Notes: generated by a model from the letters alone, not told the origin. 64,000 bases of DNA from Candidatus Multivoradales bacterium (GCA_965248055.1 CBDFIJ010000004.1:3136001-3200000), one strand, 5' to 3'. Shown: positions 1-64,000, counted from the first letter of the stretch. Translations and numbers: made by a program.

Positions 1-719
1 GGGAGATCGAGGGTTACCCTGGTGGTGGGTTCGATCGCCAAGTTGCCCCAGGCGTCGACCGATGCCACGCGTAAGGGAACTCGATCACCTGCTTGTGCCG
101 TGGCTGGCAAGTGCACGAGCCAAGCAGCCGCCGAGCCCGCTTCAACCACTGCAAAGGGTCGACCGGCGACCCACGAGCGCACTCCGTCGCCGTCTCCATC
201 CACGCCGATCCAAAAGCGCGACTCGCGATCTCGATAGCGGTCGCTCCGTGCGCCGATTTCGCCTCCGTAGTCGATGCGCACTCGATCCCCTGGTTGCAAA
301 GCTTCCTGCACCACGATTTTCAGCAGTTGTTGGTCGACCGTGCGCGGCTCGACTCGGCGAGTCGGGGTTGTGCTCACTTGGGTGTAGCCGAGGCGGTTGG
401 GGGTACTGGTCTGCGGCGTGCTCCAACCCCAAAACGGCGATACCTGGAAAAAGATCGAGCCGCCGACTTGAATCCCCAGCTCACCGGCTTCATAGATCAA
501 CGTCCAGGAAGCTGGCCGACCGGCGAGCGCCGGTTTTGGATCGACCAACCAAGCTTTGCCACCGCCGTCGGCGGGATGGCGCTCGGCGTCGCGAAACTCG
601 CGCAACGCCACAGCAATCTCTGGCCGCGCTCCGGGTGGGAACGCGGCAGTGGGTTCTCCGCAAGAGACCACAGCGATCACAAGAGACAGCAGCGCGACGC
701 GAGGGGAGCCGAAGCGCAA
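1..719 (-). CDS. Lipoprotein, probable DUF3604/CehA-McbA-like metallohydrolase N-terminus (partial, runs off window)
   Basis: Not in ORF track. Manual translation from TTG at 719 gives MRFGSPRVALLSLVIAVVSCGEPT...WTLIYEAGELGIQVGGSIFFQVSPFWGWSTPQ, with a lipobox-like VVSC. It starts 1 nt after the stop of the upstream minus-strand gene. Confidence 0.6.
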   Translation of the reverse strand, partial: MRFGSPRVALLSLVIAVVSCGEPTAAFPPGARPEIAVALREFRDAERHPADGGGKAWLVDPKPALAGRPASWTLIYEAGELGIQVGGSIFFQVSPFWGWSTPQTSTPNRLGYTQVSTTPTRRVEPRTVDQQLLKIVVQEALQPGDRVRIDYGGEIGARSDRYRDRESRFWIGVDGDGDGVRSWVAGRPFAVVEAGSAAAWLVHLPATAQAGDRVPLRVASVDAWGNLAIEPTTRVTLDL

Positions 720-720
720 T

Positions 721-2211
721 CTATTGTCGGACTGCTGCCTGGGCGTAGCCGAAGACTTCCGCCGCCGGCTTGTGGCCCAGGTGATCGTCAAGAATGGCGA
801 ATTGCTCAAGAGTGACCTGTGATGGGTGGTCGAAGCCGCAGGCGCGCGCCAGTTGTTGCAGCTCTTTGCGCAAGCTGATGACGTAATTGGCCAATCGGGC
901 CGCTTTGTCGGTGGGGTCGAGGCCGCGCATTAACCATTTGTTTTGGCTGGCAACCCCAGTCGGGCAGTGCCCTGTGTGGCAGCGTTGGGCTTGAATACAA
1001 CCTACTGCGAGCATGGCTTCACGCGCCACCGCGATCAGGTCGCAGCCCATCGCCATTGCCAGTAACCCTCGTTGCGGAAAGCCGAGCTTGCCAGCGCCAA
1101 TGAATACGATGTCGTCGCTCAAGCCGTGGCTGTCGAACAAGGTTCTTACTGCGGCGAACCCCTGTAAGAAGGGTAGTGAGACATGGTCACTGAATACCAA
1201 CGGAGCCGCCCCGGTGCCACCTTCGCCGCCGTCAATGGTGATGAAGTCAAGCTTGCGGTCGCTGCCTACCAGCAAGCCTGTCAGCTGGTGCCAGAAATCC
1301 ATGTCGCCCACTGCGGATTTGATTCCCACCGGTAGTCCACTGTCAGTGGCCAGAGACTCGGCGAAATCGAGCAGCGAGTCGGCATCGCTGAACTCGGTAT
1401 GGTGCGCGGGACTCAGGCAAGCCTCGCCGACCGGGATGCCGCGGATCTCGGCGATCTCAGGGGTCACTTTTTCGGCGGGTAATACACCCCCGAGCCCAGG
1501 CTTGGCTCCTTGAGACAGCTTGATCTCGAGCGCTCGCACCGGACCCTTTTGGATGGTTTCTAAAAAACGCTCGCGACTGAAGCCGCCATCATCGGCGCGG
1601 CAGCCGAAGTAACCGGTACCGATCTGCCACATCAGATCACCGCCATGTAAGTGATGTGGAGCAACCCCGCCCTCTCCGGTGTTTTGCATGCATCCAGCGA
1701 TCGCTGCGCCCCGGTTGATCGCTTCGACCGCCGGCCCACTGAGTGAGCCAAAGCTCATCGCCGAAGTGTTTACCACCGAAGCGGGTCGGAACGCCTGGCG
1801 TCGGCCGCTGGGTCCACCCAGAATCTTGCTGCAACCGACCGGATAGCTCGGGTCGTAGTCCGGGTCTCCAGGATGAGGTGCCGACTTGGGAAAAGTCGAC
1901 TGGCGGATGATCAGGTAGTTGGGCGACCGGGCCAGGTCGTTATCGGTACCAAAGCCAAAGTAGTTGTTGACCCGCTTGGCCGAGGTATAAACCCAGCTTC
2001 GTTGATCGCGGGAAAAGGGGCGCTCTTCGTCGTTGGAGGTGACAATGTACTGGCGTAGCTCCGGCCCGATTGCCTCCAACCAGTATCGGAAGTGTCCGAT
2101 CACTGGAAAGTTGCGCAGGATGGCATGGCGGCGCTGCAATAGGTCGTAGACCACCACCAGCAGAACGAGCAACAAGAGTACGGCGAAGAGAGTGAATAGG
2201 GTTGTCATCAC
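721..2211 (-). CDS. FMN-binding glutamate synthase family protein
   Basis: Motifs SAMSFGSLS, NTGEGG, EIKLSQGAKPG, DGGEGGTGAAP, GCIQAQRCHTGHCPTGVA; N-terminal TM helix. Confidence 0.92.
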   Translation of the reverse strand: MMTTLFTLFAVLLLLVLLVVVYDLLQRRHAILRNFPVIGHFRYWLEAIGPELRQYIVTSNDEERPFSRDQRSWVYTSAKRVNNYFGFGTDNDLARSPNYLIIRQSTFPKSAPHPGDPDYDPSYPVGCSKILGGPSGRRQAFRPASVVNTSAMSFGSLSGPAVEAINRGAAIAGCMQNTGEGGVAPHHLHGGDLMWQIGTGYFGCRADDGGFSRERFLETIQKGPVRALEIKLSQGAKPGLGGVLPAEKVTPEIAEIRGIPVGEACLSPAHHTEFSDADSLLDFAESLATDSGLPVGIKSAVGDMDFWHQLTGLLVGSDRKLDFITIDGGEGGTGAAPLVFSDHVSLPFLQGFAAVRTLFDSHGLSDDIVFIGAGKLGFPQRGLLAMAMGCDLIAVAREAMLAVGCIQAQRCHTGHCPTGVASQNKWLMRGLDPTDKAARLANYVISLRKELQQLARACGFDHPSQVTLEQFAILDDHLGHKPAAEVFGYAQAAVRQ

Positions 2212-2379
2212 GGTGCTTCCAGAGTCTGACTCTACCGGTATTGCTTGGGCTGCGTCATCAGGCGCAACTCTTTGTTGCCAGTTACCGTAGAATAGTTACC
2301 GAGTGTTGCAAGTGCCTGCATGACGGGCAGTGCGATCACTGTAAAGCTGTACCAACAACTACATAAATGAGGAGTCAAG

Positions 2380-3915
2380 ATGGCTAGATTGAATTGGAGA
2401 GGGCTTGTGCTGATCATTCCATTGATCGCACTGCTTGCGGTTCCAGCAATGGCGCAGGATCTGGCGTCGTTCGAGGAGCGAACCAGCACCCACGTATTGG
2501 ACAATGGTTGGACTTTTGTGATCGTCAATCGTCCGGTGGCACCGGTATTTTCCTACGCCACCTTTGCCGATGTCGGGGGCGCCCAGGAAGTTCCTGGTAT
2601 CACCGGGTTGGCTCACATGTTCGAGCACATGGCCTTCAAAGGCACGCCCAACATTGGTACTACCGACTATGAGGCCGAGAAGGTCGCGCTGGCGGAGCTG
2701 GAAGACGCGTATCAGGCCTATCAACGGGCCCGGTCGGCTATGAACCCAGACCAAGAGCAGGTCGACCAACTGTTGGCGGCGTTTGAAGAGAAGCAGCAAG
2801 CGGCCTCCGAGTTCGTGGTCGCCAACGAATTCGGGGAAGTCTTTTCTCGCGAGGGAGGCACGGGTCTCAACGCGTTCACCAATTCCGACGCTACGGGCTA
2901 CTTCTTCTCTCTGCCCGCCAATCGATTTGAACTGTTTGCCTTCCTGGAGTCCGAGCGTTTTCTGCATCCGGTATTTCGCGAGTTCTACAAAGAGCGGGAT
3001 GTGGTGCAAGAGGAGCGCAGGCTGAGAACTGAGAGCAACCCGATCGGGCGCATGATTGAGCAATTTCTCGCCACCGCCTATGTTGCCCACCCCTACAAGC
3101 AGCCAGTGGTTGGTTATATGAGCGATTTACAGGCGTTCACCGCTACCGACGCTCAGGAATTTTTTGAAAAACACTATGGCCCTTCTAACTTGACCACCGT
3201 GATCGTCGGCGACGTAACCGCCGAACAAGTGATGCCGACCATTGAATCTTACTTTGGCCGCATCGCAGCGCGTCCCAAGCCGGAGGCGTTGCGCACCATT
3301 GAACCGGAGCAAATTGCAGAAAAGACGGTGGTACTCGAAGATCCGTCGCAACCGGTTTATGTTGAGGGCTACCACAAGCCTGCAGCGACCGGCCCAGACC
3401 AACCGGTGTGGGATGCCATCGACGACATTCTCTCTGGTGGCCGCGCTTCGCGCCTCTACCGTTCGTTGGTGGAGGACAAGAAGATCGCCGCCCAGACTGG
3501 ATCCTTTGCCTCCTTCCCAGGCAGCAAATATCCCACCATGTGGATTGCCTTTGCCTTTCCCTCCAAGGATGCCAGCAACCAAGAAGTCCAGGCTGCGATT
3601 CATGATGAGATTGAACAGCTCAAGACCGAGCTGGTCAGCGACCAGGAATTGGAGCGATTCAAGACCAAGGCCCGCGCTGGACTGATTCGCGGGCTGCGCG
3701 ACAACCAAGGTATGGCTTTTCAGTTGGTCCAGTTTCAAACCTGGTACGGCGATTGGCGCGAAGCCTTTCGCTACATTGACCGTATCGATGCAGTGACTGC
3801 TGAGGACATTCAACGAGTGATCAAAGAGACTTTGATCCCCAGCAATCGAACGATTGGCATGATTAAAACCGCTGAGACAGAAGAAGACGAAGCGGAACTT
3901 GAGGAGGGTGCCTAA
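2380..3915 (+). CDS. M16 family zinc peptidase, catalytic subunit (secreted)
   Basis: GLAHMFEHMAFKG (HxxEH), NAFT, VVQEERR; signal peptide; RBS GAGGAG. Confidence 0.92.
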   Translation: MARLNWRGLVLIIPLIALLAVPAMAQDLASFEERTSTHVLDNGWTFVIVNRPVAPVFSYATFADVGGAQEVPGITGLAHMFEHMAFKGTPNIGTTDYEAEKVALAELEDAYQAYQRARSAMNPDQEQVDQLLAAFEEKQQAASEFVVANEFGEVFSREGGTGLNAFTNSDATGYFFSLPANRFELFAFLESERFLHPVFREFYKERDVVQEERRLRTESNPIGRMIEQFLATAYVAHPYKQPVVGYMSDLQAFTATDAQEFFEKHYGPSNLTTVIVGDVTAEQVMPTIESYFGRIAARPKPEALRTIEPEQIAEKTVVLEDPSQPVYVEGYHKPAATGPDQPVWDAIDDILSGGRASRLYRSLVEDKKIAAQTGSFASFPGSKYPTMWIAFAFPSKDASNQEVQAAIHDEIEQLKTELVSDQELERFKTKARAGLIRGLRDNQGMAFQLVQFQTWYGDWREAFRYIDRIDAVTAEDIQRVIKETLIPSNRTIGMIKTAETEEDEAELEEGA

Positions 3916-3916
3916 A

Positions 3917-6073
3917 ATGGTACGCAAACAATGGGTTTTTGTTCTCGCGATCTTGGCGATCGCGATTCCGGCTGCGGCGCAGGTTTCTTCAGTCGATGAA
4001 ATCGAGTATCCGGCGCTGAGGGCGTTTGCCCCGCCGACGCCGGAACGGGTGGAGTTGGACAACGGGTTGGTGCTTCTTCTACTGGAAGATCACGAGATGC
4101 CGATTGTCGATGTGATTGCTCGGGTTCGAGTTGGTGCGCGCTCCGAGTCGACCGACCGCGCTGGATTGACCGGCATCTTGGCCGAAACCATGCGTACCGG
4201 TGGCACTACTTCAATGACCGGAAGTGAGCTGGACGAATACCTGGATAGCAAGGCCGCCACCATTGAGGCCAACATCGGCGTCGCAGCGGGAAATCTGACC
4301 GCCAGCTTCCTCTCCGAGGACGCCGCTGAGTTGTTGCCCGTGGTTGCCGATGTCTTGCGCAATCCAATTTTTGAACAGGACAAGATCGAGGTCGCCAAGA
4401 CCCAGGTCAACGCTGGCATTGCGCGTCAAAACGACAATCCGCAGGGGATCCTGTTCCGTGAATTCGCTGAGTTGGTTTATGGCGATGACTCGGCCTATTC
4501 GACCGCAGCGAGCTACGACTCGGTGGCAGCCATTAGCCGGGAAGACCTGGTTGTGGCGCATCAGGCCCATTTCGCTCCAGGACAGTTGCTGTTGGGTGTG
4601 GTCGGAGATTTCGATCGCGACAGTATGGTCGCCCTAATCCAGGATGCTTTTGGCGACTGGCAATCCGATACCGCGACAGAAGTGGCCGAGGCGGCAGTCG
4701 GCGATGGCGCTGCTCCTGGTGTCTACTTTGTCGCCAAAGAAGATATGACTCAGTCCAACATTGCCATCGGCCATATGGGGGTCACCCGAGAAAGCCCTGA
4801 CTACTACCCGATTCAGGTGTTTAATCATGTCCTCTCTGGTGGCTTCAAGTCGCGGTTGTTTTCTAACGTGCGTACCAAAAAAGGCTTGGCTTATTCAGTG
4901 CGCGGATCGATCGGCAGCAACTGGGACTATCCGGGGTTATTCCAGATGTGGATGACCACCAAGACCGAAACCACCGGTGCCGGAATTGACGCACTGCTGG
5001 AAGAAGTCGAGCGCTTGGCGAGTGATCCGATCACCGATGAAGAGATTGAATTGGCTAAGTCGGCAATTTTGAACTCGTTTGTCTTCAACTCGGATTCGAC
5101 CGCCAAGATTCTGGGTCAGCAGATGACCTACGAGTACTTTGGTTTCCCCAGTGACTACCTGGCGCAATACCAAGCCGGAATCGAAGGGGTTACCCGCGAG
5201 CAGGTGGTCGAAGTCTCTGAGACCTACATCCATCCCGACGAGTTCGTGTACTTGGTGGTCGGCCCGTCCGAGGGTACTGACAAGCCTTTGTCTGAGTATG
5301 GCGAGGTGTTCGAGCGCGACATCACCATTGCTGAGTTGACCCAAGAGCGGGCTGAGGTCAGCGAAGAGGCGATGGCCGCCGGTGTGGCGATTCTCAGCAG
5401 TGCCCTAGAAGGCATGGGCGGTTCTGATGCCGTGCTCGCGGTGCAATCGCGTTATTTCAAAGCCAGCGGTGAGATTACGGTTCCCCAGGGTACATTTCCC
5501 ATCGGCAACGAGTCTTGGGCGATCTTCCCAGATCAGACGAGCCAAACGGTCACCCTACCGTTTGGTGTGCAGAAGATGATTGTCACCGCTGACGCTGCGG
5601 TTGCTGTAACTCCCGTCGGAGTGCAGGAACTGGGTGAGGAAGGCCGTGCGGACATTCTCAAAGCCCTACGTCGTGACACTTTGATGGTGCTTGCTGCGAT
5701 TGCTCGCGGAGAACTCGGTGGCGTAGCCTCCGGTTCTTTGGAGGTCGACGGCGCGACTCTACAACTGGTCGAAATCGACTTGGATGGTGAGCTCTTGGAG
5801 TGGGGCGTCAACGACGCTGGGCAAGTGGTACGGGCCAGATACCGAGGCGACTTTCAAGGCGCTCCAGGTGAGATCATTCAGACCTTTTCGGACTTCCGCG
5901 AAGTCTCCAGTTTGTCCCTGCCGTTTGTGCTGGCGCAAACCTTTGAAGGACAGCCGTTCTTGACCGGGACTGTCGAGACCTTGGAGATCAACCCAGAGAT
6001 TCCTGAGTCGGCGTTTGCGGTTCCACAGGCCGCCGCTGAGGAGGCTGAAGCGGAGGACGAGGCAGCCGAGTAG
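3917..6073 (+). CDS. M16 family peptidase, non-catalytic partner subunit with C-terminal extension
   Basis: M16 fold motifs (LDNGL, SRLFSNVRTKKGLAYSV) but no HxxEH; ATG 1 nt after upstream stop with GGAGG RBS; extra ~240 aa beta-rich C-terminal domain. Confidence 0.85.
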   Translation: MVRKQWVFVLAILAIAIPAAAQVSSVDEIEYPALRAFAPPTPERVELDNGLVLLLLEDHEMPIVDVIARVRVGARSESTDRAGLTGILAETMRTGGTTSMTGSELDEYLDSKAATIEANIGVAAGNLTASFLSEDAAELLPVVADVLRNPIFEQDKIEVAKTQVNAGIARQNDNPQGILFREFAELVYGDDSAYSTAASYDSVAAISREDLVVAHQAHFAPGQLLLGVVGDFDRDSMVALIQDAFGDWQSDTATEVAEAAVGDGAAPGVYFVAKEDMTQSNIAIGHMGVTRESPDYYPIQVFNHVLSGGFKSRLFSNVRTKKGLAYSVRGSIGSNWDYPGLFQMWMTTKTETTGAGIDALLEEVERLASDPITDEEIELAKSAILNSFVFNSDSTAKILGQQMTYEYFGFPSDYLAQYQAGIEGVTREQVVEVSETYIHPDEFVYLVVGPSEGTDKPLSEYGEVFERDITIAELTQERAEVSEEAMAAGVAILSSALEGMGGSDAVLAVQSRYFKASGEITVPQGTFPIGNESWAIFPDQTSQTVTLPFGVQKMIVTADAAVAVTPVGVQELGEEGRADILKALRRDTLMVLAAIARGELGGVASGSLEVDGATLQLVEIDLDGELLEWGVNDAGQVVRARYRGDFQGAPGEIIQTFSDFREVSSLSLPFVLAQTFEGQPFLTGTVETLEINPEIPESAFAVPQAAAEEAEAEDEAAE

Positions 6074-6111
6074 CTTCGATCCCAACGCTTGGGGGTTTAT
6101 TCCAGGTATTC

Positions 6112-6143
6112 AAAAAGGCCGCCTTCGGGCGGCCTTTTTTTTT
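6112..6143 (+). terminator. Intrinsic terminator, probably bidirectional
   Basis: AAAAAGGCCGCC-TTCG-GGCGGCC followed by a T9 run; A-tract on the other side. Confidence 0.9.
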
Positions 6144-6161
6144 GTCTTCAACCTGTTTGGT

Positions 6162-6207
6162 GCAGATCCCATCTCCCCACCCACACCCCCTCCAGGGATG
6201 ACATTAG
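6162..6207. repeat. REP-like GTCATCC...GGATC family element
   Basis: GCAGATCCC...GGGATGACATTAG; same ends as copies at 8933-9114 and 44110-44303. Confidence 0.6.
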
Positions 6208-6281
6208 TGCTGTCGATCCTTCCCGTATCGTCGTATCGATCTTGATCAGAAGAGGAAAGGCCGGGCTACAAGGCCGGACCC

Positions 6282-6309
6282 GGGGACACAATACTTTGTT
6301 TGTGTCCCC
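6282..6309. repeat. 10-bp inverted repeat (hairpin) downstream of the NSS operon
   Basis: GGGGACACAA-8nt-TTGTGTCCCC. Confidence 0.55.
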
Positions 6310-6333
6310 TCCCGGAGACGGTCCGAAGCTGAA

Positions 6334-6444
6334 TTAGTCAGGATCGCGATGATCCACCCGCCATAGGTAGATCAAACACGCCAGAAATCCACCCCACAAA
6401 ATGCCGCAGATGAGGGCCATGTAAAGAATTTGCCGGAGGGTCAT
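6334..6444 (-). CDS. NSS transporter small subunit (MetS-like), 36 aa
   Basis: Below ORF-track cutoff: MTLRQILYMALICGILWGGFLACLIYLWRVDHRDPD, one TM helix with LWGG motif; ATGA overlap with the NSS gene stop. Confidence 0.8.
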   Translation of the reverse strand: MTLRQILYMALICGILWGGFLACLIYLWRVDHRDPD

Positions 6445-7907
6445 TTTTCTCCCTCTCCGGCTACTGCTAGACGGCTATTGAGTGCTCGAAAGACCAAGAT
6501 CACCAGCAGCCACTGAGCGACGACGGTTCCCAGACTAAAGGTGCGCATCGGGTCCCACCAATGCTGGGGGTCATAGACCCAGGCGGCTTGATAGAACCAC
6601 CAACCGAGCAACACCACGAACTGAAACGGGATCCACCAAAACACCAGCAGTGCAAACCAGCGACCAACACGCCATTTGGGGCCACGATTGATCCAGTTGT
6701 TGAGCAGCCGCTCAGAACCCACGCTACGCGCGGCCAAAGCGAAGAAGAAACCCGAAACCAGCAGCCCCAGACCCCACACCCAGTCTTGATTGAGAAAGAA
6801 TTCTTGCGACAGTGCGCTCGGCAACCCGAGCAAGAAAGTCAGCGCGACGACGATCGCCAAGGCCCGATGGCGACTAACTCCGAAATCGGCGACGTTGCGC
6901 ACCCCCAGTTCCAGCATCGAGATCATCGAACTCACGGCGGCGATCGACAAGGCCAAGAAAAACAGTGGGGCAAAGATCGAGCTACCTCCGGGGATGCGTG
7001 CCAAGACTTCGGGAAAGTAGATGAAGGTCATGCCGGTTGACGCTGGGCCGGATTCCTGTAGCGCAGCGACTGCCTCGGCGTGGGGCAGTACGGCAAACAC
7101 CGTTGGAATGATCGCCATCGCTGCCAACAGCGAGGCCGAGTTATTTCCCAACCCGGTAATCAAGGATGAAAAAACCAGATTCTGTTTTTCCTTCATGTAT
7201 ACCGCGTAGGTCAACAGCAATCCCCAGCCTGCCCCGGTAGACCAGGCTGACTGGGATAGGGCTTCGAGCCAGATCTTGTAGCCGCCCAATCGTGCCGGCT
7301 CGAAGGAAAACATGAAACTCAAGCCTTGAGAGGCCCCCGGAAGAGTGACGGCACGGATGGCTGACGCGATCAGGATTACGAACAGAGCTGGGATCAAGAC
7401 GCGGTTCACTTTCTCGATTCCCGAGGTGACGCCTCGCCACACCACCCAGGCACAGATTGCCAGGGCGAGAGCGAAAAAGGCCACCTGGATACCTCCGCTG
7501 GCAGCCAAGTGGTCCCAGGTTTGGCGCGCCGAACGATCGTCGAGTTTGCCGCTCACCGCGAGCACGAAATAGTAAGCGCACCAGCCGGCTACCACGCAGT
7601 AATAGAAAGAGATCGCCATGGTGCAAAAGCCGACAAAGGCGCCGCGCCATGCGGTGTGTTTGCCGGTCAATAGCGCGAAGGACCCGACGGTGCCGCGCCG
7701 CGAGCGCTTCCCCATTGAGGACTCAATAATCAGTAGCGGAATCGACCAAGAGAAAAGGAAAAACACCCAAGGCAGCAGAAAAGTGCCGCCGCCATTGGAG
7801 GCCAAGATACGCGGAAAACGCCAAACATTGCCGGTGCCGATCGCCATTCCCAGGGCCGCCAAGATTAGACCCCAGCGAGATGAGAATCGTTCCGTTACTC
7901 TGCTCAT
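6441..7907 (-). CDS. Sodium-dependent transporter, NSS (SNF) family
   Basis: ERFSSRWGLILAALGMAIGTGNVWRFP signature; about 12 TM helices. Confidence 0.93.
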   Translation of the reverse strand: MSRVTERFSSRWGLILAALGMAIGTGNVWRFPRILASNGGGTFLLPWVFFLFSWSIPLLIIESSMGKRSRRGTVGSFALLTGKHTAWRGAFVGFCTMAISFYYCVVAGWCAYYFVLAVSGKLDDRSARQTWDHLAASGGIQVAFFALALAICAWVVWRGVTSGIEKVNRVLIPALFVILIASAIRAVTLPGASQGLSFMFSFEPARLGGYKIWLEALSQSAWSTGAGWGLLLTYAVYMKEKQNLVFSSLITGLGNNSASLLAAMAIIPTVFAVLPHAEAVAALQESGPASTGMTFIYFPEVLARIPGGSSIFAPLFFLALSIAAVSSMISMLELGVRNVADFGVSRHRALAIVVALTFLLGLPSALSQEFFLNQDWVWGLGLLVSGFFFALAARSVGSERLLNNWINRGPKWRVGRWFALLVFWWIPFQFVVLLGWWFYQAAWVYDPQHWWDPMRTFSLGTVVAQWLLVILVFRALNSRLAVAGEGEK

Positions 7908-8051
7908 ACTCCGGGCGGAAATGTAGCACAGCGACCGGTGGGTTCTCGGTATTTACGGCAGTGCCGGTTGGTTATGCTCAGGGTGGTCAACCGGTGTGTG
8001 ATTTTGTGAACATCCGGAGACTGTAAAATATCTACTTGTGAGGTCTTCGCC

Positions 8052-8903
8052 ATGTCCCCATGCCGCATCGCCCTAGTCCAGCAGAAAGCGAGCCTGAATC
8101 AGGCGGCCAATCTTGAGAAGGGACTGGAGGCTTTGAGCAAGGCCGCTTCTCAGGGTGCCGATTTGGTGGCCTATTCGGAGCTGGCGTTCGAGCGCTTCTA
8201 TCCTCAATTTCGCGGTGCGGAAACACCCCTGGAGCGAGCGGAGACGATTCCAGGCCCGACGGTCGAGGCATTTCAGCGCAGAGCTGCTGAACTGGGTGTG
8301 GTGGTCATCCTTAACCTGTATGAGCGGGATGGCGATCAGGCCTACGACTGCTCTCCAGTGATTGATGCTGATGGGACTCTGTTGGGGCGTACCCGGATGG
8401 TTCACATTACCGACTACGAGGGATTCCACGAGCAGGATTACTACTCACCGGGAGCTGGCGACCAACTGGTGTTTACAACCACCGTGGGGCGCGTGGGGGT
8501 GGCGATTTGCTACGACCGGCACTTTCCCGAGTCGATGCGTGCCTTGGCTCTCCAGGGTGCTGAGTTGGTGGTGGTGCCACAAGCGGGAACGGTGGGGGAG
8601 TGGCCTGCAGGTCTCTATGAAGCGGAACTCCAGGTGGCGTCATTCCAGAATGGTTATTTTTGTGCCCTGTGCAATCGAGTCGGTGGTGAAGATGCTCTCA
8701 ATTTTGCCGGTGAGTCTTTCGTCACCAATCCATCTGGAGAGGTGGTTGCCCGGGCCGGAAGCGAAACCGAGGAGATCTTGTACGCAGACCTGGACCTTGC
8801 CGAGGTCGAGCGGTCGCATGCCCGACGCTTGTTCTTGCGCGATCGTCGCCCGGAGTTGTATCGCGGTTGGTTTTCCTCGGAGAACGAATCCAGAACTGAT
8901 TGA
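8052..8903 (+). CDS. Carbon-nitrogen hydrolase (nitrilase superfamily; N-carbamoylputrescine amidase/beta-ureidopropionase-like)
   Basis: SELAF, VAICYDRHFPE, CNRVG, FAGESF, RDRRPELY. Confidence 0.9.
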   Translation: MSPCRIALVQQKASLNQAANLEKGLEALSKAASQGADLVAYSELAFERFYPQFRGAETPLERAETIPGPTVEAFQRRAAELGVVVILNLYERDGDQAYDCSPVIDADGTLLGRTRMVHITDYEGFHEQDYYSPGAGDQLVFTTTVGRVGVAICYDRHFPESMRALALQGAELVVVPQAGTVGEWPAGLYEAELQVASFQNGYFCALCNRVGGEDALNFAGESFVTNPSGEVVARAGSETEEILYADLDLAEVERSHARRLFLRDRRPELYRGWFSSENESRTD

Positions 8904-8932
8904 GGCTGTTCGTTTCAACGGTGGGTGTTGCG

Positions 8933-9114
8933 ACAGGTCCCGGCCCCCCGCCCTTCTCCCCGCCGGGATGACATTAGCTGGCAGGGGCGCTTTTCTTCCC
9001 TCCCACCCCACCGCCGGAACGACCTACCAGACCCCGTAGTACGAATGTCATCCCCGCAGGGAGGCAGCACGACGTCATCCCCGTAGGGCGGGGGTTTGGG
9101 GGTCGGGGATCTGC
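8933..9114. repeat. Cluster of REP-like GTCATCCC repeats (inverted pair plus extra unit)
   Basis: GGGATGACATT (8965-8975) is inverted against AATGTCATCCC (9044-9054); a further unit GTCATCCC...GGGATCTGC spans 9074-9114; lies between convergent genes. Confidence 0.65.
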
Positions 9115-9146
9115 CGAGCGTAGGGACAGCGGGGCTTGTCGAATGA

Positions 9147-10415
9147 CTAGTTGGCTCTGGCGGCCATCGACTTGGGCACCAGCATCCATATGCGGCCGGT
9201 TTGTTTCATCCGCCCGGCGATCTCGGCGGCCTCGGCTCCGGGGCCCCAGAAGACGTCCCCACGTTGCGCGCCGCGGATCGCACCGCCGGTGTCTTGGGCG
9301 CTCATCAGCCTTTGAAATGGCTGGTCGGTGGTTTCGCCAGGGTGTGAGGTCGACAGCCAAACTGGGGTCCCCAACGGTACGACCTTGGGGTCAACCGCCA
9401 AGGATCTTCGTGGGGTCAGGGCTACCCCCAGGCTGCCCACCGGTCCGGCTTCGCTGAGCTCGCGAAAGAAGATGTAAGACGGGTTGGTGTGCAAGATATC
9501 TACGCGGCGATCGGGGTGGCTGTCCAACCAAGCTCGGATCGACTGCATAGAAACCTCATCCACCTTCATGGATCCCCTTTGCACCAGTTCGCGCCCGATC
9601 GCCCAATAGGCGTGACCGTTTTGTCCGGCGTATCCCAGCCGCAGCACGCTGCCGTCATCGAGTTCCACCCGACCCGATCCCTGGATGTGGAGAAAAAAGG
9701 CATCCACCGGGTCATCAACCCAGGCTAGTTCTAAGCCACGCTGTTGCAGACGCCCGCCATCAATCTCCGACCGCTGGTAGTAGGGCTCAAAGGCGCGATT
9801 ACGGACGTGGCCGAGGATCTTCTGTCCGGCCAAGCTGTCGCGAAACTGCCCTAGGTCGAGTTCCACCAACTCTGGGGGCCGTTTGTAGAGCGGCCAGTTG
9901 TAGCGTTCACTGGGGCTGCGACTGCCCGACAGCGTTGGCTCGTAGTAGCCGGTGAATAGGCCGTCTCCAGCGGAGTCGTCGACCTCGACCGGGGAAAGAA
10001 GGGATTCGATCGCCCGTCGAATAGCCGCGTCGTTGTTGGAGCGGCTGAGTTCAGCACAAAACGGTTTCCAGTCGCCAATGGTTCCTCCGAGCGCACCCTG
10101 TAACGCCCTGGAGTCGGGTTGCGCAGCCAAGCGACTACAAGAGGACTTGAGTGCCGGTGCGGCTGCGGTGAAGTCGTCTTCGCTCCATCCCGGAAGCTCG
10201 GCGAACTCGACGCGAAGATACCGCGTGGTGTTTTCTGGCTGGCTGGATTCGGTCGGCCCAACGGTTTGGTCGCCCGGTTCGGTCGCCACATTTTCCACTG
10301 GCGGGTGAGTTTTTACCGACGCCGCGGGTTCAAGGAAAAGATAGAGAGTCGCTACCAAGGCCCAGACGGTGGTTGCAGCGGCAACAATCGGCCACAGGTT
10401 GGAATGATTCCGCAC
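9147..10415 (-). CDS. mltA: Membrane-bound lytic murein transglycosylase A
   Basis: FTGYYEP, FFLHIQGSG, GYAGQNGH, NPSYIFF, AQDTGGAIRG..RGDVFWG (3D domain). Confidence 0.92.
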   Translation of the reverse strand: MRNHSNLWPIVAAATTVWALVATLYLFLEPAASVKTHPPVENVATEPGDQTVGPTESSQPENTTRYLRVEFAELPGWSEDDFTAAAPALKSSCSRLAAQPDSRALQGALGGTIGDWKPFCAELSRSNNDAAIRRAIESLLSPVEVDDSAGDGLFTGYYEPTLSGSRSPSERYNWPLYKRPPELVELDLGQFRDSLAGQKILGHVRNRAFEPYYQRSEIDGGRLQQRGLELAWVDDPVDAFFLHIQGSGRVELDDGSVLRLGYAGQNGHAYWAIGRELVQRGSMKVDEVSMQSIRAWLDSHPDRRVDILHTNPSYIFFRELSEAGPVGSLGVALTPRRSLAVDPKVVPLGTPVWLSTSHPGETTDQPFQRLMSAQDTGGAIRGAQRGDVFWGPGAEAAEIAGRMKQTGRIWMLVPKSMAARAN

Positions 10416-10475
10416 GTCTGGGTTATGTGGAGAATTGGGTTATTTGGAGAATTTGGGCGCTAGGTCAAATGCTGA

Positions 10476-11540
10476 CTAACCGGCATCAGACTGGGGATCA
10501 GACTGGGCATCGGGCCGGAAGTCAGGCTGGGACTCAGCGTCGTTCCTAAGGTCGATCAACTCGGTGTCCTGGTTGACCGCCACCCAGGTGTACCAGAAGG
10601 TGTCGAATCCTGATTGCCTTTGGATTCCCGACTCTTCAGCACGGGCTAAGGCCAGAAGATCGGTGACGCTGTGGTCTTGGGCCAAAGTGCGGGGTATCAG
10701 ATAGGCCTCCGACGAGGCATAGATCGGATCTTCGGCGTGGCGATGCAATAACAGAACGTGGTCCGAGTCAGCGCTCAGATCGATCAGAGCGCCACTGCGA
10801 TAACTGCTGTGGGACACCGCGTAGGGCCGATCGCCGTGCCAAAAGCTGAAAATCAGCGCCTTGGGCTTGAGCCGAGTGTCCGATACTTCAGAGTTGCGAA
10901 AGGTATCTTCGGAGGTGAAGTAGTTGTCGTAGGGATTCGATTGGTCGTGCTCAACGCCGTCGACTGACAGCACTTTGGTGCCCGGGTGAAGTCGTTCCCA
11001 GTCGCCCCACGGCATCTTTTCACCATGGGGAACCTGCGGCATGCCGGTACCTTCCAACTCCCCGCCGATCGCATCCGAAGTCATGATTGACCACCAACTG
11101 TCGGTCTCGCGATCGCGCATCACCAAGGAGGCGTCCAGTAGTCCCCCTGATGCTTCAAAACTGAGTTCTTGATCTCCATGCTGGCGGCCGTAGACCACGG
11201 CCGTGTTGGCCAGCGGTCACCAAACTGCGGCGACCGGAAGGTCACCGAAGCGATCGTTGACCACCTCGTGGTGGTTGAGCAGATTCAAACTGTAGGCGTG
11301 GGCCTCTCCTTCGATCACTACGCCCAGGACCCAGGCCTCGTCCGGAATCTCAGCATCGTTCGCCGAGACCCACTGAGGGTCGAACACTGCGCCAATGGCC
11401 CCGCGGGGCAACAGGATCTGTACCCCGTCGGGGGCTCCCTGCTGCGCCGTCTCGAGCGATTCGTTGGATTGCGCCGCCAGCGGCGGGCTCGTTGCCAGCA
11501 CCAGTGCGAGCGTGACGAGAGATGAGGGTAAGGCGTGCAT
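10476..11540 (-). CDS. DUF3179 domain selenoprotein (secreted; in-frame TGA read as Sec at codon 108)
   Basis: Track ORFs 11217..11606 and 10476..11198 are in the same frame. Reading through gives HEVVND..LPVAAVW-U-PLANTAVVY..FEASGGL..SLVMRDRETDSWWS..FWYTW. TGA 11217-11219 aligns with the first Cys of the family CPLC motif. Confidence 0.82.
11180..11214 (-). promoter_or_regulatory. Putative bacterial SECIS element
   Basis: Just 3' of the UGA: GCUGG-CCAACA-CGGCCGU-GGUCU-ACGGCCG-CCAGC; 7-bp upper stem with a GGUCU apical loop. Confidence 0.72.
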
Positions 11541-11547
11541 GCTCAGG

Positions 11548-13329
11548 TTACGGTGCCAGAGTAGAGGTGGATGGGTGGTTGTTGCGGTAAACGATGCGAC
11601 CGCCAACGATGGTCTTGAGTACCTGGGTTTGGGCGATCTGTTCGGGGTCCACCGTCAAGGGGTCCTGATCGACGACCACCAAGTCAGCGAGTTTTCCCAC
11701 CTCGATGGTGCCCAGTGAGTCTTCAGCTTTGATTGCGAAGGCACCGTCACGGGTGTAGGAGGCGAGCGCTTCGCTGGCGGTCATCGCTTGACCGGGGTAG
11801 AACTGTGCGCCGTTGGCCATTGTGCGCGTGATGCTGGCCGCCAAGTTGGCCCACGGATCGATGCTTTCAACCGGTACGTCGGTGCCATTGACCACGGTGG
11901 CACCGGAGTCGATCAGCCTGCGCCAGACATACGCCCCCTGTTGTGAACGCTGTTCTCCTAGACGGCTGGGCACCCAAGGTCCGTCTGAGGTGCAATGGAT
12001 TCCCTGCATCGAGGCGATGACCCCAAGTGCGCCAAAGCGCTCGATGTCGTCGGGGTGCAAATGCTGTGCGTGCTCGACCCGCCACCTGGGTGAAGCACCG
12101 GGAGCGGTCGACAGCACGTCTTCATAGAGATCTAGTAGCTCACGATTGGCGCGGTCGCCGATTGCGTGAACTCCCAGTTGTAAGTCGCGTTGGAGAGCGA
12201 TTTCGGCAGTGCGGCGCAAAGAGTCAATGCTGACTTGCTGTGCCCCGGTTTCCCCGGCCGCGTCGGAGTAGGGTTGCAGCAGCCAAGCACCGCGCGAGCC
12301 GAGCGCGCCATCCAACGACACCTTGATGCCGCCCACCCGGAACCAGGGAGTCTGGCCCGGCAATTCACCGGATTCCAGGATTTGGTTGGTGTCGCGGATC
12401 ATCGCCCAAATGCGCACTCCCAACCCTCCCTCGGTGTTCAAGGCTGCCAGCTTGTGCAGCACTTCCAAACGAGTGCCGGCGTCTACAAAGGTGGTCACTC
12501 CGTGCTCCGCGGCTTGCTCTGCTGCTGCCGTCGCCAAGCGGGCGAGAGTCTGTTGTTCCAGGTTCAAGTCTTCTTCCGCACGATCTGACACCAAATCCAA
12601 AGCTGCTTCGTTGAGCAGTCCGGTTGGCGCACCGCTTCGGTCGAGGATGATCTCTCCGCCCTCAGGCACGGCGCTGTCTGCGGTAATCCCGCTAAGTTCC
12701 ATCGCCTTCTGGTTGACCAACACCGCGTGGCCAGAGGCGTGCTCCAATGCCACCGGATGGTTGGGCGTTTTGGCGCTCAGTGATCGATGTACCGGGAAAC
12801 CGCGAATTGTCTCGTCGGGCGAGCGATCCCATTTTTCTTGGTGCCAGCCAAAACCCCGAATCCAAGTTCCCGGTGCGGCGGAGGCGGCAGCGGCAGCGAC
12901 TCGACCAATGATTTCATCGAAACTGGAGGCTCCACTGAGATCAACTTGGGTTAGCGCCTCGCCCAGGCCGAGGAAATGACCGTGGTTTTCGATCAGCCCT
13001 GGAAGTACGGTAGCGCCCTCTAGGTCGATAACTGCGGTTTGGTCGCCGATCCAGGGGTTGATCTCGTCATCGCTACCAACTGCGACAATGCGCTCGCCCC
13101 GTACGGCGACCGCCTGGGCTGGCTTGGGAGTGGCTTCGGCAGTACTCGCCCCAGCCACCATGGTGTGAACCGTGCCGCTGCGTAGCACCATGTCAGCAAA
13201 CTCGAGGTCGGCGGACTGGTCATTGGACTGGTCATTGGACTGGGCGGCGGAGTGATCGTTTGGGGTACAGGCGCTGGTCAAAAGGGCGATCAACGCTAAT
13301 GCTGTGGTTGCGCCTCTGGCAATGCTCAT
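11548..13329 (-). CDS. Amidohydrolase family 3 lipoprotein (YtcJ-like)
   Basis: PGLIENHGH, DGALGSRGA, HAIGDRAN, RVEHAQ, GTDVPVE, GTIEVGKLADLVV; lipobox LTSAC. Confidence 0.9.
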   Translation of the reverse strand: MSIARGATTALALIALLTSACTPNDHSAAQSNDQSNDQSADLEFADMVLRSGTVHTMVAGASTAEATPKPAQAVAVRGERIVAVGSDDEINPWIGDQTAVIDLEGATVLPGLIENHGHFLGLGEALTQVDLSGASSFDEIIGRVAAAAASAAPGTWIRGFGWHQEKWDRSPDETIRGFPVHRSLSAKTPNHPVALEHASGHAVLVNQKAMELSGITADSAVPEGGEIILDRSGAPTGLLNEAALDLVSDRAEEDLNLEQQTLARLATAAAEQAAEHGVTTFVDAGTRLEVLHKLAALNTEGGLGVRIWAMIRDTNQILESGELPGQTPWFRVGGIKVSLDGALGSRGAWLLQPYSDAAGETGAQQVSIDSLRRTAEIALQRDLQLGVHAIGDRANRELLDLYEDVLSTAPGASPRWRVEHAQHLHPDDIERFGALGVIASMQGIHCTSDGPWVPSRLGEQRSQQGAYVWRRLIDSGATVVNGTDVPVESIDPWANLAASITRTMANGAQFYPGQAMTASEALASYTRDGAFAIKAEDSLGTIEVGKLADLVVVDQDPLTVDPEQIAQTQVLKTIVGGRIVYRNNHPSTSTLAP

Positions 13330-13532
13330 TGGCGAATCCTAGTGCAAAGATCGCCCAAATGGGGCGAAGGTCGCCTTGCCTCATGCAGCGGGTTTGTTTC
13401 CACCGGTAGGTCTGGAACAATAGGAGCCCGCGAAGGTTCTTGTCACCGACGCTTGGTGGCGAGCCTTTCGTAATTGGCTATTCAACCAGCAACCCGTTTA
13501 CAGGGTATTAGAGCTGCTAAGGAGTTAGATCG

Positions 13533-14099
13533 ATGGGCTCAATAGACGCTAACCAAGCGCGTCCAGGCACCAAATTGATTTTCAAAGACGACCTCTACAC
13601 GGTGGTTGCGCGGGCGCATCACAAGCCTGGCAAGGGTGGGGCATTCGTCAAGTTCAAGCTCAAAGGAATTATCAGCGGCAAGGTTATCGACCATACCGTC
13701 CGCGCAGGTGCCAGCATGGAAACCGCCGATGTCAGCACCGCAGCGATGCAGTATCTCTATCAAGAGGGGACCGGGTACGTGTTCATGGATCTGGAAACCT
13801 ATGAACAGCACACGGTGGAAGCAGAGACCATGGGCTTGGCCTCGAAGTTCCTGGTCGAAAATGTCGAAGCCCAAGTCACCATGTATGAAGGCAGGGCGAT
13901 CGGATTGCAGTTGCCGCAAAAGATGGAATTTGTCATTGCCGAGACCATCGATGACGCCGCCAGAGGCAACACGGCGACCTCGGTGACCAAAGATGCGGTG
14001 CTGGAAACCGGGCTCAAAATCCAGGTCCCCAATTTCGTCAAGACCGGTGACCGGGTCCGTGTTTCCACGGAAGACGGCAGTTACCTTGAGCGCGCCTAG
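13533..14099 (+). CDS. efp: Elongation factor P
   Basis: HHKPGKGGAFV loop, FMDLETYEQ, LETGLKIQVPNFVKTGD; RBS AAGGAG. Confidence 0.95.
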   Translation: MGSIDANQARPGTKLIFKDDLYTVVARAHHKPGKGGAFVKFKLKGIISGKVIDHTVRAGASMETADVSTAAMQYLYQEGTGYVFMDLETYEQHTVEAETMGLASKFLVENVEAQVTMYEGRAIGLQLPQKMEFVIAETIDDAARGNTATSVTKDAVLETGLKIQVPNFVKTGDRVRVSTEDGSYLERA

Positions 14100-14141
14100 C
14101 GGGCGAAGCGTGGGCGGCTTGTCGGTACTCAACGAGAGACA

Positions 14142-15863
14142 TTGAAAATCAAGCGCCGACCGCCGCAAGACGCGGCCCATCTGGAGCCGGTCCTGGGATC
14201 TGTGCTGGCGCGGGTGTACGCCGCGCGCGGCATCACGGACCCGGGCGAATTGGATTACAGCCTGCAGCATCTGCCGGGGTTTTCGAGACTCTCCGGAATC
14301 GATGATGCGGCGAGGGTGATCGCGGATGCGATCGCTGCCGAGGATCGAATCGTGGTGGTAGGGGACTACGACGCGGATGGAGCGACCGCCACCGCGTTGG
14401 TTGTTGAAGCTTTGAAAATGATGGGGGCGACCGATGTCGCCTACAGTGTGCCCAACCGATTTATTGACGGCTATGGCCTGGGTCCCGAACTAGTTGCCAC
14501 CTTTGCCGATCCACCGCCGGGCTTGGTGATCACGGTCGACAACGGGATCGCCGCGTTTGAGGGCGTGGCGGCGGCGAAAGAGATTGGCGCTCGGGTGGTG
14601 GTGACCGATCACCACCTTCCTGGTCCAGAGTTGCCTGACGCTGACGTCATCGTCAACCCGAATCTGTCCGGCGACCAATTTGAATCCAAGAACTTGGCTG
14701 GAGTCGGCGTTGCGTTCTATGTCATGTCAGCGGTTCGTGCCGAACTGCGGGACCGCGGCGCCTTCGAGCACCGCACACAACAACCCAGCTTGGGCGGTCT
14801 ACTGGACTTAGTGGCGATCGGTACCGTGGCGGACGTCGTGGCCCTGGATCGAGTCAACCGCATTTTGGTGCAGCACGGGCTTACCCTGATGCGTGCCGGA
14901 AGATCGCGGCCAGGGATTCGCGCGCTATTGGAGACCGGAGGCCGCCGCGCCAAGACTGTCAATGCTGGCGATCTGGGATTTGTCGTTGGGCCGCGCCTCA
15001 ACGCCGCGGGCCGGATGGACGACATGTCTTTAGGGATCGAAACCCTGATGGAGGACAAACTGCCGCGGGCCTTGGATCGAGCGACCCGCCTGGAGAACCT
15101 TAATCGGGAAAGAAAGACGGTAGAGGCCGGGATGGAGAAGGATGCCCTCGCCGCTCTGGAGAACCTTTCCCTGGGAGATCCGGAACAATTGCCCTTCGGT
15201 TTGGTGGTCTATCAGTTTGGATGGCACGAGGGAGTTTTGGGGATTGTGGCTTCGCGGCTCAGGGAGCGTTTTCACCGGCCAGTGGTGGCCTTTGCTGCTG
15301 GCGATCAAGGAATCAAGGGGTCGATGCGGTCGATCCCAGGGGTTCACGCGCGAGATCTATTGGAAACTGTAGATCTCGCCGTTCCGGGAGTGATCTTGCG
15401 CTATGGCGGGCACGCAATGGCGGCGGGCTTGACCATCGACTCCAATCGACTTGAGGAATTTCGACAGCAATTTGAATCCGCGGTTGCTGCGCTGGTTGGT
15501 CCTGAAGATCTAGAAGGAGTTTGGATTACCGACGGAGAGCTGGCTGCGACAGAGATGACCTTGGACCTAGCTCGTGAGATTCGCCGTGGTGGACCGTGGG
15601 GGCGGGACTTTGAGGAGCCCAGCTTTGATGGGGTCTTGGTGGTCGAGAGCCGATCGGTGGTGGGTCAGAATCATTTGCGATTGCAGCTTAAACCGCAGGA
15701 TTCCGATCGACCGATTGCCGGGATCGCCTTTCGCTGCAGTGACCAAGATTGGCCGGTGTCGCCGTTTGAGGCTCAAGTGGTTTATCGTCTGACGGTGAAT
15801 GATTTTCGAGATCCAGAAACGATGCAGATCCAAGTGCTGGCGATTGAGCCGATGGAAGAATAA
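14142..15863 (+). CDS. recJ: Single-stranded-DNA-specific exonuclease RecJ
   Basis: GDYDADG, TVDNG, TDHH, GTVADV, GPRLNAAGR, GGHAMAAG. Confidence 0.96.
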   Translation: MKIKRRPPQDAAHLEPVLGSVLARVYAARGITDPGELDYSLQHLPGFSRLSGIDDAARVIADAIAAEDRIVVVGDYDADGATATALVVEALKMMGATDVAYSVPNRFIDGYGLGPELVATFADPPPGLVITVDNGIAAFEGVAAAKEIGARVVVTDHHLPGPELPDADVIVNPNLSGDQFESKNLAGVGVAFYVMSAVRAELRDRGAFEHRTQQPSLGGLLDLVAIGTVADVVALDRVNRILVQHGLTLMRAGRSRPGIRALLETGGRRAKTVNAGDLGFVVGPRLNAAGRMDDMSLGIETLMEDKLPRALDRATRLENLNRERKTVEAGMEKDALAALENLSLGDPEQLPFGLVVYQFGWHEGVLGIVASRLRERFHRPVVAFAAGDQGIKGSMRSIPGVHARDLLETVDLAVPGVILRYGGHAMAAGLTIDSNRLEEFRQQFESAVAALVGPEDLEGVWITDGELAATEMTLDLAREIRRGGPWGRDFEEPSFDGVLVVESRSVVGQNHLRLQLKPQDSDRPIAGIAFRCSDQDWPVSPFEAQVVYRLTVNDFRDPETMQIQVLAIEPMEE

Positions 15864-15876
15864 GGAGAGTAGTCCG

Positions 15877-17121
15877 ATGAATAGAACACCGATGAATAGA
15901 ACACTGTTGTTGGTCTTGAGCGCCCTGGTTATGGTCGCTGCCTGTGGTAAATCTCCCGAGCCGGTGGTGGACTACGGACCGGTCGCCCAACAGATAGCTG
16001 AAGAAGCGATCTTGGTCGATACCCACATCGATGTTCCTTACCGTCTGCGTGAGAAACCGGAAGATGTCTCACAGCGCACCGAGACCGGCGATTTTGACTA
16101 TCCCCGCGCCCGTGAAGGAGGCTTAAATGTCGCTTTCATGTCGATCTACGTGCCCGCAGAGACCCAGCAGACCGGGGACTCGGCGCAGGTTGCCGACCAA
16201 CTGATCGACGGGGTGGAAGCGATGGCGGCTGCTGCCCCAGAACGCTTTGGCCTGGTCGACACGGTTGCCGAGATCCGCGAGCAGTCCGCCGGGTCACAAG
16301 TGCTGTTGGCCTTGGGTATGGAGAATGGCGCCCCGATCGGCTCGCTGGAAGATCTACAGCACTTCTACGCTCGGGGTATCCGCTACATCACCTTGACTCA
16401 TTCCGAGAACAATCAGCTGAGCGACTCTTCCTACGCCAAAGAGCGCCAGTGGAATGGCCTCAGTGATTGGGGTCGAGAAGTGGTGGTGGCGATGAACGAC
16501 CTAGGGATTATGGTGGATGTTTCGCATCTTTCCGAGGCCGCTTTCTACCAAGTCCTGGAGACCAGCGCCGCACCGGTGATTGCCTCGCATTCTTCGGCGC
16601 GCCATTTCACCCCGGACTTCGAGCGCAATATGGATGACGCGATGATCCAAGCCTTGGCAAAAAGCGGTGGGGTCATCCAGATCAACTTCGGTTCGGCGTT
16701 CGTCACTGGTGAGGCCAACGCGCAGAGCATGGCCTATTGGAAATTGCAGAATACCTTTATCGCCGAGAACGGGCTAGAGGATGACGATCCGTTGGTCGCC
16801 GAGTTCAAAGACAACTACTTCGCCGAATCACCACGCCTCTACGCAGATGTCGAAGATGTCGCCGATCACATTGACCACGTGGTCGCCTTGGTGGGTATCG
16901 ATCACGTCGGTCTGGGGTCAGACTATGACGGCGTTGGCGATTCCTTACCCACTGGGCTGAAAGACGTCAGCGCCTACCCAAATCTTCTGCGCGTGCTGCT
17001 AGAACGCGGATATTCCGAGGAGGATGTGAGCAAGGTAGCGGGTGAGAACCTGCTGCGCGTGTGGAATGAGGTAGAAGGCGTGGCGGCGGGTTTAGATGGC
17101 AAGCTAGAGGTTGCTGGGTAG
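15877..17121 (+). CDS. Membrane dipeptidase (M19 family) lipoprotein
   Basis: DTHID, LGMENG, ITLTH, DVSHLS, ASHSS, GLGSDYDG; lipobox VAAC; start moved to ATG after RBS AAGGAG. Confidence 0.9.
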   Translation: MNRTPMNRTLLLVLSALVMVAACGKSPEPVVDYGPVAQQIAEEAILVDTHIDVPYRLREKPEDVSQRTETGDFDYPRAREGGLNVAFMSIYVPAETQQTGDSAQVADQLIDGVEAMAAAAPERFGLVDTVAEIREQSAGSQVLLALGMENGAPIGSLEDLQHFYARGIRYITLTHSENNQLSDSSYAKERQWNGLSDWGREVVVAMNDLGIMVDVSHLSEAAFYQVLETSAAPVIASHSSARHFTPDFERNMDDAMIQALAKSGGVIQINFGSAFVTGEANAQSMAYWKLQNTFIAENGLEDDDPLVAEFKDNYFAESPRLYADVEDVADHIDHVVALVGIDHVGLGSDYDGVGDSLPTGLKDVSAYPNLLRVLLERGYSEEDVSKVAGENLLRVWNEVEGVAAGLDGKLEVAG

Positions 17122-17272
17122 TGCGGAGTCACCGTCTTGGAAAGACAGCATGCATTGCTTACCACCGTTTGAAGGTTGGCAACCGGCTCCGCGAACGATT
17201 CAAAGCTGACTGAGCCTTGATTGGGGTCGACACCTTGAAACGCGATACCCTTCGTGCTTAGCAGAGGCTACT

Positions 17273-20200
17273 GTGAACGGGAAGTTATTCACCGAGGATT
17301 TTCTGCGCGAGGGAATTCGTGAGCGCCCAGAATGGCAAAATTTCGGCGACAGCGAGTTGGAGGCGTTCTCGACAGGGATCACGCAGGTTCTAACCCCTCT
17401 GGGGTCGACTCCAAGCCTTAACGAAGCCCAGACGATCGACGCGGTCATTGTTCCAATCCTAGAGTTGTTAGGCTGGCAACACTATATCCGCGAACAAGCA
17501 CTGCAGGGTCACCATCAGACGCCCGATTTTCTTCTCTTCGACTCCGCTGACGCCAAGGCCGAAGCCAGCCGGATCAAGGGTAATTCTCGCTATCGACACG
17601 GCAAGGCGATCCTAGAAGCCAAGAAATGGCAGCGGCCGCTGGACAAGACCGCTCCTAGCGAGACATTCGACTACAGCGCTCCCTCGACCCAGATCCTGAC
17701 CTACTTGAGTACGGTGGAAGTGGTTTCCAACGACGCCGTCCAATGGGGCATCCTCACCAACGGTCGGCACTGGCGGTTGTATTGGCAAAAGGCTCGATCT
17801 CGGGCGGAGGACTTTCTCGAACTGGATCTCTACAGCCTCGCCGGTCCAGGAGCCCAGATCGAACTGCACTCAGAGTTGGAAGCGTCCGATCCCGAGCACT
17901 TCCTAAAGGTGTTTGCTCTGCTCTTTGGCACCCAAGCCCACGCACCCTCGGCATCCCAACCCGGTCTGACGCTGGTCCAAGACTGCCTCGACGAGAGCCG
18001 GTTGTGGGAGGAGAAGGTCTCAAAAGACCTAGGCGATACGGTTTTTGACTACGTGTTCCCGGCCTTGGTTCAAGCCATCGCTGACATTCATCCGGACGCT
18101 CCCAGCGCCGACCTTGAAGAAGTGCGCCAGGACGCGCTGCTCCTGCTCTACAGAATGTTGTTCTTGCTCTACGCTGAGGATCGCAACTTATTGCCGCCGC
18201 GCGACAAAGACTACGATGACTACTCATTGCGCCACATTCGCGAGGAAATCGCCGGTCGCACAGACGAGCCCGACGCCTTTAGCGATACCGCCACACACTT
18301 TTCGGGTCACCTCGCCGATCTGTGTCGCATTGTCGATCAGGGCGACGCTTCCATCGGGATGCCGCCCTACAACGGAGGATTGTTCGCGGCCGACGCTGGA
18401 TACGCTCTGGGGTCGCTGCGCTTGAGTGACCAGCGTTTCGCGCCGATCCTCGACGGTCTCTCCCGGCACGAGAGCCCAGGGGGGCGTCGCTGGATCAACT
18501 ACCGAGACCTTTCGGTGCAGCACCTGGGCGCGATCTACGAGCGATTGCTCGAGTACGACCCGGTCCGGGGTGCTGCCGGCGAGATCGAGCTGCACCGACA
18601 TCCTTTCGCCCGCAAGGGCAGTGGCAGTTACTACACCCACGACGACCTGGTGCAGTTGATCCAGCGCCGGGCCGTGGGGCCACTGGTGGACCAGATAGTG
18701 CAAGAGTTCGAAACCGCCGCCGCCCGTCTGGCGGGTGATCGTCGCCCGATTGCGAAACGGCTTGCGGAACTCCGATCTCTCGATTCGGCCAGTAGAATCC
18801 TTGAGTTGAAAATTTGTGATCCGGCGATGGGTAGCGGTCACTTTCTGGTGTCGCTGGTGGACTACCTTACGGATCGAGCCCTGGAGCAGATCGGGCGCGC
18901 CGAAGCGATCGTGAACTGGGCCCCCGATGAGGCACCGTATCAGTCACCACTCCTGGATCGCGTCGCGGAGATCCGAAACCATATTCTCGACCAGGCCGAC
19001 AGGCACTCCTGGTCGTTGGACCCCACTCGGCTCGACGACCGGCACGTGGTTCGACGCATGGTTCTCAAACGCGTGGTCTACGGAGTGGACAAGAATCCGA
19101 TGGCGGTAGAGCTGGCGAAAGTCTCGCTGTGGCTGCACACGTTTACCGTCGGCGCGCCGCTGTCGTTTCTCGATCACCACTTACGCTTGGGTGACTCGCT
19201 ATTCGGCGAGTGGACAGATGACGTGCGCGACCACCTGCACGAGCTGGGGGGCCTACACCTCGATCGGGCGTTGGTGAGCCTGGGAATGGCGAGCAAGACC
19301 TTCGAGGAGATCGCCGCCCTCACCGACGCCGACATCCACGAGGCGCAGCAATCGGCGCGGTTTTTCCATCAGGCGGAGGAGACACTACGGCCGATCGATC
19401 GACTGTTCAGCTTTTGGCAGGCCTTGAAGTGGCTGCCAGGGAAGAAGAAAAAAGGCGTTCCCGACCACGAAGGAATTCGGCCGCTGTTGCAGGAGACATT
19501 CGGCGAACTCCTGGCTGTGGTCGATCGCGGCGAGGTCCGCACCGACGACCCGCGCAAAACCTGGGAGGCTGCAGCAGTCAACGAACTGTTGCGCGAGACG
19601 CGGGCGTTGGCAGAGCAAGAGCGTTATCTTAACTGGGAGGTGGCGTTTCCGACCGTTTGGGCGATCGCACACAGGAGCAACGTGGTTTCGACGCGGTTAT
19701 CGGCAATCCACCCTGGGACCGGATCAAGCTGCAGGAGGTGGAGTGGTTCGCCGAGCGGCGCCCGGAGATTGCCAAAGCGGGTAAACAGAGCGAACGCAAG
19801 CAACTGATTGCAGCCCTGGAGAAGGCGGGCGACCCGCTGCACAAGGATTACCTCGCGGCCAAAGGGCGCGCCGAAACCGAGGCGGCCGTGGCGCGGTCAG
19901 GAGGTGAGTATCCGCTTCTGGGCAAGGGGGACATCAATCTCTACTCGCTGTTCGTAGAACGCGCCGCCAAGCTCATCAACGCGCGCGGCATGGTCGGTCT
20001 GCTCACCCCCTCGGGGATTGCCGCCGACAAGAGTGCCGCCGAATTCTTCCGATCGATCTCCACCACCGGGCGGCTTCATAGCCTCGTGGACTTTGAGAAC
20101 AAGAAGATCTTTTTCCCAGACGTACACGCCAGCTTCAAGTTCTGTGTCCTCGCCTTCGGCGGCGCCGACCGGCATTTCGCCGCAGCCGACTGCGCCTTCT

Positions 20201-21315
20201 ACCTCCACGATGTGGCGGAACTGGATGACCGCGATCGACGCTTCCAGCTCGCAGCCGAGGACTTTACAGAGGTCAACCCCAACACCGGCACCGCCCCCAT
20301 CTTTCGCACTCGACGCGACGCGGAGATCACCACCGATATCTACCGGCGACTGCCGGTGCTGATGGATCGCCGTTCGGACCCGCCCAAGCGCGCGTGGCCG
20401 GTCACGTACAAGCGTATGTTTGACATGACCAACGACTCCCACCTGTTCAAGCGCGCCGACGAGCTGGAGGCTGACGGGTTCTACCGAGTCAATGTCAACG
20501 AGTGGAAAAAAAGGGAAGCAAGTTATCTGCCGTTGTACGAAGGCAAGATGGTGCAGATGTACGATCACCGCGCGGCGAGCGTGGAGATAAATCCGGAGAA
20601 CCTCCATCGGCCAGCAATGGCAAGAGAGTCGACTAGCGAACAGAAAACTGATCCGAGCTGGCGAACCGAGCCACAATACTGGGTTGAATCGGCGGTCCTC
20701 GCACGGAACCGAGAGTGGGCTTTGGGTTTTAAGGATGTGACAGCACCCACGAACCGTAGGACCATGATCTCATCTGTCCTTCCTGCTGTTGGATTTGGCA
20801 ATAGCTTGCCCGTCCTTGTTTTGAGGGGCGACGTGGGACTAAACAACGCCTCAATGACTGCGTGGTACGTCGCAAACCTGAACTCGTTTGCGTTTGACTT
20901 CCTGGCTCGACAGAAAGTGCAGGGTCAACATCTCAACTGGTACATAGTGGAGCAGATCGCCGTCCTCAGTCTTGAATCGGCTGCTGCTGAACATGTCGAT
21001 CTTGTCGCGAGAGAAGTATTGCGCCTTTCTTACTGCAGCTATGAGCTGTGCGATTTCGCCCGAGCTCTGGCACATGAGGGTGATCCCTTTCCCTGGGATG
21101 AAGAGGACCGCCGCCACCGCATGGCACGGCTAGACGCGCTCTTTTTCCACCTCTACGGCCTCGACAAAAACGATGCCGACTACATCTTGAACACTTTTCC
21201 CATCGTTCGCGCCGACGATGAAAAGGAATTCGGCCGCTTCCTGACCAGGGATCTTATCCTCGCCTACATGAACGCGGTCGCGGCGGGCGATTTCGAAACT
21301 CGGGTCAGCGTGTGA
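17273..21315 (+). pseudogene. Type IIG restriction-modification enzyme (Eco57I-like REase-MTase-TRD fusion), split by a 1-nt frameshift near 19660
   Basis: ORF1 has PD..EAK nuclease, LTNG, LGAIYERLL, GSYYT and ICDPAMGSGHFL (motif I). ORF2 has FDAVIGNPPW (motif IV), LYSLFVE and a TRD. The halves join at FPTVW|GDRTQEQRGFDAV if one base is added in GTTTGGG. Confidence 0.85.
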
Positions 21316-21331
21316 CGCCGGGGCTGTAGCG

Positions 21332-21958
21332 CTAGAAATCCAGCAAGCGCCACAGATACCAAGAGGCGGTGGATCGATAGGGAGCCCAGCGCTCACCCAG
21401 TTCAGCGACTTCTGCCGGACTGGGCATGGCATCCGAATCGTGCAGTTTTTGCACACCCTTGCGAATGCCCAGGTCGTCGCTGGGCAGGATGTCCGACCTT
21501 TGCAGTCGGGTCATGAGAAAGATATTCGCGGTCCAGGGGCCAATTCCGGCTACTTGGGTTAGGACTTGGCGAACCTGATTGTCGTTGAGATGGCGCAGTT
21601 GTCGGGCTTTGATCCGGCCATCGACAAAGTGCGCGGCCAGGTCGCGCAGGTAGCGCTCTTTAGCTCGCGAGACACCGGCAGTGCGAAAGACGGTTTCTGA
21701 GGCACTGAGCAGACTCTGCGGAATGGGGAAATCACGCGCCGCGAACCCACGGACTAGGCGTCGATGGATGGTTGCAGCCGCGGCACCGGCCAGTTGTTGG
21801 TAGAGGATGGCTCTGGCCAGAGCATGAAAGGTTGAGCCGCTGGTGCGCCAGTCAGGGCGCGGCAAGGTTTTGACCAGCGGCGCAAAGCGCGGATCGCGGC
21901 GTGCCAGGGCGGCAGGGTCTCTCGGGGCCGACGTCCTGTGTTTCGAGCGGGGGCTCAA
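21332..21958 (-). CDS. DNA-3-methyladenine glycosylase (AlkA/HhH-GPD family)
   Basis: LARAILYQQL, GVSRAK, VAGIGPWTA, DLGIRKG, WAPYRSTASWYLW; start uncertain (TTG 21958 chosen so it does not overlap the ABC-F gene). Confidence 0.88.
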   Translation of the reverse strand: MSPRSKHRTSAPRDPAALARRDPRFAPLVKTLPRPDWRTSGSTFHALARAILYQQLAGAAAATIHRRLVRGFAARDFPIPQSLLSASETVFRTAGVSRAKERYLRDLAAHFVDGRIKARQLRHLNDNQVRQVLTQVAGIGPWTANIFLMTRLQRSDILPSDDLGIRKGVQKLHDSDAMPSPAEVAELGERWAPYRSTASWYLWRLLDF

Positions 21959-21974
21959 AGCACACCCACTGGCA

Positions 21975-23897
<1,923 letters not shown>

Positions 23898-24021
23898 GGT
23901 CGATGCAGTGCCTGAACGAAAGGAGGCCCCACACTCGACACCATCGAGAGGGGGATTGAACGCTGGAGTTTATCGGCAGCCGGGGCCAGCGCCTAACTGG
24001 CCAGCACTAACTTACCTACCG

Positions 24022-26958
24022 TTAACTGGCCGGCGCCGCTTCAGTCGATTCCGGGGCGGCTTCCTGTTTTTCCGGGTAGAGCACTCCGAGCACGTAGTTT
24101 TCCAAACTGAAGTATCGCTCGGCGGTTTGTTGCAGTGTCTCCGGCGTCAAGTTGTCGAGCAACTGATCGTGATCCAGAAGCACCAACGGATCCCAGCCGT
24201 GGCGGTAGTACTCGGTCAGGGCGCGCAGCCAAAATCCGTTTTCTCGCATCAGCGTCTCCCGCCGACGACGTTGTTGCTCGCGAACCTTGGTGGTGTAGCT
24301 CTCAGCGAGGCCCTCAGCTTTGACCACTTCCAGTTCTGCGAACACCCGTTCGACCATCTCATCGACATTCTCTGGTGAGCAGCCAAATTCGATCGTCACT
24401 TTGTACCCCGGTGCCGGTCGATCCGATAGATCGCTGGAGACCCGAACCCCGTAGGTGGCACCCATTTCCTCGCGCAGAACCTCGCGCAGGCGAATCGATA
24501 GGGCTTGTGAGGTGGAGCGCAGGTCGTACAGTTCTTGGACCCCGAATGGGGCGGCACCAGAGAAGATCAAGCGCACCTGACTCTTGGGTTCCAGGCCGCT
24601 GAAGACCTCGACCTGTTGCACCCCGTCCGGGCCCTCGACACCGATGTTTTTCCAGGTCTCCTCGCGCTCTGCCCCCGGCAGGCTGGCCAGGTAGGTAGTG
24701 ATCAAGGGTTTGATCGCCTCCAGTTCAAAGGAGCCGACGATGACGAAGGTGAAGTCGCTTGCGTCGCCAAACCGATCCTGGTAAACCGACGACGCTTTGT
24801 CCAGGTCGACCTTGGCGAGCATTTCGCGGTCGGGTGGTCGCCGTCGAGGATGGTTTCCGGTGAGCACGCCATTGAGCCGATCGTCGAACTGCACCTGAGG
24901 CAAGCTGGCGCGATTGTAGACCCAACCGCGGATCCGTCCCATCACCGCTTGGTAAGCGTTGGCGTCCATTCGGGGTTGGGTGAATGCCAGGTGGACCAAC
25001 TGAAACATGTCCTGCAGATCCCGCGACGAGGCACTGGCGTCGAGGCCTTCTTCGAGTTCGTCGATGTAAGGGGAAACTTGCACCGTCTTGCCGGCCAAGA
25101 CTTTGCTCAGGTCGATGGGATCAAACGCTCCCATACCGCTTTCTTCAACGAAGGTGGTGGCGAGCAGTGAGGAAGCGTAGTCGTCATCACCGACCACCGA
25201 GTTGCCACCGGGACTGAAAGCCGATACCAGCACTTGATCGGAACGAAAGTCGGTGGGCTTGAGAACCACGGTTGTACCATTGCTCAGGGTCCAGACGGTG
25301 ATCCCGAGCTCTTCAACCGACTGTTCGGAGACGATCTCTCCGGCTTCGGGGATTTCGGCCAACAACGGTTGATCGGGAACGTCGTCGACGTAGGGTTCCA
25401 ATTTGGTTTTCTTGACTTTCTCGAAGATCGCCAGAGCTTCTTTCTGTTTTGGCATGCGATCGCGATGGCGATCGGGTGCGCTCACCAGGATCACTCGATT
25501 GGAGTCGTCCAAACTGCGGGCGGCCAGAGCGTTCATTTCTTTCAAGTCCAGCGGCGGAACGAACTGCTGTACCAGTTCCAGTTCGACAGCGATTCCAGGA
25601 GTCGGTTCCTGAACCAGGAACACCCGGCTGTACTCGGAGGCATAGTCGCTGGAATCGGCAGCGTTGGTGTCTTGGGCCGCGCGCTCATAGGTGCGGATGT
25701 ACTGCGCTCTCGCCCGGTCGAGTTCGGACTGGGAAAAACCGAACTGTGCCAGGCGTTCTACCTCGGTCAATAGGGCGGTCATGCCCTTGGCGACCTCCCC
25801 TTCGCCGACCGCTGCAACTAGGGTGGAAACGTGCTTGGAGCGTACAAACCGTCCCGAAGACGAGTTGGCGACCAAGAACGGTGGGTTGGGTTGTCGGGTG
25901 AATTCCTCCAACCGAGCGTTGACCATCATGTGGTAAATCCGCTCCACGATCCATTGGCGATAGTCGCGCACTCTGCCCTCGGGGCGTCGCGGCAGCTTGT
26001 TGAAGATCGCGAAAGTAGTGCCTGCCGCCTCGGGGTCGGTTGCCACCCCGTACAGGGTTTCTTCATGGTCTGGGATCGGGTGGATGATTCGCGGCTTGGC
26101 TTCCTCCGGGTTGGTCAACCCGGAGAATCTGGCGGCAAGCTTGGCCGCCATCTGCTCTCGGTCGATGTCACCCACTGCGATCACCGCCATTAGGTCGGGC
26201 CGGTACCAATCGTGATAAAAGTCTTTCAACCGTTGTGCCGGTGCGTTCTTGAGAATCTCAGGAGTACCGATCGGCAGGCGTTCGGCGTAGACCGAATCTT
26301 GAAACAAGATGGGAAATTGTTGGTCGCGAAGGCGTGAGCCAAAGCCCAGGCCCAGTCGCCATTCTTCGGTCACCACCCCCCGTTCGCGATCGACCTCTTG
26401 GTCGTCAAAGGTCACGGCGCTAGCCCACTGGTGCAGGATGTCGAGGCCGGTGTCGACCAATTCCTCTGAATCGGTGGGCACCCGCAACATATAGACCGTC
26501 TCGTCGAAACTAGTCGTCGCGTTGATGTCGGGGCCAAAACGCATGCCGATGGTTTCGAGGTAGTTCACCAGCTCTAGGCGTTGGTATTTTTCCGTGCCGT
26601 TAAACGCCATGTGCTCAACAAAATGAGCCAGCCCGCGCTGATCGGCGTCCTCTAGCGTTGACCCGGCGTTGACCACCAACCACAACTCAACCCGAGCCTC
26701 AGGCGTCTCGTTTTGGCGCACGTAGTAGGTCAAGCCGTTGTCCAGCTTGCCGACGGTCAGCACTGGATCTACGGTGAGATCTTGATCCAGTTTGTTCGCC
26801 CAGTCTTGAGCGGCGACCGGTGCGGCGATGGTCGCGAGCACGGCGACCGCGAGCAGAGTAGTTCTGAGAACGGCAATTCTGAGAACAGGTGCGTACCGTA
26901 AGCGACAAGAGACAGCGGGTACGGCGTTTCGGAGCACAGTTGGTTTGGTCATATTCAT
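24022..26958 (-). CDS. M16 zinc protease, full-length PqqL-like
   Basis: GLAHFVEHMAFNG, NATTSFDETVY, ERGVVTEEWR, LREEMGATYG; signal peptide; exact start uncertain. Confidence 0.92.
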   Translation of the reverse strand: MNMTKPTVLRNAVPAVSCRLRYAPVLRIAVLRTTLLAVAVLATIAAPVAAQDWANKLDQDLTVDPVLTVGKLDNGLTYYVRQNETPEARVELWLVVNAGSTLEDADQRGLAHFVEHMAFNGTEKYQRLELVNYLETIGMRFGPDINATTSFDETVYMLRVPTDSEELVDTGLDILHQWASAVTFDDQEVDRERGVVTEEWRLGLGFGSRLRDQQFPILFQDSVYAERLPIGTPEILKNAPAQRLKDFYHDWYRPDLMAVIAVGDIDREQMAAKLAARFSGLTNPEEAKPRIIHPIPDHEETLYGVATDPEAAGTTFAIFNKLPRRPEGRVRDYRQWIVERIYHMMVNARLEEFTRQPNPPFLVANSSSGRFVRSKHVSTLVAAVGEGEVAKGMTALLTEVERLAQFGFSQSELDRARAQYIRTYERAAQDTNAADSSDYASEYSRVFLVQEPTPGIAVELELVQQFVPPLDLKEMNALAARSLDDSNRVILVSAPDRHRDRMPKQKEALAIFEKVKKTKLEPYVDDVPDQPLLAEIPEAGEIVSEQSVEELGITVWTLSNGTTVVLKPTDFRSDQVLVSAFSPGGNSVVGDDDYASSLLATTFVEESGMGAFDPIDLSKVLAGKTVQVSPYIDELEEGLDASASSRDLQDMFQLVHLAFTQPRMDANAYQAVMGRIRGWVYNRASLPQVQFDDRLNGVLTGNHPRRRPPDREMLAKVDLDKASSVYQDRFGDASDFTFVIVGSFELEAIKPLITTYLASLPGAEREETWKNIGVEGPDGVQQVEVFSGLEPKSQVRLIFSGAAPFGVQELYDLRSTSQALSIRLREVLREEMGATYGVRVSSDLSDRPAPGYKVTIEFGCSPENVDEMVERVFAELEVVKAEGLAESYTTKVREQQRRRRETLMRENGFWLRALTEYYRHGWDPLVLLDHDQLLDNLTPETLQQTAERYFSLENYVLGVLYPEKQEAAPESTEAAPAS

Positions 26959-27034
26959 TACAGGGCGCTTTACTGCAGGATCGCTGCCGAATATGGCCTT
27001 CCGATCCGGGAACTCAGAAAAGTATACGGCTGGT

Positions 27035-29635
27035 TTAGGAAACTTGTTCTAGCAGGCGGGCGAGTGCAGTTTGCAGGTCTGGTTGGGTTTCCATTAGCCC
27101 AGCCAGAGGGTCGGTCTTCTGACGCCCGACGCGAGCGGCGAGGTTGCCCAGATGAAACTTTCCTGGGGTCAGAGATGCATTGACCTCGGACCAGCGCAGG
27201 GGGGTGGACACCGGGGCACCGACAAAGGGTCGCACACTGTAGGGAGCGACCAGCAACCTGCCGTGACCGTTTTGCAGGAAGTCAACATAGACCTTGCCCT
27301 GACGCTGAGCCAAACGGCGGGTGGTGGTGGCGATTTCGGGTTGTTCAGCGATCGTCCATTGAGCGATCAACCCGGCCAACTGGCGGCTTTGTTCATGGGT
27401 CAACTGTCCACCCAGTGGAATGAGAATGTGCAAGCCGCTGCCGCCGCTGGTCTTGGGGTAGCTGGGCAAAGCGATCTTCTCCAGTAGCCGGTGGATGGTG
27501 CGAGCGATAGTCACCACGTGCGCAAACGGTGCCTCTTTGGGATCCAAGTCCAGAATGCACCAGTCGGGGTGAGCCAGCGAACCGATTCGGCTCGACCAAA
27601 TATGCAACGGGATGGCACCTAGGTTGGCGATGTAGAGCAATGACGCCAGATCGTCGCAAACAAAATAGGTGGTCGGTTGGTCGGCGTCGTCGGCGCCTAT
27701 GTCTTCAGTATGCATCCAATCGGGGGCGAAGTCGGGAGCGTTTTTTTGGTAGAAGGATTTGCCGTGTATGCCGTCGGGATAACGATCCAAAACCAGAGGC
27801 CGATCGCGAAGCCAGGGCAAGAGTTGAGGAGCCACCGAACGGTAGTAGGCAACTAGGTCACCTTTGTTCAAGCCATCTTCGGGCCAGAAAACCTTGTGCG
27901 GTCGGGTGATCTCGATCTCGTCCGCTTGCGGGCGTGCGACGACATCGACTTCGGGGATTGGCTGGCCGGGCCAGCGACAGTCGGCCGGGTCTTTGTCGCT
28001 GCGGAGACGCAAGAACACCGGGTGGCGCAAGAATCCAGATGGCGTCACCTCGCTGAAGCGCACCTCGACCACCTGCAGAGGGTGCAGCCAAACGTGGTTC
28101 GAACCCTTGGGGAGATCTCCCTGACAGATCGGCGCCGGGGTAACACTCCCAGCCAACCCGCGCCCAATCTGTTCGGCTACAGCTTGACTGAAGCCACTGC
28201 CGACCGCGCCGACATAGGTCAATAGATCCTGGTCCCAGATCGCCAGATGAAGAGCGGCAAACGAGACGCTCTCCGCATTGGAGTCGTTGCTTGTAGTGGC
28301 CGGGCCGATGTTTTTCGGCAGGGTGTAGCCGACCACGACGAAGTCCTCGCTCTTGTCGGCGCGGATTTTCTGCCAGCGATCCGAACGGCCTTTGCGATAG
28401 TGACTGCTGGCGTCCTTGGCGACGATGCCCTCAAGGTCTAGCTTGCGGGCGGCTCGATAGAATTCAGTGCCTCTGGCCTCAATGTGATCGGTGTAGCGCA
28501 CCGCACCCTGCCCGGGCAGGACTTGGCGCAGCAGCTTCTTGCGCTGCTGCAGCGGGATCTGACGTAGGTCGTAGCCTTCCAACATCAACAGGTCAAAGAC
28601 CATGTAGGTGACCGGCGTTTCTACGGTCGCTCTTTCAATTTCAAACCGATTGCGCGTCTGAGCCCGTTTCTGAAGCGCCGAGAAACTGGGCTTGCCGTCG
28701 GAATTGAGGACGACGATTTCTCCGTCGAAGACGAATTGATTGAAGGGCAGCGCGGTCAGGGTGCGGGTGATCTCCGGGAACACCTTGGCGACGTGTTGAC
28801 CGTTGCGGGTGCTCAGGTCCACGCCGGCCCCCCGTCCAAAGGGATTGGCTCCCTTGCTCTGGCTTTGATCTTTGGCGGCTAGGATTCGATGACCGTCATA
28901 TTTGAGCTCAAACAACCATCCAGGACGGTCGAAAGGTTCGGCCGTGAGCTGGGCGAGCATCGGCGAAAGTTCCACCTCGCTGACGATCGCGGTCGGTGCG
29001 CCCAGCTCGCCAAGTTGTTGGCGCAGTTCGGTGCGAACCGTGCCGGCCTCAGCCAGCTGGTGCACTGTGAGCCCGGACAAGACCGAAGTTTCGGCGAACG
29101 GCTGATCTTCTTCCTCGCGCGACCATGCGTCCGGCTTCTTGATGAACAGCCACTCTTTGGGGTTGCGCGAGGTGCGCACCAAGGTCCACAGCCCGCGCAG
29201 CTTGTAGCCGTAGAGGTCGAACAACAGTTTGCCGTCGGCCAGACTGGTGGCGGGGTCGAGGTGGGACACCCAGCGACCTCGATCCCAAATAATCATCGCC
29301 CCCGCGCCGTAGTTGCCCTTGGGGATGACGCCCTCGAAGTCGGCGTAATCGAGGGGGTGATCCTCGGTCTCCACCGCCAAGCGCTTCTCGCTTGGATCTG
29401 CGGAGATTCCCTTGGGAACCGCCCAGGAATGCAGGGTGCCGTCGATCTCCAGGCGCAAGTCGTAGTGCAGTGCACGAGCGTCGTGGCACTGAACGACGAA
29501 GGCTCCTGGGCGCTGTTGTGTGGAGTCGCCAAACGGTTCTGGGGTCGAGCCGCGCTGACGTTTCTGACGATACTTGTCGAGACGGTCTTTGCCTTGGGCG
29601 GCAGCGGACTCCGGGTTTGAGGGCTTGGCGGTCAA
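27035..29635 (-). CDS. ligD: DNA ligase D (phosphoesterase-ligase-polymerase)
   Basis: PE domain FVVQ.HDAR.LHYDLRLE; ligase ELKYDG and EGIVAK; primase-polymerase RYPDG, DLDP, KTSGGSGLH. Confidence 0.95.
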   Translation of the reverse strand: MTAKPSNPESAAAQGKDRLDKYRQKRQRGSTPEPFGDSTQQRPGAFVVQCHDARALHYDLRLEIDGTLHSWAVPKGISADPSEKRLAVETEDHPLDYADFEGVIPKGNYGAGAMIIWDRGRWVSHLDPATSLADGKLLFDLYGYKLRGLWTLVRTSRNPKEWLFIKKPDAWSREEEDQPFAETSVLSGLTVHQLAEAGTVRTELRQQLGELGAPTAIVSEVELSPMLAQLTAEPFDRPGWLFELKYDGHRILAAKDQSQSKGANPFGRGAGVDLSTRNGQHVAKVFPEITRTLTALPFNQFVFDGEIVVLNSDGKPSFSALQKRAQTRNRFEIERATVETPVTYMVFDLLMLEGYDLRQIPLQQRKKLLRQVLPGQGAVRYTDHIEARGTEFYRAARKLDLEGIVAKDASSHYRKGRSDRWQKIRADKSEDFVVVGYTLPKNIGPATTSNDSNAESVSFAALHLAIWDQDLLTYVGAVGSGFSQAVAEQIGRGLAGSVTPAPICQGDLPKGSNHVWLHPLQVVEVRFSEVTPSGFLRHPVFLRLRSDKDPADCRWPGQPIPEVDVVARPQADEIEITRPHKVFWPEDGLNKGDLVAYYRSVAPQLLPWLRDRPLVLDRYPDGIHGKSFYQKNAPDFAPDWMHTEDIGADDADQPTTYFVCDDLASLLYIANLGAIPLHIWSSRIGSLAHPDWCILDLDPKEAPFAHVVTIARTIHRLLEKIALPSYPKTSGGSGLHILIPLGGQLTHEQSRQLAGLIAQWTIAEQPEIATTTRRLAQRQGKVYVDFLQNGHGRLLVAPYSVRPFVGAPVSTPLRWSEVNASLTPGKFHLGNLAARVGRQKTDPLAGLMETQPDLQTALARLLEQVS

Positions 29636-29640
29636 CGGAA

Positions 29641-29650
29641 AGTGTAGGAT
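29641..29650. promoter_or_regulatory. Putative bidirectional overlapping -10 elements for leaderless ku and ligD
   Basis: AGTGTAGGAT gives TAGGAT at -12..-7 of the ku ATG and TACACT on the minus strand 5 nt before the ligD TTG; 21-bp spacer without a Shine-Dalgarno. Confidence 0.5.
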
Positions 29651-29656
29651 TTAGCG

Positions 29657-30508
29657 ATGAGTGCTCGACCGATAGCAACTGGAACTGTGTCTTTTGGCTT
29701 GGTGGCAATCCCGATCAAGATGTATTCGACGGCTGAAAGTTCTCAGACCGTTCGCTTCAACATGATTCACGAGAAGTGTGGCACACGAGTTAAGTATAAG
29801 TACTACTGCCCGACCGACGACGAGATCGTCGAACGCAGCGACCTGACCAAGGGCTTCGAATACACCAAAGGCAAGTTCGTTTTGTTCTCCCCAGAGGAGC
29901 TCAAAGCGCTGACCCCGGATCCGACTCACTCGATCGAGATTACCGAGTTCGTTCCATCTGAGACCGTCGACCCGCTGTATTTTGACAAAGCGTATTTTCT
30001 TGGCCCAGACAAAGGCGGGGCTCGACCGTATCGATTGTTGGGCGAGGCGATGCGCCAGACTGGTCGGGTTGCGCTGGCGCGCTACGCGGCGCGTGGCAAG
30101 GACTACGTGGTGTTAGTACGACCTTTTGAACAGGGGTTGGTGATGCAGCAGCTTTTCTATGGCGAGGAAGTTCGCGGCTTGGATCAAGTGCCGATCGAAG
30201 AGGCCTCAATCAAGGACTCCGAACTTGAGTTGGCGGTGCAGTTGGTGGAACAAATCGCCAAAGAAACTTTCGACCCCAAGGCCTATCGCGACGAAGTGCG
30301 CGACCAGATCTGGGGTTTGATTGAGTCCAAGATTGAAGGGCAAGAAATCGTCGCCGCCCTTCCTGACGAACCCAAGGCGCAAATCATCGACTTGATGGAA
30401 GCCTTGAAAGCAAGCCTCGGGGAGTCCGAGGGGGCCGCCCAGGAGCAGAGAAAGGCGGCCAAGGCCTCGCGACCTCGAGTGGCTTCAAAGAAGGCAGCGA
30501 AAGGATAA
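29657..30508 (+). CDS. ku: Ku protein (NHEJ)
   Basis: GTVSFGLVAIPIKMY, KGFEY, FDKAYFLGPD, IIDLMEALKASL, basic tail. Confidence 0.95.
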   Translation: MSARPIATGTVSFGLVAIPIKMYSTAESSQTVRFNMIHEKCGTRVKYKYYCPTDDEIVERSDLTKGFEYTKGKFVLFSPEELKALTPDPTHSIEITEFVPSETVDPLYFDKAYFLGPDKGGARPYRLLGEAMRQTGRVALARYAARGKDYVVLVRPFEQGLVMQQLFYGEEVRGLDQVPIEEASIKDSELELAVQLVEQIAKETFDPKAYRDEVRDQIWGLIESKIEGQEIVAALPDEPKAQIIDLMEALKASLGESEGAAQEQRKAAKASRPRVASKKAAKG

Positions 30509-31336
30509 ATGTCCGCCCAGCCAGCAAAACCAGGCAACTTGATCGGCGTCTATTCGGCGCCGCAGTTGGCTCGACTGGTGGGCGTGAGTCCAACAGTTGT
30601 CCGGCGTTACGCGCTGGCGGGAATTCTCGGAGAAGGAGATGGCTCGGGTCGCTTCGGGTTTGCCGATGTGGTTTTGTTGCGGGCGATTCAAGAACTACTG
30701 CAAGCGAGAATTTCCTCTCATCGCATTTGTCGAGCGCTGGAGCGGTTGCGTGGTGAACTGCCAGCCGGCATGCCGGTGAGTGCCGCCTCGATTGCCGCCG
30801 AAGCAGGCCACATCGTTGCTCGTTTTGAGGCCGATGTTTGGGACCTGGAAAGTGGCCAGCGAGTGCTGGATCTAAGCCGCCCGAACGGCGACTCTGGGGA
30901 GGCGACGGTGGCTCCGGTGGGGCAGAGAGTCGAGGAATGGTTTGCCCAAGCGTTGGCGGCCGAGGATTCAGATCCAGAAGACGCCGCACGGCTCTATCGT
31001 CGGGTTTTGGCGCTCGATCGCGACCACCCGGAGGCCCATCTAAATCTGGGGCGTCTGCTGCACGAGCGGGGTGATTTGTACCTCGCAGAACGCCACTACC
31101 GTCGGGCGATCGCCGTGCATGATCAAGATCCCACCGCCTGGTTCAACTTGGGTGTGGTGTTGGAGGATCGTAGCCGTCGACAGGCAGCGGTTGAGGCGTA
31201 CCAGAAGGCGACTGGCCTCGACGATACTTACGCCGATGCTTTTTTCAATCTCGGAAACCTCTATCAGCATCTCGGCGAAACGAGTGCGGCGGTGGGCTGT
31301 TTTAAGCGATACCGCGAATTGATCCAGGATTCTTGA
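30509..31336 (+). CDS. MerR-type HTH plus TPR-repeat protein
   Basis: YSAPQLARLVGVSPTVVRRY HTH; TPRs AHLNLG, AWFNLG, AFFNLG; abuts the ku stop (TAAATG). Confidence 0.82.
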   Translation: MSAQPAKPGNLIGVYSAPQLARLVGVSPTVVRRYALAGILGEGDGSGRFGFADVVLLRAIQELLQARISSHRICRALERLRGELPAGMPVSAASIAAEAGHIVARFEADVWDLESGQRVLDLSRPNGDSGEATVAPVGQRVEEWFAQALAAEDSDPEDAARLYRRVLALDRDHPEAHLNLGRLLHERGDLYLAERHYRRAIAVHDQDPTAWFNLGVVLEDRSRRQAAVEAYQKATGLDDTYADAFFNLGNLYQHLGETSAAVGCFKRYRELIQDS

Positions 31337-32100
31337 TGCAAGCGCAACGTGGAGGCCCGAATTGGGGGCTGACCGGACCGATTCCGACCGACATTGCGGT
31401 CTTGATCGGCGTTTTGTTCTTTACCTTTAGCTGCCAATTCTTTGAATTGGGGCGCCCGTTGGTCAGCGCCCTCAGGTTGAGTCAAGAGGCTTGGCACTCG
31501 GGACAGATATGGAGATTGGCGAGCTACCCGATGGCTGGCTCCGGGATGCCCGGATTGTGGATTGTGGTTGAGTGGCTGGTGTTATTTATGTTCGCCCGCA
31601 CGATTTTTTTCCAACTGGGCCGGCGGCGGTTTTGGCGCACCCTGGCTACGGCGGCGGTGATTGCAGCGGTGGTGGCGTTGTTGGTCGACGCGATCACCGG
31701 TACTGGTGGGGGTGCCGGCGGCGTTGGCTTTGTATTGATGCAAGGGCAGCGGATGGTGCTGGCGATCGTGATTGCCGCCTTCGCGACGCTGAATCGCAGT
31801 GCCACGGTGTTGCTTTTCTTTGTCCTACCGGTAAAGGCGGGTTGGTTCTTGGGAATTGAGATTCTGTTTGCCTTTCTCGGCTATCTCTCGAGTGGTGATT
31901 TTCCGGGATTCGTCGGCATTGCGGTGGCGGTTGGGGTGACCTTTTGGCTGCTCGATGGCGGCAGTGCTCGACAATTTCGTCTGCGACTAGAGGAGCGCTG
32001 GCTGCGAGCCAAACTGAAGCGACATCGATCGAGAAGCAGGGCCGGGGGACGGCGAGGCAATGGAGAAGACAATGTTCGCCCCGGGCCCTGGGTCAACTGA
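31336..32100 (+). CDS. Multi-pass membrane protein, rhomboid-like without an obvious catalytic GxSG
   Basis: About 6 TM helices, GQIWRL motif, LFFVLPVKA, basic tail; TGATG coupling. Confidence 0.55.
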   Translation: MQAQRGGPNWGLTGPIPTDIAVLIGVLFFTFSCQFFELGRPLVSALRLSQEAWHSGQIWRLASYPMAGSGMPGLWIVVEWLVLFMFARTIFFQLGRRRFWRTLATAAVIAAVVALLVDAITGTGGGAGGVGFVLMQGQRMVLAIVIAAFATLNRSATVLLFFVLPVKAGWFLGIEILFAFLGYLSSGDFPGFVGIAVAVGVTFWLLDGGSARQFRLRLEERWLRAKLKRHRSRSRAGGRRGNGEDNVRPGPWVN

Positions 32101-32284
32101 TGAAATCAATGATTCATTGATTGAGGAGGCTCGGTCGCCGATCGTCTTGGTTTGGTTCACGGGGTTTACAGTCTGTTTGTGGGGTGCGCTGTTTTCGCTT
32201 GGCGTACGTTTGAGAATGCCGCTCTAGGAATCAAATGGTCAGACAATCGGTTTAGAAGGTGGAAGGAAGCTACACGGAGACTTC

Positions 32285-34732
32285 ATGACTGAAACATTGA
32301 CCCTGCCGATCCTGCCACTTCGCAACATGGTTCTATTTCCATCGGTCACCACGCCGATTCGGGCTGGCCGACCGGTCACTATGCGCGGCGTAGAGGCTTC
32401 GATTGCCCGCCCAGATCGACTGATCTTCGCTTTATTGCAGACCGACGATAACGTTCAAGTCGATCTAGACCGGATGCATTCTGTTGGCACCATCGCGCGC
32501 ATCGACCAGGTGCAAAAGGTTGGTAACAACCTCCAGTTGTTGGTCACCGGAGTCAAGCGTGGAGTTTTGGTGCGCGCCGAGAAAAAGGATCGCCATTTCG
32601 AAGCAGTGGTGCGCTCCGCGGAGGAGATGTTTCCACCCTCGGTTGAAGACGCTGCCTTTGTCGCGCTGCAGCGAGAGCTCACCGAACGCGCCACCGAACT
32701 GGCAGAGAAGGCTGGGTTGCCTGAGGAAATCATTCAGCGGGCATTGGAAGCGGTGGAGCACGCCGGCGAGTTGTCTGATTTGGTCACCAGTTATTTGGAG
32801 CTGGATACCCCGCTGAAACAAGAGCTGCTCGCCAATTTGTCGGTCGAAGAGAGGCTACGCCAAGTGCTGCTCCAAGTACAAAAGCAACTGAATGTGGTCA
32901 CCGCCCAAGAGGACATTCAGTCTCGGGTGCGCGAAGAGCTAGGCGATCGACAGCGGGAGATGTTGTTGCGTGAACAACTGAAAGCGATTCAGGAAGAATT
33001 GGGACAATCCGACGAGGTAGGGGAGTTGGAAGAGCTGCGCCAGAAGCTGGATGCGCTGGAACTCGGCAAGGCAGCCCGCAAAGAGGTTGACCGAGAGTTC
33101 GATCGGATCCAACGGATGAATCGGGAATCGATGGAGTACCAAGTGATTCGTTCGTTTTTGGAGACCGTTTCTGAGCTTCCTTGGAACGAGCGCACCGATG
33201 ACGACCTTGACCTCGCTGAGGCGACTCAGATTCTGGAAGAGGACCACTACGGCTTGGCCGACGTCAAGGACCGGGTGCTGGAGTTCTTAGCGGTCAAGAA
33301 ACTGCAGTTGGCGAAGGACGCGTCGAGTTCTGAAGCGAAATCGGACGATGAGGAAGGTACGGTCGGCAACGATGACGACAAGGCGACGGCGCCGATCTTG
33401 CTGTTTGGAGGTCCTCCAGGGGTCGGCAAGACTTCGATCGCCAAGTCGATTGCCCGCGCCATGGGGCGCGAGTACGTGCGTATCTCGCTGGGAGGTGCAC
33501 GGGACGAGGCGGATATCCGCGGTCACCGCAGAACCTACGTCGGCGCGATGCCGGGGCGGATTATCCAGGGCATGCGCCAAGCTGGAACCATGAACCCGGT
33601 GTTCTTGCTGGATGAGGTCGACAAGCTGGGAGCTTCATTTCAAGGTGATCCGGCTTCGGCCCTGTTAGAGGTCTTAGATCCGGCGCAGAACAATAGTTTC
33701 GCTGACCATTACCTAGGCCTGCCGTTTGACCTCTCGGAGGTGTTGTTTATCGCTACCGCCAATTTCCTGCAGAACATTCCGGGGCCGCTGTTGGATCGCA
33801 TGGAGATCGTCGAGTTTTCCGGCTATACCGAGCGGGAAAAACTGGAGATCGCTAAACGCTATTTGGTGCCCCGGCAAACCCGCCGCCACGCCCTAGACGC
33901 CGAGACCTTGGTGATTTCCGACGAGGCCATCCAGCGGGTGATCTCTCACTACACCCGAGAGGCCGGAGTACGCGGACTGGAACGGGCGTTGGGTAAGTTG
34001 GCGCGTAAGGCGGCGCGCAGAATCGCTACCGGCGAAGCCGAGCGCATCGAAGTCGACGTCGAGGCCGTCCGCGAGTTGCTAGGACGCCCCAACGCCCGCC
34101 CAGAAAAGGCCGCCGACGAGGACGAGGTCGGGATCGCCACCGGGATGTACTACACCCCGGCGGGAGGAGACATCATGTTTGTCGAAGTCACCACCATGCG
34201 GGGGCGCGGAGAATTGGTGCTCACCGGCCAACTGGGCGACGTGATGAAGGAGTCCGCCCGTGCCGCTTGGAGCTACGCGCGCAGTCACGCCACTGCATTG
34301 GGCATTGAGGACGCGATGTTCGAACGTGATGTCCACGTTCATGTACCTGCGGGGGCGATCCCCAAAGACGGGCCTTCAGCGGGTGTCACCATGGCAACCG
34401 CTCTGATCTCTAGCTTGGCGGGCAGGCCCGCGCGTCACGACGTAGCGATGACCGGCGAATTGACGCTGTCGGGCCGCGTCTTGCCGATTGGTGGAGTGAA
34501 AGAAAAAGTGCTGGGTGCCGTCCGCGCCGGAATCACCGAGGTCATCCTGCCGAAAGAGAACGAAGGCGATCTTGAAGACTTATCTGAAGAGATCGTCGCG
34601 GACTTAACGGTGCACCCGGTGGAGCACCTGCGAGACGTGGTCCGGATTGCGCTACCCGGCGTGGATTTTCGGCCGGAACCCGACCTGGAGGCTGCGGACG
34701 CCGAAGTCGCTAGCGACCTGAGTTCTAACTAG
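32285..34732 (+). CDS. lon: ATP-dependent Lon protease
   Basis: LPLRNMVLFP, GPPGVGKTS, RGHRRTYVGA, PKDGPSAG, IGGVKEK. Confidence 0.97.
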   Translation: MTETLTLPILPLRNMVLFPSVTTPIRAGRPVTMRGVEASIARPDRLIFALLQTDDNVQVDLDRMHSVGTIARIDQVQKVGNNLQLLVTGVKRGVLVRAEKKDRHFEAVVRSAEEMFPPSVEDAAFVALQRELTERATELAEKAGLPEEIIQRALEAVEHAGELSDLVTSYLELDTPLKQELLANLSVEERLRQVLLQVQKQLNVVTAQEDIQSRVREELGDRQREMLLREQLKAIQEELGQSDEVGELEELRQKLDALELGKAARKEVDREFDRIQRMNRESMEYQVIRSFLETVSELPWNERTDDDLDLAEATQILEEDHYGLADVKDRVLEFLAVKKLQLAKDASSSEAKSDDEEGTVGNDDDKATAPILLFGGPPGVGKTSIAKSIARAMGREYVRISLGGARDEADIRGHRRTYVGAMPGRIIQGMRQAGTMNPVFLLDEVDKLGASFQGDPASALLEVLDPAQNNSFADHYLGLPFDLSEVLFIATANFLQNIPGPLLDRMEIVEFSGYTEREKLEIAKRYLVPRQTRRHALDAETLVISDEAIQRVISHYTREAGVRGLERALGKLARKAARRIATGEAERIEVDVEAVRELLGRPNARPEKAADEDEVGIATGMYYTPAGGDIMFVEVTTMRGRGELVLTGQLGDVMKESARAAWSYARSHATALGIEDAMFERDVHVHVPAGAIPKDGPSAGVTMATALISSLAGRPARHDVAMTGELTLSGRVLPIGGVKEKVLGAVRAGITEVILPKENEGDLEDLSEEIVADLTVHPVEHLRDVVRIALPGVDFRPEPDLEAADAEVASDLSSN

Positions 34733-36359
34733 CCTGGATAATTCACGAGTTTAAATGACAAAGGGGGCGAAATCCGATTAAATCGTAGTTGTTCAAAGAC
34801 TTACGACAAAACCGAGAGGACGCCCCCCGATGACAGAGTGTAACGCACAACTAACGCTAGGTTTTCATCCTAATCTGCCGGTGTGTGTGAGCTTCAACGG
34901 TCCCGATATTTCTTCAGACGGCGGTGGACTTTTGCTGCGTCAGGTCGATGACCGTCTGGCTCTTACGTCTGGGTTTGCCGCCTGTCTAGCCGACACCCGA
35001 GAGGCGTCTCGTGTGCTGCACGACCGTCACGAGCAGACCCGTCAGCGGTTGTATCAGATCGCCTTAGGCTATGAAGACTGTAACGACGCCGATACGCTCA
35101 GACACGATCCATTGCTTAAGACAGTGTGTGATCGGACACCCAATGATCCAGTAGGTCTGTCCTCCCAGCCGACGCTGTCACGGTTTGAGAATGCTCCAGA
35201 TGGCTTGACGTTAAGACGCTTAACGCGTTGGCTGGAACAGAGCTGGATTGACGCCTTGCCAGAGTCGACAAGCGAGATCATCTTGGATATCGACGCTACC
35301 GATGATGAAACCCACGGCCAGCAGCAGCGTTCCTTCTTCCACGGCTTCTACGATCACCACATGTACCACCCGCTGATGGTCTACGACGGCGACAGTGGAC
35401 AGCTCGTTAGTGCCTTCTTGCGTCCGGGTAACACTCACTCCAGCCGCGGTGCTTTGGGCTTGCTGCGACGATTGATCGGTCGCCTTAAACAGCGTTTTCC
35501 CGAAGTCGCTATCGTGGTGCGAGGAGATGCCGGTTTCGCCATGCCTAAGCTCATGAAAGCACTTGAAAAGCTTGATGTGGACTACCTGTTTGGCATCGCC
35601 AAGAACGCTCGGCTCAAACGCCTTGCCGAACCGACGATGGATTGGGCCGAAGAGATGTTTGATCGCTCAGAGACTACCGTCAAGCGGTTCACCAGCTTCG
35701 AGTACGCCGCTCGAAGCTGGCCCTATACTCGACGCATCATCGCCAAGGCCGAACACTCGGCCTTTGGACCCAATCCGCGCTTCGTGGTCACTTCGCTCGA
35801 AGGCTTCGACGCCGAAACGCTCTATCGAGCCTACACCCAGCGCGGTTTGTGCGAACTCTGGATCAAGGACTTCAAATGCGCCCTGGCGGCTGATCGGCTT
35901 TCGTGCTCAAGCTTTGCCGCCAATAGCTTCCGTCTCTTGCTCCACGCGGCCGCCTACCGACTCCTTCACGCCCTTAGACAAGAAGCTGCCATGGTCTCTC
36001 CAGAACTCGGCCGAGCCCAATTCGATATCCTTAGGCTTCGATTGCTCAAAGTAGCAGCGATTGTGCGCCAAAGTGTACGGCGCTTGTCGATCCAGTTACC
36101 CAGAGCCTACCCCTGGAGCTACGCCTTCGCCTGGCTCGCTCAGCGCATCAACGCTCCGCCTCTTCTCGCCTGAAAAACCCCAGACAGAACAACTGCCTCC
36201 TTTTTCAACTCCACCGTCGAACTGTGTCCGAACCTCGCTCTACCAACACTCACAAACGCCTTCTCGCCATTAGCCTCTGACAACCAAACATTTTCAACTG
36301 CTCAGCGTGACCTAAACTGACCTTTTCACTACAAATTCAAACCTCATGAATAATGCAGG
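34733..36359 (+). mobile_element. IS1380-family element, copy 1 (1627 bp)
   Basis: IRs CCTGGATAATTCACGAG / CTCATGAATAATGCAGG, flanked by CTAG on both sides. Confidence 0.92.
34830..36173 (+). CDS. IS1380-family transposase
   Basis: SSDGG, GYEDCND, LSSQPTLSRFEN, LDIDAT, RGDAGF, YTQRG..ELWIKDFK. Confidence 0.93.
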   Translation: MTECNAQLTLGFHPNLPVCVSFNGPDISSDGGGLLLRQVDDRLALTSGFAACLADTREASRVLHDRHEQTRQRLYQIALGYEDCNDADTLRHDPLLKTVCDRTPNDPVGLSSQPTLSRFENAPDGLTLRRLTRWLEQSWIDALPESTSEIILDIDATDDETHGQQQRSFFHGFYDHHMYHPLMVYDGDSGQLVSAFLRPGNTHSSRGALGLLRRLIGRLKQRFPEVAIVVRGDAGFAMPKLMKALEKLDVDYLFGIAKNARLKRLAEPTMDWAEEMFDRSETTVKRFTSFEYAARSWPYTRRIIAKAEHSAFGPNPRFVVTSLEGFDAETLYRAYTQRGLCELWIKDFKCALAADRLSCSSFAANSFRLLLHAAAYRLLHALRQEAAMVSPELGRAQFDILRLRLLKVAAIVRQSVRRLSIQLPRAYPWSYAFAWLAQRINAPPLLA

Positions 36360-36894
36360 CTAGGGTTTCCTTGCCCCAGGCAGGAAAGTCTCGACGGAGA
36401 CTTTCGACTCTCTGTACCAATTCAGGTGACCAGTCAGCCTTACGCACCCGCTTGGGTCGGCTTGATATCGGTTCTAGATGTCGGGGGCCACGCTCAAGGC
36501 GTTTGCGCCAGCGGTAAAGGGTAGCTCGACTCTTGCCCAAGATCTGAGCTGCTTCTTCACCCGAGATCCCCTTGTCGCGTAGTTGCTCGAAGCTCGCAAC
36601 CAAGCGCAGCCGATCACGAGCCTGAGAGCTTAAGACAACGATGTCTTCACGGTAGTACTTGTAGAAACTTGGATCGAGTGCGACGATTTGCATCTGGGGG
36701 CCTCCCTTCGTTTTGGGTTATTCGATAGACCCGAAGGATCTTGGCCCCCTTTTTACTTGTCAAGGCTGTGGATGATGATGGGCTGGTGCAAAGCCAGCTA
36801 CGCTTGCCTTCCCACAGCCCTTGGAAATCTCTCACGAGATTCCCACAGCCTCGGCGACTAACGGCGCTGTCTCACAGGTGTTTGATCTAGGTCA
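36360..36894 (-). mobile_element. IS481-family element A, 5' half (IR and N-terminal transposase, cut at CTAG by IS1380)
   Basis: ORF from 36693 has an HTH (SRATLYRW) and ends WGKETL; end IR TGACCTAGATCAAACACCTGTGAGACAG matches the IR at 41725. Confidence 0.82.
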
Positions 36895-37937
36895 GTTCTT
36901 GTATGCGTCCATGACATTTGGCACTGATCGGTATGTTCAGCTACGTATTGTAGCGGTGGTCTTTGTCCGTGGCTCCAGTGAGGCCTTTCGGCGTTAAACC
37001 AGAGCAGCCAGTCGAAGAGTTTTTCGTTGAAAGCTTCGAGATCTGTGAAGAGCAAGTCTTCGTTGTAGTCAACGAATTTCTCTTGAATGGTGCGATTGAA
37101 TCTCTCGGCTTGGGCGTTCATCTTCGGGCACCTGGGGTAGGTGTACCAGCGTTTGATTCCAGCCTCAGCAGCTTTCTTGTCGAAGGCTCCTTGAAACTCA
37201 CTACCGTTGTCTGAGAGCACGGTAGTAACGGCAAATGGCAAGACGTCGAGACTCAGGTCCAGGAAACGGGCAGCCATGGTTGCGGTGTGAGAGTTAGTGG
37301 CTATTGCCAGGCTCATGCTGCTGGCGGCATCGGTCAGGGTGATCAGGTACCGGCGTTGGCCGTCGCAGAATCGCTCGATGGTGTCTACTCCCACCCACTG
37401 GCCCGGAGAGCGGGCCTTGGTTCCTTTGGGTTTGCGAGGCTTACGCTTTCGTTTTGCTTTCACTCGGCCCAGGCGATCAATCCTTTGGGGCACCAAGCGC
37501 ATCTTGTCGGGAGCGTCGGCAATGATATGGCCAATCGTGCTCACAGACGGGCAGTCAATCCCTAGCGCCTCGCACCAGGGTTTCAAGAGTGGGTAGATCT
37601 TGTCCTTGCCAAAGTTAGGCTCTTTCACCCGCAGTCGACGGATCTCGGCCACTACATCAAGAGGCCAAGCACGACGTCTTCTCTTCTTCGGAGCTGTTGA
37701 CTGAGGGTTTAGAGAGGTTAGCTTTCCTTGCGACCTACGAAGCCGAGATTTCCAGCGGTACAGGGTCCTTCGGCTCACCGAAAATGCATCGATCGTCGCT
37801 TCGATCCCATGTTCCTGCCAGAATCTCAATACTCGGATACGTTTCTCAGCACTATCTTGGGTCATGACCCAAGATACCCCTAGATGACGAAGATGTACCA
37901 GGCCTTGGAAACGCCCTCTGATCAGTCTTGTCGGCAT
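36858..37937 (-). CDS. IS481-family transposase (element B)
   Basis: HTH SRRTLYRW; integrase core D(VDT)..SDNGSEF..AERFNRT, FNAERPH. Confidence 0.9.
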   Translation of the reverse strand: MPTRLIRGRFQGLVHLRHLGVSWVMTQDSAEKRIRVLRFWQEHGIEATIDAFSVSRRTLYRWKSRLRRSQGKLTSLNPQSTAPKKRRRRAWPLDVVAEIRRLRVKEPNFGKDKIYPLLKPWCEALGIDCPSVSTIGHIIADAPDKMRLVPQRIDRLGRVKAKRKRKPRKPKGTKARSPGQWVGVDTIERFCDGQRRYLITLTDAASSMSLAIATNSHTATMAARFLDLSLDVLPFAVTTVLSDNGSEFQGAFDKKAAEAGIKRWYTYPRCPKMNAQAERFNRTIQEKFVDYNEDLLFTDLEAFNEKLFDWLLWFNAERPHWSHGQRPPLQYVAEHTDQCQMSWTHTRTDLDQTPVRQRR

Positions 37938-37983
37938 CAGATCTCCTCACTGAACCTGTGCCAGATGTTTCTGAACGCATGCA
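36900..37983 (-). mobile_element. IS481-family element B
   Basis: Imperfect IRs TGTATGCGTCCATGACATTTGGCAC / TGCATGCGTTCAGAAACATCTGGCAC; no clear DR. Confidence 0.75.
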
Positions 37984-38014
37984 TCGGCAGCAGTTCGGTC
38001 AGTCCTCACAACCG

Positions 38015-39382
38015 GAGATATAACCGAAAGTTGTGTATGAGAGTTTGAAGGCGGCGTATCCTGAGCCCGGTTTTTGTCTGGGTTCAATCATCCAAAAAAG
38101 GAGGATACGCCGTTGAGCAAGAGTAACGTAATTTCAATCGATCAGTCAGAGCGTCCTGAGGACGCTCTGAGCGAGGTCCTTCGCCTGGGTTCACGGCTGC
38201 TTCTTTGCGAAGCAATCGAGGCCGAGGTGGCGAGTTTTTTGGCCGAGTACCAAGATCAACGTACAGCGGCGGGTCACCGCCGTTTGGTGAGAAACGGCTA
38301 CATGCCGGAGCGGGAGATCCAGACCGGTATAGGTGGAGTTTCAGTCAAGGTGCCACGGGTGCGGGATCGCCAGGGTGAGCTTCAGTTTCGCTCCAATCTA
38401 GTGCCACCGTACCTGCGCCGGTCCAAGAGCGTCGAGGATCTCTTGCCCTGGCTGTACTTGCGGGGGATATCGACCGGAGACTTCAGCGATGCTCTCGAGG
38501 CCCTGGTGGGTCCTGATGCACCTGGGCTTTCAGCTTCGACGGTGAGCCGGCTCAAACGCGTCTGGGGCCAGGAGTACAGCGAATGGCGGCAGCGCGATCT
38601 TTCTTCCAAGCGCTACGTCTACGTATGGGCTGACGGCATCTACTGCAAGGCTCGTCTGGATAACGCCAAGCTCTGCTTGCTGGTGTTAATTGGGGCCACA
38701 GCGGATGGCAACAAGGAGCTGATCGCTGTTGAAGACGGTTACCGGGAGAGTGAGGCGTCATGGCTGGAGCTGCTGCGAGGCTTGGAGAGAAGAGGCCTTA
38801 CATTCGAGCCTAAGATCGCAATCGGTGATGGCAACCTGGGTTTCTGGAAGGCTCTGGCTCAGGTGTGGGGCAATACCAAGACCCAGCGCTGCTGGGTCCA
38901 CAAGACGGCCAACATCTTGAATAAGCTCCCCAAGGTGATCCAACCCAAGGCCAAGCAGGCGATCCATCAGATCTGGATGGCCGAGACCAGGAAAGATGCC
39001 GAGAGGGCTTTTGATGCATTCCAGGCAATCTACCAAGCCAAATATCCGAAAGCGGTCCAGTGCTTGGTCAAAGATCGCGACCAGCTACTCGCTTTCTACG
39101 ATTTCCCGGCTGAGCACTGGCTGCACTTGAGGACCACTAACCCAATCGAATCAACCTTTGCCACCGTGCGCTTGAGAACCGCCAAGACCCGGGGCTGTCT
39201 GTCGAGAGAAACCATGCTCTCGATGGTCTTCAAGCTCTGTCAGAGTGCTGAGAAACGATGGCGAAGGCTACAGGGCTACAAGCGCATTGCCCAAGTCGTT
39301 GAAGGGGTCCATTTCGTCGACGGAGAAAAACAAAATCGGATCGCCGCCTGATGACCCGATACACAACTTTTGACAATAACTC
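38015..39382 (+). mobile_element. IS256-family element with 9-bp target duplication
   Basis: IRs GAGATATAACCGAAAGTTGTGTAT / ATACACAACTTTTGACAATAACTC; DR TCACAACCG at 38006-38014 and 39383-39391. Confidence 0.92.
38113..39351 (+). CDS. IS256-family (Mutator) transposase
   Basis: RNGY, LYLRGIST, YVWADG, GDG, QRCWVHK, RTTNPIES; TTG start after GAGGA. Confidence 0.93.
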   Translation: MSKSNVISIDQSERPEDALSEVLRLGSRLLLCEAIEAEVASFLAEYQDQRTAAGHRRLVRNGYMPEREIQTGIGGVSVKVPRVRDRQGELQFRSNLVPPYLRRSKSVEDLLPWLYLRGISTGDFSDALEALVGPDAPGLSASTVSRLKRVWGQEYSEWRQRDLSSKRYVYVWADGIYCKARLDNAKLCLLVLIGATADGNKELIAVEDGYRESEASWLELLRGLERRGLTFEPKIAIGDGNLGFWKALAQVWGNTKTQRCWVHKTANILNKLPKVIQPKAKQAIHQIWMAETRKDAERAFDAFQAIYQAKYPKAVQCLVKDRDQLLAFYDFPAEHWLHLRTTNPIESTFATVRLRTAKTRGCLSRETMLSMVFKLCQSAEKRWRRLQGYKRIAQVVEGVHFVDGEKQNRIAA

Positions 39383-39439
39383 TCACAACCGCCGCCCTGC
39401 GCAGTACGGCCCTTACAGCAAAACAAGTATGGTCACTGG

Positions 39440-39560
39440 GTCTCCACCGTCACTCAAACGTCGACGACGAAAAAACTCGATGTAATTAAATGTGCTCTTC
39501 CTCGGCTGTGCCGGAGTGGTAATAGTCGAAGCGGAGAGACTTGCCGGTGAAGTGGTCGTC
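39440..39560 (-). pseudogene. Possible IS3-family transposase C-terminal remnant
   Basis: STFNYIEFFRRRRLS resembles the IS3 IFxYIExFYNxxRRHS terminal motif; degraded. Confidence 0.3.
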
Positions 39561-40006
39561 GAAGATCGGGTCGGCGGATAACCCCTGAGCAAGTACAAAC
39601 CCGAGTACGCCAGCAATCCAAATACGCATTGATACCTCCCATTTCATCTCTTAATCCTACCTGGAAGCCCCTGTTAAAATGTCAACAGAAAATAGAGGCC
39701 CTTCGCCAAATGAACTCGGCAAGCGGAATGCTCACGGTGGCCTACGACTTGAAAGGCTTAGATACGAATCAAGAGATCCAGCGGTGTAGCTATGACTTTT
39801 TGAGAATGATCGGAGTCAGCATTTCACAAAGAGCCCACCCCAAGTCCGCCTTCTTGGCGATGACCATAGTCGCAAACCATTGCGGCAGACGCTCCTCTTT
39901 CCTCAATCTCTTCTGGAAACCAAACGTAAATTAATACCTGACTGTGGACAGGCACTCTATTGAGTAGATCAAATATTCGAAGACCACGATTCCTCCCGTA
40001 GTTCGA

Positions 40007-41194
40007 CTATTTAACGTTGCCGTGCTCTTGAATATTCGGAAAAGGTTCCGCCTCTGTGTCGTAAATCAGCCCAATCAAGTCTTCATGGGAGACCACCTGG
40101 ATTGGCTCGTTCTTCGCCTTGAGGTCCATCAGCCAAATGGAGTTCGGAGTCACAGAAACCCGGAAACAGGAAAATTTCTTTGATGAAGCCAGAACGTGAA
40201 ATCGATTTCGTTGTCCCGACACGGGATCTAACAGGTCAACCAAGCACTGCTTTCCTTCGTTGTCTTCTGCCACAAGTATGACTAACCTTTGTATGTACTT
40301 GTCCCAAGTGATATCGAGGAGCGTTGGCTCGTGGTTTACGCTTGTCGTAATTGGCTGACTCGTTACCTGCCCAGAGGGCTGAACAAGATCGGTCCCAGCT
40401 TGACTCAATTGCTGCTTACCCCGTTCTAGTAATTCGTTTGCTATTTCATTGGCCTCTTCTTCTGAAATGACATTCTCACGGAAGAATTCTGGGTCCTCAA
40501 ACGTGGTTCTAAGCTTCAATCCGTTTGACAACCGATAGATCCGATAGTTGGCGAGCTCGCCGGCAAATATGTGTGACCCGGTCGCAGAGACACGCAGGCC
40601 TCTCGCCGTCTTTTCTTTGCCTTCACCAATAAACAGGGCTTCTTTTTTGACGCTGAGGTCGTCTCCGTTAAGAACTAGCAGCCGTGGTAGCCCGGCCGCC
40701 CTCTTTGTCGAAGGCATTATGGGTAAGTACTGAGCCGCGGCGAGCCAATCGTGTCCAAACGACATGATGTCCCGAACCAGCATGTTGCTACTAGCAACTT
40801 GCCTACCTGTCTGCAGTGAGAAAACCGCCATTGGCTTCATTGCTCCAGCGACCGCAACGACGTTGCCCTGAACGGCCATTGCTCCTGCTGGACCGAGGTT
40901 TCCCACGCGTGAGCCATCTGTCCTAACAAGATAGACCTCCTTTTTACTTAACTTGCCTGTCTGGTAGTCATAGCTTCTGATAGATCCAACAGAGAGGTCT
41001 AGGTAGACAAGTTCTTTGCCATCGATAGCAGCTCTAAAGACCCCACCGCTAGTGATCGTTCCAAGCGCCCCTGACGGTGGTGCAGAAGAGACGACATGGA
41101 TTTGCGGCTCTTGCGCTAAGGCTATTCCACAAAGCCAAAACAGCAGCACGATAGTGCGCGCTTCGATCCGAGAGCTATGGTCAGTTCTAAACAC
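40007..41194 (-). CDS. Secreted hypothetical protein, probable beta-propeller
   Basis: Signal peptide ..LCGIALA|QEP; repeated short beta-strand units; GGAG RBS; 6 nt after the peptide gene stop. Confidence 0.65.
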   Translation of the reverse strand: MFRTDHSSRIEARTIVLLFWLCGIALAQEPQIHVVSSAPPSGALGTITSGGVFRAAIDGKELVYLDLSVGSIRSYDYQTGKLSKKEVYLVRTDGSRVGNLGPAGAMAVQGNVVAVAGAMKPMAVFSLQTGRQVASSNMLVRDIMSFGHDWLAAAQYLPIMPSTKRAAGLPRLLVLNGDDLSVKKEALFIGEGKEKTARGLRVSATGSHIFAGELANYRIYRLSNGLKLRTTFEDPEFFRENVISEEEANEIANELLERGKQQLSQAGTDLVQPSGQVTSQPITTSVNHEPTLLDITWDKYIQRLVILVAEDNEGKQCLVDLLDPVSGQRNRFHVLASSKKFSCFRVSVTPNSIWLMDLKAKNEPIQVVSHEDLIGLIYDTEAEPFPNIQEHGNVK

Positions 41195-41200
41195 TGCTCC

Positions 41201-41398
41201 CTAGCACTTATGAAAATGACCAGACGCAGCAACCCACTCGCCGTCTACCCAAACGTTACACCCGGTCCAGCATCCAGAACCTCCAACGTCCGAGAAATAA
41301 AAAGTGCCGCACTTGGTTTCGGCTGCGACGCCAAGCGGAATCAAAGCGCCTACAATGAACGCCAAGGTCGCGACCACCAAAAAATATCTTCGGATCAA
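41201..41398 (-). CDS. Small secreted 4-Cys peptide, paralog 2
   Basis: Signal peptide ..LGVAA then ETKCGTFYFSDVGGSGCWTGCNVWVDGEWVAASGHFHKC; start probably TTG near 41398-41401 rather than 41461. Confidence 0.72.
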   Translation of the reverse strand: MIRRYFLVVATLAFIVGALIPLGVAAETKCGTFYFSDVGGSGCWTGCNVWVDGEWVAASGHFHKC

Positions 41399-41454
41399 CA
41401 ATGCTTTTCTTAGGATTGCTGCGGTTTGCGCATCTGCTGCTTTCTTACTGGTTA

Positions 41455-41643
41455 CTAGCATCGATGAAATACTCCTGTGGTTATTATGACCTCACCGTTC
41501 TGCCAAACCATGCACCCTGACCAGCATCCAGAGCCCCCAAAATCTGAAAGAGATAGGGTCCCACACCAGTCATCATGAGCTGCTAGAGGCAAAGAAACAA
41601 CAAGCAAAATTACCGCAACGATCGTTGCTATCGACCTAGTCAC
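41455..41643 (-). CDS. Small secreted 4-Cys peptide, paralog 1
   Basis: Signal peptide ..LPLAA then HDDWCGTLSLSDFGGSGCWSGCMVWQNGEVIITTGVFHRC; RBS AAGGAG/AGGA upstream. Confidence 0.75.
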   Translation of the reverse strand: MTRSIATIVAVILLVVSLPLAAHDDWCGTLSLSDFGGSGCWSGCMVWQNGEVIITTGVFHRC

Positions 41644-41724
41644 ACGCGTTTCCTACTCCTTGGCGCCTTGACGCGCGATTTTTTTCTTCCGAAATGGACG
41701 CTACCACACAATCGATCTGCTGTC

Positions 41725-42436
41725 TGTCCTAGATCAGTACCTTTGAGACAGTTGGCGGGAGCACGACCCCTGGGTCGAGTTTTCTAAGGTACCTTGCCGG
41801 GGGTTTTCTTTTCAAGCTCTTGTGCGGCCTGTAGGTGTTGTAGAGGTCCTGGAATCTCTGGATGTAAGGTCTCAAAGCCGAGACAGTATCGGGTAGCTCA
41901 TACATTTCATAAAACTCTCCTCTCCAGGTTTCCTGCATTCGTTCGACGGTGCCGTTGAGCTTCGGACTCTTTGGCGGCAGCACATAGAGGGTGATGCCTC
42001 TATCTCGGCAGGCTTTCTCAAATTCATCCATAAATTCACTACCACCGTCCACTTGGATCGAGGTGATGTCAAACGGACACTCGGCAATGACTTTGTCTAA
42101 AAAGTGTGCTGCACAGCGAGAAGTGGCACGTTGATAGATCTCTCCCACTGTCCACCGGCTGACCGGACAGGAGGCTGAAAAGTGTTTGAGCCACTTGCCT
42201 GGAGCAGGGACCAGATGCAGCGTGTCGATCTGCAGTCGCTCGCCAGGGCGCGTTGGTCGGGGACACCATTTCGGCAGTCGCTGAGCGTGGAGCCGGCGCA
42301 TACGCCGGGAGTTTTTGTACTTCTGGCGCCGGTAGCGTACCCGGTGGATTACCCCTCGATCCATTAGTTTGCGCAAGATACGCCCGACAGTGGCTTCTGA
42401 TACCTCAAAGCCCTCGCCCTGGATCAGCGGCGCTAG
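41725..42436 (-). mobile_element. IS481-family element A, 3' half (integrase core and end IR)
   Basis: Reads from CTAG as LAPLIQGEGFEVSEATVGRILRK..QIDT..VDGGSEF..VERMQET..YNTYRPH; IR TGTCCTAGATCAGTACCTTTGAGACAG at 41725. Confidence 0.85.
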
Positions 42437-44063
42437 CCTGGATAATTCACGAGTTTAAATGACAAAGGGGGCGAAATCCGATTAAATCGTAGTTGTTCAA
42501 AGACTTACGACAAAACCGAGAGGACGCCCCCCGATGACAGAGTGTAACGCACAACTAACGCTAGGTTTTCATCCTAATCTGCCGGTGTGTGTGAGCTTCA
42601 ACGGTCCCGATATTTCTTCAGACGGCGGTGGACTTTTGCTGCGTCAGGTCGATGACCGTCTGGCTCTTACGTCTGGGTTTGCCGCCTGTCTAGCCGACAC
42701 CCGAGAGGCGTCTCGTGTGCTGCACGACCGTCACGAGCAGACCCGTCAGCGGTTGTATCAGATCGCCTTAGGCTATGAAGACTGTAACGACGCCGATACG
42801 CTCAGACACGATCCATTGCTTAAGACAGTGTGTGATCGGACACCCAATGATCCAGTAGGTCTGTCCTCCCAGCCGACGCTGTCACGGTTTGAGAATGCTC
42901 CAGATGGCTTGACGTTAAGACGCTTAACGCGTTGGCTGGAACAGAGCTGGATTGACGCCTTGCCAGAGTCGACAAGCGAGATCATCTTGGATATCGACGC
43001 TACCGATGATGAAACCCACGGCCAGCAGCAGCGTTCCTTCTTCCACGGCTTCTACGATCACCACATGTACCACCCGCTGATGGTCTACGACGGCGACAGT
43101 GGACAGCTCGTTAGTGCCTTCTTGCGTCCGGGTAACACTCACTCCAGCCGCGGTGCTTTGGGCTTGCTGCGACGATTGATCGGTCGCCTTAAACAGCGTT
43201 TTCCCGAAGTCGCTATCGTGGTGCGAGGAGATGCCGGTTTCGCCATGCCTAAGCTCATGAAAGCACTTGAAAAGCTTGATGTGGACTACCTGTTTGGCAT
43301 CGCCAAGAACGCTCGGCTCAAACGCCTTGCCGAACCGACGATGGATTGGGCCGAAGAGATGTTTGATCGCTCAGAGACTACCGTCAAGCGGTTCACCAGC
43401 TTCGAGTACGCCGCTCGAAGCTGGCCCTATACTCGACGCATCATCGCCAAGGCCGAACACTCGGCCTTTGGACCCAATCCGCGCTTCGTGGTCACTTCGC
43501 TCGAAGGCTTCGACGCCGAAACGCTCTATCGAGCCTACACCCAGCGCGGTTTGTGCGAACTCTGGATCAAGGACTTCAAATGCGCTCTGGCGGCTGATCG
43601 GCTTTCGTGCTCAAGCTTTGCCGCCAATAGCTTCCGTCTCTTGCTCCACGCGGCCGCCTACCGACTCCTTCACGCCCTTAGACAAGAAGCTGCCATGGTC
43701 TCTCCAGAACTCGGCCGAGCCCAATTCGATACCCTTAGGCTTCGATTGCTCAAAGTAGCAGCGATTGTGCGCCAAAGTGTACGGCGCTTGTCGATCCAGT
43801 TACCCAGAGCCTACCCCTGGAGCTACGCCTTCGCCTGGCTCGCTCAGCGCATCAACGCTCCGCCTCTTCTCGCCTGAAAAACCCCAGACAGAACAACTGC
43901 CTCCTTTTTCAACTCCACCGTCGAACTGTGTCCGAACCTCGCTCTACCAACACTCACAAACGCCTTCTCGCCATTAGCCTCTGACAACCAAACATTTTCA
44001 ACTGCTCAGCGTGACCAAAACTGACCTTCTCAATACAAATTCAAACCTCATGAATAATGCAGG
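42437..44063 (+). mobile_element. IS1380-family element, copy 2 (1627 bp, direct repeat of copy 1)
   Basis: Same IRs, flanked by CTAG; at least 5 substitutions versus copy 1. Confidence 0.92.
42534..43877 (+). CDS. IS1380-family transposase
   Basis: Same as copy 1 except FDTL vs FDIL. Confidence 0.93.
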   Translation: MTECNAQLTLGFHPNLPVCVSFNGPDISSDGGGLLLRQVDDRLALTSGFAACLADTREASRVLHDRHEQTRQRLYQIALGYEDCNDADTLRHDPLLKTVCDRTPNDPVGLSSQPTLSRFENAPDGLTLRRLTRWLEQSWIDALPESTSEIILDIDATDDETHGQQQRSFFHGFYDHHMYHPLMVYDGDSGQLVSAFLRPGNTHSSRGALGLLRRLIGRLKQRFPEVAIVVRGDAGFAMPKLMKALEKLDVDYLFGIAKNARLKRLAEPTMDWAEEMFDRSETTVKRFTSFEYAARSWPYTRRIIAKAEHSAFGPNPRFVVTSLEGFDAETLYRAYTQRGLCELWIKDFKCALAADRLSCSSFAANSFRLLLHAAAYRLLHALRQEAAMVSPELGRAQFDTLRLRLLKVAAIVRQSVRRLSIQLPRAYPWSYAFAWLAQRINAPPLLA

Positions 44064-44109
44064 CTAGTTCCAATTTTCTCCACGTGTCCGTTGGATCGGC
44101 TACGCGGAA

Positions 44110-44303
44110 AGCTGGAAAGCCCGCGCCCCCCCTGCCGCCCGCCGGGATGACGAGGAGGGGTGCTGTCGGGATGACCGAGAAGGGGTGCCATGCCAGGACT
44201 GCAGAGCTGTTGTTTGGCAAGGGCGGGCGAAGTGATTCATCAGAGACCGCCACTGCCCCCACGTCATCCTGAGCGTAGGCCGAAGGCCGGAGTCGAAGGA
44301 TCT
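44110..44303. repeat. REP-like GTCATCC...GGATC repeat cluster
   Basis: GGGATGAC at 44144 and 44168; GTCATCCTGAGCGTAGGCCGAAGGCCGGAGTCGAAGGATCT at 44263-44303. Confidence 0.65.
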
Positions 44304-44382
44304 CGATGTTCCGCTGAGGCGTCCATGTCGGCTCCCGAGTACCGGGTGACCCAGCCGACTCTCGGTCGACTCCAGAGAGCTA

Positions 44383-45072
44383 CTACTGATCCCAACTGAC
44401 TCGCACCGCCGAGCCGTCGCCGTCGTCGTCAGCACTAATCGACACCACTACGGTTCGCCCGTCGCTTTCGTGTTGTCCGTTGATGGTGATGCTTTCTGGG
44501 GACTCGGTGACGGTTAGAGAATAGCTCGCCGATTCCAAACGCTGGCGGTAGAAGTCGCCGAGGGTGGAAAAATTGGTCGCTGTCTCGGCAATGTAGAGCC
44601 CTGTGTCCGGACCTGACATCAAGACTTGAGGCTTAATACCCGAAGCTACAGGGACCCATTCCGGAAGTGATTGATCGGCGCCAGCACCGTAGACCGTTTC
44701 TTCACCGTCTTGATTGTTGCGCACCGTGACGCCGGTTTCAGGATTGACTTCTACCGTTCCTTCTTCGCTCTCAAAGGAAATTCGACCAGCGGCAATCTCA
44801 GACCAGTCGAGAGTGACCTGCTTGCCGCTCTTGGTGTCGCGAATGGTCATAGTGCCGTCATCATGGGTTTCCACCAACTCCAGGTGGGGGTTGGCCTTGA
44901 GCAGTAGCTCGACCGCGGTAGACGGGTTTTCTGAGATGTCTTCCAACACTTCTTTGGCTTTCTTGCCGACGAAATAGGTACAGGTTGTGAATCCGATTCC
45001 GGCCAATAAGAGGAATGCTAGGCAGCCAACCGCTAGCCATCCGAGTGCTCCGAACTTTTTCTTGGTCGCCAT
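44383..45072 (-). CDS. Hypothetical membrane-anchored protein
   Basis: N-terminal TM (WLAVGCLAFLLLAGIGFTTC), LPEWVP motif, backbone-like codon usage. Confidence 0.7.
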   Translation of the reverse strand: MATKKKFGALGWLAVGCLAFLLLAGIGFTTCTYFVGKKAKEVLEDISENPSTAVELLLKANPHLELVETHDDGTMTIRDTKSGKQVTLDWSEIAAGRISFESEEGTVEVNPETGVTVRNNQDGEETVYGAGADQSLPEWVPVASGIKPQVLMSGPDTGLYIAETATNFSTLGDFYRQRLESASYSLTVTESPESITINGQHESDGRTVVVSISADDDGDGSAVRVSWDQ

Positions 45073-45389
45073 GTTTTAACTCCTTGGTCGAATGAGATTG
45101 TCAGGATTTCGTTGGGCCGTAGTGTGTCGAGGCGCACTCGCTAAGCGCTTAATTCTATGGTACATTTCTGCAGCGTTAGAGCATAGCGTCTCGTTGTGAG
45201 ACCAAAGTGGGTGCAGGTCGGTGTTGGCGGTCATCGTTCTGCTGCGTGATTGTCGCAACAATTGCCAGAGTGAAACGGTGTCCAGTCGTTGCTTCGGGGC
45301 CCCAATTGGCAGCTAGCCAGCGTCGCTTGTTCTAACGCAACGGTGCCGATTATGTTGATCGAGACCGAAACTAGGAGAGATGCTTATCT

Positions 45390-45668
45390 ATGACGACGAC
45401 TGAACGAAGAAAACGCGAACCCAGTGTCACCGAGCAGAAATTTACTGCCGAAATTGTGGGTCGAGCGCTGGACAGCCTAAATTCCGAGAACGGCCGTCAG
45501 AGTCACCGAACCCTGGCGAAAGTAACCCGGATGTCGGCGCAGTCCATCGGCCTGATTGTCAGTGGCAAGCAGTATCCGAAGCTGTCGCAGTTGCTCAGCT
45601 TTCTTGATGCTGTAGATGCGGAACTGGAGGACTTTGTCGCGACGTTACGGAGACTAACTGCCAGCTAG
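45390..45668 (+). CDS. XRE/Cro-like HTH protein
   Basis: SHRTLAKVTRMSAQSIGLIVSGKQYPKLSQL; AGGAG upstream. Confidence 0.6.
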   Translation: MTTTERRKREPSVTEQKFTAEIVGRALDSLNSENGRQSHRTLAKVTRMSAQSIGLIVSGKQYPKLSQLLSFLDAVDAELEDFVATLRRLTAS

Positions 45669-45747
45669 TCCAAACCGGTACTAGGTACCGAGGGCTCGCG
45701 GACTAGAGGTTTGTGGCGGCCTGGGATCTAAACAAAGCCGAAGGAGG

Positions 45748-45990
45748 GTGATGATGGAAACGAGTTTGAGATCGATTACTAACACGGTACCTTGGCTCGC
45801 GAAGTTTGTAGATCCGACGCTGCAACCTGGCGATCCTGGTTACGGTAAACCGGTTATGCCGACCTGGCCTAAGCCAGACAAACCAAAGCCAGCCAAACCA
45901 AAGCCGCCGCTTACGCCGGTCGATCCAAGTCCTTCGCCGGGGCCGAAGCCCGGTGAAGGTAGTGTGCCGCCGAGTGAGGTGATCCCTTGA
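45748..45990 (+). CDS. Small proline-rich protein
   Basis: GGAGG RBS; 80 aa with a PKP/PSP-rich C-terminal half. Confidence 0.5.
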   Translation: MMMETSLRSITNTVPWLAKFVDPTLQPGDPGYGKPVMPTWPKPDKPKPAKPKPPLTPVDPSPSPGPKPGEGSVPPSEVIP

Positions 45991-46171
45991 CGAGTGGGTC
46001 AGCTTAGTCAAGCTTGGATGTAATTTCGCCCGATTCGCGGAGGGAATGAAACAAAACGATTTGGACGGTTGATCTCCCAGGGGTACCGAGCGGAATCGGC
46101 GCGCCGCGGTTCCTGGTGCGGATAGACTCCGGCGACCTGAGAAGAACTCAGGGTAAAAGGAGAATCACACC

Positions 46172-46498
46172 ATGGCGAATACCCGCCGGAATTTTGACAG
46201 CTATCGAGTCCAGTACACCGCGGCCAACGGGGATAAACCCTTGGCGCGCATTGTTTGCTATGGCGGTGACGAGGTTGCTGGGATGATTACCTTTCATCAG
46301 GATGAGGCCATCGTGCCAGCGGCCCAGGTGTTCCAAGAGGACAAAGTCCACATTGGCTACGCCATTCATCGCTATTGCGAAGTGATGGATCTATTGCGTA
46401 ATGAGGCGCCCCTAGAGCTTTATCTCGACCCGGAAGCCGGTTGGGGAGCGATCTTGACTTGTGAGATGGAGCCGGTTGGAGAAGACGACGAGCAATAG
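46172..46498 (+). CDS. Hypothetical protein
   Basis: AAGGAG RBS; globular composition; DLLRNExP motif. Confidence 0.65.
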   Translation: MANTRRNFDSYRVQYTAANGDKPLARIVCYGGDEVAGMITFHQDEAIVPAAQVFQEDKVHIGYAIHRYCEVMDLLRNEAPLELYLDPEAGWGAILTCEMEPVGEDDEQ

Positions 46499-46620
46499 CA
46501 GGGCTGGCGCTAGTAGGCGCCATCGATTGCCGGGGTCTTGTCTTGGTCAGAGTCTTGATTCGTTGGACCCCTGATCAGTTCTTTGCGGTCCAAGAACAAC
46601 CGCGTTGACGGGTAGGCCGA

Positions 46621-48222
46621 TTAGCCTGATTTGCGCGCTCGCTCGAACGCTGCCGCTAGCGCTCCCAGCTTCTGCTCGGGATGCTTGCGGCGATATTCCT
46701 TGAGGTCTGCGGTCGAACCGTCGACTTGGGCGCCCTCGGGGAGCAACGAGATCCGCTTTCGCCTGCGATCAATCGATACGATCTGTACCCGAATCGCTTT
46801 GCCACGGGGATAGACCCGCTGCGGAGAGGCGTCGCTAGGCAGTGTCAGTGAGGAGCTGGGGATGAGGCCGGACAGGCCGGGCGCGATCTCCACCAAGACT
46901 CCAAATTTCTCGGCTCTCTCCACCTTACCGTCAACCGCGTCGCCTTCGTTGAACTGGTCTATTTCCTTCCAAGGGTCGGGTTCCAGAGCCTTGCGCGACA
47001 GGGAGATTCTCTTGCCACCCTTTTCGACCTTGAGGATCTTGACCTCCACCTCTTGGTCCTCCGTCAGGACCTCGGAAGGATGCTCCACGCGCGACCGAGC
47101 AATCTCGGACACGTGCAAGAGGCCTTGAACGCCGCCCAGATCAACAAAGGCACCAAAGTCGGTGATCGAGGCTACGGTGCCCGAGACCACGGCGCCTTCC
47201 TTGATCGTCGCCATCGCTTGTTTCCGCTGAACCGATCGCTTGGCCCTGATCGCCGCAGCGCGAGACACCACGATTCGTTTGCCGCCATTGCGGATTTCCA
47301 GCACTAGGAAATCGAGTTCCTGATCGACATAGCTGGCGGGATCTTCGGGTTCCGCTAGAGAGATTGCGGAGCGCGGACAAAATGCTGGAGTTTGGTCGAT
47401 CGCGACGTGGAACCCACCTTGATTCCATCCGATGACTTTACCGTTGACCAGCTGTCGGGCCTTGCGAGCCTCGTCGAGAGCTGCGATTTCGGGGCTGAGC
47501 GGGACCGGTGCCGGCTTTGGCTTTTGTTTCTTGGCCGCAGCCGCTGGAGCTGCCTTAGCGGGCTTTTCCGCGGCTTGATTAGCCTGTGCGTCGGGAGCAT
47601 CCTCGGAACTAGCACTCTCTGCGACAGCGATATCAACGGCAGTGGTATCAACCGCAGTGGCATCAGGAGCAGGTTTGTCAGGTGCTTCCTCTGCGGCAGC
47701 AACACTGACTGCACTGTCTGCGCTGTCTGTGCTGGCCGCGGTCGGCTCGGCTGGCTCAGGCTGTTTTGCGGGCTGATCCTCAGGCTGATCTTCCGACTGG
47801 GGCACCTCAACCGGTTCCTCAACTGGCCTCTCGATTGTCCCCTCGGCTGGAGAATCCGGGCTCTCGGTGGCAACCGCCTCGATTGTCACTTCCTCGATTG
47901 TCACTTCCTCGATTGTCGCAGCGTCGATGGTCGAAGTTTCTTGGACGGAATCGTCCGCGCTCGCTGCAACCGTCTCGGGTGCCTTGCTACCAGGGTTCGC
48001 CCCTTCAGAGTCGGCAACATCAACGTCAGTGACCTTAGAGTTAGTGACCTCAGAGTCAGTGGCGTTGGCTTGCGCTTCGTTGCTGTCGTCGCTGCTCGGC
48101 TCGGCGACCTCTGTGGGTTCCTGCGCTACGACCTCGGCCTTCGCTGGATCTACCGCTGCTTCTTCGGTTGGCTGTGCTTCTGTTTCGCTGGGCGGAGTGC
48201 CTTGTTCGGGTGTGTCGCTCAT
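46621..48222 (-). CDS. S1 RNA-binding domain protein (RpsA-like, 3 S1 domains) with long acidic N-terminal region
   Basis: GKVIGWNQGGFHV, ITDFGAFVDLGGVQGLLHVSEI, KFGVLVEI..GLI, RISLS; GAGGA RBS. Confidence 0.85.
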   Translation of the reverse strand: MSDTPEQGTPPSETEAQPTEEAAVDPAKAEVVAQEPTEVAEPSSDDSNEAQANATDSEVTNSKVTDVDVADSEGANPGSKAPETVAASADDSVQETSTIDAATIEEVTIEEVTIEAVATESPDSPAEGTIERPVEEPVEVPQSEDQPEDQPAKQPEPAEPTAASTDSADSAVSVAAAEEAPDKPAPDATAVDTTAVDIAVAESASSEDAPDAQANQAAEKPAKAAPAAAAKKQKPKPAPVPLSPEIAALDEARKARQLVNGKVIGWNQGGFHVAIDQTPAFCPRSAISLAEPEDPASYVDQELDFLVLEIRNGGKRIVVSRAAAIRAKRSVQRKQAMATIKEGAVVSGTVASITDFGAFVDLGGVQGLLHVSEIARSRVEHPSEVLTEDQEVEVKILKVEKGGKRISLSRKALEPDPWKEIDQFNEGDAVDGKVERAEKFGVLVEIAPGLSGLIPSSSLTLPSDASPQRVYPRGKAIRVQIVSIDRRRKRISLLPEGAQVDGSTADLKEYRRKHPEQKLGALAAAFERARKSG

Positions 48223-48283
48223 GAGTTCCTCTGACGGGGTTAGATCCTACTGCTGTTGGGAATCGTTGATTGGATTCGGGAGC

Positions 48284-48913
48284 TTAGCCGGACGCAAGAG
48301 AGCCATCCAGCCCGAGTTCTTGGGAAATTTCCTGCATCGCGTTCAGGACCTCGGCAACGTGGTCCCACAAGTCTAGAGTGTCGTGGAAGCAAACGCGGCT
48401 GAACTGTTCGGTAGCCAACGCCACTTCTGCTCGGTCGACGCCGCGGGCGAAGGCCTTTTCCCTCCAGCGCTTCTTCAGCGACTTCAGCTTTACCTCGCCG
48501 ACGTTCTTGCTGGGGCGGACCAGAGCCGAGGCCGAGATCAAGCCGGTGATCTCGTCGCAGGCCAGGAGGGCGAAGTCGATCGGTTGTGTGGGGGCAACGC
48601 CGGTGCCCTCTTCGTTGTGCGCCAAGATCGCCTGAACTACCGGTTCCGGACAACCGCGTGCGCGCAGCAGCTCGGCTCCATTTTTGGGGTGTTCTTCGAG
48701 AGATGGGTGGATCTCCCAATCGTAGTCGTGCAGCAAACCGGCTAATCCCCACATCGAAGCATCTTCACCCAGACGATCTGCGTAGCGCCGCATCGCTGCT
48801 TCAACCGCCAGCATGTGGCGCTGCAAGCCCAAATTCTGGACGTGCTCGCAAACCGTGGACCAAGCCTGTTCTCGTTGCATCGGTTCGTTATCCAAGTTTG
48901 GCAAAGGTGACAT
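48284..48913 (-). CDS. HDIG/HD-domain phosphohydrolase
   Basis: RHMLAVEAAMR, GLLHDYD, AILAH, CDEITGL, FARGVDR. Confidence 0.85.
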   Translation of the reverse strand: MSPLPNLDNEPMQREQAWSTVCEHVQNLGLQRHMLAVEAAMRRYADRLGEDASMWGLAGLLHDYDWEIHPSLEEHPKNGAELLRARGCPEPVVQAILAHNEEGTGVAPTQPIDFALLACDEITGLISASALVRPSKNVGEVKLKSLKKRWREKAFARGVDRAEVALATEQFSRVCFHDTLDLWDHVAEVLNAMQEISQELGLDGSLASG

Positions 48914-49217
48914 GCACCTCGGCCACTTGCTTGTCGTTTTGAACGATGGAGGATCGGGCGAAGGCCATGGTGCGACCGTTCTTAGTCACCGTCGGGATCG
49001 CTTCGATTCGACCCAGTTGAGCCCGTCGCATCAATTGCACCTGGACATCGACCGGAACCACCGGTGCTGCAACCGCCGAAGCAGCGGCGACTTCGCCCAA
49101 GGTGGTCAGGACTGCGAAGTGAATCGTTCCCGGAGCGACTTCATGCTCCGGGCCTGCATCTAGCAACACCCCGCCACCAGGTCGAGGCTGCATCCCTAAT
49201 CGATCGTTAAAAGACAT
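48888..49217 (-). CDS. PaaI/hotdog-fold thioesterase family protein
   Basis: PGTIHFAVLTTLGE, VQLMRRA, KNGRTMAF; start ATG 49217 chosen. Confidence 0.7.
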   Translation of the reverse strand: MSFNDRLGMQPRPGGGVLLDAGPEHEVAPGTIHFAVLTTLGEVAAASAVAAPVVPVDVQVQLMRRAQLGRIEAIPTVTKNGRTMAFARSSIVQNDKQVAEVHVTFAKLG

Positions 49218-49350
49218 CGCGAAAGTTGAAAGTGGTGTGGGTGGCTCGCCACGAAGTTGACCGTCTCGGTCGGGGGGCAAATCACCGAGGGGCGATAGTA
49301 TCAATCCTGGCGGCTAAAGCGATGCGCCAGCCGCGAATTGGGGAGAATCC

Positions 49351-50073
49351 ATGCAACTACTTTTGGTCAGCAACTCGCTGTGCTTTGGTCGTGGTTATTT
49401 AGATCACACAGAATCGGTGGTGAAACGACATTTTGCTGCTGCTGGCGGAGGAACCATTGCTTTCGTGCCGTTCGCCGTCCACGATCAACAGGGATACGGG
49501 GAACGAGTTACAGCGCGACTCGCGGAATTGGATCTGCACGCAACAACGGTCACCGCAGATCAGGTCGGACTCGATCTGCTCAGCAGTGCCTCAGGAATCT
49601 TTGTTGGTGGTGGCAACACCTTTCGTTTACTCGATCAACTGCGTTGTCACCGAATGCTCGAGGTGATCCGCGCTCGGGTGGAGTCTGGCGTTCCCTACAT
49701 GGGTTCAAGCGCTGGGTCGGGCATTGCCGCTCCCACCATCAAGACCTCCAATGACATGCCGATCGTTCAACCGGACAGTTTTGATTCTCTGGGACTGGTC
49801 GACTACCAACTCAATTTGCACTACATCGATACCGATCCCGGCTCGCAGCACATGGGCGAGACCCGCCAGCAACGGCTAGAGGAATATCTAGAAGAAAATT
49901 CAACACCGGTGGTGGCGCTGCGCGAGGGCGCCTGGATCGAAGTGCGCGGCGAAGAACACCGGGTCGGCGGTGAGACCGGTGGCTTGGTGTTTCAGCGGGG
50001 AAGTGAGCCCCTGCCGCTCACCGCTGGCGATCGGTTGGAGTGGCAAGGCGAGTCAAAACTAACGGTTCGCTAG
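49351..50073 (+). CDS. pepE: Dipeptidase E (S51)
   Basis: LLLVSNS, FVPFA, VGGGNTF, GSSAG, TIKTSNDMP, HMGETR. Confidence 0.92.
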   Translation: MQLLLVSNSLCFGRGYLDHTESVVKRHFAAAGGGTIAFVPFAVHDQQGYGERVTARLAELDLHATTVTADQVGLDLLSSASGIFVGGGNTFRLLDQLRCHRMLEVIRARVESGVPYMGSSAGSGIAAPTIKTSNDMPIVQPDSFDSLGLVDYQLNLHYIDTDPGSQHMGETRQQRLEEYLEENSTPVVALREGAWIEVRGEEHRVGGETGGLVFQRGSEPLPLTAGDRLEWQGESKLTVR

Positions 50074-50224
50074 GCTGAAGCGATTTAGGTGCAGCGACTC
50101 ATCTCATCTGGCACTTGTTGCACCTCTTGCCCATGGCACTTGTTGGGCAGCTTGGATACTGATCACACCCATTCCGCAACAATTCGAGTTCTTGATCCTT
50201 CCTCGTGAGATACTTCGTTCTTTG

Positions 50225-50914
50225 ATGAACCTTGCGCCCCTTCTTCTCTTGCTGGTGGCGGGTGTCCCGAGTCAACCAGCCAACAGTCCCTGTAGTCGGG
50301 ATTGCGAAACTCATGTCCACATCATTGTGGGAAGCGAGCAAGAAGGTCCGATCCCAGACTCTCCTTTCTTTCTCGGTGGCGGGCTTGCTCTGCTACTTGC
50401 GCTCGTCGGCTGGTCGGATCAGATCCGTGGTCTTAGTCGCACCGCCCGAGAACGGGAGGTGCAGTTGCTGAGAACCTACGGAATCGAGTGGGCCAAGATC
50501 CAAACTGTCATTCGGCCCCAAGATGAGGACAACCCTTTGGATCGATTGGTTGATCTACTTCGGCTCCTCCCAACTGGAATCGGCGATGAAGTAGGGGCTC
50601 GACTGATCCACAACTTTCAGACCCTTCACCAGATCAGCATGCGACTCTCAAGTCTGTCTACAATTCGCTACTGGCTATTGTTCAGTTTAAGTGTCCAAAT
50701 GCTAGTAGCGGGGGTTCATCTAGGCTCAAGTTGGCTTCCACTTACAGGGCACTACTTCCACTACGCTGCCGGCTCCCTGATCGTCGTAGTCATACTTATC
50801 CTCACTTTGCTCGTAGGACGAGGAGAGTCACGCTTTGAAGTTACCATTGGCCATATCGAGGATGATCTCCGTCTAGCTAGCGACGAAAAAACTCGAGAGG
50901 ATCATGGGCGGTAG
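50225..50914 (+). CDS. Hypothetical multi-pass membrane protein (first gene of QueC-like island)
   Basis: About 3 hydrophobic helices plus an N-terminal hydrophobic stretch; overlaps next gene by 11 nt; start uncertain (50192 or 50225). Confidence 0.65.
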   Translation: MNLAPLLLLLVAGVPSQPANSPCSRDCETHVHIIVGSEQEGPIPDSPFFLGGGLALLLALVGWSDQIRGLSRTAREREVQLLRTYGIEWAKIQTVIRPQDEDNPLDRLVDLLRLLPTGIGDEVGARLIHNFQTLHQISMRLSSLSTIRYWLLFSLSVQMLVAGVHLGSSWLPLTGHYFHYAAGSLIVVVILILTLLVGRGESRFEVTIGHIEDDLRLASDEKTREDHGR

Positions 50915-51275
50915 GCGAGGGGGCAGCCTAACCAACTTAGTAGGTGCTGGGGGCCCAGTAACTAGCGCCAAAGGTGCGCTGACTCGTGCCATTACCAAGG
51001 GCGAACCCAATGCTATCGCTAGCGCCTCCGCTAAGCTCCTAGCCTCCAGTGAACTAGGCCTCGAAGGTCTTCTCTATGGGCTTCGAATTACCCCCTATCT
51101 AGAAGGCAATGCTGAGCGCTTAGGTGGACTTTCGAGGACTGACCGCGAAGAGGACATTAGGGCCGCTTGGGCTGACATCAAGAAACGCACCGAACTACAG
51201 ACAACACAAGAAGTAGACAACGTTGTCGTCAGTGCTGCAATCAACACTCTGGGCAAACCGAGGGGTCCGGACTAG
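50904..51275 (+). CDS. Hypothetical protein, QatB-like N-terminal part (starts MGGRRGGS)
   Basis: GAGGA RBS; Gly-rich flexible N-terminus then helical region; position upstream of a QatC-like gene. Confidence 0.55.
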   Translation: MGGRRGGSLTNLVGAGGPVTSAKGALTRAITKGEPNAIASASAKLLASSELGLEGLLYGLRITPYLEGNAERLGGLSRTDREEDIRAAWADIKKRTELQTTQEVDNVVVSAAINTLGKPRGPD

Positions 51276-51544
51276 TGCCCCCCATAACGATGCAAGGGCT
51301 CGTTTCCGGAATGGTGTTTCAGTTCTTGGACTCTCTCCGCAAGTCACGAGACCTTGAGGAGCGCCACGCGCTCTTGTCCCGGACAGCGAAGGGCGCAACC
51401 ACACGTGAACTGCATCGTCTTTCAGCTTCCACTGCGAAATACATTCTCAACTCTGGACTTGACCTTGAATCCATCGGCACGGAGCAAATCGAGAAGGCTA
51501 TTGAACTAGCTCTTTCAAATAATGTTGATAACTCAAAAACTTAA
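51275..51544 (+). CDS. Hypothetical helical protein (separate gene or frameshifted C-terminus of the previous ORF)
   Basis: TAGTG overlap with previous ORF; its frame is open upstream; overlaps the QueC-like start. Confidence 0.5.
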   Translation: MPPITMQGLVSGMVFQFLDSLRKSRDLEERHALLSRTAKGATTRELHRLSASTAKYILNSGLDLESIGTEQIEKAIELALSNNVDNSKT

Positions 51545-52799
51545 GCAGGTCGAATACTGGCCTGAAGAATGGAGTCAACACCGACTGCCATTCCTTCGTG
51601 AGTACCATCTTGCCCAAGCACGGAATCTCCTTTCTGTTGGTCGAGCAGTCTTTCTCCTTGAACAAGCTTCGCGCAAGAGCGTGATCGAAGAGATCACGAT
51701 TCATCTAGAGCCCTCGCTCTCCAAAGCTGCTGCCAAGGACGTGCTTGAGGCTATTCAGCGGCTAGTTAGGTTCGTTCTTGTTCAACAGGTCAACGTTTCA
51801 CTGGAATTCGACGTCTCTAGTGTCCCGCGTTCACATAGCCCTATAGCGAAAGACAAACCTGGCAAACCGATCTGCCTATTCTCCGGTGGCTTGGATTCTT
51901 TATCCGGAGCTCTTTTCGCCACGAATCAATACAAATCTATACGGGGCGTCTACTGTTCACATCCTCACCAGTCCAGAGTAACCCGGACCGTGCGCCAACT
52001 AGCGGCAGAGGTTTTCGTGCATACATCGGAACCGCTAATCGAAATTCAGGCACCGAAACTCTCTATCTCAGGTTACGCTCAAACCAGAGGGATCTTCTAC
52101 GCACTGTCCGGTGCTGCAGTTGCAGCAGCGCTATCTTCGGACAAACTACTTATTAGCGAAAGTGGCCCTACAATGTTCCAGCCGCCTTTTGCTCCGGCCG
52201 ACAGCGTAACTATGACAACCCACCCCTTTGTCGTAGCTCGAACAAGAGATATCATCGCTCGCTTCCTACCCACGTTGAACATCGACTTGCAGTTCTCGGA
52301 ACTGACAAAGGCTGAAATCGCCGCATTATGTCCTCGACCAGAATTGGTTGAGAGTTGTCATTCATGCGTTTCCCAGAGACTGCCACTGCACGATGGCACT
52401 TGCTACGGTTGTGTCGTTCGACGCCTTGGCACGGCTGTCGCCGGAGTACGTGACACAGAGTACGCCGTGAATCCGCTCGTCGACGAAAAGGCTCATTTCG
52501 GTAACCTCGTGGCCCTCTTGGAATTTTGCAGAGACCTACTACTCGACCGAAATAGCCTTAGTGCCTACCAGACCGGAATTATCGATCAATATCGTAAATG
52601 GGAGCTATTCGAGCGATATGCCTTGGACAACTTCGCGGCGCTAACCCTAGAAAAAGATGGCAGCCTCATTCCACCTGCCAAACAACTTCTGGATCAAGTG
52701 GTAGGTCAGGTTGGCCTTCCCAGATTACTTGACCGAATTCACTCGGTCAGAGGCATTGCAGACCAACCGACTGTCGAGGAAATCTCGATATCTGCCTGA
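51522..52799 (+). CDS. QueC-family PP-loop ATPase, QatC-like
   Basis: CLFSGGLDS, QTRG, LISESG, TMTTHP, LTKAEI, HSC..HDGTCYGCVVRR; N- and C-terminal extensions absent from housekeeping QueC. Confidence 0.85.
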   Translation: MLITQKLKQVEYWPEEWSQHRLPFLREYHLAQARNLLSVGRAVFLLEQASRKSVIEEITIHLEPSLSKAAAKDVLEAIQRLVRFVLVQQVNVSLEFDVSSVPRSHSPIAKDKPGKPICLFSGGLDSLSGALFATNQYKSIRGVYCSHPHQSRVTRTVRQLAAEVFVHTSEPLIEIQAPKLSISGYAQTRGIFYALSGAAVAAALSSDKLLISESGPTMFQPPFAPADSVTMTTHPFVVARTRDIIARFLPTLNIDLQFSELTKAEIAALCPRPELVESCHSCVSQRLPLHDGTCYGCVVRRLGTAVAGVRDTEYAVNPLVDEKAHFGNLVALLEFCRDLLLDRNSLSAYQTGIIDQYRKWELFERYALDNFAALTLEKDGSLIPPAKQLLDQVVGQVGLPRLLDRIHSVRGIADQPTVEEISISA

Positions 52800-53063
52800 C
52801 CCTTACCTCAAACCCAATCCCGATTTATCCCGGCGATAAACCCCATAGAAATCCCTTTGGGACACACCGCCCACACTCCCCATAGTTCGAGCAAGATCCG
52901 AATGTTCCTCCATCGCCTGTACCATGTTCTGCATCTGGCGGGAGCGCTCGGGTTGGCCTTGGAGCAGCAGGCCGTGGGCGCGATCATTGATCATCATCCC
53001 GCACATGTAAGCAGCAGATGCCAGGCGATTACTTGACCCTTCGGTGCTCGACTGAGGTGGCGC

Positions 53064-53918
53064 TCAACGACGCTGGTAGAAAGTCTCGGATCCACTCAAG
53101 AACAAATCAGGGAGTAGGGGCTGACCTGGCTCGACCGCGTAGTGATCGAAGTTGTCGACGCCATGCTGAGCCAAGATCTCTTCGTCGATGATGAACTGCC
53201 CGGTGAGTTCTTGGGAGGGCGTGGTCAGAACGGCGTGGGCGGCGTCGGCCAAGATTTGCGGCTTGCGGCACTTGCTGGGGTCTGCCAGGGGGCCCAGCAT
53301 TGCCAGGGCGGCGGTGGCGATCACGGTGCGTGGCCACAGCGCGTTGACCGCGACGCCTTGGTTCTTGAATTCCTCGGCCATGCCCAGAACGCATAGGCTC
53401 ATGCCGTACTTGGCCATGGTGTAGGCGAGGTGATGGGCGAACCAAACCGGATCTAAATTGGGCGGCGGAGCCAGGGTCAAGATGTGGGGATTGTCGGCCT
53501 TCAAGAGATGTGGCAAGCAAGTCTGCGAGCACAGGAAGGTGCCTCGGGTGTTGACCGACCACATTAGGTCGAATCGCTTCATCGTTGTTTGTAGAGTTGG
53601 AGTGAGCGAAATCGCGCTGGCGTTGTTGACCAGGATGTCGATGCCTCCGAACTTGGCCACCGCCTGCTCAACAGCATCGTGGACCACCGCTTCTTCGCGA
53701 ATGTCGACCCGCAGTGGCAAGGCGCGACCCCCGGCGGCTTCAACTTCTTTGGCGACAGAATGGATGGTTCCCGGTAGCTGCGGATGGGGCTTGTCGCTTT
53801 TGGCAGCGATGACGATATTGGCTCCGTCTCGGGCGGCTCGAAGAGCGATTTCCCGACCGATACCGCGGCTGGCGCCGGTGATAAACAGAGTCTTGTCTTG
53901 CAGGCTTGCTTGGCTCAT
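53064..53918 (-). CDS. SDR family oxidoreductase (HSDL2/citronellol dehydrogenase-like)
   Basis: ITGASRGIG, LVNNASAI, YTMAKYG, ALWPRT; GGAGG RBS. Confidence 0.92.
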   Translation of the reverse strand: MSQASLQDKTLFITGASRGIGREIALRAARDGANIVIAAKSDKPHPQLPGTIHSVAKEVEAAGGRALPLRVDIREEAVVHDAVEQAVAKFGGIDILVNNASAISLTPTLQTTMKRFDLMWSVNTRGTFLCSQTCLPHLLKADNPHILTLAPPPNLDPVWFAHHLAYTMAKYGMSLCVLGMAEEFKNQGVAVNALWPRTVIATAALAMLGPLADPSKCRKPQILADAAHAVLTTPSQELTGQFIIDEEILAQHGVDNFDHYAVEPGQPLLPDLFLSGSETFYQRR

Positions 53919-54004
53919 GAATTCCTCCAGGCCGGATGATACTTTCTTCGCGATCGGAGGGGGCGGTTCCCTCCCATTTGCAGTCAATCGACAAAGGACG
54001 ACTC

Positions 54005-54370
54005 ATGACACGAAGTATTGACGAATTTCGCCGCCATCGCGAGCACATGAACGACCGGATCTTTGAGACCGGGAATCTCGGAATTAAGCGATTTTTCAAC
54101 CTCGACACCGCCGCCTACCGCGAGGGAGCGTTGAGCGTACAGAGTAAGGAGTTGATGGGGTTGGTGGCGTCGATGGTGCTGCGTTGTAACGATTGCATCG
54201 ACTACCACCTGGATCGTTGCGTCGAAGAGGGGGTCGAAGATGACCCGCTGATGGAGGCGATGAACGTGGCATTGGTGGTCGGGGGCAGCATCGTCATCCC
54301 GCATTTACGCCACGCGGTCGGAACCCTGGACCAACTCCGGGGTCGCGATACCGAGCATGAAGGGGGTTGA
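54005..54370 (+). CDS. Carboxymuconolactone decarboxylase/AhpD family protein
   Basis: KELMGLVASMVLRCNDCIDYH (CxxC..H). Confidence 0.88.
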   Translation: MTRSIDEFRRHREHMNDRIFETGNLGIKRFFNLDTAAYREGALSVQSKELMGLVASMVLRCNDCIDYHLDRCVEEGVEDDPLMEAMNVALVVGGSIVIPHLRHAVGTLDQLRGRDTEHEGG

Positions 54371-54788
54371 AATTTCGATCAGTCCAACCCCGGTCGATCG
54401 ATTCCGAATCCTGGTGATTTGCACCGGCAACTCGGCTCGCTCGCAGATCGCCGAAGCCCTGGTTTCGTCATCTGGGCGGCTAGCGTCTTGAGGTGGTGAG
54501 CGCAGGTACCGATCCGGTCGGTGTGCATCCGCTGGTTCCCAAGGTGATGGCCGAGGTCGGCGTTGCGACCACTGGTCTGTGATCCAAAGCAATCACCGAA
54601 TTTGTTGAGCAAGAATCTAATCTGGTGATCACAGTGTGTGATCGAGCTGCGGCTTCTTGCCGGTGTTTCCCGGCGCCGGGGCTACGTTGTACTGGCCGTT
54701 TGTCGATCCCGCAGCAGCCGAGCCGACGGATCAGACAGCAGCCTTTCGCGATGTACGCGATCGGATCGGCGATCGAGTGGGTGGCTAG
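54357..54788 (+). pseudogene. arsC: Arsenate reductase ArsC (LMW-PTP fold) pseudogene
   Basis: Manual reading: RILVICTGNSARSQIAEAL / EVVSAGTDP.GVHP / LVITVCD.AA.SC / PVFPG..W.F.DPA..FRDVRD; two frameshifts plus in-frame TAG and TGA. Confidence 0.85.
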
Positions 54789-56434
54789 TTGACGGGCGTT
54801 GCGGGCGCGGGCTCTCTGCCGAACAGCTCGCCAAAGAAATTCCCCTGGTTCCAGGTCGGTTTGTCCGGAGCATTGGCGATCATCTGACCGATCAAGGCGT
54901 TGACTTGTGCGAAGGTGGTCACCGCGCCGAAATCGACCGCTAGGCCGATTTGGTCGGAAGGCTTGTGGTAATTCTGTTTGCGGAACTGAGTCTGGATTGC
55001 TTCACCATCGATCTCGGGATCAGACGATTGAAAACCGGGCTTGAGATAGACCGCGGGGACTCCTTTGCGGACGAAGGAATATTGATCTGAGCGAACGAAC
55101 AGAACTTCTTGGGGCATCGGATCCGGGGACAGCGTCAACCCGGTTGCGGTCGCGGCTTCTTCGAGGATCTGCTTCAAACTCGAATGCTCGGCTCCAAAGG
55201 CCACCATGTCGGCAAGCGGATACATCAACAGAGGCATGTCGACGTTGACGTTGGCGATCATCGATTCGGTGGGTACGGTGGGGAATTCAGCGAAGTACTG
55301 AGAGCCGAGTAGTCCGCTTTCCTCGCCGGTGACGGCGAGAAACAAGATCGAACGCGCCGGTCGCTGGGGAACTTCTGCCAAACTCCGCGCCACTTCCAAC
55401 ATGATGGAGATGCCCATTGCATTGTCGTAATAACCGTTGCTGATGTCGTCGCCGTCGATCTCTCGGCCACGGCCGATGTGGTCCAAATGGGCCGAGTAGA
55501 CGACGTATTGGTCGGCTAAATCAGGGTCAGATCCACGCAGGATACCTGCGACGTTGGGACTGGTTACCACCTGTTGCTGGCTCTCAGCGGCAAACGAGAG
55601 ACTGACTCCGGGCATATTGAAACTTGCTGGAACGCCTTCCTCGGCCTCAGCCAAAACTTGCTCGACGTCGGCCCCAGCCAGGGCCAATACCTTTTCGGCT
55701 CCAGTCGGACTGAGGACGATACGGGCTTTGTAACTAGGGGCGATACTGTCTGGAAATTGCTCGTCATTGCGCCACACCATGTTGGGGCGATCAGCGAACT
55801 GCAGAACACGATCCCATGAATAGCGCTTGCGGTCGGTCAAGGTTCTAATCTGCATGGCTCCGACCGCGCCGCGCGCGATCAGCTCTCGATTCTTGGTTGC
55901 GCGGGAGGAGTAATGCGCTCGCCGTTCGCTGGGTAGGCTGCTGGGAGCTCCACTGAGAAGGACAGCGATCTTGCCGTCGACATCAACGTTGCCGAAACTG
56001 TCGACGCCGTCGTCTGGGGCGTCGATTCCAAAACCGACGAACACCAGCGGCGCGGAGACCTGGACCGACGCGGCAAACGGATAGTGCGATGCTAGAAAAT
56101 CCTCTTTGTGCTCAAGGGTTACCATCTCGTCATCCATCTGCAACACGACTCCAGGGGCGGTCTCCGAATTGCTGGTTCTGACGAACTCAATGCGCTGTAA
56201 GAATCCGTCGGTGCCTCCGGGCTCCAGACCGATTTGCTGAAATTCAGAAGCGACGTACTTGGCGGCAATTTCGTAGCCAGGCGTTCCGGTCTCGCGCCCT
56301 TCCAGCAGATCATCTGCGAGGAAGTCGAGGTGTGCGCGCACTCGATCGCTCGAAATCGCAGTCGAGTCTGCGAACAAAGAACCGGCGCTCGCCAGAACGA
56401 GGCAAAAAAGGACCGTTTGAGTTGTTTTATGCAT
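54785..56434 (-). CDS. M28 family peptidase with PA domain (secreted)
   Basis: LADDLLEGRETG, SAHLDH, DNAMG, GEESGLLGS, NVDM, RSDQ, YHKPSD. Confidence 0.92.
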   Translation of the reverse strand: MHKTTQTVLFCLVLASAGSLFADSTAISSDRVRAHLDFLADDLLEGRETGTPGYEIAAKYVASEFQQIGLEPGGTDGFLQRIEFVRTSNSETAPGVVLQMDDEMVTLEHKEDFLASHYPFAASVQVSAPLVFVGFGIDAPDDGVDSFGNVDVDGKIAVLLSGAPSSLPSERRAHYSSRATKNRELIARGAVGAMQIRTLTDRKRYSWDRVLQFADRPNMVWRNDEQFPDSIAPSYKARIVLSPTGAEKVLALAGADVEQVLAEAEEGVPASFNMPGVSLSFAAESQQQVVTSPNVAGILRGSDPDLADQYVVYSAHLDHIGRGREIDGDDISNGYYDNAMGISIMLEVARSLAEVPQRPARSILFLAVTGEESGLLGSQYFAEFPTVPTESMIANVNVDMPLLMYPLADMVAFGAEHSSLKQILEEAATATGLTLSPDPMPQEVLFVRSDQYSFVRKGVPAVYLKPGFQSSDPEIDGEAIQTQFRKQNYHKPSDQIGLAVDFGAVTTFAQVNALIGQMIANAPDKPTWNQGNFFGELFGREPAPATPVN

Positions 56435-56460
56435 GGTGTCTCCTGGCTGCGCAGCCTATC

Positions 56461-57309
56461 TCACTGGCTGTTGGTGCGGTCTTGGGTGGAGGAATCGAGC
56501 TGATCAGCCAAGGATGACAACAAGACTTCAGCCGGGTTGCTCAGGTGGATGATACGGCTGCCCGGTGGCGGCGGGGCATGGGGATCGATCGAAAACATCT
56601 GCGCCTTGGAGTCCCAGCCAGCGCGGATAAGCATGTCGGTAATTCCCACTGAGAACGAGGTGCCGACAAACATAATCAGGTTTGCAGCGCGTGCGCATTC
56701 CAGTACCTGGTCGATCCGGTAGTCCAAGTGGCTGTCGTAGTACTCGTCAAAGAACAATACATGGGGCCGAAGCACAGAACTGCATTCGGGACAGTGTGGC
56801 AAGGTTTCCTGGGACGGCTTGGTGCGAAATGACGCAAGGTCGATCTGCGCTCGGTCGATGGAACCGGCTGGTGCCGCGCGAGAACAGCTCCTCGCCGAGC
56901 AGCGGAGTCGACTCGCAGTGCCGTGGACCTTGATCAGTTCCTGACTACCAGCGCGCTCGTGCAGTGGGTCGATATTCTGTGTGACGACGGTAAATGCTTG
57001 GGAGCGTTGTCTCGCCCAGCGCTCCATCTCGACCAAAGCGAAGTGAGCTGGGTTGGGTTGGGCCGAGTCCACCGTAGCAAAACGGTCCAAATACCAACGC
57101 CAGTGCCCAACTGGGTCCCTTTCGAGCATGCCGCGGGTCGCCATTTCTAGGTCGTGCACATTCCAGATGGCGCCTGGGTCTGAGCCACGAAAGGTTTGAA
57201 TGCCGCTGGCACGGCTGATCCCGGCTCCGGTGACGATCAAGATCTCGGTTCCGGTCTCGATAAATGCATCCAAGAGTTGCTGCGACGGATTTGTTGGCAG
57301 GTCTGTCAT
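56461..57309 (-). CDS. Sir2-family NAD-dependent deacylase
   Basis: TGAGISRASGIQTFRG, TQNID, HG, CxxxxC..CPEC, GTS; start ATG 57309 chosen. Confidence 0.9.
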   Translation of the reverse strand: MTDLPTNPSQQLLDAFIETGTEILIVTGAGISRASGIQTFRGSDPGAIWNVHDLEMATRGMLERDPVGHWRWYLDRFATVDSAQPNPAHFALVEMERWARQRSQAFTVVTQNIDPLHERAGSQELIKVHGTASRLRCSARSCSRAAPAGSIDRAQIDLASFRTKPSQETLPHCPECSSVLRPHVLFFDEYYDSHLDYRIDQVLECARAANLIMFVGTSFSVGITDMLIRAGWDSKAQMFSIDPHAPPPPGSRIIHLSNPAEVLLSSLADQLDSSTQDRTNSQ

Positions 57310-57354
57310 GGTGTGAAAATTGTGCGGCGTTACTCTCTCGACTGGGCCGCGCCG

Positions 57355-57360
57355 TAGAAT
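57355..57360 (+). promoter_or_regulatory. Putative -10 element for a leaderless fmdB-like/murJ operon
   Basis: TAGAAT at -12..-7 of the GTG at 57367; no Shine-Dalgarno. Confidence 0.45.
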
Positions 57361-57366
57361 ACGACG

Positions 57367-57876
57367 GTGCCGATCTATGAGTTCTACTGCGAAGCTTGCC
57401 ACACCGTCTACAGCTTCCTTTCGCAGCGGGTCGATTCCGAGGTGGTGCCGGCCTGTCCAACCGAGGAGGACCACCAGCTGCAGCGCAAGCCGTCCCAGTT
57501 CGCCACTATTTCCAGCAGCGATCAGAAACTTGGTGATGACGAAATGATTCCCGGTGTTGACGAGGATCGGTTAGAGCGAGCGGTGGATCAATTGGCGGGT
57601 GAATTTGAGCATGGCAATGTGGACGCAGATGACCCCAAGGTCATGGCGCAGATGTTTCGCCGCTTCGGCGAGGCGGGTGGCTTGAAACCGGGGCCGATGA
57701 TGGAAGAGATGCTGGCGAAACTGGAGAGCGCCGACGACATCGAACAGGTGGAAGCTGAGTTTCAAGGGCTGGACGACAGCGAGGCAGACGTCGAACAGTT
57801 CTTCCAGGTGCGCAAGGCTTTGCGCGATCGCTGTCAACGCCAACCACAGGTCGACGAGACCCTCTATTTTCTCTAG
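57367..57876 (+). CDS. FmdB-family zinc ribbon protein
   Basis: MPIYEFYCEAC..ACP; acidic helical C-terminus with DDPKVMAQM. Confidence 0.85.
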   Translation: MPIYEFYCEACHTVYSFLSQRVDSEVVPACPTEEDHQLQRKPSQFATISSSDQKLGDDEMIPGVDEDRLERAVDQLAGEFEHGNVDADDPKVMAQMFRRFGEAGGLKPGPMMEEMLAKLESADDIEQVEAEFQGLDDSEADVEQFFQVRKALRDRCQRQPQVDETLYFL

Positions 57877-59489
57877 TGGCCTCTGGGGCAATCAAGGTAG
57901 CAACCGGCATCCTGCTCAGTAGGATCAGTGGTTTCGTGCGTGAGGTGGTGATCGCTGCGCTGCTGGGCGCAACCGCCTATGCGGATGTCTTTCGTTTCCT
58001 GCTGCGCGCGCCGAACCTGTTGCAGAACCTGTTAGGAGAACAAACCCTTTCAGCGGCTCTGATTCCAGTTTATTCGCGGCGCTTGGCCAAGGGAGATCCA
58101 GAGGGCGCGCGACGCTTGGCCGGAAGAGTTTTGGGTTGGTTACTGGTGATTGTCGCCTTGCTGGTGGTGGCTGGGTCGCTGTTGGCGGAACCGTTTGTTG
58201 GCTTGGTGATGCCTGGGTGGCTAGTCGATCGAGCCGCAACGGCAGAGGCGCTCGGGGTCGATCGGTTTGCGCTCGCGGTACAGGGGATCCGCTGGATGTT
58301 TCCGGCGATCGGTTTCTTAGTTCTCTCTGCGTGGGCGCTGGCAGTGCTCAACAGCCATCGCCGTTTTCTGGTTTCCTACACCGCACCGATTGTTTGGAAT
58401 TTGGCGATTGCCGGGGCTTTGATCGCTGCTACTCAGGGCTGGTTGGGCGAGCGCAGTAGTGGTTCACTGTTGGTGATGGCCGGGGTGTTCGGCGTCTTGG
58501 TGGGGAGCGCGCTGCAGTTTTTCGTGCAGTTGCCGTTTGTCCGTCGAGAAACCGGCAGCTTGCCGCTGAGCCGCCCTCGTTGGACCTCCGGCGTGGGTGA
58601 AGTAGCTGGCGCGATGGGACCGTTGATGGCAGGGCGGGGCGTGGTGCAGTTGTCAGCCTATTTGGACCAATTCCTGGCTTCCTTCATTGCCGCCGGGGGG
58701 ATTTCGGTTCTGGGATATTCACAGACCTTGTTCTTGTTGCCGGTGGCGTTGTTGGGCATGTCGATGGCGGCCGCCGAGCTGCCGACGCTTTCGCGAGAAC
58801 TGGAGTCAGGGGTAATCGGCGATTTGGTTCCGCGCATCCGCAACGCGTTGCGTCGCACCGGAGTCTTCGCGGTGCCCGCCGCGGTTGGGTTCTTGCTGCT
58901 GGGCGGGTTGTTGGTGCGGGTGGCCTTTCAAAGAGGCCGATTTACCGCAGAGGACTCGACGCTGACTTGGTTGGTGTTGTCGGGCTACTCGTTGGGATTG
59001 GTGGCGACGATTGCTGCCCGGCAACTGCAGAATGTGTTTGTCGCCGCCAGCAAGACCAAGACCCCGGCAAGAATCGCGGTGCTGCGGGTGGTTGTGTCGG
59101 CGGCGATTGGGATTCCAGCGATGCTCTACTTGGATCAATATTGGGTGCCTGGATTCACCGACGGCGCACGGCGCTTAGGAGCGGTGGGGCTGGCGGTGGG
59201 CTCCGGGATCGCCGCCTGGGTCGAATTAGCAGCACTACGCCGCGCGCTGGCGAAGATCGAGTTTCGCCATCTTCTGCCAGTCGGTTTGTGGTTGCGAGCA
59301 CTGGCTTTGTCGCTGGTTGCGGCAACCTTGGCATGGGGGCTTTGGGTTTTGCTCGATCGCGCGCAGGTGGGTGGATGGAAAGATCTGGCCACCCTCGGGT
59401 GCTATGCTGCCAGCTACGTGATTGGGGCACGCCTTCTCGGAATGCAGGAAGTGACCGACTGGTTTCAGTCGGACGCGGAAGGAACTTAA
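57876..59489 (+). CDS. murJ: Lipid II flippase MurJ
   Basis: LSRISGFVRE, PNLLQNLLGEQTLSAALIPVY, LNSHRRF, FQRGRFT. Confidence 0.93.
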   Translation: MASGAIKVATGILLSRISGFVREVVIAALLGATAYADVFRFLLRAPNLLQNLLGEQTLSAALIPVYSRRLAKGDPEGARRLAGRVLGWLLVIVALLVVAGSLLAEPFVGLVMPGWLVDRAATAEALGVDRFALAVQGIRWMFPAIGFLVLSAWALAVLNSHRRFLVSYTAPIVWNLAIAGALIAATQGWLGERSSGSLLVMAGVFGVLVGSALQFFVQLPFVRRETGSLPLSRPRWTSGVGEVAGAMGPLMAGRGVVQLSAYLDQFLASFIAAGGISVLGYSQTLFLLPVALLGMSMAAAELPTLSRELESGVIGDLVPRIRNALRRTGVFAVPAAVGFLLLGGLLVRVAFQRGRFTAEDSTLTWLVLSGYSLGLVATIAARQLQNVFVAASKTKTPARIAVLRVVVSAAIGIPAMLYLDQYWVPGFTDGARRLGAVGLAVGSGIAAWVELAALRRALAKIEFRHLLPVGLWLRALALSLVAATLAWGLWVLLDRAQVGGWKDLATLGCYAASYVIGARLLGMQEVTDWFQSDAEGT

Positions 59490-59933
59490 ATGCGCATCGC
59501 GATCGCTTCTGACCACGCTGGATACCTTTACAAAGAGGGATTGATTGCGATGCTCCAAGAAATGGGGCACGAGGTGGTTGATCTTGGCACCGATTCGACC
59601 GAGTCTGTTGACTATCCGTTGTACATCCGTCCGGCCGCAGAAGCCGTACAAAAAGGGCAATGCGAGCGAGGAATCGTGCTTGGCGGATCGGGCAACGGAG
59701 AAGCGATGGTGGCCAATCGGTTGGCTGGCATTCGCTGTGCATTGTGTTGGAACGTAGAGTCGGCGCGAATGGCGCGCTCTCACAACGACGCAAATATGAT
59801 TTCTTTGGGGGAGCGGATGATGGATTTTGAAACCGCATGCGAGATTGTTCGTATTTGGATAGAGACCCCGTTTGACGGCGGCCGCCACCAAGCGCGAATT
59901 CGCCAGATCGACGGTGTCGAGGTTGATCGATGA
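59490..59933 (+). CDS. rpiB: Ribose-5-phosphate isomerase B
   Basis: ASDHAG, DYP, GGSGNGE, HNDAN, FDGGRH. Confidence 0.93.
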   Translation: MRIAIASDHAGYLYKEGLIAMLQEMGHEVVDLGTDSTESVDYPLYIRPAAEAVQKGQCERGIVLGGSGNGEAMVANRLAGIRCALCWNVESARMARSHNDANMISLGERMMDFETACEIVRIWIETPFDGGRHQARIRQIDGVEVDR

Positions 59934-60502
59934 GCGAGACTGCACTCAGCATTTGTATTGGATTGGGACTGGCAGCAGCCTGCGGCTTTCGTGTTTTTGT
60001 TCCGTTGTTGGTGGTTAATCTGGCCGCGCGGGCTGGGTTCCTGTCTCTCGGTGAGAGCTTTCAGTGGTTGGAGTCAACCCCCGCGTTGCTGGCGTTTGCC
60101 GGAGCGACGGTTCTTGAGGTCGGTGCCTACTACATTCCCTGGATCGACAATTTGCTGGATATCGTCTCTTCGCCGGCGGCGGTGACCGCAGGGACCGTGC
60201 TCAGCGCCTCGGTGATCACCGGAATCGATCCCTTTTTCAAGTGGACCTTGGCTGCCATCGCAGGCGGCGGAATCGCCGGTGGTGTGCAGTTGCTGTCTAG
60301 TGGCACACGGGGGGCTTCAACCGTACTCACCGCTGGGTTGGGGAATTTCGCGGTGTCTTCGGCGGAATTGACTGGTTCGGTTCTATTTTCCATAGCCTCC
60401 GTAGTGGTGCCAGTCGTTGCCATGATCTTGCTTCTGGTATTAACCTTGTTTGCAGTGAGTCGACTTCGTCGTCGGCGTTATCAAACGATTCCTGATTCAT
60501 GA
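59930..60502 (+). CDS. DUF4126 family membrane protein
   Basis: GLGLAAACGFRVFVPL, YYIPWIDNLLD, GLGN..S.AE. Confidence 0.85.
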   Translation: MSETALSICIGLGLAAACGFRVFVPLLVVNLAARAGFLSLGESFQWLESTPALLAFAGATVLEVGAYYIPWIDNLLDIVSSPAAVTAGTVLSASVITGIDPFFKWTLAAIAGGGIAGGVQLLSSGTRGASTVLTAGLGNFAVSSAELTGSVLFSIASVVVPVVAMILLLVLTLFAVSRLRRRRYQTIPDS

Positions 60503-61614
60503 GTTACGTCCATCGCCGAGCCATCCCTGTCTTCGTCCTAGCGACGTTGTGGGGATCTGTGCTCTCGGCGGTGGGAACCGAGTCGAGCGAGCGAGAAACA
60601 GCGCTTCAGGCACGTAATGCAGCGCCGACCGCGGTGGTGGCACCATTTCAAGTTGACCCCGAGATGCGCGAGTGGGTTCATCGTGAGGTGGGCTACGGTG
60701 GATCGCGCGAGAAACGACTCAATCGACTGTTGATGGCCTTGCTCGGCGATCGCAATCTGGACCTGACCTACGCCGCCGGCTACACCGGAACAGCCCGAGA
60801 AGTCTTTGAAACCCGATCGGCGAACTGTTTGGGGTTTACCCACTTGTTCGTTGGACTAGCCCGTGAGTTGGGCGTCAGCGTCGACTACTTGAGAGTGGCG
60901 GACGTCCAGCGGGTGCAAAGGCAGGGCGACTTTGTGGTTGTTTCTGGACACGTCAGTGCTGGCTACAACACCGGTCCGGAGTACCAGGTCTTGGATTTCT
61001 CGGAACTTCCCAGCGACGAGTACCGGCATGTGCAAGTGATGGATGACCGCTCGGTAGTAGCCTTGCATCACGTCAATCGCGGCGCGGAGTTGATGCTCGA
61101 AGGGCGCTGGAGTGAGGCGTTGAAGTGGTTGGAATTGGGAGTCACATTTGACCCCACACTACCCGAAGGTTGGGTCAACCTGGGGGTGCATTACCGACAG
61201 GCTGGACGCATCGTCGAGGCCGAGCAGGCCTACCGAACGGCGATTGAACTCTCTCCTGAGTTTGCCTCTGCCTACCAGAATTTGGCAGCTTTGTTGATGC
61301 AACAGCACGGAAGAAGAGATGAAGCGTTGGGGTTGCTGGATCTGGCGACTGAGAACAAGACTCGCAATCCGTATCATTTTGTGGCGTTGGGAGACTTGGC
61401 AAGAGGGCAGGGGCGCATGGAGATCGCCGGTAGCTATTACCGCCGGGCTCTGGCGTTAGCTCCAGGAGAAGCTGAGACCCTGGCAGCTATGGGCATTTGG
61501 GCTGACCTCGCTGAGAAGCCTCGCAAAGCCCGCAAGCTTTTGCGCAAGGCCAAGAGCGCCGATGCAGAGCACCCCCGGGTCAAGACCCTGGCACAGCGAC
61601 TACGCGACAGCTAG
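60499..61614 (+). CDS. Transglutaminase-like plus TPR-repeat secreted protein
   Basis: ANCLGFTHLFVGLAR (Cys), GHV, LDF triad-like; C-terminal TPRs. Confidence 0.78.
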   Translation: MSYVHRRAIPVFVLATLWGSVLSAVGTESSERETALQARNAAPTAVVAPFQVDPEMREWVHREVGYGGSREKRLNRLLMALLGDRNLDLTYAAGYTGTAREVFETRSANCLGFTHLFVGLARELGVSVDYLRVADVQRVQRQGDFVVVSGHVSAGYNTGPEYQVLDFSELPSDEYRHVQVMDDRSVVALHHVNRGAELMLEGRWSEALKWLELGVTFDPTLPEGWVNLGVHYRQAGRIVEAEQAYRTAIELSPEFASAYQNLAALLMQQHGRRDEALGLLDLATENKTRNPYHFVALGDLARGQGRMEIAGSYYRRALALAPGEAETLAAMGIWADLAEKPRKARKLLRKAKSADAEHPRVKTLAQRLRDS

Positions 61615-62763
61615 TGCCCCGTCCGGTTAATTCACTTTCCATACTTTATCTATTGTGATGTGATGAGTTCATGGCACAAGCAAAAAGGTTGGAGATTGGT
61701 CGAGCGGATGAGAGAGAGCTTCAAAGATGGCTGCGATCGAGTAACACGCGAAGAAGTTTGGCCGAGAGAGCAAAGATTCTTCTCTTGAGTCAAGAGGGGC
61801 TGAGCGCCGCCGCAGTGGGCGAGAAACTTGGTGTCGCAAGGCTGACCGTCTACAAGTGGCGTCGTCGCTTCCAGGAGGGTGGTTTGGAAGCGCTGTCGGA
61901 CCGACCGCGACCGGGGCAACCGCGAAAACTGACGGCAGATATAACAGAAAAGATCTTGCGTCTGACCACACAGCACATTCCCAAGGAGTCGACCCACTGG
62001 AGTCTTCGGTTGATGGCCAAGTACGCCGGCGTGACCAAGTGGCAGGTCCAGCAGGTCTGGGCGGCTGCCGACCTTCGGCCTCATCGGCTTCGCAACTTCA
62101 AACTCAGCAACGATCCTCTGTTCGCCGAGAAAGTCATCGACGTCGTCGGCCTTTATCTACGGCCTCCAGACAACGCAGTCGTGCTGTCGGTTGACGAAAA
62201 GACACAGATCCAGGCTCTGGACCGCACCCAGCCCTTGTTGCCGCTTCGCCCCGGACAGATCGAGCGGCGTACCCATGACTACAAACGACATGGTACGACG
62301 AGTCTCTATGCTGCGTTCGATATCGCGACCGGCGAGGTTCTCGGCCGCGTCACACAGCGACACCGTGCTCGGGAGTTCATTCAGTTCCTTCGGCAAATCG
62401 ATCGAACGGTCTCTGCAGAGCTGGACCTCCACTTAATCTTGGACAACAGCAGCACTCACAAGACCCCTGACGTGATGGATTTCCTTGCCAAGCGCCCGCG
62501 GATCCGGCTCCACTTCACTCCCACCAGCGCCTCCTGGCTCAACGCGGTTGAGAGCTGGTTCTCGCAGCTTGAGAGACGATCGATTCACCGTGGTGTCTTT
62601 ACCTCGGTTGCCGAGCTACGGAACGAAATCAAGCGGTTTATCCAAGCCCATAACGCCGAGTCCGCAAAACCCTTCGTGTGGACCAAATCCGCAAACACCA
62701 TTCTTGCAGCCGTGGACAGAGCTCGCGCTTCACAATGTGATGCTAACTAACCGGACATGGCAC
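61614..62763 (+). mobile_element. IS630-family element
   Basis: IRs GTGCCCCGTCCGGTTA / TAACCGGACATGGCAC; TA duplication within CTAG at the stop codon of the upstream gene. Confidence 0.9.
61671..62750 (+). CDS. IS630-family transposase
   Basis: VDEKT, DYKRHGT, LDNSSTH, ASWLNAVE. Confidence 0.94.
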   Translation: MAQAKRLEIGRADERELQRWLRSSNTRRSLAERAKILLLSQEGLSAAAVGEKLGVARLTVYKWRRRFQEGGLEALSDRPRPGQPRKLTADITEKILRLTTQHIPKESTHWSLRLMAKYAGVTKWQVQQVWAAADLRPHRLRNFKLSNDPLFAEKVIDVVGLYLRPPDNAVVLSVDEKTQIQALDRTQPLLPLRPGQIERRTHDYKRHGTTSLYAAFDIATGEVLGRVTQRHRAREFIQFLRQIDRTVSAELDLHLILDNSSTHKTPDVMDFLAKRPRIRLHFTPTSASWLNAVESWFSQLERRSIHRGVFTSVAELRNEIKRFIQAHNAESAKPFVWTKSANTILAAVDRARASQCDAN

Positions 62764-62765
62764 TA

Positions 62766-63030
62766 GGGCCTGTTAACGCTTGTCAGATTGTTGCGTTGCC
62801 GGCCCAACGGGGCCAAGCAAGGCGTGAGGAGTGAAGTTTGGCCGTTCCAAATGAGCGACGAGCAACGCAGCATGGGGTCGTTTGGGCCAGCAACCCGAAG
62901 GGACGGGTCCCATTTTGCCCACTGCTTCGTCTCTCCTCACTGAAGTACATAGAGTACATTGCGCTTGTCGTTTCTCGCATTGAACAAAATGGACCACCGT
63001 CGCAGTGATCTGACAAGCGTTAACAGGCCC
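62766..63030. mobile_element. MITE (non-autonomous element, 265 bp)
   Basis: Perfect 23-bp IRs GGGCCTGTTAACGCTTGTCAGAT / ATCTGACAAGCGTTAACAGGCCC flanked by TA; no transposase. Confidence 0.85.
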
Positions 63031-63033
63031 TAG

Positions 63034-64000
63034 TTAATCTCCGCGCTTGGCCAACAGGCGCAACGCTGGAACCCCCAGAGTTACCGTTCGCGCGATCATG
63101 AAGGTCACTAGGCCAGCCCACAACAATCGATTGTTGGAGTGATAGGCGCCGAGAGCGACCAGCGGCAGGAATCCTAGAAAGAAGGACCAAGCCATGGCGT
63201 TGCGCAGTAGCTTGGCGCGGGTGAGCCCCAGAAAGAAGCCGTCCAGAGCGTAGGCCACCGAGCCCATAGTGATGGTGATCGCCAGCCACAACACGAACTG
63301 GGAGGCCAGATCGATGACCGGCTCATGGGTTGAGATCAATCCCAATAGAGGTCGTCGGAACAGTAGGTATGCCAACGAGAAAACCAGGGCAAAGAAGAAC
63401 GAAGAACGGATCGCCAGACCTAGGGTGCTGCGTAGAGCACTTGGGTCTCCAGCTCCCTCAGCGCGCCCGGCATAGACCTCGGTGGCGAAGGCCACCCCGT
63501 CGATCCAATAGGCTGCCAACGCCAACAGGTGAAGCAGGATCGCATTGGCCGCTAGGGTGTTGGTACCCAAGTACGCGGAGGCATTCTGGAACACGGAAAA
63601 CGCCGAAACCAGAAGCACAGTGCGCAACAGCAAATCGCGATTGAGCCGCAGGAATCCGGTCAGCTTGGACCACAGAAAGATCGTTGCCCGGTCGCGTACC
63701 GCCCGGGGCAAGGTGCCAGCGGGGAGAAAAGCGATTGCCACCACGAATTGAATTGCTTGGGCGATAGCCGTGGCGGCGCCAGCGCCGGCTGGGCCGAGAC
63801 CGAGGCGCAGAATCAACCAATAGTCGAGAACTACATTGGCGATGTTGCCCGCGGCGACCACCCAGAGCACGGTGCGACCCTTGGAGTTCCCCAAGAACCA
63901 ACCCAGGAGAGCGAAGTTGGCGAGCGTCAAGGGAGCGCCCAGAATCCTGGAGTTGAAGTAAGCGCGTCCGGCGGTCTCGACTTCCGCAGCGCCGGCAAGC
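63034..64000 (-). CDS. MATE family efflux transporter (DinF-like), 5' end outside window
   Basis: RILGAP, GWFLG, NVVLDY, GAGAATAIAQ, LNRDLLLRT, DGFFLG. Confidence 0.9.
   Translation of the reverse strand, partial: LAGAAEVETAGRAYFNSRILGAPLTLANFALLGWFLGNSKGRTVLWVVAAGNIANVVLDYWLILRLGLGPAGAGAATAIAQAIQFVVAIAFLPAGTLPRAVRDRATIFLWSKLTGFLRLNRDLLLRTVLLVSAFSVFQNASAYLGTNTLAANAILLHLLALAAYWIDGVAFATEVYAGRAEGAGDPSALRSTLGLAIRSSFFFALVFSLAYLLFRRPLLGLISTHEPVIDLASQFVLWLAITITMGSVAYALDGFFLGLTRAKLLRNAMAWSFFLGFLPLVALGAYHSNNRLLWAGLVTFMIARTVTLGVPALRLLAKRGD

Follow-up and report, generated by a model that had tools for sequence, protein, structure and literature searches.

A genome of Candidatus Multivoradales bacterium carries, on a small inserted island, an operon-like cassette of four genes, g1-g4, which is probably a relative, not described before, of the phage-defence systems in which the first glycine of a partner protein is tagged. 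In our main reading, which is drawn by analogy and to which we assign a probability of about 0.55, it couples a QatBC-like module for modification of an N-terminal glycine to a membrane protein of its own. The cassette encodes a membrane protein, two small helical proteins and an enzyme of the QueC fold related to QatC; the first of the small proteins has a conserved Gly-Gly-Arg terminus, and the cassette is patchily distributed. Tagging of a protein's first glycine by enzymes of the QueC family has been recognised only since 2025-2026. The initial annotation regarded the architecture as undescribed, and literature searches gave no description of it. None of the three outcomes that it listed as refuting was observed. 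The membrane protein, partner and enzyme that it named all stand; g3, which it omitted from its title, has to be added as a conserved member.

An inserted island with four genes

Within the window, the whole stretch of 64,000 nucleotides that was analysed, the features are as follows.

50001..53075, no strand: inserted island, from DNA comparison with a same-genus genome and a GC dip
50192-52799, plus strand: operon-like cassette g1-g4, four ORFs, overlapping or abutting
50192..50914, plus strand: g1, apparently dedicated membrane protein, TTG start, 240 aa, 3-4 TM helices
50904..51275, plus strand: g2, partner and presumed substrate, 123 aa, begins MGGRRGGSLTNLVG...
51275..51544, plus strand: g3, helical protein, GTG start, 89 aa, alternative ATG at 51290
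51522..52799, plus strand: g4, 425 aa, QatC-like PP-loop ATPase whose QueC-type core is extended at both termini
52803..53006, minus strand: 67-aa ORF at the island's right-hand end, the only other ORF there besides g1-g4

An AT-richer island between pepE and an SDR gene, with four overlapping ORFs, had been noticed at the outset, and the data agree: GC content is 0.48-0.56 over 50400-52800 versus 0.575-0.62 in the flanking DNA, the flanking genes match Peptidase_S51 (pepE; 1.4e-48) and adh_short (SDR; 1e-34) in Pfam, and ORF calling gives overlaps of 11 nt (g1/g2), 1 nt (g2/g3) and 23 nt (g3/g4). DNA comparison with the same-genus genome G001 (query 2659-3001 to G001:C1:919530-919872; query 6077-7571 to G001:C1:917815-919340) shows that the insertion is absent there between the pepE and SDR orthologues, which are separated by 189 nt as against the 3,075 nt of the island. 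S1, HD, CMD, Peptidase_M28 and SIR2 genes are the outer neighbours of the locus. By the same comparison, positions 52800-52977 have an 83%-identical copy elsewhere in G001; the 67-aa minus-strand ORF matched no Pfam family. Since the island holds only g1-g4 and this ORF, there is no room in it for queD/E/F, tgt, a KAP NTPase, TatD or a CD-NTase, in agreement with the earlier statement that no such gene (there, any P-loop NTPase) is adjacent. A promoter and terminator scan of the locus gave nothing above shuffled expectation.

The small size of the cassette, its insertion and patchy spread, and the membrane protein among its members would also suit an addiction module of the toxin-antitoxin kind, with g1 as a membrane toxin restrained by g2-g4. 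We consider this highly improbable, as the island showed no sign of an integrase, transposase, tRNA or repeat boundary (nor did either scan of it give a tRNA or Rfam match) and a 425-aa ATP-dependent enzyme would be unusual as an antitoxin. Such a module would also be compatible with abortive-infection defence, with which it partly coincides.

The enzyme and its glycine-tailed partner

By its sequence, g4 is neither a housekeeping QueC nor a canonical QatC and belongs to a distinct sister clade of QatC. In a tree of 55 rows, comprising the g4 family, QatC with QatC variants and six canonical QueC, the g4 family forms one clade (SH-aLRT 95), sister to QatC and its variants (91), and the six QueC stand apart (100). 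QatC is the best-scoring family for g4 in PADLOC (3.1e-15), and likewise in NCBIfam and among solved structures. On NF041925, the QatC equivalog, g4 scores 63.1 bits (E 2.1e-17), under the cut-off of 280 bits, compared with 300-522 bits for canonical QatC of the same phylum. The g4-family profile matches solved QatC structures (9vlk_A, 6.9e-14; 9zee_B, 2e-10) better than QueC (2.5e-4), although the alignment to 9vlk_A spans query residues 59-317, with the C-terminal extension and the first ~58 residues outside the aligned part. The match to Pfam QueC (PF06508) is 21.8 bits for a cut-off of 22 and covers residues 117-164 only, and the g4 locus is absent among the TIGR00364 (QueC) matches in the genome. 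The enzyme thus does not group with housekeeping QueC; such a grouping would have spoken against the initial annotation.

The motifs named in that annotation were all found in the translation of g4 (SGGLDS at 121-126, TMTTHP at 230-235, LTKAEI at 261-266 and SC..HDGTCYGCVVRR at 281-300) and fall in columns that are invariant, or nearly so, in an alignment of 35 family sequences. S121, G123, D125 and S126 are invariant in all 35 members, as are C282, C294 and C297 and also T230, T232, H234 and P235, the last four aligning with TRTTHP of 9vlk and 9zee. The family also keeps ExG, P(x)4TK (P257..T262-K263 in g4) and CxxCxxRR. The putative zinc site of g4 consists of C282, D291, C294 and C297. HCGRCVPC of solved QatC aligns to HDGTCYGC in g4, which bears out the suggestion that one expected ligand Cys is replaced by Asp; this second ligand is Asp in at least 90% of family sequences, and a few archaeal members retain Cys. 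With its Asp ligand and a spacing of C(x)11C, g4 departs from the four-Cys pattern C(x)19CGxCxxRR of QatC. In PaQatC, T278/T280 and a His-Pro replace the CDG-binding Tyr/Asp of QueC and Cap9 (PMC13279940), and these positions are likewise Thr/Thr in g4. The definitions that separate QatC from QueC motifs were taken from PMC13279940 and PMC13329287.

One alternative is that g4 replaces a missing housekeeping QueC and makes preQ0 for tRNA queuosine, as queD and queE-like genes lie side by side in the genome (97.7% complete), which also has tgt and is without a canonical QueC, its best TIGR00364 match being 23 bits in a 701-aa frame. This is hardly credible: canonical QueC is over the cut-off in 0 of 25 relatives, which also have no g4, and 8 of 20 other host genomes carry canonical QueC over the cut-off plus the cassette. 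Moreover, g4 sits in an inserted island 1.4 Mb from queD/queE, its CDG-binding positions are Thr/Thr as in QatC and not Tyr/Asp, and QatC of E. coli failed to complement a queC deletion (PMC13329287). The only TGT gene found in the genome (C4:2727043) is away from the g4 island. In four of five DPANN host genomes neither QueD/PTPS nor QueC was detected at E<=1e-5, and although these are small MAGs in which absence is not proven, this argues against an obligatory host-made deazaguanine substrate.

g2 begins M-G-G-R-R-G-G-S..L-V-G behind a Shine-Dalgarno-like GAGAGGA stretch upstream of its ATG. In the AF2 model (mean pLDDT 82.6) the first ~8-16 residues are flexible, with low pLDDT, and are followed by a five-helix domain, so that the flexible glycine tail first read from the ORF recurs in the model. 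All 14 sequences of alignment A2 share M1, G2, R4 and G14. The wider census comprised 89 sequence clusters from 101 loci, and its counts refer to testable clusters only: g2, 118-159 aa long in the family, was detected upstream of g4, with only g3 between, in 65 of 67, and Gly2 and Arg4 are each present in 65/65, with position 3 being Gly in 63 and Ser in two. All four Gly and all six Arg codons are used for the conserved residues, which indicates that selection acts on the residues themselves.

The description of this partner as QatB-like holds only by analogy, as the initial annotation itself allowed. Comparison with seven QatB sequences by hhalign gave a probability of 0.2% for g2 (1.2% for g3), no QatB was listed when the g2 and g3 profiles were compared with all PDB chains at E<=10, and NF041924 (QatB) has no match in the genome at E<=1. 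Foldseek gave no match of g2 in the PDB at E<1; a wide VIA-align comparison gave a best Z of 6.9 to unrelated small helical domains, with no QatB row, though the folds may still agree. No g2 fusions were found among proteins of 280-2000 aa, which is weak evidence.

Gly2 of g2 is, by analogy, the likely acceptor of a modification. It had been stated that QatC and Cap9 are reported to attach a deazaguanine to an N-terminal glycine. This is correct for Cap9, which acylates the alpha-amine of Gly2 of a CD-NTase after removal of Met (10.1101/2025.04.06.647259; PMC13329287), and too strong for QatC. An NDG-modified QatB peptide has been found by LC-MS/MS by one group (PMC13639016), and the reaction of QatC on QatB was not reconstituted in vitro and is termed unresolved (PMC13279940; also PMC13639016); neither adduct nor downstream mechanism is settled for QatC. 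QatB and QatC alone suffice for defence against lambda-vir, and a G2D mutant of QatB abolishes it (PMC13279940).

The lack of reconstitution leaves room for the idea that g2 is not a substrate at all, and that g4 modifies a small molecule, a nucleic acid or some part of the phage while g2 and g3 regulate or scaffold it. The MGGR(R/K) terminus could then serve membrane, nucleic-acid or g1 binding, its basic Arg-Arg/Lys pair being suited to lipid or nucleic acid. We find this decidedly unlikely in view of the strict conservation of Gly2 after the start codon, the parallel to MGGS of type IV CBASS CD-NTases and to MGTS of QatB with its essential G2, the modified QatB peptide and the QatC-type pocket that g4 keeps.

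Binding of g4 to g2 is supported in silico. The predicted complex scored 0.84 (runs 0.83, 0.84 and 0.84; best of three controls 0.00). In the calibration, whose runs, unlike those for g4-g2, were made without custom alignments and ligands, 58 of 80 solved complexes attained this mark, as did 2 of 110 mismatched pairs. Contact agreement was at least 68% and partner pLDDT at least 61. The predicted contacts join g4 residues 54, 56, 80-89, 187, 222-228, 235-236 and 347-356, including the invariant columns F223, D227, P235 and I354, with g2 residues 77-118. Similar types of surface, an active-site loop and the C-terminal extension, form the solved QatBC interface (PMC13279940). Residues 2-76 of g2 fall outside the confident contacts; this could be taken to favour a non-substrate role for the tail, and is in itself neither for nor against its placement in the active site.

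Recurrence of the cassette and its membrane protein

The cassette recurs in Acidobacteriota, in other bacteria and in DPANN, Thermoplasmata and Nitrososphaerota archaea, the 20 genome loci being nine from Acidobacteriota, three from other bacteria and eight from archaea. As gene order and the g2 N-terminus recur in dozens of independent loci, the cassette is not a chance arrangement. In two of the 67 testable clusters, g4 stands without g2 or g3 (L015, in which g4 is truncated, and L021). The distribution is patchy: among 41 genomes, G000 analysed here and 40 relatives, g4 occurs in G000 only, and in the class of one Acidobacteriota host it occurs in one of 251 genomes, the centre genome itself. 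The insertion and this distribution are best read as those of a self-contained, horizontally mobile cassette of four genes.

Homologues do not sit in qatABCD operons, in keeping with the absence of QatA and QatD proposed at first. When six-frame translations of the 101 loci were searched with profiles of TatD/QatD (from five genes) and QatB (from seven), whose genes came from Qat-like or canonical Qat loci of the same phylum, each profile had 0 matches, and QatA, judged without a model of its own, was not among the top 25 Pfam families of 82 neighbours. A three-gene archaeal form, g2-g3-g4 without g1 (L018, L020), falls in the same g4 clade. In four loci (L030-L033) a QatC fusion of 589-702 aa, which the tree places in a QatC-variant clade and not with g4, is paired with a 'MGH.RLG..P' protein of 257-268 aa; these loci have the Met-Gly-partner principle in common with the cassette and lack the g1 membrane protein. 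No publication on either form was found in the literature.

The position of g3 is conserved and its sequence weakly so (mean column identity 27% over 16 loci, alignment A3). Its profile matches 60 of 75 testable clusters, and in 12 of 12 profile misses that have g2 an ORF of 83-123 aa fills the gap between g2 and g4. It may be a second small subunit or adaptor. Matches of g3 to BrxF or Cas7 (PADLOC, E 0.006-0.02) and to DevR (NCBIfam, 0.069) are short, far below the cut-offs and judged to be chance.

g1 has an alternative start, ATG at 50225, giving 229 aa as in the collection's own copy. The model (AF2, mean pLDDT 80.1) begins with a signal-like or TM helix and a disordered linker, followed by TM1 (~57-79); TM2 and TM3 lie inside long helices (133-178, 185-238), and the helical domain at 83-128 probably faces the cytoplasm. 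No match was found in Pfam, PADLOC or NCBIfam. The Foldseek matches were all weak (TolQ/ExbB-type chains, probability 0.5-0.66, TM ~0.3), VIA-align gave generic long-helix matches (Z <=9.3, below the chance level of helical models), and in the ESM Atlas the best score was 0.86, only to clusters without a name. g1 is homologous to the same-slot gene of 11 other loci (alignment A4) and its profile matches 50 of 57 testable clusters, so that, together with Gly2, the membrane gene travels with the enzyme as had been anticipated. The g1 family has 189 representatives in 1.84 billion proteins, about as few as the g4 relatives (140, plus 139 metagenome loci), which suggests a dedicated component, though the counts come from different libraries and the g4 search was word-limited. 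In four of the seven clusters that lack g1, another TM protein is directly beside the cassette: it is on the same strand in L018, L075 and L107, and in L071 it is convergent, ~10 nt downstream. In L069, also without g1, a TM ORF lies ~120 nt upstream on the opposite strand. By analogy, g1 might act as the effector of the cassette, which we put slightly below an even chance.

The same chemistry could serve a purpose other than defence against viruses, with the cassette controlling some membrane function post-translationally (in envelope stress, transport or cell-cell conflict, for example). The neighbours of g4 loci are mostly housekeeping genes, the defence-island signal being weak and taken without a background comparison; PADLOC calls no known defence protein in the cassette; and 12 pattern matches on viral contigs included 0 relatives of g4. 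Even so, such a non-defence role is unlikely, given that QatC and Cap9, the only characterised relatives, act in anti-phage defence (PMC13279940, PMC13329287), that the spread is extremely patchy and crosses domains, with an insertion in the genome analysed here, and that the g1 slot can be filled by various proteins, TM or otherwise, a pattern common among defence effectors. Restriction-modification genes adjoin some of the loci (three DNA methylases and two ResIII in the 82 neighbours scanned; HsdR in L090). By analogy, then, we lean towards an anti-phage function.

Proposed mechanism and comparison with known systems

If the cassette is a glycine-modification module, methionine aminopeptidase would remove Met1 of g2 and expose Gly2 on a short flexible tail. 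g4 would grip the helical domain of g2 through its N-terminal extension, the loop adjacent to TxT-HP and the C-terminal extension, and adenylate a carboxylate at the expense of ATP. This carboxylate, which would then be joined to the alpha-amine of Gly2, may be 7-carboxy-7-deazaguanine or, in view of the Thr/Thr pocket, a different acid. Tagged (or untagged) g2, with g3, would control the 3-4-TM g1, whose soluble helical domain and C-terminal helix would face the cytoplasm; the likeliest outcome would be loss of membrane integrity, i.e. abortive infection, on phage attack. That the adduct is a deazaguanine is possible by analogy and somewhat doubtful: the DPANN hosts without a detected pathway and the Thr/Thr pocket suggest that it may not be 7-deazaguanine. 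A bolder proposal, which we think rather unlikely as a whole, is a third, independent lineage of glycine-tagging immunity in Bacteria and Archaea, in which a QatC-sister enzyme tags a 120-aa 'fuse' (MGGRR-) that gates a dedicated membrane pore, and the tag may be other than 7-deazaguanine.

As a natural variant the cassette is compact, with a short-tailed partner of 120 aa, an invariant and easily mutated Gly-Gly-Arg terminus, a dedicated membrane protein as candidate output in place of QatA and QatD, and some hosts that seem to be without deazaguanine synthesis. It could thereby make testable what is attached and what the tag switches on. If our reading is true, this type of immunity extends to archaea, including DPANN lineages; if the tag is other than 7-deazaguanine, it could be a new protein modification.

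Compared with QatABCD (structures 9vlk/9vll and 9zee/9zef; PMC13279940, PMC13639016 and PMC13376578), g4 resembles QatC in being a PP-loop enzyme of the QueC fold, enlarged by terminal extensions of comparable size, and in having SGGxDS, Thr-x-Thr-x-His-Pro, ExG, P(x)4TK and CxxCxxRR, and its gene likewise lies just 3' of that of a helical partner starting Met-Gly on a flexible tail. Like QatBC acting without QatA and QatD, the cassette has neither. It differs in the separate clade and 63-bit score of g4 (cut-off 280), in the Asp as second zinc ligand in most family members, and in the partner: QatB is ~260-290 aa, begins MGTS, has a tail of 30-90 residues and a ten-helix domain, whereas g2 is 118-159 aa, begins MGG(R)(R/K), has a tail of ~16 residues and a five-helix domain and is without detectable homology. 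g3 and the dedicated multi-TM g1 are extra, the KAP NTPase and TatD nuclease are absent, and the range includes DPANN and Nitrososphaerota archaea. Type IV CBASS also has a QueC-family enzyme and a partner with a Gly-Gly terminus (MGGS there, MGGR in g2). Cap9, however, is ~185 aa and keeps the CDG-binding Tyr/Asp of QueC with other catalytic motifs, whereas g4 has 425 aa and Thr/Thr; Cap9 is paired with a CD-NTase that the TGT-like Cap10 reads, and neither of these is in the g4 island. With canonical QueC (TIGR00364/PF06508; 3bl5), g4 has in common the PP-loop fold, the ATP-binding motif and a Cys-rich metal site; it is under both family cut-offs, without the substrate motifs or a queD/E/F context, and twice the length.

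The inserted four-gene cassette and its flanks

The initial annotation described an AT-richer cluster of four ORFs between pepE and an SDR gene, and the reading frames, the flanking genes and a dip in GC content (0.48-0.56 inside the cassette region compared with 0.575-0.62 outside) bear this out. The features are as follows.

Features of the cassette and its flanks (window coordinates)
49351-50073, + strand: Peptidase_S51 (pepE-like) gene, left flank
50192-50914, + strand: g1, ORF with TTG start, 240 aa, multi-TM membrane protein
50904-51275, + strand: g2, ORF, 123 aa, small Met-Gly-Gly-Arg partner
51275-51544, + strand: g3, ORF, 89 aa, small helical protein
51522-52799, + strand: g4, ORF, 425 aa, QatC-like PP-loop enzyme
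52803-53006, - strand: 67-aa ORF, right end of the island
53064-53987, - strand: short-chain dehydrogenase (SDR) gene, right flank

Neighbouring ORFs of the cassette overlap or abut, all on the + strand, and a Shine-Dalgarno-like stretch (GAGAGGA) lies 5´ of the g2 ATG. An alternative g1 start at ATG 50225 gives the 229-aa form found in the sequence collection's own copy. The pepE and SDR orthologues of a same-genus genome, G001, are separated by 189 nt compared with 3,075 nt here (50001-53075), and the cassette is thus an insertion. At the right end of this island, positions 52800-52977 are 83% identical to G001:C1:110491-110670, a quite different place in that genome, with weaker copies in two other relatives. 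The 67-aa ORF and its segment (52800-53006) match no Pfam family, tRNA or Rfam entry, and may represent either a small paralogue or a segment linked to mobility or attachment. Genes farther out are ordinary (S1, HD, CMD, Peptidase_M28, SIR2); the SIR2-family gene (56461-57474, - strand, 337 aa), 3.7 kb away on the downstream side of the island, probably encodes a deacetylase with a housekeeping role.

Occurrence and conservation of the cassette

Of 49 pattern matches in a scan with each species represented by a single genome, 20 were confirmed as loci. Judged from record titles, these come from nine Acidobacteriota, three other bacteria and eight archaea (Aenigmatarchaeota, Woesearchaeota twice, Nanoarchaeota, Pacearchaeota, Thermoplasmata, 'Gagatemarchaeum' and Nitrososphaerota). 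A metagenome scan found 139 relatives, and the best 80 of the 139 loci were used. Profiles of g1-g4, built from family alignments A1-A4, were searched against six-frame translations of the window slice and these 100 loci; clustering on g4 at ≥90% identity reduced the 101 loci to 89 clusters, and presence was counted on one representative per cluster where upstream DNA was sufficient. The family is rare: g4 was found in one of 41 genomes (the window's own, G000, and none of its 40 relatives) and, in the class of one Acidobacteriota host, in 1/251, the centre genome itself. No member was found in the viral contigs searched.

The proposed reading requires the membrane-protein gene and the N-terminal glycine to be kept alongside the enzyme, and they are: g1 is present in 50 of 57 testable clusters, g2 in 65 of 67, and Gly2 in 65/65. 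No g2 was found in L021 or in L015, whose g4 is truncated. The weak g3 profile matched 60 of 75 testable clusters; the 15 misses comprise L015, L021, L064 and 12 clusters carrying g2, each of these 12 with an 83-123-aa ORF in the g2-g4 gap. Some copies show signs of decay. In L009, the start codon of g2 (775-1131) is ATA, so that its sequence opens Ile-Gly-Gly-Arg-Thr, and g1 is shortened to 106 aa; L015 g4 (5989-6861) lacks the first ~130 profile positions, with g1-g3 absent; and g4 is split across two frames in L004, L014 and L017. On L004, an Aenigmatarchaeota contig, a 296-aa ORF starting MGGSASPSGYDY... (2990-3880), 1.6 kb downstream of the split g4, encodes another Met-Gly-Gly protein.

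As anticipated, the homologues do not sit in complete qatABCD operons, with neither a TatD-like nor a QatB-like gene in any of the 101 loci. Around the 20 genome loci, the 82 neighbour ORFs form a diverse set, mainly housekeeping, with three DNA methylases and two ResIII proteins among them.

No Pfam, NCBIfam or credible PADLOC family was found for g1, g2 or g3. The g1 model (mean pLDDT 80.1) starts with a signal-like helix and a linker; TM1, a soluble domain made of helices and two long helices with TM2 and TM3 follow. A cytoplasmic position of the soluble domain is suggested by the positive charges that follow TM1. An exhaustive HMMER search of 1.84 billion representatives returned 189 relatives at E≤0.001; the best 150 of these are 69-390 aa long, with no large fusions among them, and g1 therefore looks dedicated to the cassette. 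Seven clusters are without g1. In three (L018, L075, L107) the cassette is directly adjoined by a different TM protein on its own strand, in L071 a TM ORF in convergent orientation lies ~10 nt downstream, and in L069 one lies ~120 nt upstream on the opposite strand; the cassette is adjoined by a methylase in L020 and by a DUF6602 protein in L090, with HsdR nearby. The L018 protein, of 265 aa, is encoded directly 3´ of g4. That of L107 (3953-4333), a 126-aa single-TM protein directly upstream of g2 in g1's place, resembles holins of the BhlA family weakly and below threshold (E 5.7e-4; 20.2 bits, cut-off 22.6).

The enzyme and its glycine partner

Several comparisons place g4 nearer to QatC than to QueC. 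Its match to Pfam QueC (21.8 bits, just short of the cut-off of 22) is confined to the PP-loop region, and QatC models fit it better: the PADLOC model at 3.1e-15 and NCBIfam QatC at 63.1 bits, although far under the 280-bit equivalog cut-off. Against solved chains, the profile of 35 family members matches QatC 9vlk_A (6.9e-14) and 9zee_B (2e-10) far better than QueC 3bl5 (2.5e-4). Invariant in the family alignment are S121, G123, D125 and S126 (SGGxDS), E213 and G215 (ExG), T230, T232, H234 and P235, T262 and K263 (P(x)4TK), and C282, C294 and C297; PMC13329287 gives ExG, HP, P(x)4TK and C...CGxCxxRR as motifs of the QatC cluster. Asp291 aligns with the second zinc Cys of QatC, in agreement with the noted replacement of an expected zinc ligand by Asp.

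A quick maximum-likelihood tree of 55 rows held 36 of the 71 g4 cluster representatives of full length, alternate ones being taken for speed, five QatC over the cut-off and eight QatC variants from the window's phylum, and six canonical QueC of host genomes; the unpublished L028 was omitted. The g4 family forms one clade (SH-aLRT 95) whose sister is QatC with its variants (91), and QueC is separated from both (100). In line with the proposed reading, g4 thus does not group with the housekeeping enzyme. Another uncatalogued QatC variant is present in same-phylum genomes (L030-L033), where a QatC fusion protein of 589-702 aa (~1339-3447) is encoded directly downstream of a 257-268-aa protein starting MGH.RLG..P(R/K)T (~542-1355). 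In L034 and L035 the protein upstream of the QatC-like enzyme has no Met-Gly start (MPDG.., MALF..).

The start of g2 was recovered from 65 clusters.

Residues at the g2 N-terminus (65 clusters)
Position 1 (start codon): ATG 54, GTG 8, TTG 2, ATA 1
Position 2: Gly 65/65, all four Gly codons used
Position 3: Gly 63, Ser 2
Position 4: Arg 65/65, all six Arg codons used
Position 5: Arg 47, Lys 16, Thr 2
Position 14: Gly 58/65

Since the g1-g2 spacing ranges from overlap to tens of bases, this motif is not a by-product of gene overlap. The partner had been called QatB-like. Its Met-Gly terminus and helical character stand, the model (mean pLDDT 82.6) showing five helices behind a disordered tail, but homology to QatB is not detectable: a profile search of the PDB gave no QatB match, fold searches gave no match, and hhalign against seven QatB, which all start MG(T/S)S and come from same-phylum Qat or Qat-like loci, gave 0.2% for g2 and 1.2% for g3. 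In two Nitrososphaerota-type cassettes without g1 (L018, 5230-5685; L020, 5149-5628), g2 is longer (151-159 aa): MGGRRGGS is followed by a run of glycines, and the protein also has a hydrophobic stretch rich in Ala and an extended C-terminus. The g4 of these cassettes retains Cys where the zinc site otherwise has Asp.

A complex of g4 with g2 residues 2-123, ATP and Zn was predicted with a score of 0.84 (runs 0.83, 0.84, 0.84; best of three controls 0.00). In the calibration, 58 of 80 solved complexes reached this mark, as did 2 of 110 mismatched pairs; the g4-g2 run, unlike that calibration, used its own alignments and riding ligands. Contact agreement between runs was at least 68% and partner pLDDT at least 61. 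The contacts predicted with confidence are between helices 77-118 of g2 and residues 54, 56, 80-89, 187, 222-228, 235-236 and 347-356 of g4, which belong to its two terminal extensions and to the loop beside the TxT-HP motif. The g2 tail lies outside the confident contacts.

Substrate and relation to known systems

CDG may be available in the window's host, whose genome (97.7% complete) carries tgt and adjacent queD (PTPS, 136 bits) and queE-like radical-SAM (80.6 bits) genes at G000:C4:1787821-1788746. Canonical QueC was not found there, nor over the cut-off in any of 25 relatives. Its absence characterises the lineage and is unconnected with g4; these organisms may have a QueC that escapes recognition, or may produce CDG with no known QueC at all. 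Among 20 other host genomes, 14 have PTPS/QueD and 12 have QueC at E≤1e-5. Neither was found in four DPANN MAGs of 0.5-1.3 Mb; as these genomes are incomplete, the result is no more than a hint that the tag could be something other than a deazaguanine made by the host. The Thr/Thr pocket of g4 (T230/T232) is in keeping with this hint, as is the unsettled chemistry of QatC. According to PMC13279940, the CDG-binding Tyr/Asp of QueC and Cap9 are two Thr in QatC, essential there. For QatC an NDG peptide was observed once, and no in vitro activity was obtained (PMC13639016; PMC13279940).

In conclusion, the four-gene cassette first seen in the window is real. Full-text literature searches, with most subscription papers and supplements outside their coverage, returned no description of this architecture. 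Its interpretation as a QatBC-like N-terminal-glycine module with a dedicated membrane protein is supported, with the amendments that the partner has no detectable homology to QatB and that g3 adds a fourth small subunit. We infer its chemistry and its putative defence and effector roles. The surfaces of g4 predicted to meet g2 are of the same kinds as those in the solved QatBC interface, as described in PMC13279940.
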